Of a DNA stretch of 32,000 bases, positions 1 through 32,000 are shown piece after piece (within the stretch, counting starts at the first letter, position 1; the number at the start of each line of letters is the position of its first letter). A program made the position numbers and the translations under genes. This DNA comes from Bellilinea caldifistulae. Lineage in GTDB: Bacteria; Chloroflexota; Anaerolineae; Anaerolineales; Anaerolineaceae. The notes beneath the pieces were generated by a model that was not told the origin of the DNA, searched no databases, and saw only the letters and a program-made list of their open reading frames with translations. The stretch spans positions 120,001 through 152,000 of the forward strand of contig NZ_LGHJ01000017.1 in assembly GCF_001306055.1 (NCBI RefSeq), in the 5' to 3' direction.

Positions 1-119
1 AATACCGCCCAGCCAATCAAAATAAAATAAAACACCGGTGTTTTGATGCGGTCCAAAACCACAATCAGCCTATCCGAAAGGGTTGCTTTTTTAGAAACTG
101 TTTGAGAGATAGTTGCCAT
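1..119 (-). CDS. carbohydrate ABC transporter permease, second membrane subunit (MalG/UgpE-like); 5' fragment, gene continues past the window start
   Basis: Absent from the ORF track because it runs off the edge. Minus-strand ATG at 119..117 (another in-frame ATG at 122..120) is preceded by GAGGTGG (130..124), just after the stop of the upstream permease. It translates to MATISQTVSKKATLSDRLIVVLDRIKTPVFYFILIGWAV: a short polar tail then a hydrophobic TM1, as expected for the second permease of an SBP-permease-permease operon. Confidence 0.6.
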   Translation of the reverse strand, partial: MATISQTVSKKATLSDRLIVVLDRIKTPVFYFILIGWAV

Positions 120-132
120 CATTCCACCTCAT

Positions 133-1131
133 TTATGCCGAACCCACACTGCCGCTGCCCTCAATAATCCGTCGTTGAATGAGCGTGAAGACCAGAATGA
201 TCAACGCCAGGATAAAGGATAGAGCGGCTGCCTGACCCATTTTGACGGTAGTATCCCGGAAAGCCCATTTGTAAATCAAGTAGGCCACCGTCGTGGTCGA
301 ATCCAGCGGCCCGCCCGAAGTCATCACATAAATCTGGTCGAACACCTGAAAACAACCGATCAACCCCACGGTGACCACAAAAAACACCACCGGGCGCAGC
401 ATGGGAATGGTGATGTAACGCAGTACCTGAAACTTGTTAGCGCCGTCAATCGAAGCGGCTTCGTAAATCGCAGTCGGAATATCCTGCAAGCCAGCCAGAA
501 AGATGAGCATCAACGTGCCACTGGTGGTGAAAACATTCAAAATCATGATGGTGTAAAAGGCATAACGCGGATCGTTCAACCAGTTGATATTCAGGTTGAA
601 AATCTGATTTACGATCCCCAACGGGCTGAACAACCACACAAAAATCAGCGAAATGACTACTGAGGATGTGACCGACGGCAGGTAGTAAATGGTACGAAAC
701 AACCGCCGAAAACGCAACTTTTGATCCATGGCAAACGCCAGAATCAGGCTTAGGACGGTTTGGGTTGGCACCACAATCAAAGTGTACTTGACCGTGTTGG
801 GTAAGGCTTTCTTGATGAACAAATCATCGCACGTCAGAGGGGGCGCATCTTCAGCCCGCGGCATCAAGGCTTCAAGGCACAGCACCCGGCGGTAGCCCTC
901 CAATCCCCACCACTCCGGCGGACGCAGCAGGTTATAGCGGGTAAAAGACAAATAAAAAGCGTAACCGATCGAGAAAACAGTAAAGGTCAAGAAAATAAAC
1001 AAATACGGCAATAAGAAAAGATAAGCGGTAAGCGCTTCACTGCGTTTTTTGCGCTTTTCGGGGTTACTCCCCCGCCGAAACAAACCCGCCGGGCGATTGG
1101 ACACCATCTCTGCCATCTTTCCATCCTCCAC
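133..1131 (-). CDS. carbohydrate ABC transporter permease (MalF/UgpA-like, binding-protein-dependent inner membrane component)
   Basis: 332-aa polytopic membrane protein. It carries the EAA-loop region typical of MalF/UgpA-type permeases (IYEAASIDGANKFQVLRYITIPMLRP) and lies directly downstream of a solute-binding protein gene. Confidence 0.9.
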   Translation of the reverse strand: MEDGKMAEMVSNRPAGLFRRGSNPEKRKKRSEALTAYLFLLPYLFIFLTFTVFSIGYAFYLSFTRYNLLRPPEWWGLEGYRRVLCLEALMPRAEDAPPLTCDDLFIKKALPNTVKYTLIVVPTQTVLSLILAFAMDQKLRFRRLFRTIYYLPSVTSSVVISLIFVWLFSPLGIVNQIFNLNINWLNDPRYAFYTIMILNVFTTSGTLMLIFLAGLQDIPTAIYEAASIDGANKFQVLRYITIPMLRPVVFFVVTVGLIGCFQVFDQIYVMTSGGPLDSTTTVAYLIYKWAFRDTTVKMGQAAALSFILALIILVFTLIQRRIIEGSGSVGSA

Positions 1132-1140
1132 GATTTCACG

Positions 1141-1177
1141 AAGAGGGTCAGCCTTGAAGCGGCTGACCCTCTTTTTT
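1141..1177 (-). other. intercistronic stem-loop between the SBP and permease genes (13-bp perfect stem, 7-nt loop)
   Basis: AAGAGGGTCAGCC (1141-1153) pairs perfectly with GGCTGACCCTCTT (1161-1173). The T-run (1174-1177) is on the plus (antisense) side only. In the sense (minus) direction the stem is followed by CGUGAAAUCG, so it is not a classical terminator. It looks more like an mRNA-stability or partial-attenuation element. Confidence 0.6.
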
Positions 1178-1187
1178 TACAACCGCC

Positions 1188-2519
1188 TTACTTCACTTCG
1201 GCAATTTTCTGGCGGATGACCTGCGCCGCCTGCTTCAGGGCAGCATCCACCGGCTGATTTTCCAGATAGATGCGTTCGAGTGCCTTACCCATTTGTTCGT
1301 TGACATCCGAGCCGACCAGCCCCCATACGAAGGGGCGAGCCCCTTGCAGCGCACCACGAAAGATGGCGCTGGAAGCCGGATTGGTCTTCAGGTATTCGCT
1401 GTTTTGCAGCGACAGACGGGTTGGGAGGGCAAAACCACTTTCCAGCACCTTGGTCTGGGCTTTCTCACCGGTCAGGTAGTTGATCACCCGCATGGCTGCT
1501 TCCGGATTCTTGCTGTTGCGCGAGATGACATACGCCACGGTGAAGATCAGGTTGCCCTCGCCTTTGGGGCCAGCCGGCGGGGTGACCACGCCGTAATTGA
1601 TGTTGGGAAATTGCTGCTTCAGGTAGGGAATCAGCCATCCGCCTTCGTAGACCATGGCGAACTGACCCTTACCGAAGACCGTCCCCTGCCAGCCCTCACC
1701 GACATCCGCCGGAATAGCGCCACTCTGATTCTTGCGGAAATCGGTGTAGAAAGTGGCCGCCTCAATCGCCGCCGGGGAGTCGAGCAGGGTATCGCTGTAG
1801 TCATCGGTCATAATCGAACCGCCGTTTTGGAAGACAAAGATGGGGAAGCGTCCCGGATCTGCCGGTACGCCCAGCCCGTAGATGTTATTGGCAGGATCCG
1901 AAAGTGCCTCGGCAGCCGCTTTCAAATCATCCCATGTCCAATCGTCGGTTGGTTCGGCAATCCCCGCCTGAGCGAACAGGTCTTTGTTATAGAACAGACC
2001 CAACGTATTGAAGTCCTTGGGGATACCGTACGTAACCCCGCCCTCGGAGAAAGCATCAATCAAAGAGGGGATAAAATCATCCCGCTTGACACCCTCTTTC
2101 GCCATCAGGTCATCAATCGGCAGCAAGACTTCATCGCGCACAAAAGCCGGGAACTGGAAAATATCCATGTAGAACACATCCGGTTCAACGCCGGAGGCAA
2201 TCGAGGTTTTCAACTGCTGCCAGTAATCGCCGGTGATGGGTTCATACTTGACCACAATATCCGGATTTTCCACCGTGAAGTCCAGCAAAATGGATTGCAG
2301 CAGAGCGGTTTCCTCCGGACTGGCCGCCCAGCCGGAAAGGCGCACCACCGCACGCTCAGCCGGTTTTTCAACCTCAACCGTTTTGACGACCTCTTTTTCC
2401 TTCTCCACCGTAACCGTCTCGATCACTTTTTCGGGGGTGGGGGTAGCCGCTGGCTGGCAGGCCGCCAGCAGCAGGCTGAGAACCATCAGGGGGACAAACC
2501 ATTTCAATAGGGTTTTCAT
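1188..2519 (-). CDS. ABC transporter extracellular solute-binding protein, family 1 (sugar/oligosaccharide), lipoprotein
   Basis: 443 aa. The signal peptide ends in a lipobox-like LLAAC, followed by a low-complexity tether (TVEKEKEVVKTVEVEKP). The mature part has typical family-1 SBP composition, with permease genes downstream. Confidence 0.9.
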   Translation of the reverse strand: MKTLLKWFVPLMVLSLLLAACQPAATPTPEKVIETVTVEKEKEVVKTVEVEKPAERAVVRLSGWAASPEETALLQSILLDFTVENPDIVVKYEPITGDYWQQLKTSIASGVEPDVFYMDIFQFPAFVRDEVLLPIDDLMAKEGVKRDDFIPSLIDAFSEGGVTYGIPKDFNTLGLFYNKDLFAQAGIAEPTDDWTWDDLKAAAEALSDPANNIYGLGVPADPGRFPIFVFQNGGSIMTDDYSDTLLDSPAAIEAATFYTDFRKNQSGAIPADVGEGWQGTVFGKGQFAMVYEGGWLIPYLKQQFPNINYGVVTPPAGPKGEGNLIFTVAYVISRNSKNPEAAMRVINYLTGEKAQTKVLESGFALPTRLSLQNSEYLKTNPASSAIFRGALQGARPFVWGLVGSDVNEQMGKALERIYLENQPVDAALKQAAQVIRQKIAEVK

Positions 2520-2535
2520 GACCTTTCTTCTCCTG

Positions 2536-2559
2536 AATTGTGATTGGAAAATTGTGATT
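2536..2559 (-). repeat. 10-nt direct repeat AATTGTGATT x2 (reads AATCACAATT on the coding strand) in the 5' leader of the SBP gene
   Basis: Exact copies at 2536-2545 and 2550-2559, 17-40 nt upstream of the SBP start codon (2519). Possible protein-binding site. The LacI palindrome seen at 3823-3848 is absent here. Confidence 0.4.
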
Positions 2560-2708
2560 TCCTCAAAAAGTGTGTGATATACTCAACGCGGGAGGGCTGA
2601 CAAAAGCCGCCCCGTCGAAGCCACCCCGACTCTATCCCTGGCAGGAGCGCGGAGGGGTGGCTTCATTTGTCGCCATAAAGAAACAAGGAAGCATCGGTCT
2701 TTCTCTCG

Positions 2709-3785
2709 CTATGGATCTCTCATCACCTCCTTGGGAATCAAATCGGGCTGGTCCGCCTTTCGGCTGGAAGCACGAACGACCAGCTGCGGTTGCATCAGGA
2801 TCGTTTCAAATTCTTGTGCGGTTTCCTTGGCTTCCAACAAGTTCAATAAAAGCGCAATTAGACGTTCACCAATCTCCCAAACCGGCTGACGAACAGAAGT
2901 CAGCGGCGGGGTCAGGTACTGGGCAATCGGCGTGTCATCGAAACCGGTAATGCCAATTTGACTGCCCACCTGAAAACCGCCATCCTGAACGGCTTTAATC
3001 GCCCCTACGGCCATGTAATCGTTCAGGCAGACCATCGCCGTTGGGCGAATTTCCGCCGGCAGAGCCAGCAGTCTTCGAGCGGCCTCGTATCCAAAAGCGT
3101 AACGGCCTTCCCCGCGCTGAATCCATTCCGCCATCGTCTCAATGCCGGCCACACGCATGGCGGAAAAATAGCCTTCCATGCGGTTATTGCCCACCCGTGA
3201 TTCCTCTGGCCATGCCAGTGCTGCAATCCGGCGGTGACCCTGAGCCAGAAGATGCTCGGTTGCCAACCGCAGCCCATAACCGCCGTCCACATCAATTGAA
3301 GGGAAATGCAAATCGGGATTGGAACGCCCAAAGGCAACAAAAGGGAATTTTTGTTCAAGCAGGAACAGCACCCGCGGATCGTTGTATTCGACCCCCGAAA
3401 GCACAAAACCATCCACCCGGCGGGTTTCCATCAATTCACGATAGGATTCGATTTGCCGCTGGGTATCGGAATGGTAGGGGAAGCACAACAGATAATAGCC
3501 GCGCTGCTCAGCGGCATGGAACATGCTCTGCAAGAAAGTATCCAGAATCGGGTTAGCCTGATCAGGGGGAGAAGGCCGCCAAGAGTAACCAATCGTAAAA
3601 CTGCGCTGGGCGCGCAGACTGCGGGCGGTGTAATTGGGGCGGTAATTCAATTCCCGTACAGCCTGCCAGATGCGCGCTTCGGTATCCGGCGCAACCTGCA
3701 CCTGACCGTTGATCACCTTCGAGACGGTCTGGTAACTGACACCGGAGCGTACAGCAACTTCCTTAAGGGTAACTCTGCGGGACAT
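2709..3785 (-). CDS. LacI family transcriptional regulator
   Basis: The N-terminal HTH (VTLKEVAVRSGVSYQTVSKVINGQ ... ARSLR) is the LacI/PurR signature. The C-terminal portion is a periplasmic-binding-protein-like sugar-binding fold. The gene is adjacent to a sugar ABC operon. Confidence 0.93.
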   Translation of the reverse strand: MSRRVTLKEVAVRSGVSYQTVSKVINGQVQVAPDTEARIWQAVRELNYRPNYTARSLRAQRSFTIGYSWRPSPPDQANPILDTFLQSMFHAAEQRGYYLLCFPYHSDTQRQIESYRELMETRRVDGFVLSGVEYNDPRVLFLLEQKFPFVAFGRSNPDLHFPSIDVDGGYGLRLATEHLLAQGHRRIAALAWPEESRVGNNRMEGYFSAMRVAGIETMAEWIQRGEGRYAFGYEAARRLLALPAEIRPTAMVCLNDYMAVGAIKAVQDGGFQVGSQIGITGFDDTPIAQYLTPPLTSVRQPVWEIGERLIALLLNLLEAKETAQEFETILMQPQLVVRASSRKADQPDLIPKEVMRDP

Positions 3786-3822
3786 GGGAAGATTTACAGG
3801 GACAGGGATGGGCTTGGTTCAT

Positions 3823-3848
3823 TGCGAACGTTCGTGCGAACGTTCGCA
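3823..3848. promoter_or_regulatory. tandem LacI-type operator: TGCGAACGTTCG followed by the perfect 14-bp palindrome TGCGAACGTTCGCA
   Basis: 3835-3848 is a perfect palindrome with the central CG and AA/TT arms typical of LacI/CcpA-family operators. The 12-nt unit TGCGAACGTTCG is duplicated head-to-tail at 3823-3834. It lies immediately downstream of the lacI -10 box, about 40 nt upstream of the lacI ATG. Confidence 0.75.
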
Positions 3849-3853
3849 TTATT

Positions 3854-3882
3854 AGTATAGAAAATTTAATCGGCGTTGTCAA
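3854..3882 (-). promoter_or_regulatory. sigma-70-type promoter of the lacI gene (TTGACA - 17 nt - TATACT on the minus strand)
   Basis: Minus-strand TTGACA is plus 3877-3882 and TATACT is plus 3854-3859, with a 17-nt spacer. The operator begins 5 nt downstream of the -10 box. Confidence 0.7.
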
Positions 3883-3935
3883 GTCCTTTTTTCTCCAAAA
3901 TCACCCCTTTGGAGGATAGCCGGAGTTTCACTCTA

Positions 3936-3944
3936 TGGTATATT
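3936..3944 (+). promoter_or_regulatory. possible extended -10 promoter (TGgTATATT) for the MFS/TetR operon
   Basis: TGGTATATT at 3936-3944, about 45 nt upstream of the MFS ATG (3990), which has a GGGAGG Shine-Dalgarno at 3974-3979. No good -35. A 7-bp inverted repeat CTCCAAA/TTTGGAG (3893-3899/3908-3914) just upstream could be a TetR operator. Confidence 0.35.
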
Positions 3945-3989
3945 TACTAAACGAACGGTCGGTAAGCAACTTCGGGAGGTGTATAGTCT

Positions 3990-5405
3990 ATGCTGCAAGA
4001 AACCAAACAACGCAATCAATTGCTTTTTCTTCTCTTTTTCGGTGTGTTGATGGGTGCACTGGATATTGCCATCCTTGGCCCGGCTCTCCCCTCCATCCGC
4101 GCCGAATTCCGCGTGGATGAACGCAATCTGGCCTGGATGTTTAGCAGTTATGTCCTTTTCCAACTGGTCAGCACGCCACTCATGGCAAAACTATCCGACC
4201 TTTACGGCCGCCGCTGGATTTACATCCTGGATATCGCTCTGTTCGGGATGGGGTCACTCCTGGTAGCCACTTCAACCAGTTTCACCGGTGTACTGATCGG
4301 ACGTGCCATTCAGGGGTTTGGAGCCGGCGGTATTTTTCCGGTTGCCAGCGCTGTGATCGGCGACACCTTCCCGCCCGAAAAACGCGGCAGCGCCCTCGGC
4401 ATGATTGGGGCGGTTTTCGGCGTGGCGTTTTTGATCGGCCCGCTGCTGGGAGGTGTCATTCTGGCAATTGCCAACTGGCACTGGCTGTTCCTGATCAATC
4501 TGCCCATCGCCGGTTTGATCATTCTATTCAGCCTGCGTCTGCTGCCCGCCACCCGCCCGGCTACCAGCCGCCGGTTGGATGTGGCTGGCATGATTTTGTT
4601 AGCCCTGTTCCTCGCTGCGCTGACCTTTGGACTGAATCAACTCGACCCCAGCAATTTACCGGACAGTCTGCTCACCCCATCCGTGGGTGGCGTGCTTGCG
4701 CTGGCGTTGGTTTTACTGGTCATTCTCATTCAAGTCGAGCGGCGAATCAGGTTGCCGATGCTGCCCGCTCACTTGTTTAACCGGCGCCAGCTGGGGCTTG
4801 CCTATCTGCTTTCCGCCGGAGCCGGGCTGGCAGAAGCCAGTCTGGTCTTTGTTCCACTGATGGCAGTAACCGGTCTGGCAAATCAGGGCATCAACGAGAA
4901 AAACGCCACATGGCTCCTGATTCCGGCCATTCTCGCCATGGCAATCGGTTCACCCCTCGCCGGACGGCTGCTCGACCGGGTTGGTTCCCGGAATGTGATC
5001 ATGGGCGGTACGGCATTGATGAGCGCCGGTTTTCTCATGCTCAGTCTGCTGGGTGGTCATTTGATTTTCTTTCTGCTTTCGGGAGTATTGATTGGCGGCG
5101 GCTTGACCGCCTTGCTTGGGGCGCCGATCCGGTATATTATGTTAGGTGAAGCCTCAGCCGAGGAGCGTTCGTTGGCGCAAGGGCTGGTTACCCTCTTCAC
5201 CAGCATTGGTCAGTTGATCGGTAGCGCGTTGATCGGCGCACTGGTTGCCTCTTTTGGAACAGCCAACCCCTTCAGAGGGTATCAGACCGCCTTTGCATTG
5301 ATCACCTTCACCAGCCTGATCTTGTTTGTCAGTGCAACCATGCTGAAAACCCGTCAGCGAGAATTGGAGACCCTGGGAGGAAATGAAGCCTTCAGCCGTG
5401 GATAA
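3990..5405 (+). CDS. MFS transporter, DHA2 (EmrB/QacA-like, 14-TMS) drug:H+ antiporter family
   Basis: 471 aa, about 14 hydrophobic segments. MFS motif A-like LSDLYGRRWIY and motif C-like GAGGIFPVASAVIGD. Followed by an overlapping TetR gene. Confidence 0.88.
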   Translation: MLQETKQRNQLLFLLFFGVLMGALDIAILGPALPSIRAEFRVDERNLAWMFSSYVLFQLVSTPLMAKLSDLYGRRWIYILDIALFGMGSLLVATSTSFTGVLIGRAIQGFGAGGIFPVASAVIGDTFPPEKRGSALGMIGAVFGVAFLIGPLLGGVILAIANWHWLFLINLPIAGLIILFSLRLLPATRPATSRRLDVAGMILLALFLAALTFGLNQLDPSNLPDSLLTPSVGGVLALALVLLVILIQVERRIRLPMLPAHLFNRRQLGLAYLLSAGAGLAEASLVFVPLMAVTGLANQGINEKNATWLLIPAILAMAIGSPLAGRLLDRVGSRNVIMGGTALMSAGFLMLSLLGGHLIFFLLSGVLIGGGLTALLGAPIRYIMLGEASAEERSLAQGLVTLFTSIGQLIGSALIGALVASFGTANPFRGYQTAFALITFTSLILFVSATMLKTRQRELETLGGNEAFSRG

Positions 5406-5991
5406 TGCACCGCCTTCGATGCGTGATAAGATCCTTCACCAAACTACCCGCCTGTTTGTAGAGCGCGGCTACGATGGTGTGTCCATCCGCGAAATTGCCG
5501 AGGCTTGCAGCATCACCAAAGCCGCACTTTACTACCACTTTGTGGACAAAGAACGGCTATTGATTGAAATTCTGGAAACGGGACTGGACGCTTTTCATCA
5601 ACTGTTGGAGGATGCCCGACAGAATTACCAAAGCGCCCAGACCCGTATTCGTGCCTTCGTGTTTTCTCTTTTTACCCGTCTGCCGCCTGAAAACCGGGCC
5701 GTCATTCGGCTGGCAACTCAGGAGATGGGCAAGTTGCAACCCGAACTGCGCACCCAATTTGCCCAACATTACCGCGAAAAATTCCTGCAACCCCTGATGG
5801 ACATTTTTACCGAAGGGCAAAAAGCTGGCGAACTGCGGCCACTCTCGGCAGAACTGGCGGTGTGGGCTTTATTGGGAATGCTTTACCCCTTCATGAGCGG
5901 CGAATCCGCTCTCCGGCAGGAACCGAGTCCTCAACAATTGGAGCAGTTGCTGGATATTTTTTGGATCGGAATTGCCAGCCATTCCAGATGA
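5383..5991 (+). CDS. TetR/AcrR family transcriptional regulator
   Basis: N-terminal TetR HTH (ILHQTTRLFVERGYDGVSIREIAEACSITKAALYYHF). The start is uncertain: ATG 5383 overlaps the MFS gene by 23 nt, and ATG 5419 is the alternative. Confidence 0.9.
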   Translation: MKPSAVDNAPPSMRDKILHQTTRLFVERGYDGVSIREIAEACSITKAALYYHFVDKERLLIEILETGLDAFHQLLEDARQNYQSAQTRIRAFVFSLFTRLPPENRAVIRLATQEMGKLQPELRTQFAQHYREKFLQPLMDIFTEGQKAGELRPLSAELAVWALLGMLYPFMSGESALRQEPSPQQLEQLLDIFWIGIASHSR

Positions 5992-6033
5992 AAAGCCCAA
6001 CGGGAGCCGTCCGAGTCCTGCTATAATCAGGGC

Positions 6034-8697
6034 ATGCCGCCGCTGGTCTGGACGAAATTTAAAATTCCGCCCCTGCGCGCCAAAAGCGTGCTTCGTCCAC
6101 GCCTGCTGGATAATCTCAATCGTGGCCTGGCAAGCCGGTTGATTTTGATTTCTGCTCCGGCCGGTTTTGGCAAAACCACCACAATGATTCAATGGTTGCA
6201 GAGCCAGCCTCTGCCCGCACTGTGGGTAGCACTGGAAGAAACCGATGATGATCCCATCCGTTTTTTCAGCGCATGGATCACCTGTCTGCGGCAAATCATC
6301 CCCTCTTATAGTGATGATCTGCTTCAGGTTCTGCTTTCTGCCCAATTACCCGCCGGTGATTTGCTCTCGGCGGAATTGATCAACCCTCTGATTCAATTAA
6401 ACCAACCTGCCATCCTCGTTCTGGATGATTTTCAGCACATTCAAGACCGGAGTATCTTACGGTTTATCCAGGATGCGATTGCCTATCTGCCGTCAGAATT
6501 TCACCTCGCCATCCTCACGCGGGAAGACCCCGCCCTGCCATTAGCCCGCCTGCGCTCACAAAACGAACTGGTTGAAATCCGCACCAATGATTTGAGATTT
6601 GACCCGACAGAGAGCGGTCAGCTGCTCACCGAGATTCTGAACATCTCGCTTGAACCTTCCCTTGTTACCGCCCTGACCGAACGCACCGAAGGCTGGGCAG
6701 CAGGTTTGCAATTAGCCGGTTTATCGCTGCAGGGCAGCCTTCAACCGGCCGATTTAATTCAAGATATGGCTGCCGGCAAGCGGTTTATGTTGAACTATCT
6801 GGCAGAAGAAGTTTTGAATAAACAGCCCCCGGACATTCAGGATTTCCTTCTCAAAACATCCTTGCTTACCACATTAAACGCCGAACGTTGCAATCTACTC
6901 ACCGGGCGAGAGGATAGCGCCGAGCTGTTGGAGAAACTGGATAAAAGCAATCTCTTCATCCAACCGCTGGATGAGCAATTGCGCTTTTACCGCTTTCACG
7001 CTTTGTTTGCCGAATTGCTACGCAACCGGTTGAACCGCCAGGGAGAGGAAGAAGTCCGCAATTTGCACCTGCGAGCTGCTCAAGCCCTGCTAGCCGAAGG
7101 GTTAGTCACCGAGAGCCTTTCCCACTTTCTCGCTGCAAAAGATTATCCGGCAGTTGTGGCATTATTGGAAAACCACATTTGGGAATGGATCAACCACATG
7201 CCGGCGGCCCAACTGGAAGGGGTGCTTTCTCAAATCCCGCCAGAAATCCAGTTTTCCCACCCGCGCCTGTTATTGGGGCTGGGGTGGTTGTATCTGTTGC
7301 AGGGGAATTTTCCCCGCCTGGCTGGCATCCTTCAATCACTGGAAAGTCGGCTGGTAGAAAACAAACCGGTTTCAGACGACTTGGCTCTGTTACGCGCCGA
7401 GTTCCTTGCTCTGCAGGCAAACTTGCTTCAGGTTCAGCAAAAATTCGACCAGGCCATTCAGTCCGCCCGGCAATCTCTGGCTCTGATAGAGCGTAAAAAT
7501 GACCGGATTGCCTCGCTGGCTTTTCTGGCATTGGGAGGGGGGCTGCGTCAAAAGGGGGATTACGAAGAAGCTCGCACTGCCCTGGAAAATGCCATTCAGC
7601 TCAGTCGCAGCAACGATGATCCGGTAACGGATATTCTGGCTGTTTCGCATTTGACATTAATGGCGCTGGAATACGGTCAATTAGAAATGGCCGCCCGCGT
7701 CGCACAGGCGGCAATCCAGCATCTCGAACAGCACCCGAACGGTTATCCGGCGGTATTGGGCGCGGTTTACGGAGCATTGGGTTGGGTTTACTACCACCGC
7801 AATCAACCCGAACTTGCCGCTCAATTTATACTGCGGGGGATTCATCTGGCGGAGTTGAGCGGACACAACGCTTCAGCGGTCTATTCGCTGGCGGGCATGG
7901 CCCGCCTGCACATTGCTCGGGGTGACCTTGATGCAGCCCGCCAATGCCTGCAACAGGCCGATCAATTCTTTCAGAAAGGCGCACCCGGCTGGGTTTTGCC
8001 CGAATTGATTTCCTGCAAGAGTCGTTTGGCGATTATCGAAGGAAACTGGATGGAAGCCGAGGCAATCCTCACCGCCAGCGGAGTGACGCCGGATTCCGCT
8101 CCTACACCCTATTCAGAACCCCTGCTGATCGCCTGGCTGCGGTTGGCAATTGCTCAGGATACTCTCGAAACCGGGCATGCAATTCTCGAACTCGTCCAGC
8201 GTGTTTTGGAATTTGCTCGCACCAGCCGGCGCAATTACACGCTCCTGCAAGCGCTGGTCGCCGGAGCGATTCTTTACTTCAAAAACGGAGATACTAACCA
8301 GGCCGGTCAATGGCTAGAGGAAGCGGTTCAGCTGGCTGCATCCAGCGGTTACCACAGTATCTTTTTGGAACACCGGCAAGATTTGCTTCTCATCTTGAAA
8401 ACAATCCACAGTCCGGGGCTGGAAGCCTTACTCACCCCATCTGACGAAATTCCGTTGCCCTCCCCCTCGCAAAGTCCGCTCACAAGTGCAAAAAACCTGA
8501 CGGGTATCGCATTGACCGAAAGAGAGCTGGAAGTTTTGCACCTGCTCGCACAGGGGTACACCTATAATCAAATTGCCGAACACCTGGTGATCAGTCTCAA
8601 CACTGTGCGTTTCCATGTCAAAGGAATCTACGGAAAATTGGGGGTTACCAAAGTCAATCAGGCGATTGCAGAAGCCCGTCGGCAGAGCTTAATTTAA
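6034..8697 (+). CDS. MalT-like STAND ATPase / LuxR family transcriptional regulator (NTPase + TPR-like repeats + C-terminal LuxR HTH)
   Basis: 887 aa. Walker A ISAPAGFGKTT and Walker B ILVLDDFQ. A long helical-repeat middle region. C-terminal GerE/LuxR HTH LTERELEVLHLLAQGYTYNQIAEHLVISLNTVRFHVKGIYGKLGV. Confidence 0.9.
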   Translation: MPPLVWTKFKIPPLRAKSVLRPRLLDNLNRGLASRLILISAPAGFGKTTTMIQWLQSQPLPALWVALEETDDDPIRFFSAWITCLRQIIPSYSDDLLQVLLSAQLPAGDLLSAELINPLIQLNQPAILVLDDFQHIQDRSILRFIQDAIAYLPSEFHLAILTREDPALPLARLRSQNELVEIRTNDLRFDPTESGQLLTEILNISLEPSLVTALTERTEGWAAGLQLAGLSLQGSLQPADLIQDMAAGKRFMLNYLAEEVLNKQPPDIQDFLLKTSLLTTLNAERCNLLTGREDSAELLEKLDKSNLFIQPLDEQLRFYRFHALFAELLRNRLNRQGEEEVRNLHLRAAQALLAEGLVTESLSHFLAAKDYPAVVALLENHIWEWINHMPAAQLEGVLSQIPPEIQFSHPRLLLGLGWLYLLQGNFPRLAGILQSLESRLVENKPVSDDLALLRAEFLALQANLLQVQQKFDQAIQSARQSLALIERKNDRIASLAFLALGGGLRQKGDYEEARTALENAIQLSRSNDDPVTDILAVSHLTLMALEYGQLEMAARVAQAAIQHLEQHPNGYPAVLGAVYGALGWVYYHRNQPELAAQFILRGIHLAELSGHNASAVYSLAGMARLHIARGDLDAARQCLQQADQFFQKGAPGWVLPELISCKSRLAIIEGNWMEAEAILTASGVTPDSAPTPYSEPLLIAWLRLAIAQDTLETGHAILELVQRVLEFARTSRRNYTLLQALVAGAILYFKNGDTNQAGQWLEEAVQLAASSGYHSIFLEHRQDLLLILKTIHSPGLEALLTPSDEIPLPSPSQSPLTSAKNLTGIALTERELEVLHLLAQGYTYNQIAEHLVISLNTVRFHVKGIYGKLGVTKVNQAIAEARRQSLI

Positions 8698-8796
8698 TGC
8701 CGGCGTCTTAGATGCGGAACTCCCCAAAAAATCTCCCCTGCGGATGAAGGAAATGTGATCAACACGGGGGTTAAAACTACATCCTCCCGTCCGGCC

Positions 8797-8829
8797 GGAC
8801 TACATCTCCATGTAGTCCGTTTTGATGTT
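8797..8829 (+). terminator. hairpin GGACTACAT-ctcc-ATGTAGTCC followed by GTTTTGATGTT: probable terminator of the regulator gene, or a regulatory hairpin in front of the next operon
   Basis: Perfect 9-bp stem (8797-8805/8810-8818) with a 4-nt loop and a T-rich but interrupted tail. It sits 100 nt after the regulator stop and only 31 nt before the next ATG. Confidence 0.5.
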
Positions 8830-8849
8830 AAAAGCCCTAAACTAAAGAC

Positions 8850-9101
8850 ATGAAAAATAATGCTTTAACTCAACCCCAATCAGAATCTTACCGCATCATT
8901 GTCAAGGGTGTAATGGAGGAGGAATTTCTCCACGATTATTGCCCGCCCGGTTTTACGCTGAGTTACAACAATGGAAGAACAACACTGGTGAACCTGCAAA
9001 CGGATCAGGCCGGCATGTTGGGTTTGATCCGCCAGTTACACAATCTTGGCGTGACGGTGATGCTGGTAGAACTTCAATCCGAAATGGAGGATACCCAATG
9101 A
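8850..9101 (+). CDS. small conserved hypothetical protein (83 aa)
   Basis: The pattern YRIIVKG...F......T.L......DQAGMLGLIRQLHNLGVTVMLVEL resembles a small alpha/beta protein family that I recall being annotated only as hypothetical in Actinobacteria/Chloroflexi (from memory, not verified). Its stop overlaps the next start (ATGA). No obvious Shine-Dalgarno. Confidence 0.6.
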   Translation: MKNNALTQPQSESYRIIVKGVMEEEFLHDYCPPGFTLSYNNGRTTLVNLQTDQAGMLGLIRQLHNLGVTVMLVELQSEMEDTQ

Positions 9102-9754
9102 GTGAGAAGAAAGTTTCCCGCCGTGAATTTTTGAAAATCGCTGGTGTTGGGCTGGCTGCAACCGCCTTCGCCTGCTCTGGATTAGGATGCGCAGCCACCC
9201 GCCAATCTCAAATTAATTTACCCGAAATGAATTTAGGAAAGGAAAATGCTGTGAATAATATTTTGGTTACTTACTCAACCCGTGCCGGTTCAACTGCCGA
9301 AATTGCTGCGGCAATCGGACAAACTCTCGCTCAGCGCGGTTACACCGTTGATGTCCTGCCGGTCAAAAAACAGCCCAACCCTTCAGATTATGACGCCGTG
9401 ATTTTGGGAAGCCCAATCCGCATGGGAAGCTGGCTGCCGGAAGTGATTGGTTTTGTAAAGGAAAACCGTGCCCTGCTAGAGCAGATACCCGTTGCGGCCT
9501 TTACCGTCCACATGCTCAACGGCGGGGACGACGAACAGAGCCGGGCTAATCGTCAGGCTTACTTGAACGCGGTTCGTGAGTGGATTACCCCTGCTGAAGA
9601 AGCCTTCTTTCTCGGCAAAATGGAACTGGCAAAACTATCTTTTCTTGACCGGTTTATCTCCAACGCGATGAAAGCCAAAGACGAAAATTTACGCGACTGG
9701 AATGCCGTTCATGCCTTTGCCGAATCGGTTTTTGCACGGGTTGAAACGCAATGA
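9098..9754 (+). CDS. flavodoxin-fold protein (Flavodoxin_5/HemG-like) with an N-terminal twin-arginine (Tat) signal
   Basis: I use ATG 9098 (GGAGG at 9086-9090), not the track's 8939. The N-terminus MSEKKVSRREFLKIAGVGLAATAFAC matches the Tat consensus S-R-R-x-F-L-K plus an h-region. The domain ILVTYSTRAGSTAEIAAAIGQTL...AVILGSPIRMGSW is the flavodoxin-like FMN-binding pattern. Confidence 0.8.
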   Translation: MSEKKVSRREFLKIAGVGLAATAFACSGLGCAATRQSQINLPEMNLGKENAVNNILVTYSTRAGSTAEIAAAIGQTLAQRGYTVDVLPVKKQPNPSDYDAVILGSPIRMGSWLPEVIGFVKENRALLEQIPVAAFTVHMLNGGDDEQSRANRQAYLNAVREWITPAEEAFFLGKMELAKLSFLDRFISNAMKAKDENLRDWNAVHAFAESVFARVETQ

Positions 9755-10605
9755 AACCCCCTGCCGCCTTACGGATACTTGTGCCGTTGATTTTGCTTCT
9801 GGCTTTGATTGCTGCTGGCGGCGGCTTGTTCCCCGCCGCCGGTCAGCCTTTTACAGTGGTCAATTTCCGCGGCGAGGAGGTCACCATCAATGCCCGCGGA
9901 CTCTACTATTGGGATACGCTCAGTTCTGCTGCCCAGATGCAAGCCAATGACGCAGTAACCCTTTTCCTTGCATTACCATTGCTGACCATTTCTTTCTGGC
10001 TGACTCAAAAAGGCTCATTGCGCGGTGGATTACTCATGACCGGAACGCTTGGTTTTATCCTGTACACCTACATTACCATGTGTTTTGGCGCCGCTTACAA
10101 TCCCTTTTTCCTGATTTATGTAGCCCTTTTCAGCCTGAGCCTGTTTGCCTTCGTTTTGAGCATGATGTCCTTTGATGTGAAAACCCTGCCGGCGCGTTTT
10201 TCCCAAAAGCTGCCTCGTAAATGGATTGCTGGCTTGTTGTTATTTGTGGCTGCCTTTCTCTCTCTGGCGTGGATAGGACGAATTGCTCAGACCTTTACAC
10301 CCGGCGCTATTCCGACCCTTGAAAATACGACCAGCATGTTCATTCAGGCGATGGACTTGGGAATTGTAGTGCCGGTGTGCCTCCTCTCGGCAGTCTTATT
10401 GCTGCGGCGCAGCTCTTGGGGCTACCTTCTTGCTTCGGTTGGTCTGGTTAAATTCCTCACCCTCGGCACCGCTGTCAGCCTGATGGGGTTGAACATGGCC
10501 CGAGTGGGTGTTCCTATCAGCCCGGTGGAGTTAATCGTTTTCAGCAGTATGGGCCTGGCTGGCATCATCACCACGTTTATCTTTTTGAAGAATGTGATGG
10601 ATTAA
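9751..10605 (+). CDS. polytopic membrane protein of unknown function (paralog A)
   Basis: 284 aa, about 7 hydrophobic segments. ATGA overlap with the upstream gene. Collinear similarity to the 11404-12276 product (GEEVTI..RGLY / REEITL..KGLY; NDAVTLF / TDAVTLF; FSLSLFAF / FSLSLFSF). Confidence 0.7.
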   Translation: MKPPAALRILVPLILLLALIAAGGGLFPAAGQPFTVVNFRGEEVTINARGLYYWDTLSSAAQMQANDAVTLFLALPLLTISFWLTQKGSLRGGLLMTGTLGFILYTYITMCFGAAYNPFFLIYVALFSLSLFAFVLSMMSFDVKTLPARFSQKLPRKWIAGLLLFVAAFLSLAWIGRIAQTFTPGAIPTLENTTSMFIQAMDLGIVVPVCLLSAVLLLRRSSWGYLLASVGLVKFLTLGTAVSLMGLNMARVGVPISPVELIVFSSMGLAGIITTFIFLKNVMD

Positions 10606-10608
10606 ACC

Positions 10609-11382
10609 ATGACCCTGCTTCAAAAAAATCATCAACGTTCGGTTGCAATTCTGGTTTTGCTGGGAATTGGATTTCTGGTACTGACCCGTTTGATCAGTGA
10701 AATTTCTTTTGTACTCGCCAGGCCTATTTACCAATCGCTGAAGTTTCTCGATCCGGATGGGAGTTTTCTTTACATTTCCATTCACCACATCTTTCAGGGC
10801 ATCCTGGCGTTACTCGCCATCTGGCTTGTTTCAAGAATCTGGCGAATTCCCTTTGCAGATTTCGGTTTCAATACCCGCCAGTGGCAAAACGCCTTACGCT
10901 GGGTGTTCCAGTTTTGTCTATTCTGGTTTATCCTGCAAATCAGTATTGGGTTGTGGCTGGTGTTTTCCGGCAGCGCCTTATCCAATTTTCCCTTCCCGCT
11001 GAACGCTCGAAACTTTGGTGGTTATTTTGCTTTTCAAATCCTGCTTTCTGGCACCGGCGAAGAACCCCTTTTTCGCTCTCTGGTGATGATGCCTCTGCTT
11101 TTCTACGGCAGGAAAATTGGTTTAAGCAATCAACGCAATGCTGTCATTGCTGCCGGTATTGCCACCCTTATTTTTATGTTTGCCCATATCAACTTTGCCC
11201 TTAATCCGCTAGGGGTTACGTACTTCAACCCCCTCCAGCAATTAACCTGCCTGACTTTTGGTATCTTCTACGCCTTTCTTTTCCTGCGCACAAAGAGCGT
11301 TCTTGGGCCGATTCTTGCTCATAATCTGCTCAACGCGGTCATCATCACCAGCGGGTTGATTCTCATTTTGAGCTTTGGTTGA
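10609..11382 (+). CDS. CPBP family intramembrane glutamic endopeptidase (CAAX protease/Abi family)
   Basis: All three CPBP motifs are present in order: EExxxR (GEEPLFRSLV), FxxxH (FMFAHINF) and HxxxN (AHNLLNAV). 257-aa polytopic protein. Confidence 0.85.
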   Translation: MTLLQKNHQRSVAILVLLGIGFLVLTRLISEISFVLARPIYQSLKFLDPDGSFLYISIHHIFQGILALLAIWLVSRIWRIPFADFGFNTRQWQNALRWVFQFCLFWFILQISIGLWLVFSGSALSNFPFPLNARNFGGYFAFQILLSGTGEEPLFRSLVMMPLLFYGRKIGLSNQRNAVIAAGIATLIFMFAHINFALNPLGVTYFNPLQQLTCLTFGIFYAFLFLRTKSVLGPILAHNLLNAVIITSGLILILSFG

Positions 11383-11403
11383 TTGTTCAGAAAAGGATAA
11401 AAA

Positions 11404-12276
11404 ATGACTAAGACCTCTTTTGTCATCCGCGCATCCTACCTGATCGCATTATTATCCGCAATTTTTTCAACGATGGGTTTACTTTTGCCTTTGGATGGCC
11501 ATACCATGATGGCGGTAACCCCTCAGCGAGAGGAAATCACCCTCTATGGAAAAGGCTTGTATCGCAACGACAGTGCATTTAAAGCCGGCATACTGCGGGG
11601 TACGGATGCGGTCACCCTCTTTGTGGGTGTTCCAGCGCTCCTGGCAGTTACCCGCCAGGTATCCCGCGGGGGCATAAGAGCAAAACTGGCATTACTTGGT
11701 CTTCTAGCCTATTTTACGTACAACAGTGCCTCGCTTGCGCTGGGTGCTTACTGGAATGAGATGCTCCTGATGTACATCATTTGCTTTTCTTTGAGCCTGT
11801 TTAGTTTTATCTCGTTATTCCAGTCCATTGAGATATCCTCTCTTGCCTATCAAATCCGCCCGGCAATGCCGTACCGCGTACTGGCTGGTTTTTGCGCCTT
11901 CAGTGGTTTATCCCTGCTGGTTTGGCTGGCAGACATATTCACAGCGCTCACTCAGGGAAAACCGCCCGCTCATCTGGATCATTACCATACCGAAATTACC
12001 TATGTTCTGGATTTAGCGATCCTTTTACCCGCCATTTACCTGGCAAGTTTCCAGTTATGGAATCGCAATGTGCAGGGGGTTCGACTGGCTGCAATATTAC
12101 TCATTCTTCTTGTGTTTACTGGTCTTGTAGTGGCCGGGCAAAGCATCGTTCAAGCGCTGGACGGCATCATTCACAGCCCCCAGGAATACGCTGCCTATGT
12201 AGCCCCCTTTATTTTTCTCAGCCTGATTGCAACAGGACTGACCTTTGCAATATTCAGGAATATTGCAAAGACCTGA
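11404..12276 (+). CDS. polytopic membrane protein of unknown function (paralog B)
   Basis: 290 aa. Same predicted topology and shared motifs as the 9751-10605 product. Last gene of the operon. Confidence 0.7.
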   Translation: MTKTSFVIRASYLIALLSAIFSTMGLLLPLDGHTMMAVTPQREEITLYGKGLYRNDSAFKAGILRGTDAVTLFVGVPALLAVTRQVSRGGIRAKLALLGLLAYFTYNSASLALGAYWNEMLLMYIICFSLSLFSFISLFQSIEISSLAYQIRPAMPYRVLAGFCAFSGLSLLVWLADIFTALTQGKPPAHLDHYHTEITYVLDLAILLPAIYLASFQLWNRNVQGVRLAAILLILLVFTGLVVAGQSIVQALDGIIHSPQEYAAYVAPFIFLSLIATGLTFAIFRNIAKT

Positions 12277-12371
12277 AAGGGCTACTGCTACGTATTCCTT
12301 ACAATCCGGTAAATCTCATTCGGGTAACATCAGGGGTTAGGATGCCCCGATTTAGTCACGCTGGTTTTCCT

Positions 12372-12400
12372 TTGACATTCTCGCCCCGCACAGATAAAAT
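12372..12400 (+). promoter_or_regulatory. sigma-70-type promoter (TTGACA - 17 nt - TAAAAT) for the coaE-cdaA-cdaR-der operon
   Basis: TTGACA at 12372-12377 and TAAAAT at 12395-12400, with an exact 17-nt spacer. It lies 43 nt upstream of the GTG start (12443), which has an AGGAGA Shine-Dalgarno. Confidence 0.65.
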
Positions 12401-12442
12401 GAAGTCAGAATCCATTTTATTTCAAACCAAACAGGAGACAGG

Positions 12443-13582
12443 GTGAGTCACTGGGCGGGTAAATATGTCATTGGACTGACCGGCAACATTGGAACGGGCA
12501 AAAGCGTGGTGCGGCGCATGTTGGAGCATCTCGGTGCGTATGGTATTGATGCCGATGCACTGGCACACCGCGTGATTGCCAAAGGGGCACCCGGCTACGC
12601 GGCAGTGGTGGACTACTTTGGCAAGTACATTCTCAAACCGGACGGCGAAATTGACCGGGGACGGTTGGGTAGAATTGTGTTTGGCGACCCCGAAGCACTG
12701 GCAAAACTGGAAAGCATTATTCACCCGCTGGTGCGACAAGGCGCCGATTATCTGATTCGACGGGCTACTCAACCGGTCATTGTGATTGAGGCGATAAAGC
12801 TGCTCGAATCGAGCATGGCAAAGCAATGCGATAGTGTGTGGGTCGTGTATGCTCCGCCGGATATTCAGCTGGCACGCCTGATGAAAAACCGGGGGATGAA
12901 CGAAAAGGATGCCCGCCAACGGATCACCAGTCAGCCGCCGCAGGAAGAGAAAATTGCAGCCGCTGATGTGGTGATTCGAAATGCCGGCACATTCGATGAA
13001 ACCTGGAAACAGGTTATCACAGCCTGGCGAAAGTATGTTCCGTTGGTTGAAGAAGCTCCCCCTCAAGCCGTGCAAGCCCCAAACATCAAGGGACAAATTC
13101 AAATCGAACGTGGCCGTCCGCGTCACTCCAATGAGATTGCCGGCCTTCTAAATCGGCTTGATAAAAAAGGCAAACCCATGACCAGCGAAGACGTGATGGC
13201 CGCCTTTGGGGAAAAAGCCTTTTTGTTACTGCGCTTGGACGAGCAACTGAAAGGTTTAATCGGCTGGCAGGTTGAAAATCTGGTCGCCCGAACCACCGAC
13301 ATTCATCTGGATCCCACCTTGCCGCTTGATGAAGCCGTACCCGCCCTGATTCAAGAGATGGAACGAGCCTCAAGCGACTTACAATGTGAAGCATCGCTGG
13401 TGTTTGTGCCGCCGTCCCTGGCAAGACATGATGGGTTATGGCGCAAGTTGGGCTACCAGCGCACCTCTCCCGAAGCATTAGAAGTGCAGGCCTGGCAGGA
13501 TGCCGCCCGTGAATCCATGCCTCCCGGTAGTGTTTTACTTTTTAAAAAATTGCGTGAGGATCGGGTACTGCGCCCAATTTGA
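12443..13582 (+). CDS. coaE: dephospho-CoA kinase with a ~180-aa C-terminal extension
   Basis: GTG start. N-terminus YVIGLTGNIGTGKSVVRRML (CoaE P-loop) and the rest of the ~200-aa CoaE fold (IDADALAHRV..., IHPLV..., VIEAIKLLES). Residues from about 200 to 379 are additional sequence not found in canonical CoaE. Confidence 0.85.
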   Translation: MSHWAGKYVIGLTGNIGTGKSVVRRMLEHLGAYGIDADALAHRVIAKGAPGYAAVVDYFGKYILKPDGEIDRGRLGRIVFGDPEALAKLESIIHPLVRQGADYLIRRATQPVIVIEAIKLLESSMAKQCDSVWVVYAPPDIQLARLMKNRGMNEKDARQRITSQPPQEEKIAAADVVIRNAGTFDETWKQVITAWRKYVPLVEEAPPQAVQAPNIKGQIQIERGRPRHSNEIAGLLNRLDKKGKPMTSEDVMAAFGEKAFLLLRLDEQLKGLIGWQVENLVARTTDIHLDPTLPLDEAVPALIQEMERASSDLQCEASLVFVPPSLARHDGLWRKLGYQRTSPEALEVQAWQDAARESMPPGSVLLFKKLREDRVLRPI

Positions 13583-13591
13583 TCTTTATTT

Positions 13592-14494
13592 GTGGGGTTT
13601 CCCAGCGTGACTGAGTTACTGAATGAACTCACCTTCATTTTCCAGCGCTTCAACTGGTTGAGCGCCCTGGACCTGTTTCTGGTCACGCTGGTTTTTTTTG
13701 GGGTGTTGTTACTGGTACGGGACACGCAGGCAATGGTACTGCTGCGCGGTGTTTTACTGCTGGTGGTTGCCCTGAGTCTGTTGACCAGTCTGGTTAGCCT
13801 GCCGGCCTTTTCATGGCTGATCCAAACTATTGCCCCAACGCTGGTACTGGCTATACCGGTCATTTTCGCTCCCGAAATCCGGCGCGGTTTGGAAAGGCTG
13901 GGACGGGCGGGTTCGCCAGCGGCTATCTTCTGGCAGCAAAGCGAAAAAGACGTTTCCACAATGCGCGAGACGATTCAGGCGGTTGTCAGCGCCTGTGCCC
14001 GGCTTTCTGCACGCCAGCATGGCGCATTGATCATCTTACAGCGCGGCGACAGTTTGCAGGAATACATCCGCACTGGCGTACGTCTGAACGCCAAGGTAAC
14101 CCCGGAATTGCTTCTACAAATCTTTTATCCAAACACCCCGCTGCATGATGGGGCTGCAATCATCGTCCGCGATCAGGTTGCAGCAGCCGCCTGCGTCATG
14201 CCGCTTTCTGCCAGCGGCATTCTCAATCGTTCACCGGAAAGGCAAATGGGGTTACGCCACCGGGCTGCCCTGGGCACGTCTGAAGCTACGGATGCGATTG
14301 CAGTGGTGGTCTCGGAAGAAACCGGCTCAATTTCGATTGCCCATGGTGGTCGGATGATTCGCCGGTTGGACAGCGAACGGCTGGAAAACATTTTGATGGC
14401 TTTTTATCAGCCACCTCCCAAAACGAGCAGCCTGAGTGATTGGTTCAGGAGAAACCGAAAACCACCGGCTTTCCGTGAGGATATTGAGCGATGA
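13592..14494 (+). CDS. cdaA: diadenylate cyclase CdaA (membrane-anchored DAC domain)
   Basis: Three N-terminal TM helices, then a DAC domain with the DGA (TPLHDGAAII) and RHR (GLRHRAALG) motifs and SEETGSISIA. GTG start (13592; alternative GTG at 13607). Confidence 0.92.
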   Translation: MGFPSVTELLNELTFIFQRFNWLSALDLFLVTLVFFGVLLLVRDTQAMVLLRGVLLLVVALSLLTSLVSLPAFSWLIQTIAPTLVLAIPVIFAPEIRRGLERLGRAGSPAAIFWQQSEKDVSTMRETIQAVVSACARLSARQHGALIILQRGDSLQEYIRTGVRLNAKVTPELLLQIFYPNTPLHDGAAIIVRDQVAAAACVMPLSASGILNRSPERQMGLRHRAALGTSEATDAIAVVVSEETGSISIAHGGRMIRRLDSERLENILMAFYQPPPKTSSLSDWFRRNRKPPAFREDIER

Positions 14495-15753
14495 TTGAGG
14501 TTTTACGCCGACTGCTTCGTCTTTTACCCTCCCTGATTACGGCGTTCGTTTTAGCGCTGGCAGTTTGGATTTCGGCAGTCAGTTCGAGCGACCCGCTGGT
14601 TGAACGCACCTACCCCAATCCTTTGCCCATCGAAATTATCGGGCAGGATCCGGGGCTGGTTATCACCTCACCAGTTCCAGGCTCGGTAACCGTGGTCCTC
14701 AGCGCACCCCAGTCCATCTGGAATCAACTGACCACCGAAACAGGATCAGTGCGTGCCTTCCTCGACCTTTCTGGTCTGGAAGCCGGCAGCCATACCGTGC
14801 CGGTTAAGATTCAAATCGCCGCCCGGCCGGTTCGCAAGATTGCCCAATCTCCTCAGACGATTACCATCACACTGGAACGCCTGGCCAGTAAAGAATTTCC
14901 GATCCGAGTGGTGACCCGCGGCAGCCCGGCGGTTGGTTACACTGCTGATACCCCCACCCTCAGCCAGACCTCCGTGACGGTCAGCGGACCGGAATCGCAG
15001 GTCAATCGCGTTGCGGAAGTTCAGGCTATTTTGGATATCAGTCAGGCTACCGAAACCATCAGCCGGACGGTCAATCTGGTTGCGGTGGATGCCAATGACA
15101 ATCCGATCAACGGCTTAAGTTTATTGCCCGACCGGGTAACCGTTCGGCAGAATATCTCCCAGCGCTTTGGCTACCGCAATGTGGTCGTCAAGGTTGTCGT
15201 ACTGGGTCAGGTTGCCAGCGGCTATCGCCTCACGAATATTTCGGTGTTTCCGCCGGCGGTTACGGTCTTTTCGGCTGATCCGCAAGTCGTCAGTGATTTA
15301 CCCGGTTTTATCGAAACCGAACCCCTCAACATCAACGGGTTGAAGGATGATCTGGATATTTCCCTGAGTCTCAATCTGCCTGCAGGTGTTTCTGTGGTTG
15401 GGGATCAAACCGAAGTACTGGTGCGGGTCGGTGTTGCGGCTATTGAAAGCAGTTTAACCCTGCCCAACATCCCGGTGGAAATCACCGGCTTACAGCCGGG
15501 ACTGAGCGCCGAAATCTCACCGGAAACGATCACGGTAATTATTTCCGGCCCGGTTGCCTTGCTTGACCGCTTGCGCGCCACAGATGTACGGGCTGTGGTT
15601 GATTTGAGCACGCTGTCCGAAGGCACCTACCAGATCGAACCGGAGGTCGAAATCCTGATCGCCGAGTTGAAGACCGAATCGCTCCTGCCGGAAAGCGTGG
15701 AAGTTATCATCACTCGGACAACCCGTTCAAGCAGTGGTACAATCACCCCTTGA
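14491..15753 (+). CDS. cdaR: CdaR (YbbR-domain) regulator of diadenylate cyclase
   Basis: ATGA overlap with cdaA. One N-terminal TM helix, then four repeated ~85-aa beta-rich YbbR-like modules (repeating V.V.....P.GV.V...P..V.V.V pattern). This is the canonical position downstream of cdaA. Confidence 0.85.
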   Translation: MIEVLRRLLRLLPSLITAFVLALAVWISAVSSSDPLVERTYPNPLPIEIIGQDPGLVITSPVPGSVTVVLSAPQSIWNQLTTETGSVRAFLDLSGLEAGSHTVPVKIQIAARPVRKIAQSPQTITITLERLASKEFPIRVVTRGSPAVGYTADTPTLSQTSVTVSGPESQVNRVAEVQAILDISQATETISRTVNLVAVDANDNPINGLSLLPDRVTVRQNISQRFGYRNVVVKVVVLGQVASGYRLTNISVFPPAVTVFSADPQVVSDLPGFIETEPLNINGLKDDLDISLSLNLPAGVSVVGDQTEVLVRVGVAAIESSLTLPNIPVEITGLQPGLSAEISPETITVIISGPVALLDRLRATDVRAVVDLSTLSEGTYQIEPEVEILIAELKTESLLPESVEVIITRTTRSSSGTITP

Positions 15754-15761
15754 GGTGAACG

Positions 15762-17123
15762 ATGCGCAAACCGATTGTTGCTCTGGTCGGGCGACCGAAC
15801 GTAGGAAAAAGCACCCTCTTCAATCGTCTGGCCGGTGAACCGCTGGCGATTGTGGATGATACTCCCGGCACCACCCGCGACCGGCTGATGGCCGAAGCGG
15901 AGTGGAATGGGCGTTACTTCTTCATTGTGGATACCGGCGGTATTGACCCCTCCACCGGCGGGAAAGAGGCCCTCTCCGTCGGGTCGGCCGACTATATTCA
16001 ACAAATTCGCCAACAGGCCGAGTTAGCCATTCGAGAAGCGGACGTCGTTTTATTCCTGACCGATGCCATTACCGGTGTTACTCCTGCTGATCAGGAAGTT
16101 GCTCAAATTTTACGCCGCAATCAGAAAATCATCGAAGGCAAGCCGCACCCGCCTGTGCTGCTGGTGGTCAATAAAGCCGACAACCAGACCTTTCGGAGCG
16201 GCGCGGCTGAATTTTACGAATTGGGTATCGGTGAGCCTTACCCCATTTCGGCCCTGCACGGTACCGGCACCGGGGATTTACTGGATGATTTGGTGGCAGC
16301 ATTCCCATCCGATACCGAGGAAGAAGAGGATGATTCGGTCAAAATTGCGATTGTGGGCAAGCCCAACGTTGGGAAGTCCAGCCTGCTGAATCGACTGGTT
16401 GGGGAGGAACGTGCCATCGTCAGCCCGATTGCCGGCACCACCCGCGATGCGGTGGACACAAAAATTGTCTTTGAAGACATCGAAATCACCCTGATTGACA
16501 CAGCCGGCATCCGCCGGCGGGGCAAAATTGAGCCGGGAGTTGAAAAATACAGCGTCATCCGTTCAATGCGTGCCATTGAGCGCGCTGATGTTGCCCTGCT
16601 GATGATTGACGCCACCACCGGCATTACCGCCCAGGATGCTCACATTGCCGGTTATATACTGGAAGCCCAGAAAAGCACAGTGGTGCTGGTCAACAAATGG
16701 GATGCGGTCGAAAAAGACAATTTCACCATGCAAAATTACACCAGCCGCATCCGGCAGGAATTGAATTTTATGGATTTTGTACCGATTTTATTCATCTCGG
16801 CAAAAACCGGCCAGCGGGTTGATCAGGTGCTGCCACTGGCTTTAAGAGTGCAGGAAGAACGGCTGGCGCGGTTAACTACCGGACAGCTAAACCGTATTCT
16901 CCAAAACGCGCAGGACGCCCACCACGCTACCTCGCGCACCGGTAAGTCGCTGCGGATTTACTATGGGACTCAGGTACGCAGTGACCCGCCAACCTTCCTG
17001 ATTTATGTCAACGACCCGAAACTGGCTCACTTCACTTACCTGCGTTATTTAGAAAACGCCATTCGGAAGGAGTACCCTTTCACCGGCACACCCATCCGGC
17101 TTGTACTGAAACCGCGACGTTAG
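15762..17123 (+). CDS. der: ribosome-biogenesis GTPase Der (EngA), tandem GTPase domains plus KH-like domain
   Basis: Two G domains (GRPNVGKSTLFN ... DTGG ... NKAD; GKPNVGKSSLLN ... DTAG ... NKWD) and a C-terminal KH-like region. Confidence 0.95.
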   Translation: MRKPIVALVGRPNVGKSTLFNRLAGEPLAIVDDTPGTTRDRLMAEAEWNGRYFFIVDTGGIDPSTGGKEALSVGSADYIQQIRQQAELAIREADVVLFLTDAITGVTPADQEVAQILRRNQKIIEGKPHPPVLLVVNKADNQTFRSGAAEFYELGIGEPYPISALHGTGTGDLLDDLVAAFPSDTEEEEDDSVKIAIVGKPNVGKSSLLNRLVGEERAIVSPIAGTTRDAVDTKIVFEDIEITLIDTAGIRRRGKIEPGVEKYSVIRSMRAIERADVALLMIDATTGITAQDAHIAGYILEAQKSTVVLVNKWDAVEKDNFTMQNYTSRIRQELNFMDFVPILFISAKTGQRVDQVLPLALRVQEERLARLTTGQLNRILQNAQDAHHATSRTGKSLRIYYGTQVRSDPPTFLIYVNDPKLAHFTYLRYLENAIRKEYPFTGTPIRLVLKPRR

Positions 17124-17151
17124 AAAAAGGTTAGAAAGCCAACCCCAAGGG

Positions 17152-17179
17152 TTGACGATCAAACGAGGTGTGGTAAAAT
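17152..17179 (+). promoter_or_regulatory. sigma-70-type promoter (TTGACG - 16 nt - TAAAAT) for the tRNA gene
   Basis: TTGACG at 17152-17157 and TAAAAT at 17174-17179. The tRNA 5' end is 11 nt downstream of the -10 box. Confidence 0.6.
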
Positions 17180-17190
17180 ACAAGACACGA

Positions 17191-17262
<72 letters not shown>

Positions 17263-17294
17263 CTAGAGTCAAACCCTTTACAGGGCGCAAGCAG

Positions 17295-17327
17295 CCAGAG
17301 TCCGTCGGGCTCTGGTTTCATTTTTCT
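17295..17327 (+). terminator. intrinsic terminator after the tRNA
   Basis: CCAGAGTC (17295-17302) pairs with GGCTCTGG (17308-17315; one G-U), loop CGTC... then TTTCATTTTTCTT. Confidence 0.65.
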
Positions 17328-17819
17328 TGACTTGTCAATTTTTCATATCGCCTTCCTATTTACTTGGCGGTGTCTGATCAATATCTTGCCAATTTGCTCG
17401 GCCTTTGATGGTTACCAGTGACTTTGAAAATCGTCAGTTGCTGAAAAATTGTTTATTTTTGAAATGATAGATCGGCTTTACCTGATCTTTTCTCACCATC
17501 CGACTATTCCTTTTGACGTTGGTCGGATCAACTCACATGGCCTCGTTACGAATCATCATGAATCCTCGGAGATCAGGAATAAATACACCAAACCAGCATA
17601 GGGGTGCGAGATGATCGCCTATGGCGATTGGGGAGATCCTCATGCCATTTCTCCGCAATTGAGTGACAAACTGGCAGGAAATGGGAATGGTAGAAGCAGA
17701 TAATGCCCTGACAAATTATCTTCATGATATTCTTAAATGAGAGCAATCAGCCATTGCCGGGGTTGAGATTCATTTCACCATCTTCAAAAAAATCAACCCT
17801 GACACGAAGAGGCGCAAAA

Positions 17820-18641
17820 ATGCCGCACATCCGCGTCAATAATCTGGACCATTATTATGAACAAACCGGGCAGGGTGCCGTACTGGTATTCGTGCACGGC
17901 GCATTTGCGGATGCTCGTATTTGGGAACCTCAATGGAAGCATTTCTCAACAAAATACCAGCTTTTGCGCTATGACCTGCGTGGTCATGGAAGGACGGGGG
18001 CTTCCGATTTGGCTCATTACTCTATGGCAACTTATGCAGATGACCTGTCTGCCCTGCTGGATGCGCTTGCCATCCGTTCACCCATCCTGTGTGGACTATC
18101 CTGGGGAGGGAGCATCGCCCAGACGTTTGCCGTGCGCAACCCAGAACGACCCAGGGCATTGATCCTGGCGGGTACAGCTGTTTCGATTGACTTAACTATG
18201 CTGGATAAGCTACTATGCTATGTACTGTTCCCCAGGTGGATGATGTCCCTGACCATCCGGATGATGAGCGTTGAGAATTTTACCCGTTTCTCTTTTCGGC
18301 TGGCTCGCCTTACCCGCGGCAAGCATTGGCTGAGCAGGGATGAAAACGCCCAGGCTTATCTGGAGCAATGTATGCTCCGCATGGAAAAAAGTGAATATCT
18401 GAAGATTTGGAATGCAATGTATGGTTTCCACACACTTCCATTGGAAAAAATTACCTGCCCCACTTTAATACTCAATGGGGAATTTGAACCCAAAAATACC
18501 TTCCGACACACGGAGGAAATTTTACGCCGGATTCCGCAAGCCAAAGCAAGGATTATCCCATGTGCAAGTCATGCCATGAATTTAGAGCAAGCGGAAACCT
18601 TTAACAATTTTGTGGATGCTTTTCTGGATGGCGCCGGCTGA
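17820..18641 (+). CDS. alpha/beta hydrolase fold protein
   Basis: Oxyanion-hole HG motif (VLVFVHGAFAD), nucleophile elbow GLSWGGSIA (G-x-S-x-G) and a C-terminal catalytic His region (PCASHAMNLEQ). The start is set at ATG 17820 (MPHIRVNNLDHYYEQ), which fits the family N-terminus better than the track's 17724. Confidence 0.85.
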   Translation: MPHIRVNNLDHYYEQTGQGAVLVFVHGAFADARIWEPQWKHFSTKYQLLRYDLRGHGRTGASDLAHYSMATYADDLSALLDALAIRSPILCGLSWGGSIAQTFAVRNPERPRALILAGTAVSIDLTMLDKLLCYVLFPRWMMSLTIRMMSVENFTRFSFRLARLTRGKHWLSRDENAQAYLEQCMLRMEKSEYLKIWNAMYGFHTLPLEKITCPTLILNGEFEPKNTFRHTEEILRRIPQAKARIIPCASHAMNLEQAETFNNFVDAFLDGAG

Positions 18642-18758
18642 ATTCCCTAAAGTGCAACACCGCCGCCAGAGCACCTCGTACTTCTCCCTAGCAGCAGGTA
18701 TCATCAATCCTCAAACCAAAATGCTTCTTAAGACTTTTTTATAATTTCGAGTCGTTTG

Positions 18759-18786
18759 TTGACTTAGTCAATATTCGGCGTATAAT
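18759..18786 (+). promoter_or_regulatory. near-consensus sigma-70 promoter (TTGACT - 16 nt - TATAAT)
   Basis: TTGACT at 18759-18764 and a perfect TATAAT at 18781-18786, in a 500-bp non-coding region. Best promoter match in the window. Confidence 0.7.
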
Positions 18787-18792
18787 TTATTT

Positions 18793-18951
18793 AATAACGT
18801 AATTAAGGATCAGGTCCTCATTACGCTGAACTTCGTCAGTTAGTTAATGTGGATGCGTTGATCCGATAACCTGCGCAGGTCGCAAGCCTTCACATTGAGG
18901 CGAGATTATCGGGGAGCGAAAGCGATACCGGCCACATTGGCCGGTTTTTTG
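18793..18951 (+). ncRNA. candidate structured non-coding RNA (~160 nt): cis-regulatory leader or stand-alone sRNA upstream of the polysaccharide cluster; class not identified
   Basis: It is bounded by the promoter above and the intrinsic terminator at 18927-18951. No ORF beyond 4 codons. It contains several helices (CGTAAT/ATTACG 18798-18803/18820-18825; AATGTGGA/TTCACATT 18846-18853/18889-18896; palindrome ACCTGCGCAGGT 18869-18880; CCGATAA/TTATCGG 18863-18869/18906-18912). The 5' end is inferred from the -10 position only. Confidence 0.55.
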
Positions 18952-19111
18952 TTGGAAGGTTGGCAATCAGGCTGGGAAACTGGTTCGAAAATTCTGCTCT
19001 TCTCTAAATAACTGAATTATTCATCACAAAGGGTAATCAATCTTTACCCCCACAACCTTAGTCTTATCGGCATTTGCTTCAAAGTCATTAACGTAAACAA
19101 CGATTTATCGG
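18863..19111. repeat. dispersed TTATCGG/CCGATAA heptamer array (4 exact copies)
   Basis: CCGATAA at 18863-18869. TTATCGG at 18906-18912, 19064-19070 and 19105-19111. A one-mismatch copy CCGATTA sits at 19135-19141. All lie in the non-coding stretch preceding the first polysaccharide gene. Confidence 0.55.
18927..18951 (+). terminator. intrinsic terminator (ACCGGCCA-cat-TGGCCGGT + TTTTTTG)
   Basis: Perfect 8-bp GC-rich stem (18927-18934/18938-18945) directly followed by a T6 run. Confidence 0.8.
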
Positions 19112-19147
19112 TAGAGGATGGTTTGATTTCTCTTCCGATTATTTTTA

Positions 19148-21346
19148 ATGTCGGAACGGCGGAGCATGCCAGTAAAAATAAAAGGGAAAGCAATGAATAT
19201 TCCTTCTGATCTAAGTATCCAGTGGTTCTTTCAAATCATCAAACGCCGCCTGTCACTGATTGCGAGTCTGGTGGCGGTGGCAATTGTTGTCCTCTTCATT
19301 GTCATGAAAATAGCCCCATCCACCTATCGCGCCTCCGTCACGCTTTTGATCCAACCATCCGATGATGAAAAAACCAGTGAAATCAATACGCTAATGGCAG
19401 GCGAAAGGTTAGCACTGACTTACAGCCAATTAATGACCAGCCGCCCAATCCTCGAAAAAGTCCTCAATCAGAATCAATTGGATCTTTCGGTCAAGGAATT
19501 GGAGAAAAGGATCTCCGTGCAACCCATTCGCGACACGCAATTAATTCGCCTTTCGGTGACCGATTCCTCCCCATCGCAGGCTCAATTACTGGCAAACTCT
19601 CTTGCAGCAACATTCGTTGAATATATTCAGTCTCTTTCTAATGAACAATTCACTGCTTCTTTATCCGAATCTCAGCAAAAAATCGAGGTGAAACGGAATG
19701 AAATAGCCCAAACTCAGCACGAAATAGGTGCTGAAAACCAAGCAAGCGTCGAATACGAAATTGAACTTCTTCGCCTGAACATGTTGATTTCAGAAAACAG
19801 AGCCGCCTATCAATCCATTCAGTCCTCACTCAAAGATTTACAGTTTTCGCTGGAACAAGTTTTGAATGAAGTTGATTTGGTTGAATCGGCTCAATTACTC
19901 GATTCGCTCAATACTCCGCCCTATACTGCTGTATTGACGGTATTATACGATGAGCAACTTTTTAGCGGTGGTGGGGGTTTTTCAAATCCCCAAAGTGGAA
20001 TCACCCGCATGGCTGATGGTTCCTTGCAACTCCGTCCCGCTATTCTGGAACAAGTCATTGCAAAACTTGACTTGAACGAGTCATCTCAATCCCTGCAATC
20101 CCGTATAACGCTGACCCCCCTAACCGAAACCCGCTTGATCCGGTTAAGAGTAAAGGATAATGACCCCCAACAGGCGGTTCAAATTTGCCAAACAATTGGA
20201 GATGTGTTGATTACACAGACCCGGAATTTTTTGAGCGAACCTTATCAAAAGCGTATTAACAGTATGGAAAATGAACTCAAGGGGTTGGACCAGCAATTGG
20301 AAACCTATCAAAGCGAATTGAGAGATTGGACAAAGAAGAAAACCCAAAGCGATCTTAACCTGAAAACGCTGGAAAGCGAACTTGCCACAAAGAATCTGGA
20401 ATTGCGTGATCTGTTGAATAACCACGATCAACTTGTTCTTGAGGCGACAAAAACTGCCAGCCTGATCTCGATCACCGAACCGGCGGCTTTACCGGATGAA
20501 CCAACCCAAAACTGGCTTCTTTACGGCGCTTTAGTAGTTTTGGTTACTTTCTTCATTGCTTTTGGGCTGGTTTTTTTCCTTGAAATTTCCAGTAATCCGG
20601 TCGTCACCCCTCAAAATGTTGCTGAGCTTTGTGACATTGAACCGGTGGGGATCATTGGTCACAATCGGCATGCGGAAGAAAAAATTGTGATTGGCTCAGA
20701 AAAATCCCCTGAAATTGCAGAGGACTTCAAGAAACTGGCTGCTGAAATTCAGATTGAAGCCCAACGGGTTCCCCTGCACACACTATTAATCACCAGTCCG
20801 GCGCCGCAGGACGGTAAAACCTTTGTTGCAGCCAATCTGGGTTTGGCCCTCTCCCGTGCAGGAATGGGAATTATTATCGTGGATGCCGATCTTCATCTTC
20901 CCCAACTTCACCGTGTATTCGGTATTGAAAAAGAGATTGGGTTGGCCGATGCCCTGAGTCATCCCAACCATTCCGAGTGGTTAAAAAGCATTCAAAATCA
21001 CAACTTGAAACTGATGACCAGCGGTGAGATCCCCGCCAATCCGGTTGAATTACTCAGTTCTCCCCGGTTGCAGGATATTTTGAAACGCATCTCCAAAGAA
21101 AGCAACCTGGTCTTAATTGATTGTCCCCCTTTGCTGGCACTGGCGGACGCTTCCTATCTCTCTGCTGCGGTTGATGGGGTTCTCCTTGTGTTGCGCAGTG
21201 AAAAAACCAATCAAGTAGAAGCGAAAAAAGCCCTTTCCATCCTCAAGAAAATGGATAAGAAATATATCGGGATTGTCCTGAATGATGCGGCAGGACATTT
21301 CAGCCATTATTACTGGCATTACCGGCAAGCCGCATTGGAAAAGTAA
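19148..21346 (+). CDS. polysaccharide co-polymerase (Wzz domain) fused to a BY-kinase (Wzc/EpsB/GumC-like tyrosine autokinase)
   Basis: N-terminal TM plus Wzz/chain-length-determinant region, a long coiled-coil and a second TM (WLLYGALVVLVTFFIAFGLVFFL). The kinase domain has Walker A ITSPAPQDGKTFVAANL, Walker A' IIIVDADLHLPQLH and Walker B LVLIDCPPLL, plus a C-terminal Tyr cluster HYYWHY. The start could instead be ATG 19166 or 19193 (MNIPSDLSIQWFF fits Wzz N-termini well). Confidence 0.88.
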   Translation: MSERRSMPVKIKGKAMNIPSDLSIQWFFQIIKRRLSLIASLVAVAIVVLFIVMKIAPSTYRASVTLLIQPSDDEKTSEINTLMAGERLALTYSQLMTSRPILEKVLNQNQLDLSVKELEKRISVQPIRDTQLIRLSVTDSSPSQAQLLANSLAATFVEYIQSLSNEQFTASLSESQQKIEVKRNEIAQTQHEIGAENQASVEYEIELLRLNMLISENRAAYQSIQSSLKDLQFSLEQVLNEVDLVESAQLLDSLNTPPYTAVLTVLYDEQLFSGGGGFSNPQSGITRMADGSLQLRPAILEQVIAKLDLNESSQSLQSRITLTPLTETRLIRLRVKDNDPQQAVQICQTIGDVLITQTRNFLSEPYQKRINSMENELKGLDQQLETYQSELRDWTKKKTQSDLNLKTLESELATKNLELRDLLNNHDQLVLEATKTASLISITEPAALPDEPTQNWLLYGALVVLVTFFIAFGLVFFLEISSNPVVTPQNVAELCDIEPVGIIGHNRHAEEKIVIGSEKSPEIAEDFKKLAAEIQIEAQRVPLHTLLITSPAPQDGKTFVAANLGLALSRAGMGIIIVDADLHLPQLHRVFGIEKEIGLADALSHPNHSEWLKSIQNHNLKLMTSGEIPANPVELLSSPRLQDILKRISKESNLVLIDCPPLLALADASYLSAAVDGVLLVLRSEKTNQVEAKKALSILKKMDKKYIGIVLNDAAGHFSHYYWHYRQAALEK

Positions 21347-21365
21347 TCGGAAAAAGACCAGAATT

Positions 21366-22835
21366 TTGAAAACTCACCTGTGGTTTTATTTTTTTAAAAC
21401 TATTCTGCTCATCACCCTGGGAGCGATGTTTGTAATCCTCCTTGCTGAAAACAGTGCAAATTCGCCACCTCAAAGAGCGGCGGAGAAAAACGAATTGACT
21501 GCTTCCCTTACCCCCTCAATTACTAAATTGGATGTACCAAATGTGGTTTTTCTGCCACTGATAGCCAACGCAGCAAGAAACACCTACTATGTTTCACCCG
21601 ACGGTTTGGATACAAATCCGGGCACCATTACCCAGCCATGGCGCACCATCAGCAAAGCCGTCCGAACCGTAAAAGCAGGCGATATCGTTTACATCCGTCA
21701 GGGCACTTACATGGAACAGGTGGAAATTATCGCCTCCGGTAGCGCTGATTCGCCAGTTCAATTACTGGCTTATCCGGGTGAAAAAGTCATCATTGACGGG
21801 AATAACCGCCTTCCTTCTTCCTACACCGCCCTGTTATCGCTGCGTGGCTCATGGATCAAAGTAGATGGTTTGGAAGTGATGAATTCCAAATACATGGGGG
21901 TTGGCTTATTTGGAAGGCATAACTCGGCAAACAATCTAAATGTTCATCACAGCCAGCATACAGGCGTCCTGATCAGCGGGGATTATGGTCTGGTTGAAAA
22001 CAGTCAGATTTGGAGAAATTCTCTCGACAACGAGTTTAATAAAGCAGAGATCCATGATTCGGGCATCAGCGCTGCCCGCGACCAGATAGACGGCTTGACC
22101 GAATATGCCATCATCCGCGGAAATACGGTTTGGGAAAACTGGGGGGAGGGGATTTCTTCCTTTGAAGCCAGCCACACACTGATCGAAAACAATATCTCTC
22201 ACGATAATCTGACTGCCAACATTTATATATCCGACTCGACTTATGTGGAATGCAGCCGTAATTTTGTTTTTATGAGTACAAACAGCTACATTTTTGGTTA
22301 CGATGCTCATGTCGGCATCATGATGGGCGATGAAAAGTATCAGCCGCCTTCGGCTCACATCAAGGTTTTCAACAATCTTGCTTACAACAATCATCGCAAT
22401 TTTTACTGGTGGCGCGGCATACGGGGAGGGGGGATGAATGATGTCCTGATTGCTCATAACACCTTTGTGAACAGCTTTGAGACCGCCGGCGTTGTGATCG
22501 GTAATGGCAGTCACTCCAATGTCCGTTTCTTCAACAACATTGTCCAGCAAGATGGGACTTTGCCACCAATTATAGTTACGACAAGCCCGGGCATCATTTA
22601 TTCCAACAATCTCTGGTCAAAAATGCCGGCAAGCAATGTGATCAGCCAGGGAGATGTGATTGCCGATCCCCAATTGAGCAAAACCGGCCTGGCCTCTGAA
22701 GCCCCCTGGTTCAACTTGAGTCAGAGTTCACCCGCCATTGATAAAGCTCTACCACTGGCAGAAGTACCTCGCGATTATGATAACCTCCTGCGTGATACAA
22801 AGCCGGATATCGGCGCTAAGGAATATCATCCCTGA
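21366..22835 (+). CDS. membrane-anchored right-handed parallel beta-helix protein (pectate-lyase fold / DUF1565-type), probable polysaccharide-modifying glycanase or lyase
   Basis: The YYVSPDGLDTNPGTITQPWRTISKAVRTVKAGDIVYIRQGTY entry motif, followed by repeated PbH1-like units (..N..V.N..I..N...GI...). The N-terminal signal-anchor is KTHLWFYFFKTILLITLGAMFVILL. The start is uncertain: ATG 21282 would overlap the kinase gene by 65 nt. I prefer the in-frame TTG at 21366, 20 nt after the upstream stop. Confidence 0.75.
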   Translation: MKTHLWFYFFKTILLITLGAMFVILLAENSANSPPQRAAEKNELTASLTPSITKLDVPNVVFLPLIANAARNTYYVSPDGLDTNPGTITQPWRTISKAVRTVKAGDIVYIRQGTYMEQVEIIASGSADSPVQLLAYPGEKVIIDGNNRLPSSYTALLSLRGSWIKVDGLEVMNSKYMGVGLFGRHNSANNLNVHHSQHTGVLISGDYGLVENSQIWRNSLDNEFNKAEIHDSGISAARDQIDGLTEYAIIRGNTVWENWGEGISSFEASHTLIENNISHDNLTANIYISDSTYVECSRNFVFMSTNSYIFGYDAHVGIMMGDEKYQPPSAHIKVFNNLAYNNHRNFYWWRGIRGGGMNDVLIAHNTFVNSFETAGVVIGNGSHSNVRFFNNIVQQDGTLPPIIVTTSPGIIYSNNLWSKMPASNVISQGDVIADPQLSKTGLASEAPWFNLSQSSPAIDKALPLAEVPRDYDNLLRDTKPDIGAKEYHP

Positions 22836-22850
22836 GCAAGTTCCTGCTTG

Positions 22851-24461
22851 ATGACTCACAAATTCGTTTTACCCCTTCCCGCCACACCAAAACCCTCAGC
22901 TGCAAAACTGACCCGGATTTCAGCAGCTCAGTCGGTTGATGTGGCTCTCTCGACGGATAACCACCTGATCGGCAATGTTTTTTCGAACGTGGTTTATACC
23001 TTCATCGCTGCACTTGCCAATCTCTGGTTAACCCCCTTTTTGATCACCAATATCGGCATTGCCGCCTTTGGGATGATTCCCCTGACCAATTCAATTGTGG
23101 CTTACGCGGCAATCCTGACAACGGCTATTTACAACTCGGTCAGCCGCTTTCTGGCAATTGAACTGGAAAAGAACGACTACACTGCCGCCAACAAGGTATT
23201 CAACACGGCCATGTTTTCCCTCATTGGTCTGCTGGTCGGGTTCATACCTTTGGTGATCGTCATTGCTATCATTTTTCCGGCAATCTTTCACATTCCGGCT
23301 GGCTGGGAAGCTGACGCCTCGTGGCTGTTTGTACTGACGGCAGTTTCTTTCTTCATCACCCTGATCGGAACGAATTTTTCTATTTCACCCTTTTTGAAAA
23401 GTCAGTTCATCCCCATTAACACCATCAATTTTGGGGGGTTGGCTCTCAAAATCGGCGTCATTATTCTTATTTATACCTTCCTGCCGCATAAATTATGGTA
23501 TGTCGGAGCGGCGTCTGTGCTGGGGGCGGTTGTTATCCTGGCAGGTTTTGTAATTCTCTGGAAAAAATTCACCCCCCAACTTCATCTAAACATACACGAC
23601 TTTTCCCAATCTCAACTGGCATCAATGGCGGGAATGGCGGGTTGGGTAATGGTCAACATGGCGGGCGCAATGCTGCTCAGCCGTGCCGATTTACTCATTA
23701 TCAACCGTTACTTCGGGGCTGTAATCACCGGAGGTTATGCTTCCATCGTTCAATTATCCATGTTATTGGAATACGCTGCAAATGCAGCAAGCATTGTCCT
23801 TCGTCCGATGATCTTGAATCAATACGCCCGTCAAGATTTTCAAGCCTTGCAGAATACGTCCTATCTGGCAGTCAAAGGATTGGGGTTGCTGCTGGCACTG
23901 CCCGTTGGCGTCATGTGCGGTTTTGCAGTGCCGCTTTTGAAATTGTGGTTAGGAGGAGATTACACCTTTCTGGCACCTTTACTGGTGTTGGTAATCTTCT
24001 ATCAGGCTTTGAGCCTTTCGGCCCGCCCGCTCCTTTTTGTACAAAATGCCTGTGATCGGGTCAAATGGCCCGGCATCATTACCCTGATCAGCGGGACTGG
24101 TGCAATTGTGTTAGCCATCCTTCTGTCAAAATGGGGAACTTGGGGACCGGCCGGCATTCCGGTTGCCATCGCGCTGGCAATGATACTTAAAAACGGCATT
24201 TACATGCCTATTTACACCGCTCGCATTCTAAATCTCCAATGGTGGAGCTTCCTACCGGCATTGATTCCGGGCGTTTTATACAGCGCGGTAACCGGAGCAT
24301 GTACTTTTGCAGTGAACTATATTGCCCCGCCCGCAAGCTGGTTATGGCTTGGGGCTTATTCCGCCATGATCTTTGTGTTGCTGGGCTTTTTGGCCTGGTG
24401 GATCGGGTTTAAACCCTCAGAAAAGCAATTCATCAAAACTTACTTAAGGTTTGGCTGGTAA
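22851..24461 (+). CDS. Wzx-like oligosaccharide flippase (MOP/polysaccharide biosynthesis protein family)
   Basis: About 536 aa and about 14 TM segments throughout, with no soluble domain. This size and topology within a glycosyltransferase/Wzy cluster is typical of MOP flippases. The ATG at 22851 directly follows the track's TTG at 22848. Confidence 0.7.
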   Translation: MTHKFVLPLPATPKPSAAKLTRISAAQSVDVALSTDNHLIGNVFSNVVYTFIAALANLWLTPFLITNIGIAAFGMIPLTNSIVAYAAILTTAIYNSVSRFLAIELEKNDYTAANKVFNTAMFSLIGLLVGFIPLVIVIAIIFPAIFHIPAGWEADASWLFVLTAVSFFITLIGTNFSISPFLKSQFIPINTINFGGLALKIGVIILIYTFLPHKLWYVGAASVLGAVVILAGFVILWKKFTPQLHLNIHDFSQSQLASMAGMAGWVMVNMAGAMLLSRADLLIINRYFGAVITGGYASIVQLSMLLEYAANAASIVLRPMILNQYARQDFQALQNTSYLAVKGLGLLLALPVGVMCGFAVPLLKLWLGGDYTFLAPLLVLVIFYQALSLSARPLLFVQNACDRVKWPGIITLISGTGAIVLAILLSKWGTWGPAGIPVAIALAMILKNGIYMPIYTARILNLQWWSFLPALIPGVLYSAVTGACTFAVNYIAPPASWLWLGAYSAMIFVLLGFLAWWIGFKPSEKQFIKTYLRFGW

Positions 24462-24492
24462 TCAACCGGTGGTAAAAGAAAGTCCTGCGGGG

Positions 24493-25560
24493 ATGCGCCT
24501 GTTTTGTGTTGGGGATATCGCCATTTGCGAGGATCTTAGCCGGAACGGCAGTTGGCCGCCGCCAGCCGGCATCCAACTCAATGAGCACAGCCGGATCCTC
24601 TTCAATTTTGAGTTCCCTATCGGTACGCATCTCAACCCCAGCCCGCGCGCCAGTGGAGAACGCTTCATGGCCGACCCGCATGCCATTCAGGCACTTAAGG
24701 GATGGGCGCCGGCGTTCGTCACCCTTGCCAACAACCACATTTTAGACGCCGACTCCAGCGGCCTGATGCGAACCTGCCAATCCCTAAGTGCTTGTGGATT
24801 CAAACCACTTGGTGCAGGTTTTTTAGACGAAGAGAATCGCCGATATCGAATCTGGGAAACCGTCCACGGAACGCTGGCCATTTTGAATTGGGTCTTTCCC
24901 GAAACTCACCCCGACCCGGGTCAAAACCCCGGAGCAAATTGCTGGCAAGGTCTCGAAGAAAGCGCTACCCTCATTCAAGTTTTGAGAAAAGAAGCGGATT
25001 GGGTGATTGCTGTTCTTCACTGGAGTGATGAATTGTTTGGCTATCCCCGCCCGGAAGACCGCATGATCGCGGCTGCGCTGGCAGATCAGGGAGTTGACCT
25101 GATCATTGGTCAACATCCCCATGTCGTTCGAGGTTGGGAAATTTTTAATGGATGCCCGGTTTTCTACAGCATTGGCGATTTTTACTTCTCCGACATTCAG
25201 GACGGTTCCGGAAAGTGGATTCTCAAGGAAGCTCCTCTCAACCGGGCAAGTCTGGGAGTTGACATCCGCTTTTCAAGGGGGAACAAACCGCTCATTTCCA
25301 CCCATTCGTTCTGGCGGGTTAAGGGAAAGACCATCTCAGACCCCCTCAGACGCGCCGAAAGGCAACTACTCCACCTTAGCAAACCACTTCAAAAATACCC
25401 TCTCTACGATTATGCAGAATGGTATCAAAAAAAACGGCGTTGGTTTGACCGCGTCGGTTACCGCCTCCAATTCCGGCTGCATCAGATAAGCCCCATTGAA
25501 TTCATGTCCATCACCGCCCAAAAAATTCGAGGTTTGTTTTCTGCGCGAGTTAATCCTTGA
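24493..25560 (+). CDS. CapA/PGA_cap family metallophosphatase-fold protein
   Basis: Motifs CVGDI, LANNHILD, LHWSDE and IIGQHPHV, spaced as in the CapA (poly-gamma-glutamate synthesis) metallophosphoesterase family. No signal peptide or TM is visible. Possible upstream TTG (24451) or GTG (24469) starts. Confidence 0.75.
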   Translation: MRLFCVGDIAICEDLSRNGSWPPPAGIQLNEHSRILFNFEFPIGTHLNPSPRASGERFMADPHAIQALKGWAPAFVTLANNHILDADSSGLMRTCQSLSACGFKPLGAGFLDEENRRYRIWETVHGTLAILNWVFPETHPDPGQNPGANCWQGLEESATLIQVLRKEADWVIAVLHWSDELFGYPRPEDRMIAAALADQGVDLIIGQHPHVVRGWEIFNGCPVFYSIGDFYFSDIQDGSGKWILKEAPLNRASLGVDIRFSRGNKPLISTHSFWRVKGKTISDPLRRAERQLLHLSKPLQKYPLYDYAEWYQKKRRWFDRVGYRLQFRLHQISPIEFMSITAQKIRGLFSARVNP

Positions 25561-25580
25561 AAAATAATCCAATCCATCAA

Positions 25581-25597
25581 AAATTGAATTTCAATTT
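25581..25597. promoter_or_regulatory. 17-bp perfect palindrome AAATTGAA-T-TTCAATTT in an AT-rich intergenic gap inside the cluster
   Basis: 8+1+8 perfect inverted repeat in the 70-nt gap between the CapA-like and PaaK-like genes. CAATTG recurs at 25605-25610. Operator-like, and possibly marks an internal promoter. Confidence 0.4.
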
Positions 25598-25630
25598 CTC
25601 TTATCAATTGCCATAAGAAGCTTTTTGGGG

Positions 25631-26995
25631 ATGAAAACAACCGCAATGGGTATAAAGAACTACCTGAGACAAACACTTTATTACACCCTGTTTGGGCTGC
25701 GCGGTTATAAAATCCGGGAAACTTATGAACAATTTCTCAACCAATATCAACAGGGTATCCCGCCTGACCTGATTAAAAACCGTCTGATAGCGCTTTTCCA
25801 CCACGCCAGACTCAATGTACCTTACTACGCCGAAATCATCGAGAAGATGGGGGATAGTTTTTATGAGGAACCCTTTGCCTATTTGTCCAATTTTCCCATC
25901 CTGACCAAGGACATCCTCCGTAATGAATTCGATCGTTTAACCTCCACTGACCTGGCGCATCGCAAGTGGAAATTGAACACTTCCGGCGGTTCAACTGGTG
26001 AACCGGTTTGTATTGTGCAAGATGCGCGATTCCAGACGACCTCCAGAGCCATCTCATTGTTATTTTCCAGAATAATCGGGAAGGAACTGGGTGACCCCGA
26101 AGTCTATTTATGGGGTTCAGAACAAGATATTCTACGCGGTAGCCAAAAGTGGACGGCTGTTCTTTTAAACCGCATTACCAATACGGAATTTATCAACGCA
26201 TTCCGGATGAGTCCCTCGACACACATGAAATTTGCCGATTTTCTGAGAAATAAACGACCTTCCATCATCGTTGCCTACGCCGAATCGATTTACGAAGCAG
26301 CCCTTTTCTTTGAGCAACATCAAATCAAAGTCCCGCCGCCCAAAGCGATCATCTCCTCAGCCGGCACCTTGTTTCCTTACATGCGTCAAAAAATTAAAGA
26401 GATTTTTCAATGCGCAGTTTACAACCATTACGGCTCACGTGAAACCGGCGCAATCGCCTGTGAACTTCCCAATCAGACCGGCTTATGGGTTGCCCCGTGG
26501 GGGAATTACCTTGAAGTTGTAGATGATACCTTGAAACCAGTACCGGAAGAAACCCGCGGTGAAATTCTGATCACCTGTCTTTCCAATTTTGCCATGCCTC
26601 TCATTCGTTATCAAATTGGAGATGTCGGGCAATTGAAAAGCCCATCAGCGCATAACCCTACTCAAACCCTGCTTTCCCTTGACGGCAGAATCAACCAGCT
26701 CTTCCTGTTGCGTGATGGGACAATGGTAGATCCGGGTTATTTCGAATTCCTTTTGTACTTCAAAACATGGATACGAAAATTTCAGGTGATTCAAAAGGAT
26801 TACTCCACTCTGGTCTTTCGTTTTATCTCCTTGGACAATTTGCCTCACCAAGAAGATTTAGAAGAGATTCGGCAAAAAGCCCAAGTATTAATGGGCCCGG
26901 ACTGCCGCATTACTTTTGAATATGTGGATGAACTCCCCCCTACACCCTCCGGAAAATTTCTATATATGTTTTCGGAAATTTCTGACAGGAAATAA
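25631..26995 (+). CDS. adenylate-forming enzyme of the phenylacetate-CoA ligase / coenzyme F390 synthetase family (COG1541, 'CapK'-type)
   Basis: AMP-binding core TSGGSTGEP, downstream YGSRETG, and a C-terminal catalytic-lysine region PTPSGKF. The size (~455 aa) fits PaaK-like ligases. Confidence 0.8.
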   Translation: MKTTAMGIKNYLRQTLYYTLFGLRGYKIRETYEQFLNQYQQGIPPDLIKNRLIALFHHARLNVPYYAEIIEKMGDSFYEEPFAYLSNFPILTKDILRNEFDRLTSTDLAHRKWKLNTSGGSTGEPVCIVQDARFQTTSRAISLLFSRIIGKELGDPEVYLWGSEQDILRGSQKWTAVLLNRITNTEFINAFRMSPSTHMKFADFLRNKRPSIIVAYAESIYEAALFFEQHQIKVPPPKAIISSAGTLFPYMRQKIKEIFQCAVYNHYGSRETGAIACELPNQTGLWVAPWGNYLEVVDDTLKPVPEETRGEILITCLSNFAMPLIRYQIGDVGQLKSPSAHNPTQTLLSLDGRINQLFLLRDGTMVDPGYFEFLLYFKTWIRKFQVIQKDYSTLVFRFISLDNLPHQEDLEEIRQKAQVLMGPDCRITFEYVDELPPTPSGKFLYMFSEISDRK

Positions 26996-27017
26996 TTCTC
27001 GAATATTAAGTAAAAAC

Positions 27018-28406
27018 ATGGAAAAAAGCAGGCCTTCGTTTTGGAACCATCTCCTCTCCCGTCCGGTAATTGCTATTGGTGTGGCGATCGGATTAATTAT
27101 CACCAGCGCTGGGCTGGGCTTGATCATCCCCAATACCTTTGCCCCCCTCCTCGTTGCAGGAGGGGTGGCCGGCAGCCTGGTATTCATCCTCTGGTTGAAG
27201 AAACCGATCACGGCTTTTTACACGGCGGTCTGGCTGGTTTTTCTCCCCTTAGGCCTGATTCCAGCCGAAATCCATTCATTTCTCAACCGCTTCACGGTTG
27301 TTGCTGCATTCATAACCTGGGGTATTATGACGATATTATCCCGTCAGCGTGTTGTGCTGACCCCCGCGGCGATCAGTATGTCGGTGTTCTTGGTTTGGGG
27401 ATTAACCACGCTGGCCTGGTCTTCTGTTCCATCAGTAACCTTTTACAACTTGCAAATCTACGCTCTCCGCTGGATTCTCTTTTTGATTTTAGGAGCAAAT
27501 TTCCTGAATGAACGTAATCATCAAAAATCCTTTATGCGGGTGCTCACGTTCAACGGATGGATTTTAATCGCCCTGTTTTTATTCACCCTGATAACCAGCG
27601 GTTACAACCCCGGCACAAGGCTCAAAATTGCCGGGATGAACGAAAATGAAACTGCAACGCTTGCCATCATTCTTTTACCCGCCATCTTGTGGGGAAACTC
27701 TTCTCAACCCAACAAAGGTTTCTTTTCGAAACATGCTGCTCCGGTTGTTTACATCCTGTTGACGTGTTTATTGACCGTGATGAGCGGTTCAAGGGGCGGT
27801 CTTCTCTCTTTGGTCGTAGTCATGCTTGGTTTTTCCTTTCTGCGGGAGACACGTTTATACCCCCTATTAGGAATCGGGTGCACCCTCTTAATCATTCTCG
27901 TTTATCCCCAACTATTTGCCACCTTTTTCTATCGCTTGACGGTCGAAAGTAGCCAATCTTTACTGGGGGGCAGAGAAGCCATCTGGAAGGCTGCGATGAT
28001 GATGATCGCCGACCATACCTGGTTTGGAATTGGATTGGGGAATGCTCCCACAGAGATTCTTTCCTACCTCAGATTTTTTACACCAGTTTCCAGCAATTAC
28101 GTCGCATTGCACAATCCGCTATTGACTTTGTGGGCAGAAACGGGCGTGATTGGGCTTTTACTCTATGGCAGTGTTTTTATAAGTTCAGCTTTTGTTTTCC
28201 TTAGCCGTTTCTACCACGCCCTAAAACTGCATCTATCCTCAGCCATCACCAGATATAGCATCAATGGCATCGCAGTTGCTGCTTATCTCGTCTCGTGGAT
28301 CAAAGGCGGGGGAGCCGAATCGACCTACACCTTTTTTCTGGCCCTGCTTCTGCTCAACCTGCCAATCCTGTCAACTGGCTATTCGGAAACCCAGCCGACC
28401 GGTTAA
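27018..28406 (+). CDS. O-antigen ligase/polymerase family membrane protein (Wzy-like)
   Basis: About 12 TM segments. The central SGSRGGLLSLVVVML and the following periplasmic-loop region are typical of the Wzy_C/O-antigen ligase domain. The start is set at ATG 27018 to avoid an 80-nt overlap with the upstream gene. Confidence 0.75.
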   Translation: MEKSRPSFWNHLLSRPVIAIGVAIGLIITSAGLGLIIPNTFAPLLVAGGVAGSLVFILWLKKPITAFYTAVWLVFLPLGLIPAEIHSFLNRFTVVAAFITWGIMTILSRQRVVLTPAAISMSVFLVWGLTTLAWSSVPSVTFYNLQIYALRWILFLILGANFLNERNHQKSFMRVLTFNGWILIALFLFTLITSGYNPGTRLKIAGMNENETATLAIILLPAILWGNSSQPNKGFFSKHAAPVVYILLTCLLTVMSGSRGGLLSLVVVMLGFSFLRETRLYPLLGIGCTLLIILVYPQLFATFFYRLTVESSQSLLGGREAIWKAAMMMIADHTWFGIGLGNAPTEILSYLRFFTPVSSNYVALHNPLLTLWAETGVIGLLLYGSVFISSAFVFLSRFYHALKLHLSSAITRYSINGIAVAAYLVSWIKGGGAESTYTFFLALLLLNLPILSTGYSETQPTG

Positions 28407-28442
28407 TCACAACTTCCGGTATCTGACTAAGAACCTGAACAA

Positions 28443-29591
28443 ATGGCCAATTCAAGTAATCCAAAGCACAAATTTCTGTTTGTGGTAGACAATCTCAGTA
28501 CGGGCGGCTCTCAACGCCAACTGGTCAACCTTGCCATCGGACTGAAGAAAAGGGGGTATCAGATTGAACTCTTCTGCTACGCGCCGGGCGATTTACTCGC
28601 ACAACCCCTTTATGACCACCAGATTCCCATCCACTGGCACTTTAAAAAGAGCCGCTACTCGCCGGATGTCATCTTTCGGCTGGTAAGCCTGATTCAAAAG
28701 GAACACTACGATTTGCTCCTTTCCTTTCAGACCACGCCCAATTTCTACATTATCGTTTCTGCCATGCTGAGCGGTAAATGGAAAACCCCCATCATTGTTT
28801 CAGAACGTTTATGTGACTACCCCGGCTGGGTCAGCCGCCAGGAAGTTCTGATCCGGCATCTCTATCGCCTCTCAACCTACGTTGTCACCAATTCTCACAA
28901 CCAGCGGTTTCAACTGGCCAATCAATACCCTTTCCTAAATGATCGGCTGCGCACGATCTACAACGGTTATGATTTAGAATTTTTTTATCCTCCTCAAAGG
29001 GAACCTGAAAACCATCCCCCCCGCATTCTGGTGATTGCCAGCGTTTCGTACTTTAAGAATGGGATTTGTCTGGTGCGGGCGTTAAAACTGCTGCGCGACA
29101 AGCACAATTTGTTCCCCCACGTGGATTGGGTTGGGCAACGAGAAGTAACCGGCCACAGGCTGGAGGCACTGAAAGAAATGGAAAGGGAAATCCAGGAATA
29201 TCATCTGGAGGATCAGTGGCACTGGCTGGGCCAGCGGACAGATATCGTTCAACAGCTCCACCAGCATGATGTACTGGTTCATCCTTCTTTTGTGGAAGGC
29301 CTTCCGAATGTTGTTTGTGAGGCGCTGGCTTGCGGCCGCCCGGTGATTGTCAGCAACGCTTTAGACCATCCCAATCTGGTGCAAGATGGGATCAGTGGTC
29401 TGCTGTTTGATTGGCGAAGTCCGGAGCAACTGGCAGCAAAAATTCGAACTCTCCTTGAAATGCCAGTCGAACAGCGACACATCATGGGAAGAAACGGCCG
29501 CGCCTTTGCAGAACAACATCTGGGACTGGATCGGTATGTAAATGAGTTCGAGGAATTAATTCAGACAAGTTTGAAGATGAAATCAGTATGA
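28443..29591 (+). CDS. glycosyltransferase family 4 (GT-B, group 1)
   Basis: N-terminal FVVDNLSTGGSQRQ and the C-terminal E-x7-E region HPSFVEGLPNVVCEALACGRPVIVS. Confidence 0.9.
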   Translation: MANSSNPKHKFLFVVDNLSTGGSQRQLVNLAIGLKKRGYQIELFCYAPGDLLAQPLYDHQIPIHWHFKKSRYSPDVIFRLVSLIQKEHYDLLLSFQTTPNFYIIVSAMLSGKWKTPIIVSERLCDYPGWVSRQEVLIRHLYRLSTYVVTNSHNQRFQLANQYPFLNDRLRTIYNGYDLEFFYPPQREPENHPPRILVIASVSYFKNGICLVRALKLLRDKHNLFPHVDWVGQREVTGHRLEALKEMEREIQEYHLEDQWHWLGQRTDIVQQLHQHDVLVHPSFVEGLPNVVCEALACGRPVIVSNALDHPNLVQDGISGLLFDWRSPEQLAAKIRTLLEMPVEQRHIMGRNGRAFAEQHLGLDRYVNEFEELIQTSLKMKSV

Positions 29592-30199
29592 ACCCGCTGA
29601 AATATGTGTCTCTTGGAATGGTGCTGATTCGCCTGCTTTGGCGGCGCTTTTGGATGATCCTGCTGCGTCCGGCCTTTAGAAAATGCGGTAAGCACGTCCT
29701 TTTTGATCCGGCCGACCACTTCACTTTTCAAAACGTCGAATTGGGAGATTACGTTGCCATCGGCAAAGGAGCAACCTTTTTAGCCACCGAAAGCCGCATT
29801 ATTTTAGGGAACAAAGTGATGCTCGGCCCAAATGTAACCATCATCGGCGGAAACCACAACACCTCTGTGGTGGGAAAGTACATGTATGACGTTCTCGAAA
29901 AGCGGCCGTGTGATGATGAGGATGTGGTTATTGAAGATGACGTCTGGGTCGGCTCGAATGCAATCATTTTGAAGGGGGTTACCATTCGGCGCGGGGCAAT
30001 CGTTGCCGCCGGAGCATTGGTCACAAAAGACGTACCGCCTTATTCGATTGTTGCTGGTGTTCCGGCGCGGGTGATCAAACTTCGTTTTGATAGTTTAGAA
30101 ACCACTCTTGAACATGAGCGCATCCTCTACCCGCCTGAACAACGTTTGCCCGTAGATGTTTTGATTGAAAGTGTTCAATCCGTGTATGAAAAAGGCTGA
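29588..30199 (+). CDS. left-handed beta-helix (hexapeptide-repeat) O-acyl/acetyltransferase
   Basis: Hexapeptide repeats (VMLGPNVTIIGGNHN...IEDDVWVGSNAIILKGVTIRRGAIVAAGALVTKDVPPYSIVAGVPARVIK). ATGA overlap with the upstream GT gene. Confidence 0.88.
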   Translation: MNPLKYVSLGMVLIRLLWRRFWMILLRPAFRKCGKHVLFDPADHFTFQNVELGDYVAIGKGATFLATESRIILGNKVMLGPNVTIIGGNHNTSVVGKYMYDVLEKRPCDDEDVVIEDDVWVGSNAIILKGVTIRRGAIVAAGALVTKDVPPYSIVAGVPARVIKLRFDSLETTLEHERILYPPEQRLPVDVLIESVQSVYEKG

Positions 30200-31331
30200 A
30201 CCCGCCAGCAAATTATCTGTAATGCTCGCCGGTCATTTACACCCACCGGTCGGGGGAATTTCCGCTTACTTTGCTGCATTGTTGAGTTCCTCTCTCCCCC
30301 AACAGGTCGAACTCCACTTTGTCCAAACCACTTCACCGCAGCGACCGTTCCATCAGGCAGGAAAATTCACTTTTCCAAATCTGCTTACGGCTTTAACCGA
30401 TTGCTACCAATTTACTCAGGCTGTTTTTTCCGTCCGACCTCAAATTGTCCACATCGCTACGGCGTTCGGCTGGTCGTTCATCAAGCACTCATTCTGCGTG
30501 CTGATTGCCAAAGCGGCCGGCTGCCGGGTTCTGCTTCATCCCCATTGCAGTTTTGCCGCCATGTACAGCAATCATTCGTCCATTTGGAAGTTCATCTTTC
30601 GTTTTCTCATCCGCTTCCCCGATGCAGTGTTGATTCTTTCGTCGGAGTGGATGCAGCTCCGCGAAATATGCCCAGCCTGCAAAACCTATTTGCTCCACAA
30701 CGCCATTGATTTAAGGCCATATCTGCCGCTTGCCAACGACCGAATCACCCAGCCCCATACCTCTTCACCAACTCAGATACTCTTTCTGGGTCACATTGGA
30801 AAGGCGAAAGGTTCTTTTGTGCTGGTTGAAACCGCCAGGATCTTAAAGAAAAAAGGAGAGGTCTTCTTCATCCATCTGGTAGGGTCAGAACTGACTAAAG
30901 GTGAAATCGTTTACCTGCAAAAAGTGATTGAAGAAAACCAGATGGAGGAGGTAATCCAAATTCACCCGCCTGCGTTTGAAGAGCAAAAATTTGAATTTTT
31001 CAGGCAGGCGGATGTGTTTGTTTATCCCTCCTTCCACGAAGGCATTCCCATGGCTGTCATCGAGGCAATGGCTTGTGGGCTGCCGGTTGTTGCAACCCGC
31101 GTTGGCGGACTACCAGATTTGATTCAGGAGGATGTCAACGGATTTTTAGTCCCGCCCGGTCGGCCTGATGCACTGGCCGATAAAATTGCTCTTTTGATTC
31201 GGGATGTCCCTCTCCGCCAGAAAATGCAGCGCGAGAGTTATCGTCTGGCTCAAAATCAATTTGAGATAGAGCAGCATGTAGAGAAACTGGTGCGTATCTA
31301 TCGTACGCTTTTGCAAACAAACCAGCAATAA
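30186..31331 (+). CDS. glycosyltransferase family 4 (GT-B, group 1)
   Basis: C-terminal YPSFHEGIPMAVIEAMACGLPVVATRVGGLPDLI (E-x7-E). ATG 30186 is preferred; a TTG at 30165 and a GTG at 30171 are also in frame. Confidence 0.9.
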   Translation: MKKAEPASKLSVMLAGHLHPPVGGISAYFAALLSSSLPQQVELHFVQTTSPQRPFHQAGKFTFPNLLTALTDCYQFTQAVFSVRPQIVHIATAFGWSFIKHSFCVLIAKAAGCRVLLHPHCSFAAMYSNHSSIWKFIFRFLIRFPDAVLILSSEWMQLREICPACKTYLLHNAIDLRPYLPLANDRITQPHTSSPTQILFLGHIGKAKGSFVLVETARILKKKGEVFFIHLVGSELTKGEIVYLQKVIEENQMEEVIQIHPPAFEEQKFEFFRQADVFVYPSFHEGIPMAVIEAMACGLPVVATRVGGLPDLIQEDVNGFLVPPGRPDALADKIALLIRDVPLRQKMQRESYRLAQNQFEIEQHVEKLVRIYRTLLQTNQQ

Positions 31332-31377
31332 CCCAATTCAACCGATTCATCTTTTCTATAAACAATTGGACTGGAAA

Positions 31378-32000
31378 TTGAAAATCCTGATGCTCGTTCC
31401 CCATTATGAACCCGACCTCGGCCCCAGTGCGCCGTTATTCACCCTGCTAAGCACCGAACTGGCCAAGCGAGGTCATCATGTCTGTGTGCTGACCACTGTT
31501 CCCCATTACCCCAGCGGCATCGTCCCCCCTTCTTTTCGGAAAAAGCCGATTCAGCTCTCCATCGAAAATGGTGTGGAAATTTATCGGATTCGCGTGCCTT
31601 CCATGGATCGCTCCCGTCTGACCGCCCGAATGCTGCAATTCATTGCCTTTCAATGGGGTGCGACCATCAAGGGTTTATCGCTTAAGTACGATGTGGTCTT
31701 TGCTGCTAACCCGGCATTGTGGGTCTGGCTTCCCTTTACCTGCCTTTCCGTTCTACGCCGAAAACCGGCTGTCTTTTCCGTTTATGACCTTTACCCAGAT
31801 GTGGGAGTTCAATTAGGAATCTTTCGCAGCCAACTCGTCATTGAGATGGTTGGATTGCTGGAAAAATTTTGTTTGCGTCATTCCGCCATTGTACGCATCA
31901 TCTCGGAATCTTTCAGAAGTAGCATCCGCCGCTTTGGTATCCCGGACTCGAAAATCCGCTTGATACCGGACTGGGTGGACACGGAACTTATTCGCCCCCT
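31378..32000 (+). CDS. glycosyltransferase family 4, WcaI/WbuB-like; 5' part, gene continues past the window end
   Basis: Absent from the ORF track (no stop inside the window). The frame is open from TTG 31378 / ATG 31390 to the end. It translates (L)KILMLVPHYEPDLGPSAPLFTLLSTELAKRGHHVCVLTTVPHYPSG...VYDLYPDV..., the characteristic N-terminus of WcaI-type GT4 enzymes. Confidence 0.8.
   Translation, partial: MKILMLVPHYEPDLGPSAPLFTLLSTELAKRGHHVCVLTTVPHYPSGIVPPSFRKKPIQLSIENGVEIYRIRVPSMDRSRLTARMLQFIAFQWGATIKGLSLKYDVVFAANPALWVWLPFTCLSVLRRKPAVFSVYDLYPDVGVQLGIFRSQLVIEMVGLLEKFCLRHSAIVRIISESFRSSIRRFGIPDSKIRLIPDWVDTELIRP

Follow-up and report, generated by a model that had tools for sequence, protein, structure and literature searches.

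A MalT-type regulator, its operator and a conserved flavodoxin-membrane protein operon of Bellilinea caldifistulae, with a possible role in extracytoplasmic redox chemistry

Five genes located head-to-tail at positions 8850-12276 of a 32,000 nt stretch of Bellilinea caldifistulae DNA (the window; contig NZ_LGHJ01000017.1 of assembly GCF_001306055.1, forward strand, 120,001-152,000) were analysed together with their upstream regulator gene. Sequence comparison indicates that the unit conserved across the Chloroflexota is composed of a LAL regulator, an operator and the first three genes (g1, g2 and g3), whereas the last two genes (g4 and g5) are add-ons of the Bellilinea lineage. Our best guess, made by analogy, is that this unit serves an inducible flavin redox chemistry that is linked to quinones and takes place on the outside of the membrane. 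The explanation as a whole, in which the LAL activates the operon and an exported flavodoxin acts together with g3 in this chemistry, is proposed tentatively, as a serious possibility a little short of probable.

Organisation of the operon and conservation of its parts

The five open reading frames are all on the + strand, and the public annotation of contig DF967971.1 (GCA_001050215.2) contains identical five gene calls. The features of the region are:

6034-8697, + strand: LAL/MalT-type STAND activator, 887 aa (Pfam, NCBIfam)
8776-8782, + strand: upstream operator half-site ACTACAT (alignment of sites)
8797-8818, + strand: palindromic operator GGACTACAT-CTCC-ATGTAGTCC (single window match; comparative)
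8838-8843, + strand: predicted -10 box TAAACT of the operon promoter (anchored alignment, sequence reading)
8850-9101, + strand: g1, soluble ACT-like protein, 83 aa (AF2 fold)
9098-9754, + strand: g2, Tat-signal HemG-like flavodoxin, 218 aa from the ATG at 9098 (Pfam)
9751-10605, + strand: g3, 8-TM protein of an apparently undescribed family, 284 aa (cluster search, AF2)
10609-11382, + strand: g4, CPBP/Rce1-like intramembrane glutamic protease, 257 aa (Pfam, motifs)
11404-12276, + strand: g5, g3 paralogue, 290 aa (identity to g3)
12372-12400, + strand: sigma-70-like promoter of coaE, TTGACA-17-TAAAAT, downstream border (11/12 consensus matches)

The preliminary description had presented the genes as one tightly packed unit, and this was borne out by the coordinates and junctions, with ATGA overlaps between g1 and g2 (9098-9101) and between g2 and g3 (9751-9754), and gaps of 3 nt between g3 and g4 and 21 nt between g4 and g5, the latter having its own ribosome-binding site (AAGGA). 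The ATGA overlaps suggest that g2 and g3 are translationally coupled. The earlier domain calls of a Tat-signal flavodoxin, a CPBP protease and two paralogous membrane proteins also held in Pfam searches and in the alignment of g5 with g3 (30% identity over 267 aa, E = 9e-26), and profile, database, library and literature searches gave neither a defined function nor a description of this gene combination, as had been stated. The 152 nt spacer between the regulator gene and g1 contains a perfect 9+9 palindrome at 8797-8818, which the preliminary description had not noted and which the comparisons below single out as the main regulatory element. At the other border, the unrelated coaE gene comes directly next in a relative without g4/g5 (L007) and in the close relative L089, which kept g1-g2 and lost g3-g5.

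The proposal that all five genes make up one system did not withstand the comparison of gene neighbourhoods, in which linkage of g1, g2 and g3 was conserved but linkage of the five genes was not. Apart from the window, the full set with its regulator was found in L005 and two metagenome relatives and nowhere else, and in one of these two relatives it is interrupted by an additional DUF7010 gene. A g4-type CPBP gene was present in 6/80 genome loci, and 10/80 had a second g3/g5 paralogue, whereas g2 was located 5′ of g3 in 35/80 loci and directly adjacent to it in 25. Outside the Chloroflexota only the Flavodoxin_5-g3 pair remains. It was found in a low-GC lineage, with a MarR gene as neighbour and an N-in signal-anchor helix on the flavodoxin, and also on a second low-GC contig.

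The g4 protein matched the Pfam Rce1-like/CPBP family (47.6 bits, 2e-12) and has all three catalytic motifs intact (EEPLFR at 151, FMFAH at 189 and HNLLN at 238), with no NCBIfam equivalog reaching its cut-off (best 23.4 bits versus 225). CPBPs of five subfamilies are encoded by the gene adjacent to g3 in 17/72 loci, and at distances of up to 1 kb from g3 their density is 14.3 per 100 kb versus 1.3-2.2 at 2-8 kb, an enrichment of about 8-fold over this background. CPBPs and their distant relative YhfC adjoin g3 homologues on the same strand and on either side, with both sides occupied in L011 and L016. The CPBP association, on which the earlier idea of proteolysis, peptide maturation or immunity would be based, is real yet facultative, with g4 a lineage-specific accessory gene and g5 likewise accessory.

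Members of the CPBP/Abi group have a known link with bacteriocin immunity, and the operon could alternatively be a CPBP/Abi-centred module for membrane self-protection or peptide processing. The g3 and g5 proteins would then be protease substrates or partners, or would themselves confer immunity to a membrane-active toxin sensed by the LAL, with the flavoprotein in an accessory, detoxifying role. The enrichment of the five CPBP subfamilies and YhfC beside g3 is consistent with this, as are the operator-headed operons of L041 and L145, which carry beta-lactamase-fold hydrolases, alpha/beta hydrolases and an ECF sigma factor suggestive of an envelope or antibiotic response. However, CPBP genes are missing from most operator-headed operons (present in 4/16 metagenome loci whose sequence continues for 5 kb or more downstream), flavodoxin-g3 pairs persist without CPBP in distant lineages, no toxin, bacteriocin precursor or biosynthetic genes were found near the operon within the window, and the operon proteins had no match among PADLOC families, and we therefore consider this explanation unlikely.

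The regulator and its operator

The regulator has the AAA_16/WHD_MalT/TPR_MalT/GerE domain order of the MalT architecture, with Pfam matches to TPR_MalT (3.3e-37), GerE (2.9e-15) and AAA_16, and its residues 4-791 align with the NCBIfam MalT model at 408 bits, under the cut-off of 537 bits. LAL orthologues (36-82% identity) are encoded directly 5′ of the operator in 21 genome loci, and the operator accompanies 21/21 orthologous versus 0/8 paralogous LALs. The recognition helix of the C-terminal LuxR/GerE HTH reads SLNTVRFHVK, and helices of the form SxNTVR[FY]H[VI]K pair with ACTACAT operators, while the helix ALDTVKRHxNN pairs with a different palindrome of equal geometry (TAACAC-N4-GTGTTA). 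Since synteny of the regulator with the module (24/80 genomes), the operator, and the covariation of helix and operator all point the same way, it is very probable that the STAND/LuxR protein is dedicated to the regulation of this operon, in agreement with the role first suggested for it.

The operator pattern, GGACTACAT-N4-ATGTAGTCC, has one match in the window and zero in 100 shuffles, and the only three ACTACAT heptamers in the 32 kb are all located within 8776-8816. Anchored alignment showed that the sequence of the operator arms is conserved and the 4-nt spacer variable, that a half-site aACTACAT is kept 22-23 nt 5′ of the palindrome (36 sites), and that a TAnAcT -10 box follows at a fixed 19 nt past it; conservation of the arm sequence extends from Bellilinea to Chloroflexus, Chloroploca and Caldilinea. 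The hexamer at the -35 position, GTCCGT, shares bases with the right operator arm and is a poor match to the consensus, and the g1 ATG lies 6 nt beyond the -10 box. With the start set from the consensus -10 box, the palindrome would be centred at -42.5 and the upstream half-site at about -71, and the predicted +1 would be the A of the g1 ATG, hence giving a leaderless mRNA.

Scanning of 80 species-level genome loci (1.06 Mb) for the operator with up to 3 mismatches returned 35 sites in 32/80 loci, 31 of them ahead of g1, g2 or g3. Three of the 35 precede other genes (the LAL gene or another operon), and one (L025, 3 mismatches) looks like a chance match; for the remaining sites, the distance to the g1, g2 or g3 gene that follows is about 50-370 nt. 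In the reverse test, metagenomes were scanned with the operator alone as query, and g1 was found downstream in 49/60 of the loci thus recovered and the end of a LAL gene just upstream in 34/55, with g2 present in 30/47 and g3 in 14/22 of the loci with enough sequence.

The palindrome hairpin also resembles a terminator, as together with its T-run it was scored terminator-like by a simple terminator pattern, and the RNA of 8760-8860 folds stably (-27.9 kcal/mol, z -3.5). The operator may double as a terminator for the regulator gene. Were it nothing but a terminator of the MalT-like gene, and the genes behind it an accidental juxtaposition without functional unity, as the variability of g4 and g5 might also suggest, there would be little reason for the arms to be conserved as sequence, beyond pairing, with a third heptamer and a -10 box at fixed distance. 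Moreover, in L059, L063 and L069 the site is directly ahead of g3, with no gene end upstream and no T-run. The operator distribution, the alignment, the return of the same gene order by the operator-only scan, and the covariation of the HTH helix with the palindrome largely refute accidental juxtaposition, which we regard as very improbable.

The encoded proteins and their possible role

The g1 protein is predicted to have a beta-alpha-beta-beta-alpha-beta fold (AF2 pLDDT 86.7), with ACT/PII-like proteins as best fold matches (E 0.012-0.2, TM 0.5-0.59). Its family comprises ~100 clusters, all of those with organism names being from the Chloroflexota, and there was no Pfam match for g1 or these clusters and no NCBIfam match for g1. 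Invariant residues are Y14, G20, D52, Q53, G58, R61, H64 and G67, and g1 is homologous to small 'DQAALHG' proteins encoded 3′ of paralogous LAL genes (hhalign 97%, E = 4.6e-11). Because a g1-type protein always comes first after this regulator type, and considering also its fold, our guess is that g1 feeds back on the LAL regulator.

The g2 protein matched Pfam Flavodoxin_5 (95.8 bits, 3.9e-27) and TAT_signal (22.7 bits, exactly the cut-off; motif SRREFLK), and contains the FMN phosphate loop YSTRAGST and, past a hydrophobic region, a conserved CSGLGYAATR segment; it is probably membrane-anchored. A Tat signal was found in 24/32 g2 orthologues in one set and 50/69 in another, while about 17/69 lack a signal or anchor. 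Eight of these ~17 precede a gene for a Tat-signal Acg protein, a candidate carrier for hitch-hiking export, and since only these eight have such a carrier, the outside location of g2 is not universal. This Acg family FMN-binding nitroreductase-like protein (NCBIfam 303 bits, over the cut-off of 199) is absent from the window itself, but its gene is located between g1/g2 and g3 in 10/80 genome loci and in 12/27 metagenome loci whose downstream sequence extends to 2.5 kb or more, and the Acg proteins of Chloroflexota carry Tat signals.

HemG is an FMN enzyme and Flavodoxin_5 member that passes electrons to menaquinone, and it was the best NCBIfam match of g2, with model positions 2-171 of 177 aligned. 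We find it hardly credible, though, that g2 is a true HemG oxidising protoporphyrinogen in tetrapyrrole synthesis with g3 as a porphyrin-handling membrane partner, as the score of 61 bits is far under the equivalog cut-off of 142 bits, the Tat signal would put the enzyme outside the cell, and no other haem or chlorophyll genes were found near the operon within the window. An inducible LAL and linkage to nitroreductase and CPBP genes are also ill-suited to a housekeeping pathway.

The g3 protein appears to be a member of an undescribed family of 3837 clusters (50% identity, E<=1e-3), as judged from sequence searches: neither g3 nor g5 matched a Pfam or NCBIfam family, 47 members had no consistent Pfam match at E<=1, no PDB sequence matched g3, and Foldseek of its AF2 model (pLDDT 80.9, pTM 0.79) versus the PDB gave nothing under E 0.1, with TM <=0.34. 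The g3 protein has eight TM helices, the K+R counts of the 47 members indicate N-in/C-in topology, and the first of the outside loops forms a beta-hairpin; histidine is absent, and the polar residues Y52, D67, N117, Y123, W174 and D202, invariant among these diverse members, are on the outer-leaflet side. Tandem-fused members of the family exist (P0134, P0248), and next to several of the distant g3 homologues there is no flavodoxin gene.

KefF and KefG are partners of the KefC and KefB potassium efflux systems, and by analogy g3 and g5 could form a homo- or heterodimeric transporter or channel with the flavodoxin as redox-sensing ancillary subunit. The ATGA overlap of flavodoxin and membrane-protein genes, as for stoichiometric partners, the paralogue pairs and tandem fusions suggestive of a two-protomer unit, the invariant Asp67, Asn117 and Asp202 at or near outer helix ends, and the quarter or so of g2 orthologues that are signal-less and would be cytoplasmic could all be accommodated in this way. 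On the other hand, most g2 proteins have a Tat signal or, in a low-GC lineage, an N-in anchor, which places them opposite to a cytoplasmic redox sensor, and the presence of a Tat-signalled Acg nitroreductase in related operons speaks for enzymatic chemistry. No transporter family or fold was matched, and we judge a transporter or channel quite unlikely.

The extracytoplasmic redox explanation fits the Tat signal, the Tat-signalled Acg proteins and the outward-facing conserved residues of g3. In this explanation, the MalT-type LAL, switched on by a ligand, would activate a class-II-type promoter, for which there is comparative support, with its LuxR-type HTH recognising the three ACTACAT heptamers of the half-site and palindrome, the latter standing in for a usable -35 box by its position at -42.5. 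The leaderless transcript would run from the g1 ATG through g1-g5, and FMN-loaded g2 would leave via Tat and remain tethered on the outer membrane face, with an Acg-type nitroreductase exported in the same way in many relatives. The g3 protein would be the docking and quinol/quinone-exchange partner of g2, with its invariant Asp, Asn, Tyr and Trp facing outward and no histidine for haem, and the pair would reduce or oxidise a substrate outside the cytoplasm in a quinone-linked reaction, as a defence or detoxification task. CPBP proteases, if present, would act on or with g3-type proteins. The quinone role is suggested by analogy only, because the searches connected g3 neither with a quinol-binding subunit nor with a solved fold.

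Comparison with known systems

The regulator shares its order of P-loop NTPase, winged helix, TPR and GerE/LuxR HTH with E. coli MalT and the LAL family (e.g. PikD), and, as with these, its gene adjoins the target operon. MalT-dependent promoters lack a good -35 box and have several repeated binding motifs, as does the promoter described here, but the operator is a 9+9 palindrome with an ACTACAT half-site rather than an asymmetric MalT box, the target genes are unrelated to maltodextrins, and the match to the MalT model remains below its cut-off (408 versus 537 bits). For LuxR and other class II LuxR-type activators, the lux box or its equivalent has its centre near -42.5 and covers part of the -35 region of a promoter that depends on the activator, and a ~20-bp palindrome in this class II position is the likely arrangement here as well. 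Unlike LuxR, however, the activator is an 887-aa STAND NTPase and not a 250-aa autoinducer receptor, and the promoter has an additional upstream half-site and a transcript predicted to be leaderless.

With HemG, g2 shares Flavodoxin_5, the STRxGxT phosphate loop and alignment over the whole model, but it differs by its twin-arginine signal/anchor, its g3 partner and its inducible operon. The g4 protein passes the Pfam cut-off and has the three signature motifs of CPBP/Rce1-like/Abi proteases, whereas no CAAX-type or sorting-signal substrate is evident for it and it is facultative in the module. The Acg family of M. tuberculosis (Rv2032/Rv3131) has members in related operons, the Chloroflexota versions being Tat-signalled. 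Finally, the module resembles in design, by analogy only, the cofactor-less polytopic NrfD/PsrC-type quinol-dehydrogenase anchors on which Tat-exported redox subunits dock, with a Tat-exported cofactor protein beside an 8-TM protein without haem ligands and with conserved polar residues at the outer face, but g3 has no sequence or fold similarity to these anchors, and its exported partner is a flavodoxin instead of an iron-sulfur or molybdopterin protein.

The operon and its neighbourhood in the window

The ORF listing and reading of the sequence confirmed five ORFs on the same strand, with ATGA overlaps at 9098–9101 and 9751–9754 followed by gaps of 3 and 21 nt, as proposed in the preliminary description, and the same five genes are called in the public annotation (GCA_001050215.2, contig DF967971.1).

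Genes of the operon, with positions in the window
8850–9101, + strand: g1, 83 aa, from the ORF listing and sequence reads
9098–9754, + strand: g2, 218 aa, Tat signal and Flavodoxin_5 domain
9751–10605, + strand: g3, 284 aa, membrane protein without a Pfam or NCBIfam match
10609–11382, + strand: g4, 257 aa, CPBP/Rce1-like protease
11404–12276, + strand: g5, 290 aa, paralogue of g3

The earlier domain assignments (a Tat-signal flavodoxin, a CPBP protease and paralogous membrane proteins) also hold, based on Pfam, motifs and the alignment of g3 with g5, which are paralogues with 30% identity (E 9e-26). Neither Pfam nor NCBIfam gave any match for g1, g3 or g5, and the PADLOC anti-phage defence models left g1–g5 unmatched, with only generic HTH/TPR matches to the regulator.

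The 887 aa regulator encoded just upstream of g1 (6034–8697) combines a P-loop NTPase (AAA_16, Walker A GFGKTT), a winged helix (WHD_MalT), a TPR sensor (TPR_MalT, 129 bits) and a C-terminal LuxR/GerE HTH (GerE, 56 bits in Pfam) in one polypeptide, and is hence a LAL/MalT-type STAND regulator. It does not reach the cut-off of the MalT equivalog (NCBIfam NF003420, 408.1 bits versus 537). Just upstream of the regulator gene (3990–5991), genes for an MFS transporter and a TetR protein overlap by 23 nt, and this pair accompanies the module in its closest relatives only (L006, L007, L009 and L105). Downstream of the operon, a near-consensus promoter at 12372–12400 belongs to coaE (12443–13582), which encodes a 379 aa protein with the CoaE domain limited to residues 8–184; the C-terminal part of approximately 190 aa matches no family, yet shows 89–95% identity in the related loci L005–L008. 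The region that follows encodes a diadenylate cyclase (DAC domain), a YbbR-domain protein and a Der/EngA-type GTPase (13592–17123), with one tRNA at 17191–17262, and these look like ordinary housekeeping genes with no relation to the operon.

Operator, promoter and regulator

Loci for comparison were collected by a scan for relatives of g3, using one genome per species and 11 closer g3 sequences as query, which gave 80 loci with 61–88% identity; given this close-sequence query, the set is biased to Chloroflexota with at least 61% identity to g3, and almost all loci are indeed from this phylum (Anaerolineae, Caldilineae, Chloroflexus, Chloroploca and Herpetosiphonaceae). The spacers between the regulator gene and g1 of related loci all share the palindrome GGACTACAT-N4-ATGTAGTCC, found at 8797–8818 in the window, where a simple scan had marked 8796–8819 as terminator-like (hairpin with T-run) and a stable RNA fold is predicted. 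There is one copy of the palindrome in the window and none in 100 shuffles, and the heptamer ACTACAT occurs three times in the 32 kb, each time inside 8776–8816. With up to three mismatches allowed, 35 sites were detected in 32 of the 80 genome loci (1.06 Mb scanned), and 31 of these are located approximately 50–370 nt ahead of g1, of g2 if g1 was undetected, or of g3 if neither was present, with the sites directly preceding g3 in L024, L059, L063, L069 and L083. Three further sites head other genes (in L028 the regulator gene, in L041 and L078 a second operon each), and a site with three mismatches in L025 looks like a chance match.

When the sites were aligned on the palindrome, each promoter displayed three ACTACAT heptamers, the third of which (aACTACAT) is unpaired and lies at a fixed distance 22–23 nt upstream, followed after the palindrome by a T-run and by a TAnAcT box 19 nt further on; the arms of the palindrome are conserved as sequence. 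If TAnAcT is taken as the -10 box and transcription starts 7 nt past it, the centre of the palindrome would be at -42.5 and the upstream half-site near -71, and the -35 position is filled by the right arm of the operator, with a poor hexamer (GTCCGT). Activator sites of class II promoters are centred near -41.5 or -42.5 and overlap a weak -35 box, and the geometry of the operon promoter thus suggests activator-dependent class II control. In the window (TAAACT, 8838–8843) and in its four nearest relatives the ATG of g1 is exactly 7 nt past the last base of the -10 box, which predicts a leaderless g1–g5 mRNA, and this would explain why g1 lacks a ribosome binding site. In loci further removed, a short leader is present that includes a GGAG-type site.

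No known riboswitch or leader family was found in the spacer using Rfam, as region 8650–8900 had no match at E≤1 and the whole window gave one tRNA only. The hairpin and T-run marked by the simple scan are what a chance gene cluster behind a plain terminator would display, but we consider this explanation highly improbable, since a plain terminator is set aside by the distribution of the sites, by the sequence conservation of the arms and by gene order in metagenomes. In the latter, a scan with the palindrome alone returned 65 contigs, which were oriented by the half-site and T-run; where there was enough downstream sequence, g1 followed in 49/60, g2 in 30/47 and g3 in 14/22, and a MalT-like gene ended just upstream in 34/55. 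The T-run is absent after the palindrome at four sites that do not closely follow the end of a regulator gene (L059 3067, L063 7897, L069 7888 and L028 3773), suggesting that the palindrome may have a dual role, as operator and as terminator of the regulator gene.

Wherever a genome locus has an orthologous regulator (≥36% identity, 21 loci) the site is present, and it is absent from all eight with a paralogous LAL protein (approximately 30% identity). The paralogous LAL heads a parallel operon, encoding a 75 aa protein ('DQAALHG'), a Tat-signal Acg protein (an FMN-binding nitroreductase-like protein), g2 and g3, and its spacer contains another palindrome with the same 4 nt-spaced geometry.

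Spacers of the paralogous-LAL operon, each with the palindrome CGCCTAACAC-N4-GTGTTAGGCG
L038, approximately 580–760
L045, approximately 5530–5700
L056, approximately 5820–5990

The predicted recognition helices covary with these operators, as SxNTVR[FY]H[VI]K pairs with ACTACAT and ALDTVKRHxNN with TAACAC. A third helix, S(T/A)(A/V)KFHVSS, is that of NarL-type response regulators found ahead of g3 in 14 other loci, none of which (0/14) contains the ACTACAT operator. In these loci (including L010, L014, L019, L026, L040, L042, L044, L052 and L076) the short NarL-type LuxR response regulator replaces the LAL module, with a PAS-GAF-HisKA_3 histidine kinase next to it in some, such as L026. Taken together, there is strong comparative evidence that the LAL protein binds the palindrome and would thereby drive the operon. 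The earlier suggestion that the STAND/LuxR protein is a dedicated regulator was right, as judged from synteny, the operator and the covariation of helix and operator. Very probably, then, the LAL regulator acts via the ACTACAT operator to control the g1–g5 operon, with g1-g2-g3 as the conserved payload.

Second copies of the operator were observed ahead of other operons in L041 (499–3900 and 3942–7134), L145 and L078 (328–4400), which suggests that the regulon is wider than the operon in the window. These additional operons encode an alpha/beta hydrolase, AmpH/class-C-like beta-lactamase-fold proteins, a SigW-like ECF sigma factor and DUF7010, as well as a 461 aa protein with a C-terminal CPBP domain.

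Conservation of the gene set

The idea that the five genes form one conserved system was not borne out, since among the 80 loci only L005 has all five genes with the regulator, and outside that set the arrangement of the window is repeated in two metagenome contigs (L131, and L105 with a DUF7010 gene between g4 and g5). The linkage expected between neighbouring genes was retained for the g1-g2-g3 core, and was not retained for the full set. Using tblastn, g2 was detected upstream of g3 on the same strand in 35/80 loci (directly adjacent in 25), g1 in 25/80 and a full-length MalT-like protein, likewise encoded upstream in the same orientation, in 24/80, with the regulator, g1 and g2 found together in 17/80; a g4-type CPBP gene was present in only 6/80 and a second g3/g5 paralogue in 10/80. 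In the close Bellilinea relative L089, the operator (site 10335, +53 to +2210) precedes g1 and g2, and these lead directly into coaE, so g3–g5 are missing there.

The linkage of the flavodoxin with g3 extends furthest. A Flavodoxin_5-type gene is located directly upstream in three of the seven distant g3 homologues for which contigs were examined, and the other four have no flavodoxin gene as neighbour. In the low-GC locus L153 (4397–5879) it lies between a MarR regulator gene and the g3 homologue, and its product has an N-in signal-anchor helix (MKKILKIFGFAFIALLVIAIITFISLNLW) in place of the Tat signal. In the low-GC locus L155 (2–1473) the flavodoxin preceding the g3 homologue was assigned from the translated sequence rather than by a Pfam match; the g3 homologues of both loci show 38–43% identity. 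The third pair is from a Chloroflexota-type locus. This distribution suggests that flavodoxin–g3 is the oldest linkage in the module.

Protein families and possible function

The first gene, g1, belongs to a family of approximately 100 clusters, in which the named organisms are all Chloroflexota, all members are annotated as hypothetical and none has a Pfam match. A search with the single sequence gave five matches only, and a profile built from locus-derived homologues was used instead. There was no Pfam or PDB sequence match for g1, and the AlphaFold model (pLDDT 86.7, order beta-alpha-beta-beta-alpha-beta) resembles ACT/PII-like folds, the best but weak Foldseek matches in the PDB (E 0.012–0.2, TM 0.5–0.59). 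It is homologous to the 'DQAALHG' proteins encoded behind the paralogous LAL (hhalign 97%, E 4.6e-11), hence a small ACT-like first gene after the regulator is common to both variants, and we infer a feedback or co-sensor role for g1.

The g2 protein has an N-terminal twin-arginine motif with hydrophobic region, as in Tat substrates (SRREFLK at residues 7–13, then IAGVGLAATAFA; Pfam TAT_signal 22.7 bits, equal to the cut-off), and a Flavodoxin_5 domain (PF12724, residues 56–193, 95.8 bits versus a 27-bit threshold, E 3.9e-27). A true HemG role for g2 would fit its alignment across the whole HemG equivalog model (NCBIfam NF008316), but despite this the score is only 61.1 bits versus a cut-off of 142, and such a role is very improbable. 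Among genome orthologues, 24 of 32 have the Tat motif; with metagenome orthologues added, the count is 50 of 69. Behind the signal lies a conserved segment, CSGLGYAATR, which matches no clean lipobox and no AxA site, and therefore the signal may remain as an anchor. The Tat-signal Acg-family FMN protein recurs in these operons (NCBIfam 303 bits versus a cut-off of 199), adjoining eight of the approximately 17 signal-less g2 genes versus 14 of the 50 with a signal, which is only suggestive of signal-less g2 hitch-hiking on Acg for Tat export. DUF7010 membrane proteins are recurrent passengers, and a 187 aa version is encoded just downstream of g3 homologues (L059 4041–4604, L069 8857–9420, L060, L072, L081, L097, L105 and L156).

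The g3 family comprises 3837 representative clusters at E≤1e-3 (473 at E≤1e-30), without a database model or named member, and the clusters of distant homologues are all 'hypothetical protein'. A Pfam scan of 47 members found no family in common at E≤1, profile searches of the PDB gave nothing under E 1, and Foldseek with the predicted model (eight helices and a beta-hairpin, pLDDT 80.9, pTM 0.79) gave nothing in the PDB below E 0.1 (best E 0.12, TM ≤0.34). ICMT (which acts with Rce1 in CAAX processing), NrfD/PsrC and cytochrome b561 were considered as relatives and remained unmatched, the best being b561 (E 0.18, TM 0.27–0.34). Counts of Lys and Arg in the 47 members indicate an N-in/C-in topology, with averages of 1.3–3.1 for inside loops and 0.02–0.9 for the short outside loops. 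By that topology, most of the conserved columns (invariant G50, Y52, D67, N117, W174, D202 and P208; nearly invariant Y123, P188 and T195) are predicted to sit in outside loops or at outer helix ends. The g3 protein of the window contains no histidine, which rules out haem ligation. Tandem fusions of two copies were observed among g3-family members (P0134, 564 aa; P0248, 553 aa; locus L154, 3029–4723), which fits a working unit of two protomers like g3 and g5.

The g4 protein is a CPBP-family member (PF02517, 47.6 bits versus 22.4) with intact EEPLFR (151), FMFAH (189) and HNLLN (238) motifs. A module centred on the CPBP protease, functioning in immunity or processing, would be consistent with CPBP being the gene adjacent to g3 in 17/72 loci, with five subfamilies confirmed as Rce1-like, and with a density of 14.3 CPBP genes per 100 kb within 1 kb of g3 versus 1.3–2.2 per 100 kb at 2–8 kb; in Anaerolinea thermolimosa, g3 is adjoined by a gene for YhfC, a distant CPBP relative. 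In the Chloroflexus locus L077 a CPBP gene comes after the LAL gene, g1, g2 and g3. Most operator-headed operons are without CPBP, and we regard such a module as unlikely. The pairing of g2 with g3 would also be accounted for by a transporter whose ancillary subunit has a flavodoxin fold, as in KefF-KefC; this alternative is quite unlikely. The searches of Pfam, NCBIfam, PDB profiles and Foldseek did not place the membrane paralogues in a characterised transporter family, which would have counted against the earlier proposal.

Our tentative reading, possible rather than probable, is that the payload performs quinone-linked flavin redox chemistry on the outer face of the membrane, where g3 would be the docking and quinone-exchange partner of exported flavoproteins. 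It draws on the two unrelated forms of targeting (Tat signal or signal-anchor), the presence in these operons of another FMN protein exported by Tat, the conserved site of g3 that is predicted to face outward, and HemG chemistry, in which electrons pass from FMN to menaquinone. Against it, approximately 17 of 69 g2 proteins lack a signal, only eight of these being adjoined by Tat-signal Acg as a possible carrier, and g3 has no homology to known quinone-binding proteins. A more specific version, which we hold to be rather unlikely in its entirety, is that g2 and g3 form the core of a new type of electron exit, present in the monoderm Chloroflexota and in a number of low-GC bacteria. Here g3, with a new fold and without a cofactor, would oxidise menaquinol of the outer leaflet, and electrons would pass directly to tethered Tat-exported FMN proteins (the HemG-like flavodoxin, often an Acg-type nitroreductase) which reduce extracellular acceptors or toxic compounds, while the STAND sensor would switch the unit on and the ACT-like g1 would tune the sensor.

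To our knowledge, almost no transcription factor of the Chloroflexota has a known binding site, and the circuit described here offers a concrete and testable set of regulator, operator, promoter and target operon for this phylum. It also singles out two families without a database model, g3 (approximately 3800 clusters, no fold relative in the PDB) and the Chloroflexota-confined, ACT-like g1, and defines a combination, membrane-tethered flavodoxin plus g3, that recurs even outside the phylum. Should electron transfer by this pair take place across the membrane or on its outer face, extracytoplasmic flavin chemistry would have a new route, of relevance to the Anaerolineae, a frequent group in anaerobic digesters and sediments; even with another function, the operator and its covariation with the helix would remain a clear example of how specificity diverges among LAL regulators. 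The literature searched contained no description of the module's gene combination, and the operator sequence, the regulon, the g1 and g3 families and the flavodoxin–g3 pairing were not found in the literature or libraries searched. The operon can be described as an activator-controlled envelope operon of undescribed parts, and its type of regulator and promoter logic are of kinds already known.

Follow-up and report, generated by a model that had tools for sequence, protein, structure and literature searches.

An RNA element located upstream of an exopolysaccharide operon of Bellilinea caldifistulae is, judging from its sequence and predicted fold, an unannotated member of the c-di-GMP-II riboswitch clan, distinct from all three families catalogued in Rfam. 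In the window, that is, the whole stretch of 32,000 nucleotides analysed here, we think it likely that a promoter, this variant aptamer (18845-18937) and a terminator that overlaps it (18927-18950) form a single regulatory unit that controls the operon and acts as an ON switch (Table 1). The operon encodes a wzz/BY-kinase, a beta-helix protein, a flippase, PGA_cap, Wzy (Wzy_C), GT4 glycosyltransferases and a hexapeptide transferase. A preliminary description of this DNA had proposed a riboswitch-type leader ahead of the polysaccharide genes, with c-di-GMP among the candidate ligands, and both suggestions have gained ground: the aptamer is predicted to compete with the terminator and matches a riboswitch clan, and c-di-GMP, as the ligand of that clan, is a plausible candidate.

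Table 1. Features of the predicted switch and of the operon start (positions in the window)
Feature	Position	Strand	Description
Sigma-70-type promoter	18759-18786	+	TTGACT (-35, 18759-64), 16-nt spacer, TATAAT (-10, 18781-86)
Variable 5' leader	18794-18844	+	Bipartite hairpin CGUAAU..AUUACG; outside the conserved element
P1 5' strand	18848-18852	+	UGUGG; pairs with 18932-18936 (Rfam alignment)
Conserved core	18853-18861	+	A-UGC-GUUGA; fits clan consensus GGAgGCgaUGA; nearly invariant in 12-13 members; equivalent of A13 (3Q3Z) at 18853, P2 5' strand 18854-56, UGA half of k-turn-like junction 18859-61
P3 5' strand	18862-18869	+	UCCGAUAA; pairs with 18906-18913
A37 equivalent and pseudoknot loop strand	18877-18883	+	A at 18877, then GGUCGC (18878-83)
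P3a extra hairpin	18886-18901	+	GCCUU-CACAUU-GAGGC in the P3 loop; none of the three Rfam models has it
P3 3' strand, GGA and P2 3' strand	18906-18918	+	UUAUCGGG (18906-13), GGA (18913-15), GCG (18916-18); GGAGC invariant
Predicted ligand-site junction	18919-18931	+	A-AA-GCGA-UA-CCG-G (Rfam consensus and 3Q3Z contact mapping); A61 equivalent 18919, pseudoknot 3' strand 18922-25 and 18928-29, bulged U69/A70 18926-27, C71 C72 G73 18928-30
P1 3' strand	18932-18936	+	CCACA; within the terminator 5' arm and loop
Intrinsic terminator	18927-18950	+	Hairpin and U6; 5' arm shared in part with the 3' strands of the pseudoknot and P1
Second conserved leader element	19135-19168	+	Hairpin CCGAU..GUCGG (19135-39 with 19150-54), then GGCGGAGCAUG (19158-68)
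wzz/BY-kinase, first regulated gene	19193-21346	+	Chain-length determinant and P-loop tyrosine kinase; Pfam Wzz, ParA, AAA_31

Assignment to the c-di-GMP-II clan

Using the Rfam gathering thresholds, a scan of the whole window returned a tRNA-Met (CAT; 17191-17263) and nothing else, and no c-di-GMP-II family passed. This tRNA gene stands alone, within 17152-17317, and has both a promoter-like site of its own, an extended-TG TTGACG-16-TAAAAT, and a terminator hairpin of 11 bp (17293-17317). A covariance search of the leader, as proposed in the preliminary description, did return a match, although one below the gathering score: ranked by E-value over 18640-19200 (561 nt), the sole significant match was of 18842-18942, on the plus strand, to the full-length model of RF03170 (c-di-GMP-II-GCG aptamer), with 31.7 bits and an E-value of 0.0011 against a gathering score of 47.9. 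In this alignment the P3 loop is longer by an 18-nt insertion.

The same clan was matched by the leaders of related loci (designated L002, L003 and so on), with 27.2-28.5 bits for L003 and L004, 28.5 bits for L117 and 32.6 bits for L024, for which the best match was RF03169 (gathering 40). More distant orthologous leaders outscore the window against the clan, at 39.6-44.8 bits. The best individual matches were of L180 to RF01786 (44.8 bits, E 3.6e-8) and of L130 to the same family (42.5 bits, E 3.8e-6), both against a gathering score of 53.5; the plus strand of L128 matched RF03169 (39.6 bits, gathering 40) and its minus strand RF01786 (37.2 bits, gathering 53.5). If clan CL00127 is defined by a significant hit, on the strand of the downstream gene, with one or more of its family models, these full-length, plus-strand matches place the element in the clan. 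No member reaches the gathering score of RF01786, RF03169 or RF03170, the closest being L128 with 39.6 against 40, and an insertion of 18-22 nt in the P3 loop, found in every member, probably contributes to these low scores.

RF03169 and RF03170, the GAG and GCG variants, have been kept separate from RF01786 because altered specificity was suspected; to our knowledge their ligands are unknown, and in the literature on the c-di-GMP-II variant families we found neither a ligand assignment nor a description of a type bearing P3a. The element shares with them the pseudoknot sequence GGUCGC(C)/(G)GCGA and, in the window, a position 69 that deviates from the standard family, and the best matches come from them, RF03170 in the case of the window and RF03169 in that of L024 and L128. 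It differs from them in score (31.7 against 47.9 for the window, 32.6-39.6 against 40 for its relatives), in possessing P3a, and at the positions that define the variants, which carry C37/G69 with A or C at 70, whereas the window has A37/U69/A70 (A18877, U18926 and A18927).

Relatives and conservation

Orthologs of wzz were retrieved by protein identity, blind to the RNA, and the element was found upstream of wzz in L002-L005 (61-76% protein identity), in L007 (37%) and in L128 and L130 (35%). The carriers are Anaerolineaceae-like metagenome contigs on which the element lies 5' of orthologous wzz/tyrosine-kinase genes. L024, L100 and L117 were added by a metagenome pattern scan, in which 7 of the 120 matches listed were genuine, four of these seven duplicating loci already in the set, and the rest were mostly chance matches in GC-rich coding DNA; L180 was added by a scan of viral contigs together with our own covariance model. 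In the genome collection, a single relative of the Wzz protein was found (74% identity), in an Anaerolineaceae MAG, truncated and without upstream DNA. The sample therefore amounts to 13 sequences from about four lineages, and because of this shallow sampling covariation events are few. The comparison of homologous wzz/BY-kinase leaders advocated in the preliminary description showed the element to be conserved and P1, P3 and P3a to covary.

The aptamer was not found in the wzz orthologs L131, L132, L133 and L238 and is therefore not universal for the wzz operon. L131, which has no class II-type aptamer, gives a weak partial match at 445-499 to RF03168 (a c-di-GMP-I variant; 26 bits against 65.9), where a GGACGCAAAGCC motif is present and a second hairpin is truncated and followed by CCACA repeats. 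Two further P3a-bearing aptamers, both with U37/A69, lie elsewhere. One, on the minus strand of L128 (318-422), is divergent from the wzz copy and precedes a truncated 79-aa ORF with no Pfam match; the other, on the minus strand of L180 (152-255), is not located before wzz, in a contig of viral class in IMG/VR in which the downstream gene is cut by the contig end. In the window there is one copy, which scores 98 bits with our covariance model R1.

Identity of the aptamer to four orthologous loci is 87-94%; that of the 5' leader to the same four is 36-86% and that of the downstream spacer 41-70%, and for the first 600 nt of wzz the mean column identity over five loci is about 73%. Conservation of the aptamer beyond that of the coding DNA, together with compensatory changes in the helices and an invariant single-stranded core, argues for purifying selection on both the fold and the binding site. 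The same observations bear on the reading in which the RNA is a protein-dependent attenuator, or a degenerating riboswitch relic without ligand binding, and its likeness to Rfam families reflects ancestry without function. That all scores stay under the gathering thresholds and that the L007 clade is altered at G38/G39 and in P2 would fit a relic, but neither the conservation in excess of the adjoining coding DNA, nor the changes that preserve helices, nor the invariance of unpaired core nucleotides would be expected of one, and we judge this reading highly improbable.

Aptamer architecture and covariation

The structure tested consisted of P1, P2, P3, P3a and the pseudoknot. A5, an alignment of 12 members made with MAFFT and without fitting to any structure, had 86.2% of its cells paired, against 31-45% in slid controls; 11 pairs had changed on both sides (2-6 in the controls). 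Its covariation score of 0.258, against at most 0.086 in the controls, was attained by none of 500 shuffles. In A7, a model-fitted alignment of 13 members that leans towards the structure, 16 of the 23 pairs showed two-sided change, compared with 2-4 for slid partners; overall, 85-86% of the cells were paired against 30-45% in slid controls.

The nested P1, P2 and P3 of the clan are all present. P3 is the best supported, with 90-91% of its cells paired and two-sided change in 5-7 of 9 pairs (for example C-G to U-A, or A-U to C-G or G-C), so that CCGAUAA/UUAUCGG of the window becomes AUCGAUCA/UGAUUGAU in L007, CGAAGAUC/GAUCUUCG in L128 and CUGAAUGC/GCAUUCAG in L180. In P1, three of the five pairs changed on both sides, UGUGG/CCACA being replaced by ACUGG/CCGGU (L128) and UCUGG/CCGGA (L130); the helix can be extended to 10 bp in the window (18843-52 with 18932-41). 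P2 offers two invariant pairs and is hence uninformative on covariation. P3a, an insertion of 18-22 nt in every Rfam alignment that prints the loop, covaries in five of six pairs, from GCCUU/GAGGC to GCUUGA/UCAAGC (L128) and CCGUU/AACGG (L180). For the pseudoknot, GGUCGC with GCGA[UA]CC, 96% of the cells are pairable (12 members) and the only variation in the set is C-G to U.G; its 3' strand shows no covariation there, partly because the pattern of the metagenome search fixed that strand. Relative to the RF01786 consensus GGGCAC/GUGC[AA]CC there are two compensatory changes. These comparisons show an architecture predicted to consist of P1, P2, a k-turn-like UGA/GGA junction and P3, with a pseudoknot from the P3 loop to the 3' junction and the additional P3a.

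The predicted order P1, P2, UGA/GGA junction, P3 and loop-to-3'-junction pseudoknot is that of RF01786 (PDB 3Q3Z, from Clostridium acetobutylicum), and so is the conserved core GGA-GC-UGA ... GGAGC-A ... A-CCG. By contrast, the members described here reach 27-45 bits where the gathering score is 53.5, carry P3a inserted after the pseudoknot strand, use GGUCGC/GCGA instead of GGGCAC/GUGC in the pseudoknot, have A/U instead of U/A at 37/69, possess in most cases a P1 of only 3-5 bp that is embedded in the terminator, and come from Anaerolineaceae-like hosts rather than Firmicutes.

All the helices listed in the preliminary description can be drawn, but of the inner ones only CCGATAA/TTATCGG belongs to the conserved fold. 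It is a real helix, P3, with strong covariation, and the predicted pseudoknot is not the one suggested for it but lies between GGUCGC and GCGA..CC. Pairing in the long-range helix AAUGUGGA/UUCACAUU reaches 62-73%, and only the closest clade maintains it, and the bipartite 5' hairpin is lineage-specific, being missing in L007 and L117. What had been taken for a GNRA loop (GC-GAAA-GC) consists of the P2 3' strand and the pseudoknot 3' strand, and the hairpin drawn from a 12-nt palindrome overlaps a pseudoknot strand and shows mainly wobble changes, with a single two-sided change in one pair.

Promoter and terminator

The promoter matches the consensus at 11 of 12 positions (TTGACT-16-TATAAT), as the preliminary description had noted, but it is not alone in being the best of the window, for sites at 3882 (-) and 12372 (+) also reach 11/12. 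Promoter-like matches as a class show no excess over shuffled sequence, and the stability of the plus-strand fold gains modestly on shuffles (z -2.2); taken together with the tied promoter score, this makes the sequence by itself suggestive but short of decisive. The promoter gains support from relatives, since the -35/-10 pair is kept upstream of the element in the lineages for which upstream DNA is available: TATAAT is unchanged across five close loci, and TTGAC(N)-17±1-TATAAT lies 5' of the aptamer in L003, L005, L024, L117 and L180. Transcription would start near 18793, and the 5' leader that follows varies between 15 and 57 nt among members. The match at 3882-3854 (-) adjoins a near-perfect tandem/palindromic repeat, TGCGAACGTTCG-TGCGAACGTTCGCA (3823-3848), located between a LacI-family gene (2709-3785, -) and a divergent MFS transporter gene (3990-5405), which looks like a LacI-type operator.

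About 140 nt 3' of the promoter, the terminator reads ACCGGCCA-CAT-TGGCCGGT followed by T6 in the DNA and ACCGGCCA-CAU-UGGCCGGU followed by U6 in the RNA, which gives a leader of about 160 nt. It had been described as a perfect 8-bp GC stem; the terminator is there, but the stem has six G-C and two A-U pairs. A hairpin and a U-run are present in 13 of 13 members, with a variable hairpin loop. Two other candidates were set aside. An RNA from the minus strand has the better fold z-score, yet the U.G pairs, the Rfam matches, the promoter and the U-run all belong to the plus strand. The small ORF ATG TGG ATG CGT TGA is present at 18848-18862, as had been pointed out, but it is not conserved as a leader peptide, the L007 clade having no ATG there.

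Proposed switch mechanism

Positions 18927-18936 are common to the pseudoknot 3' strand (ACC), to P1 (CCACA) and to the 5' arm and loop of the terminator. The terminator forms in the minimum-energy fold of 12 of the 12 leaders folded, and a fold in which the aptamer is enforced is 10-21 kcal/mol weaker, as computed without ligand or pseudoknot energy; by default, therefore, transcription would end near 18950. In these foldings the 3' strands of the aptamer and the default-forming terminator are mutually exclusive, and since the P1 and pseudoknot 3' strands lie inside the terminator 5' arm while unliganded folds hold the terminator, we infer an ON switch. In the absence of ligand, the terminator would form and an RNA of about 157 nt would be released; when ligand is bound, P1 and the pseudoknot would hold ACC...CCACA and block the terminator, and the polymerase would then read through into wzz.

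Exopolysaccharide production is a classic output of c-di-GMP, and the link is usually positive. In C. difficile, genes controlled by class II riboswitches are up-regulated by c-di-GMP (PMC6200980), and the logic proposed here, in which downstream transcripts would rise with c-di-GMP, is the same, so that the predicted ON polarity agrees both with these switches and with the usual c-di-GMP/exopolysaccharide link. As in other transcriptional ON riboswitches, such as the class II switch of C. difficile pilA1, the 3' part of the aptamer would serve as the 5' arm of the terminator and bound ligand would antiterminate; the present element differs in that both the pseudoknot 3' strand and P1 lie in the terminator arm, and in having an additional conserved ops-like element before the first gene.

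The preliminary description had also considered a stand-alone sRNA, in which the transcript of about 157 nt that runs from promoter to terminator acts in trans and its position is incidental. Only the terminator speaks for it, in that a complete promoter followed by a strong terminator would yield a discrete short RNA by default. However, the RNA always lies on the same strand as wzz and directly upstream of it across lineages, no further plus-strand promoter-like site was seen between the terminator and wzz, and a conserved aptamer fold with its 3' end built into a terminator is the hallmark of a cis-acting switch. We therefore consider a stand-alone sRNA very unlikely, and keep to the cis-acting ON switch, although the short RNA may have a dual role, in cis and in trans.

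Predicted ligand site

Ligand contacts were mapped onto the window by means of the Rfam consensus lines and of a sequence that we take to be that of 3Q3Z and that agrees with 13 of the 13 contact identities listed. The contacts in this structure are A13, A14, U37, G39, U60, A61, C68, A69, A70, C71, C72, G73 and A74 (PMC7288161). The window keeps A13 (18853), G39 (18879), A61 (18919), A70 (18927) and C71-G73 (18928-30), and so does not carry the full contact set of RF01786. C68 is replaced by A and compensated by its pseudoknot partner (G40 to U); U37 is replaced by A (18877) and A69 by U (18926), in covariation; at A14, U60 and A74 the nucleotide is changed or varies, and these positions vary in the consensus as well. 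Changes at G38/G39, accompanied by others in P2, occur in the L007 clade.

At positions 37/69, nine members have A/U (the window, L002-5, L024, L007, L117 and L100) and four have U/A (both L128 copies, L130 and L180); the consensus is U/A in RF01786 and C/G in both RF03169 and RF03170. The identity for the standard family rests on Rfam consensus lines and not on individual sequences, because a scan of viral contigs for bona fide RF01786 cores (GAGNNAGTNGTGCAACCG) gave coding chance matches only. Three Watson-Crick states at one pair of positions suggest that nucleotides 37 and 69 would pair with each other. A minor-groove triple between the ligand and an A-U pair has been reported (PMC7583470); this pair could be A14-U60 rather than 37/69.

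The ligand that we favour is c-di-GMP, but with modest confidence, because the window has U/A in place of the standard A69/U37 pair. The ORFs of the window that were scanned include no identified GGDEF or EAL gene. At 13592-15753, a diadenylate cyclase gene (CdaA-like, with a DAC domain) precedes one for a YbbR-domain protein, and der/engA, a tRNA and a hydrolase gene lie between them and the switch; from the presence of this cyclase gene we infer that the organism makes c-di-AMP.

The swap raises the question of whether the same fold and the same ON mechanism, with the A37-U69 exchange and with or without P3a, could be retuned to another nucleotide-derived signal, such as c-di-AMP, 3'3'-cGAMP or a linear dinucleotide. 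In 3Q3Z, 37 and 69 both belong to the contacts (PMC7288161), the nine members with A/U differ there from standard class II and from the four other P3a-bearing members, and Rfam holds two variant families, which differ at the same positions (C/G), apart from RF01786; moreover, the diadenylate cyclase gene lies 4-5 kb upstream. On the other hand, the change from A-U to U-A retains a Watson-Crick pair and adds no amino group in the minor groove, so that recognition may stay the same, and all other mapped contacts are kept. Aptamers of the U/A and of the A/U type occupy the same place before orthologous wzz operons, which suggests one and the same signal, and the cdaA genes are housekeeping neighbours, with der, the tRNA and the hydrolase gene between them and the switch. 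We thus regard altered specificity as unlikely, and hold it equally doubtful that the A37-U69 aptamers with P3a constitute a distinct riboswitch class with a pocket retuned to a signal other than c-di-GMP. By our reading of the GAG/GCG naming, these A37-U69 aptamers could be called the UAG type.

A second conserved, ops-like element

The longest ORF of wzz begins at 19148, and the protein in the database at 19166, but the true start is probably the ATG at 19193, because conservation ends with GGCGGAGCATG and the alignable part of the orthologs begins with ATGAAY. The 810-aa ORF called in L128 likewise extends back, through both riboswitch and terminator. At 25-60 nt before the wzz start lies the second leader element, a hairpin followed by GGCGGAGC(A/G)(U)UG. 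The hairpin covaries, with UCGACAU/AUGUCGA in L005, CGACAAU/AUUGUCG in L007 and CGGCAAUC/GAUUGUCG in L130. The element is present in 15 wzz loci and in L238; the carriers include the window, L002-L007, L024, L117, L128-L132 and L238, of which L131, L132 and L238 have no riboswitch. Its function is probably separate from that of the switch.

The wzz loci examined conserve either GGCGGAGCATG or GGCGGAGCGTTG, one deletion away from GGCGGTAGCGTG, the ops12 of RfaH. The hallmarks of an RfaH-type ops/JUMPStart element are GGCGGTAGNNTG, placed in a leader ahead of a long polysaccharide operon, and a cognate NusG paralog; no NusG paralog turned up in the ORFs scanned in the window. Going by this resemblance, the second element may be a recruitment site for such a paralog.

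Implications for Anaerolineae and for the clan

Anaerolineae are abundant, filamentous, floc- and granule-forming inhabitants of digesters and sediments, and are poorly tractable. The analysis assigns a concrete, testable regulator to an exopolysaccharide operon of this group. For the clan, it indicates that a whole sub-family of class II-type aptamers escapes the standard Rfam thresholds, probably in part through the inserted hairpin, and it brings to three the Watson-Crick states of 37/69 (U-A, C-G and A-U), a natural series that asks how this pair shapes ligand recognition and that could help to find what the GAG and GCG variants bind. Should the ligand be plain c-di-GMP, the result would be a useful annotation and not a surprise; if the A37-U69 aptamers were indeed a distinct class, Anaerolineae would have a separate second-messenger input into exopolysaccharide synthesis.
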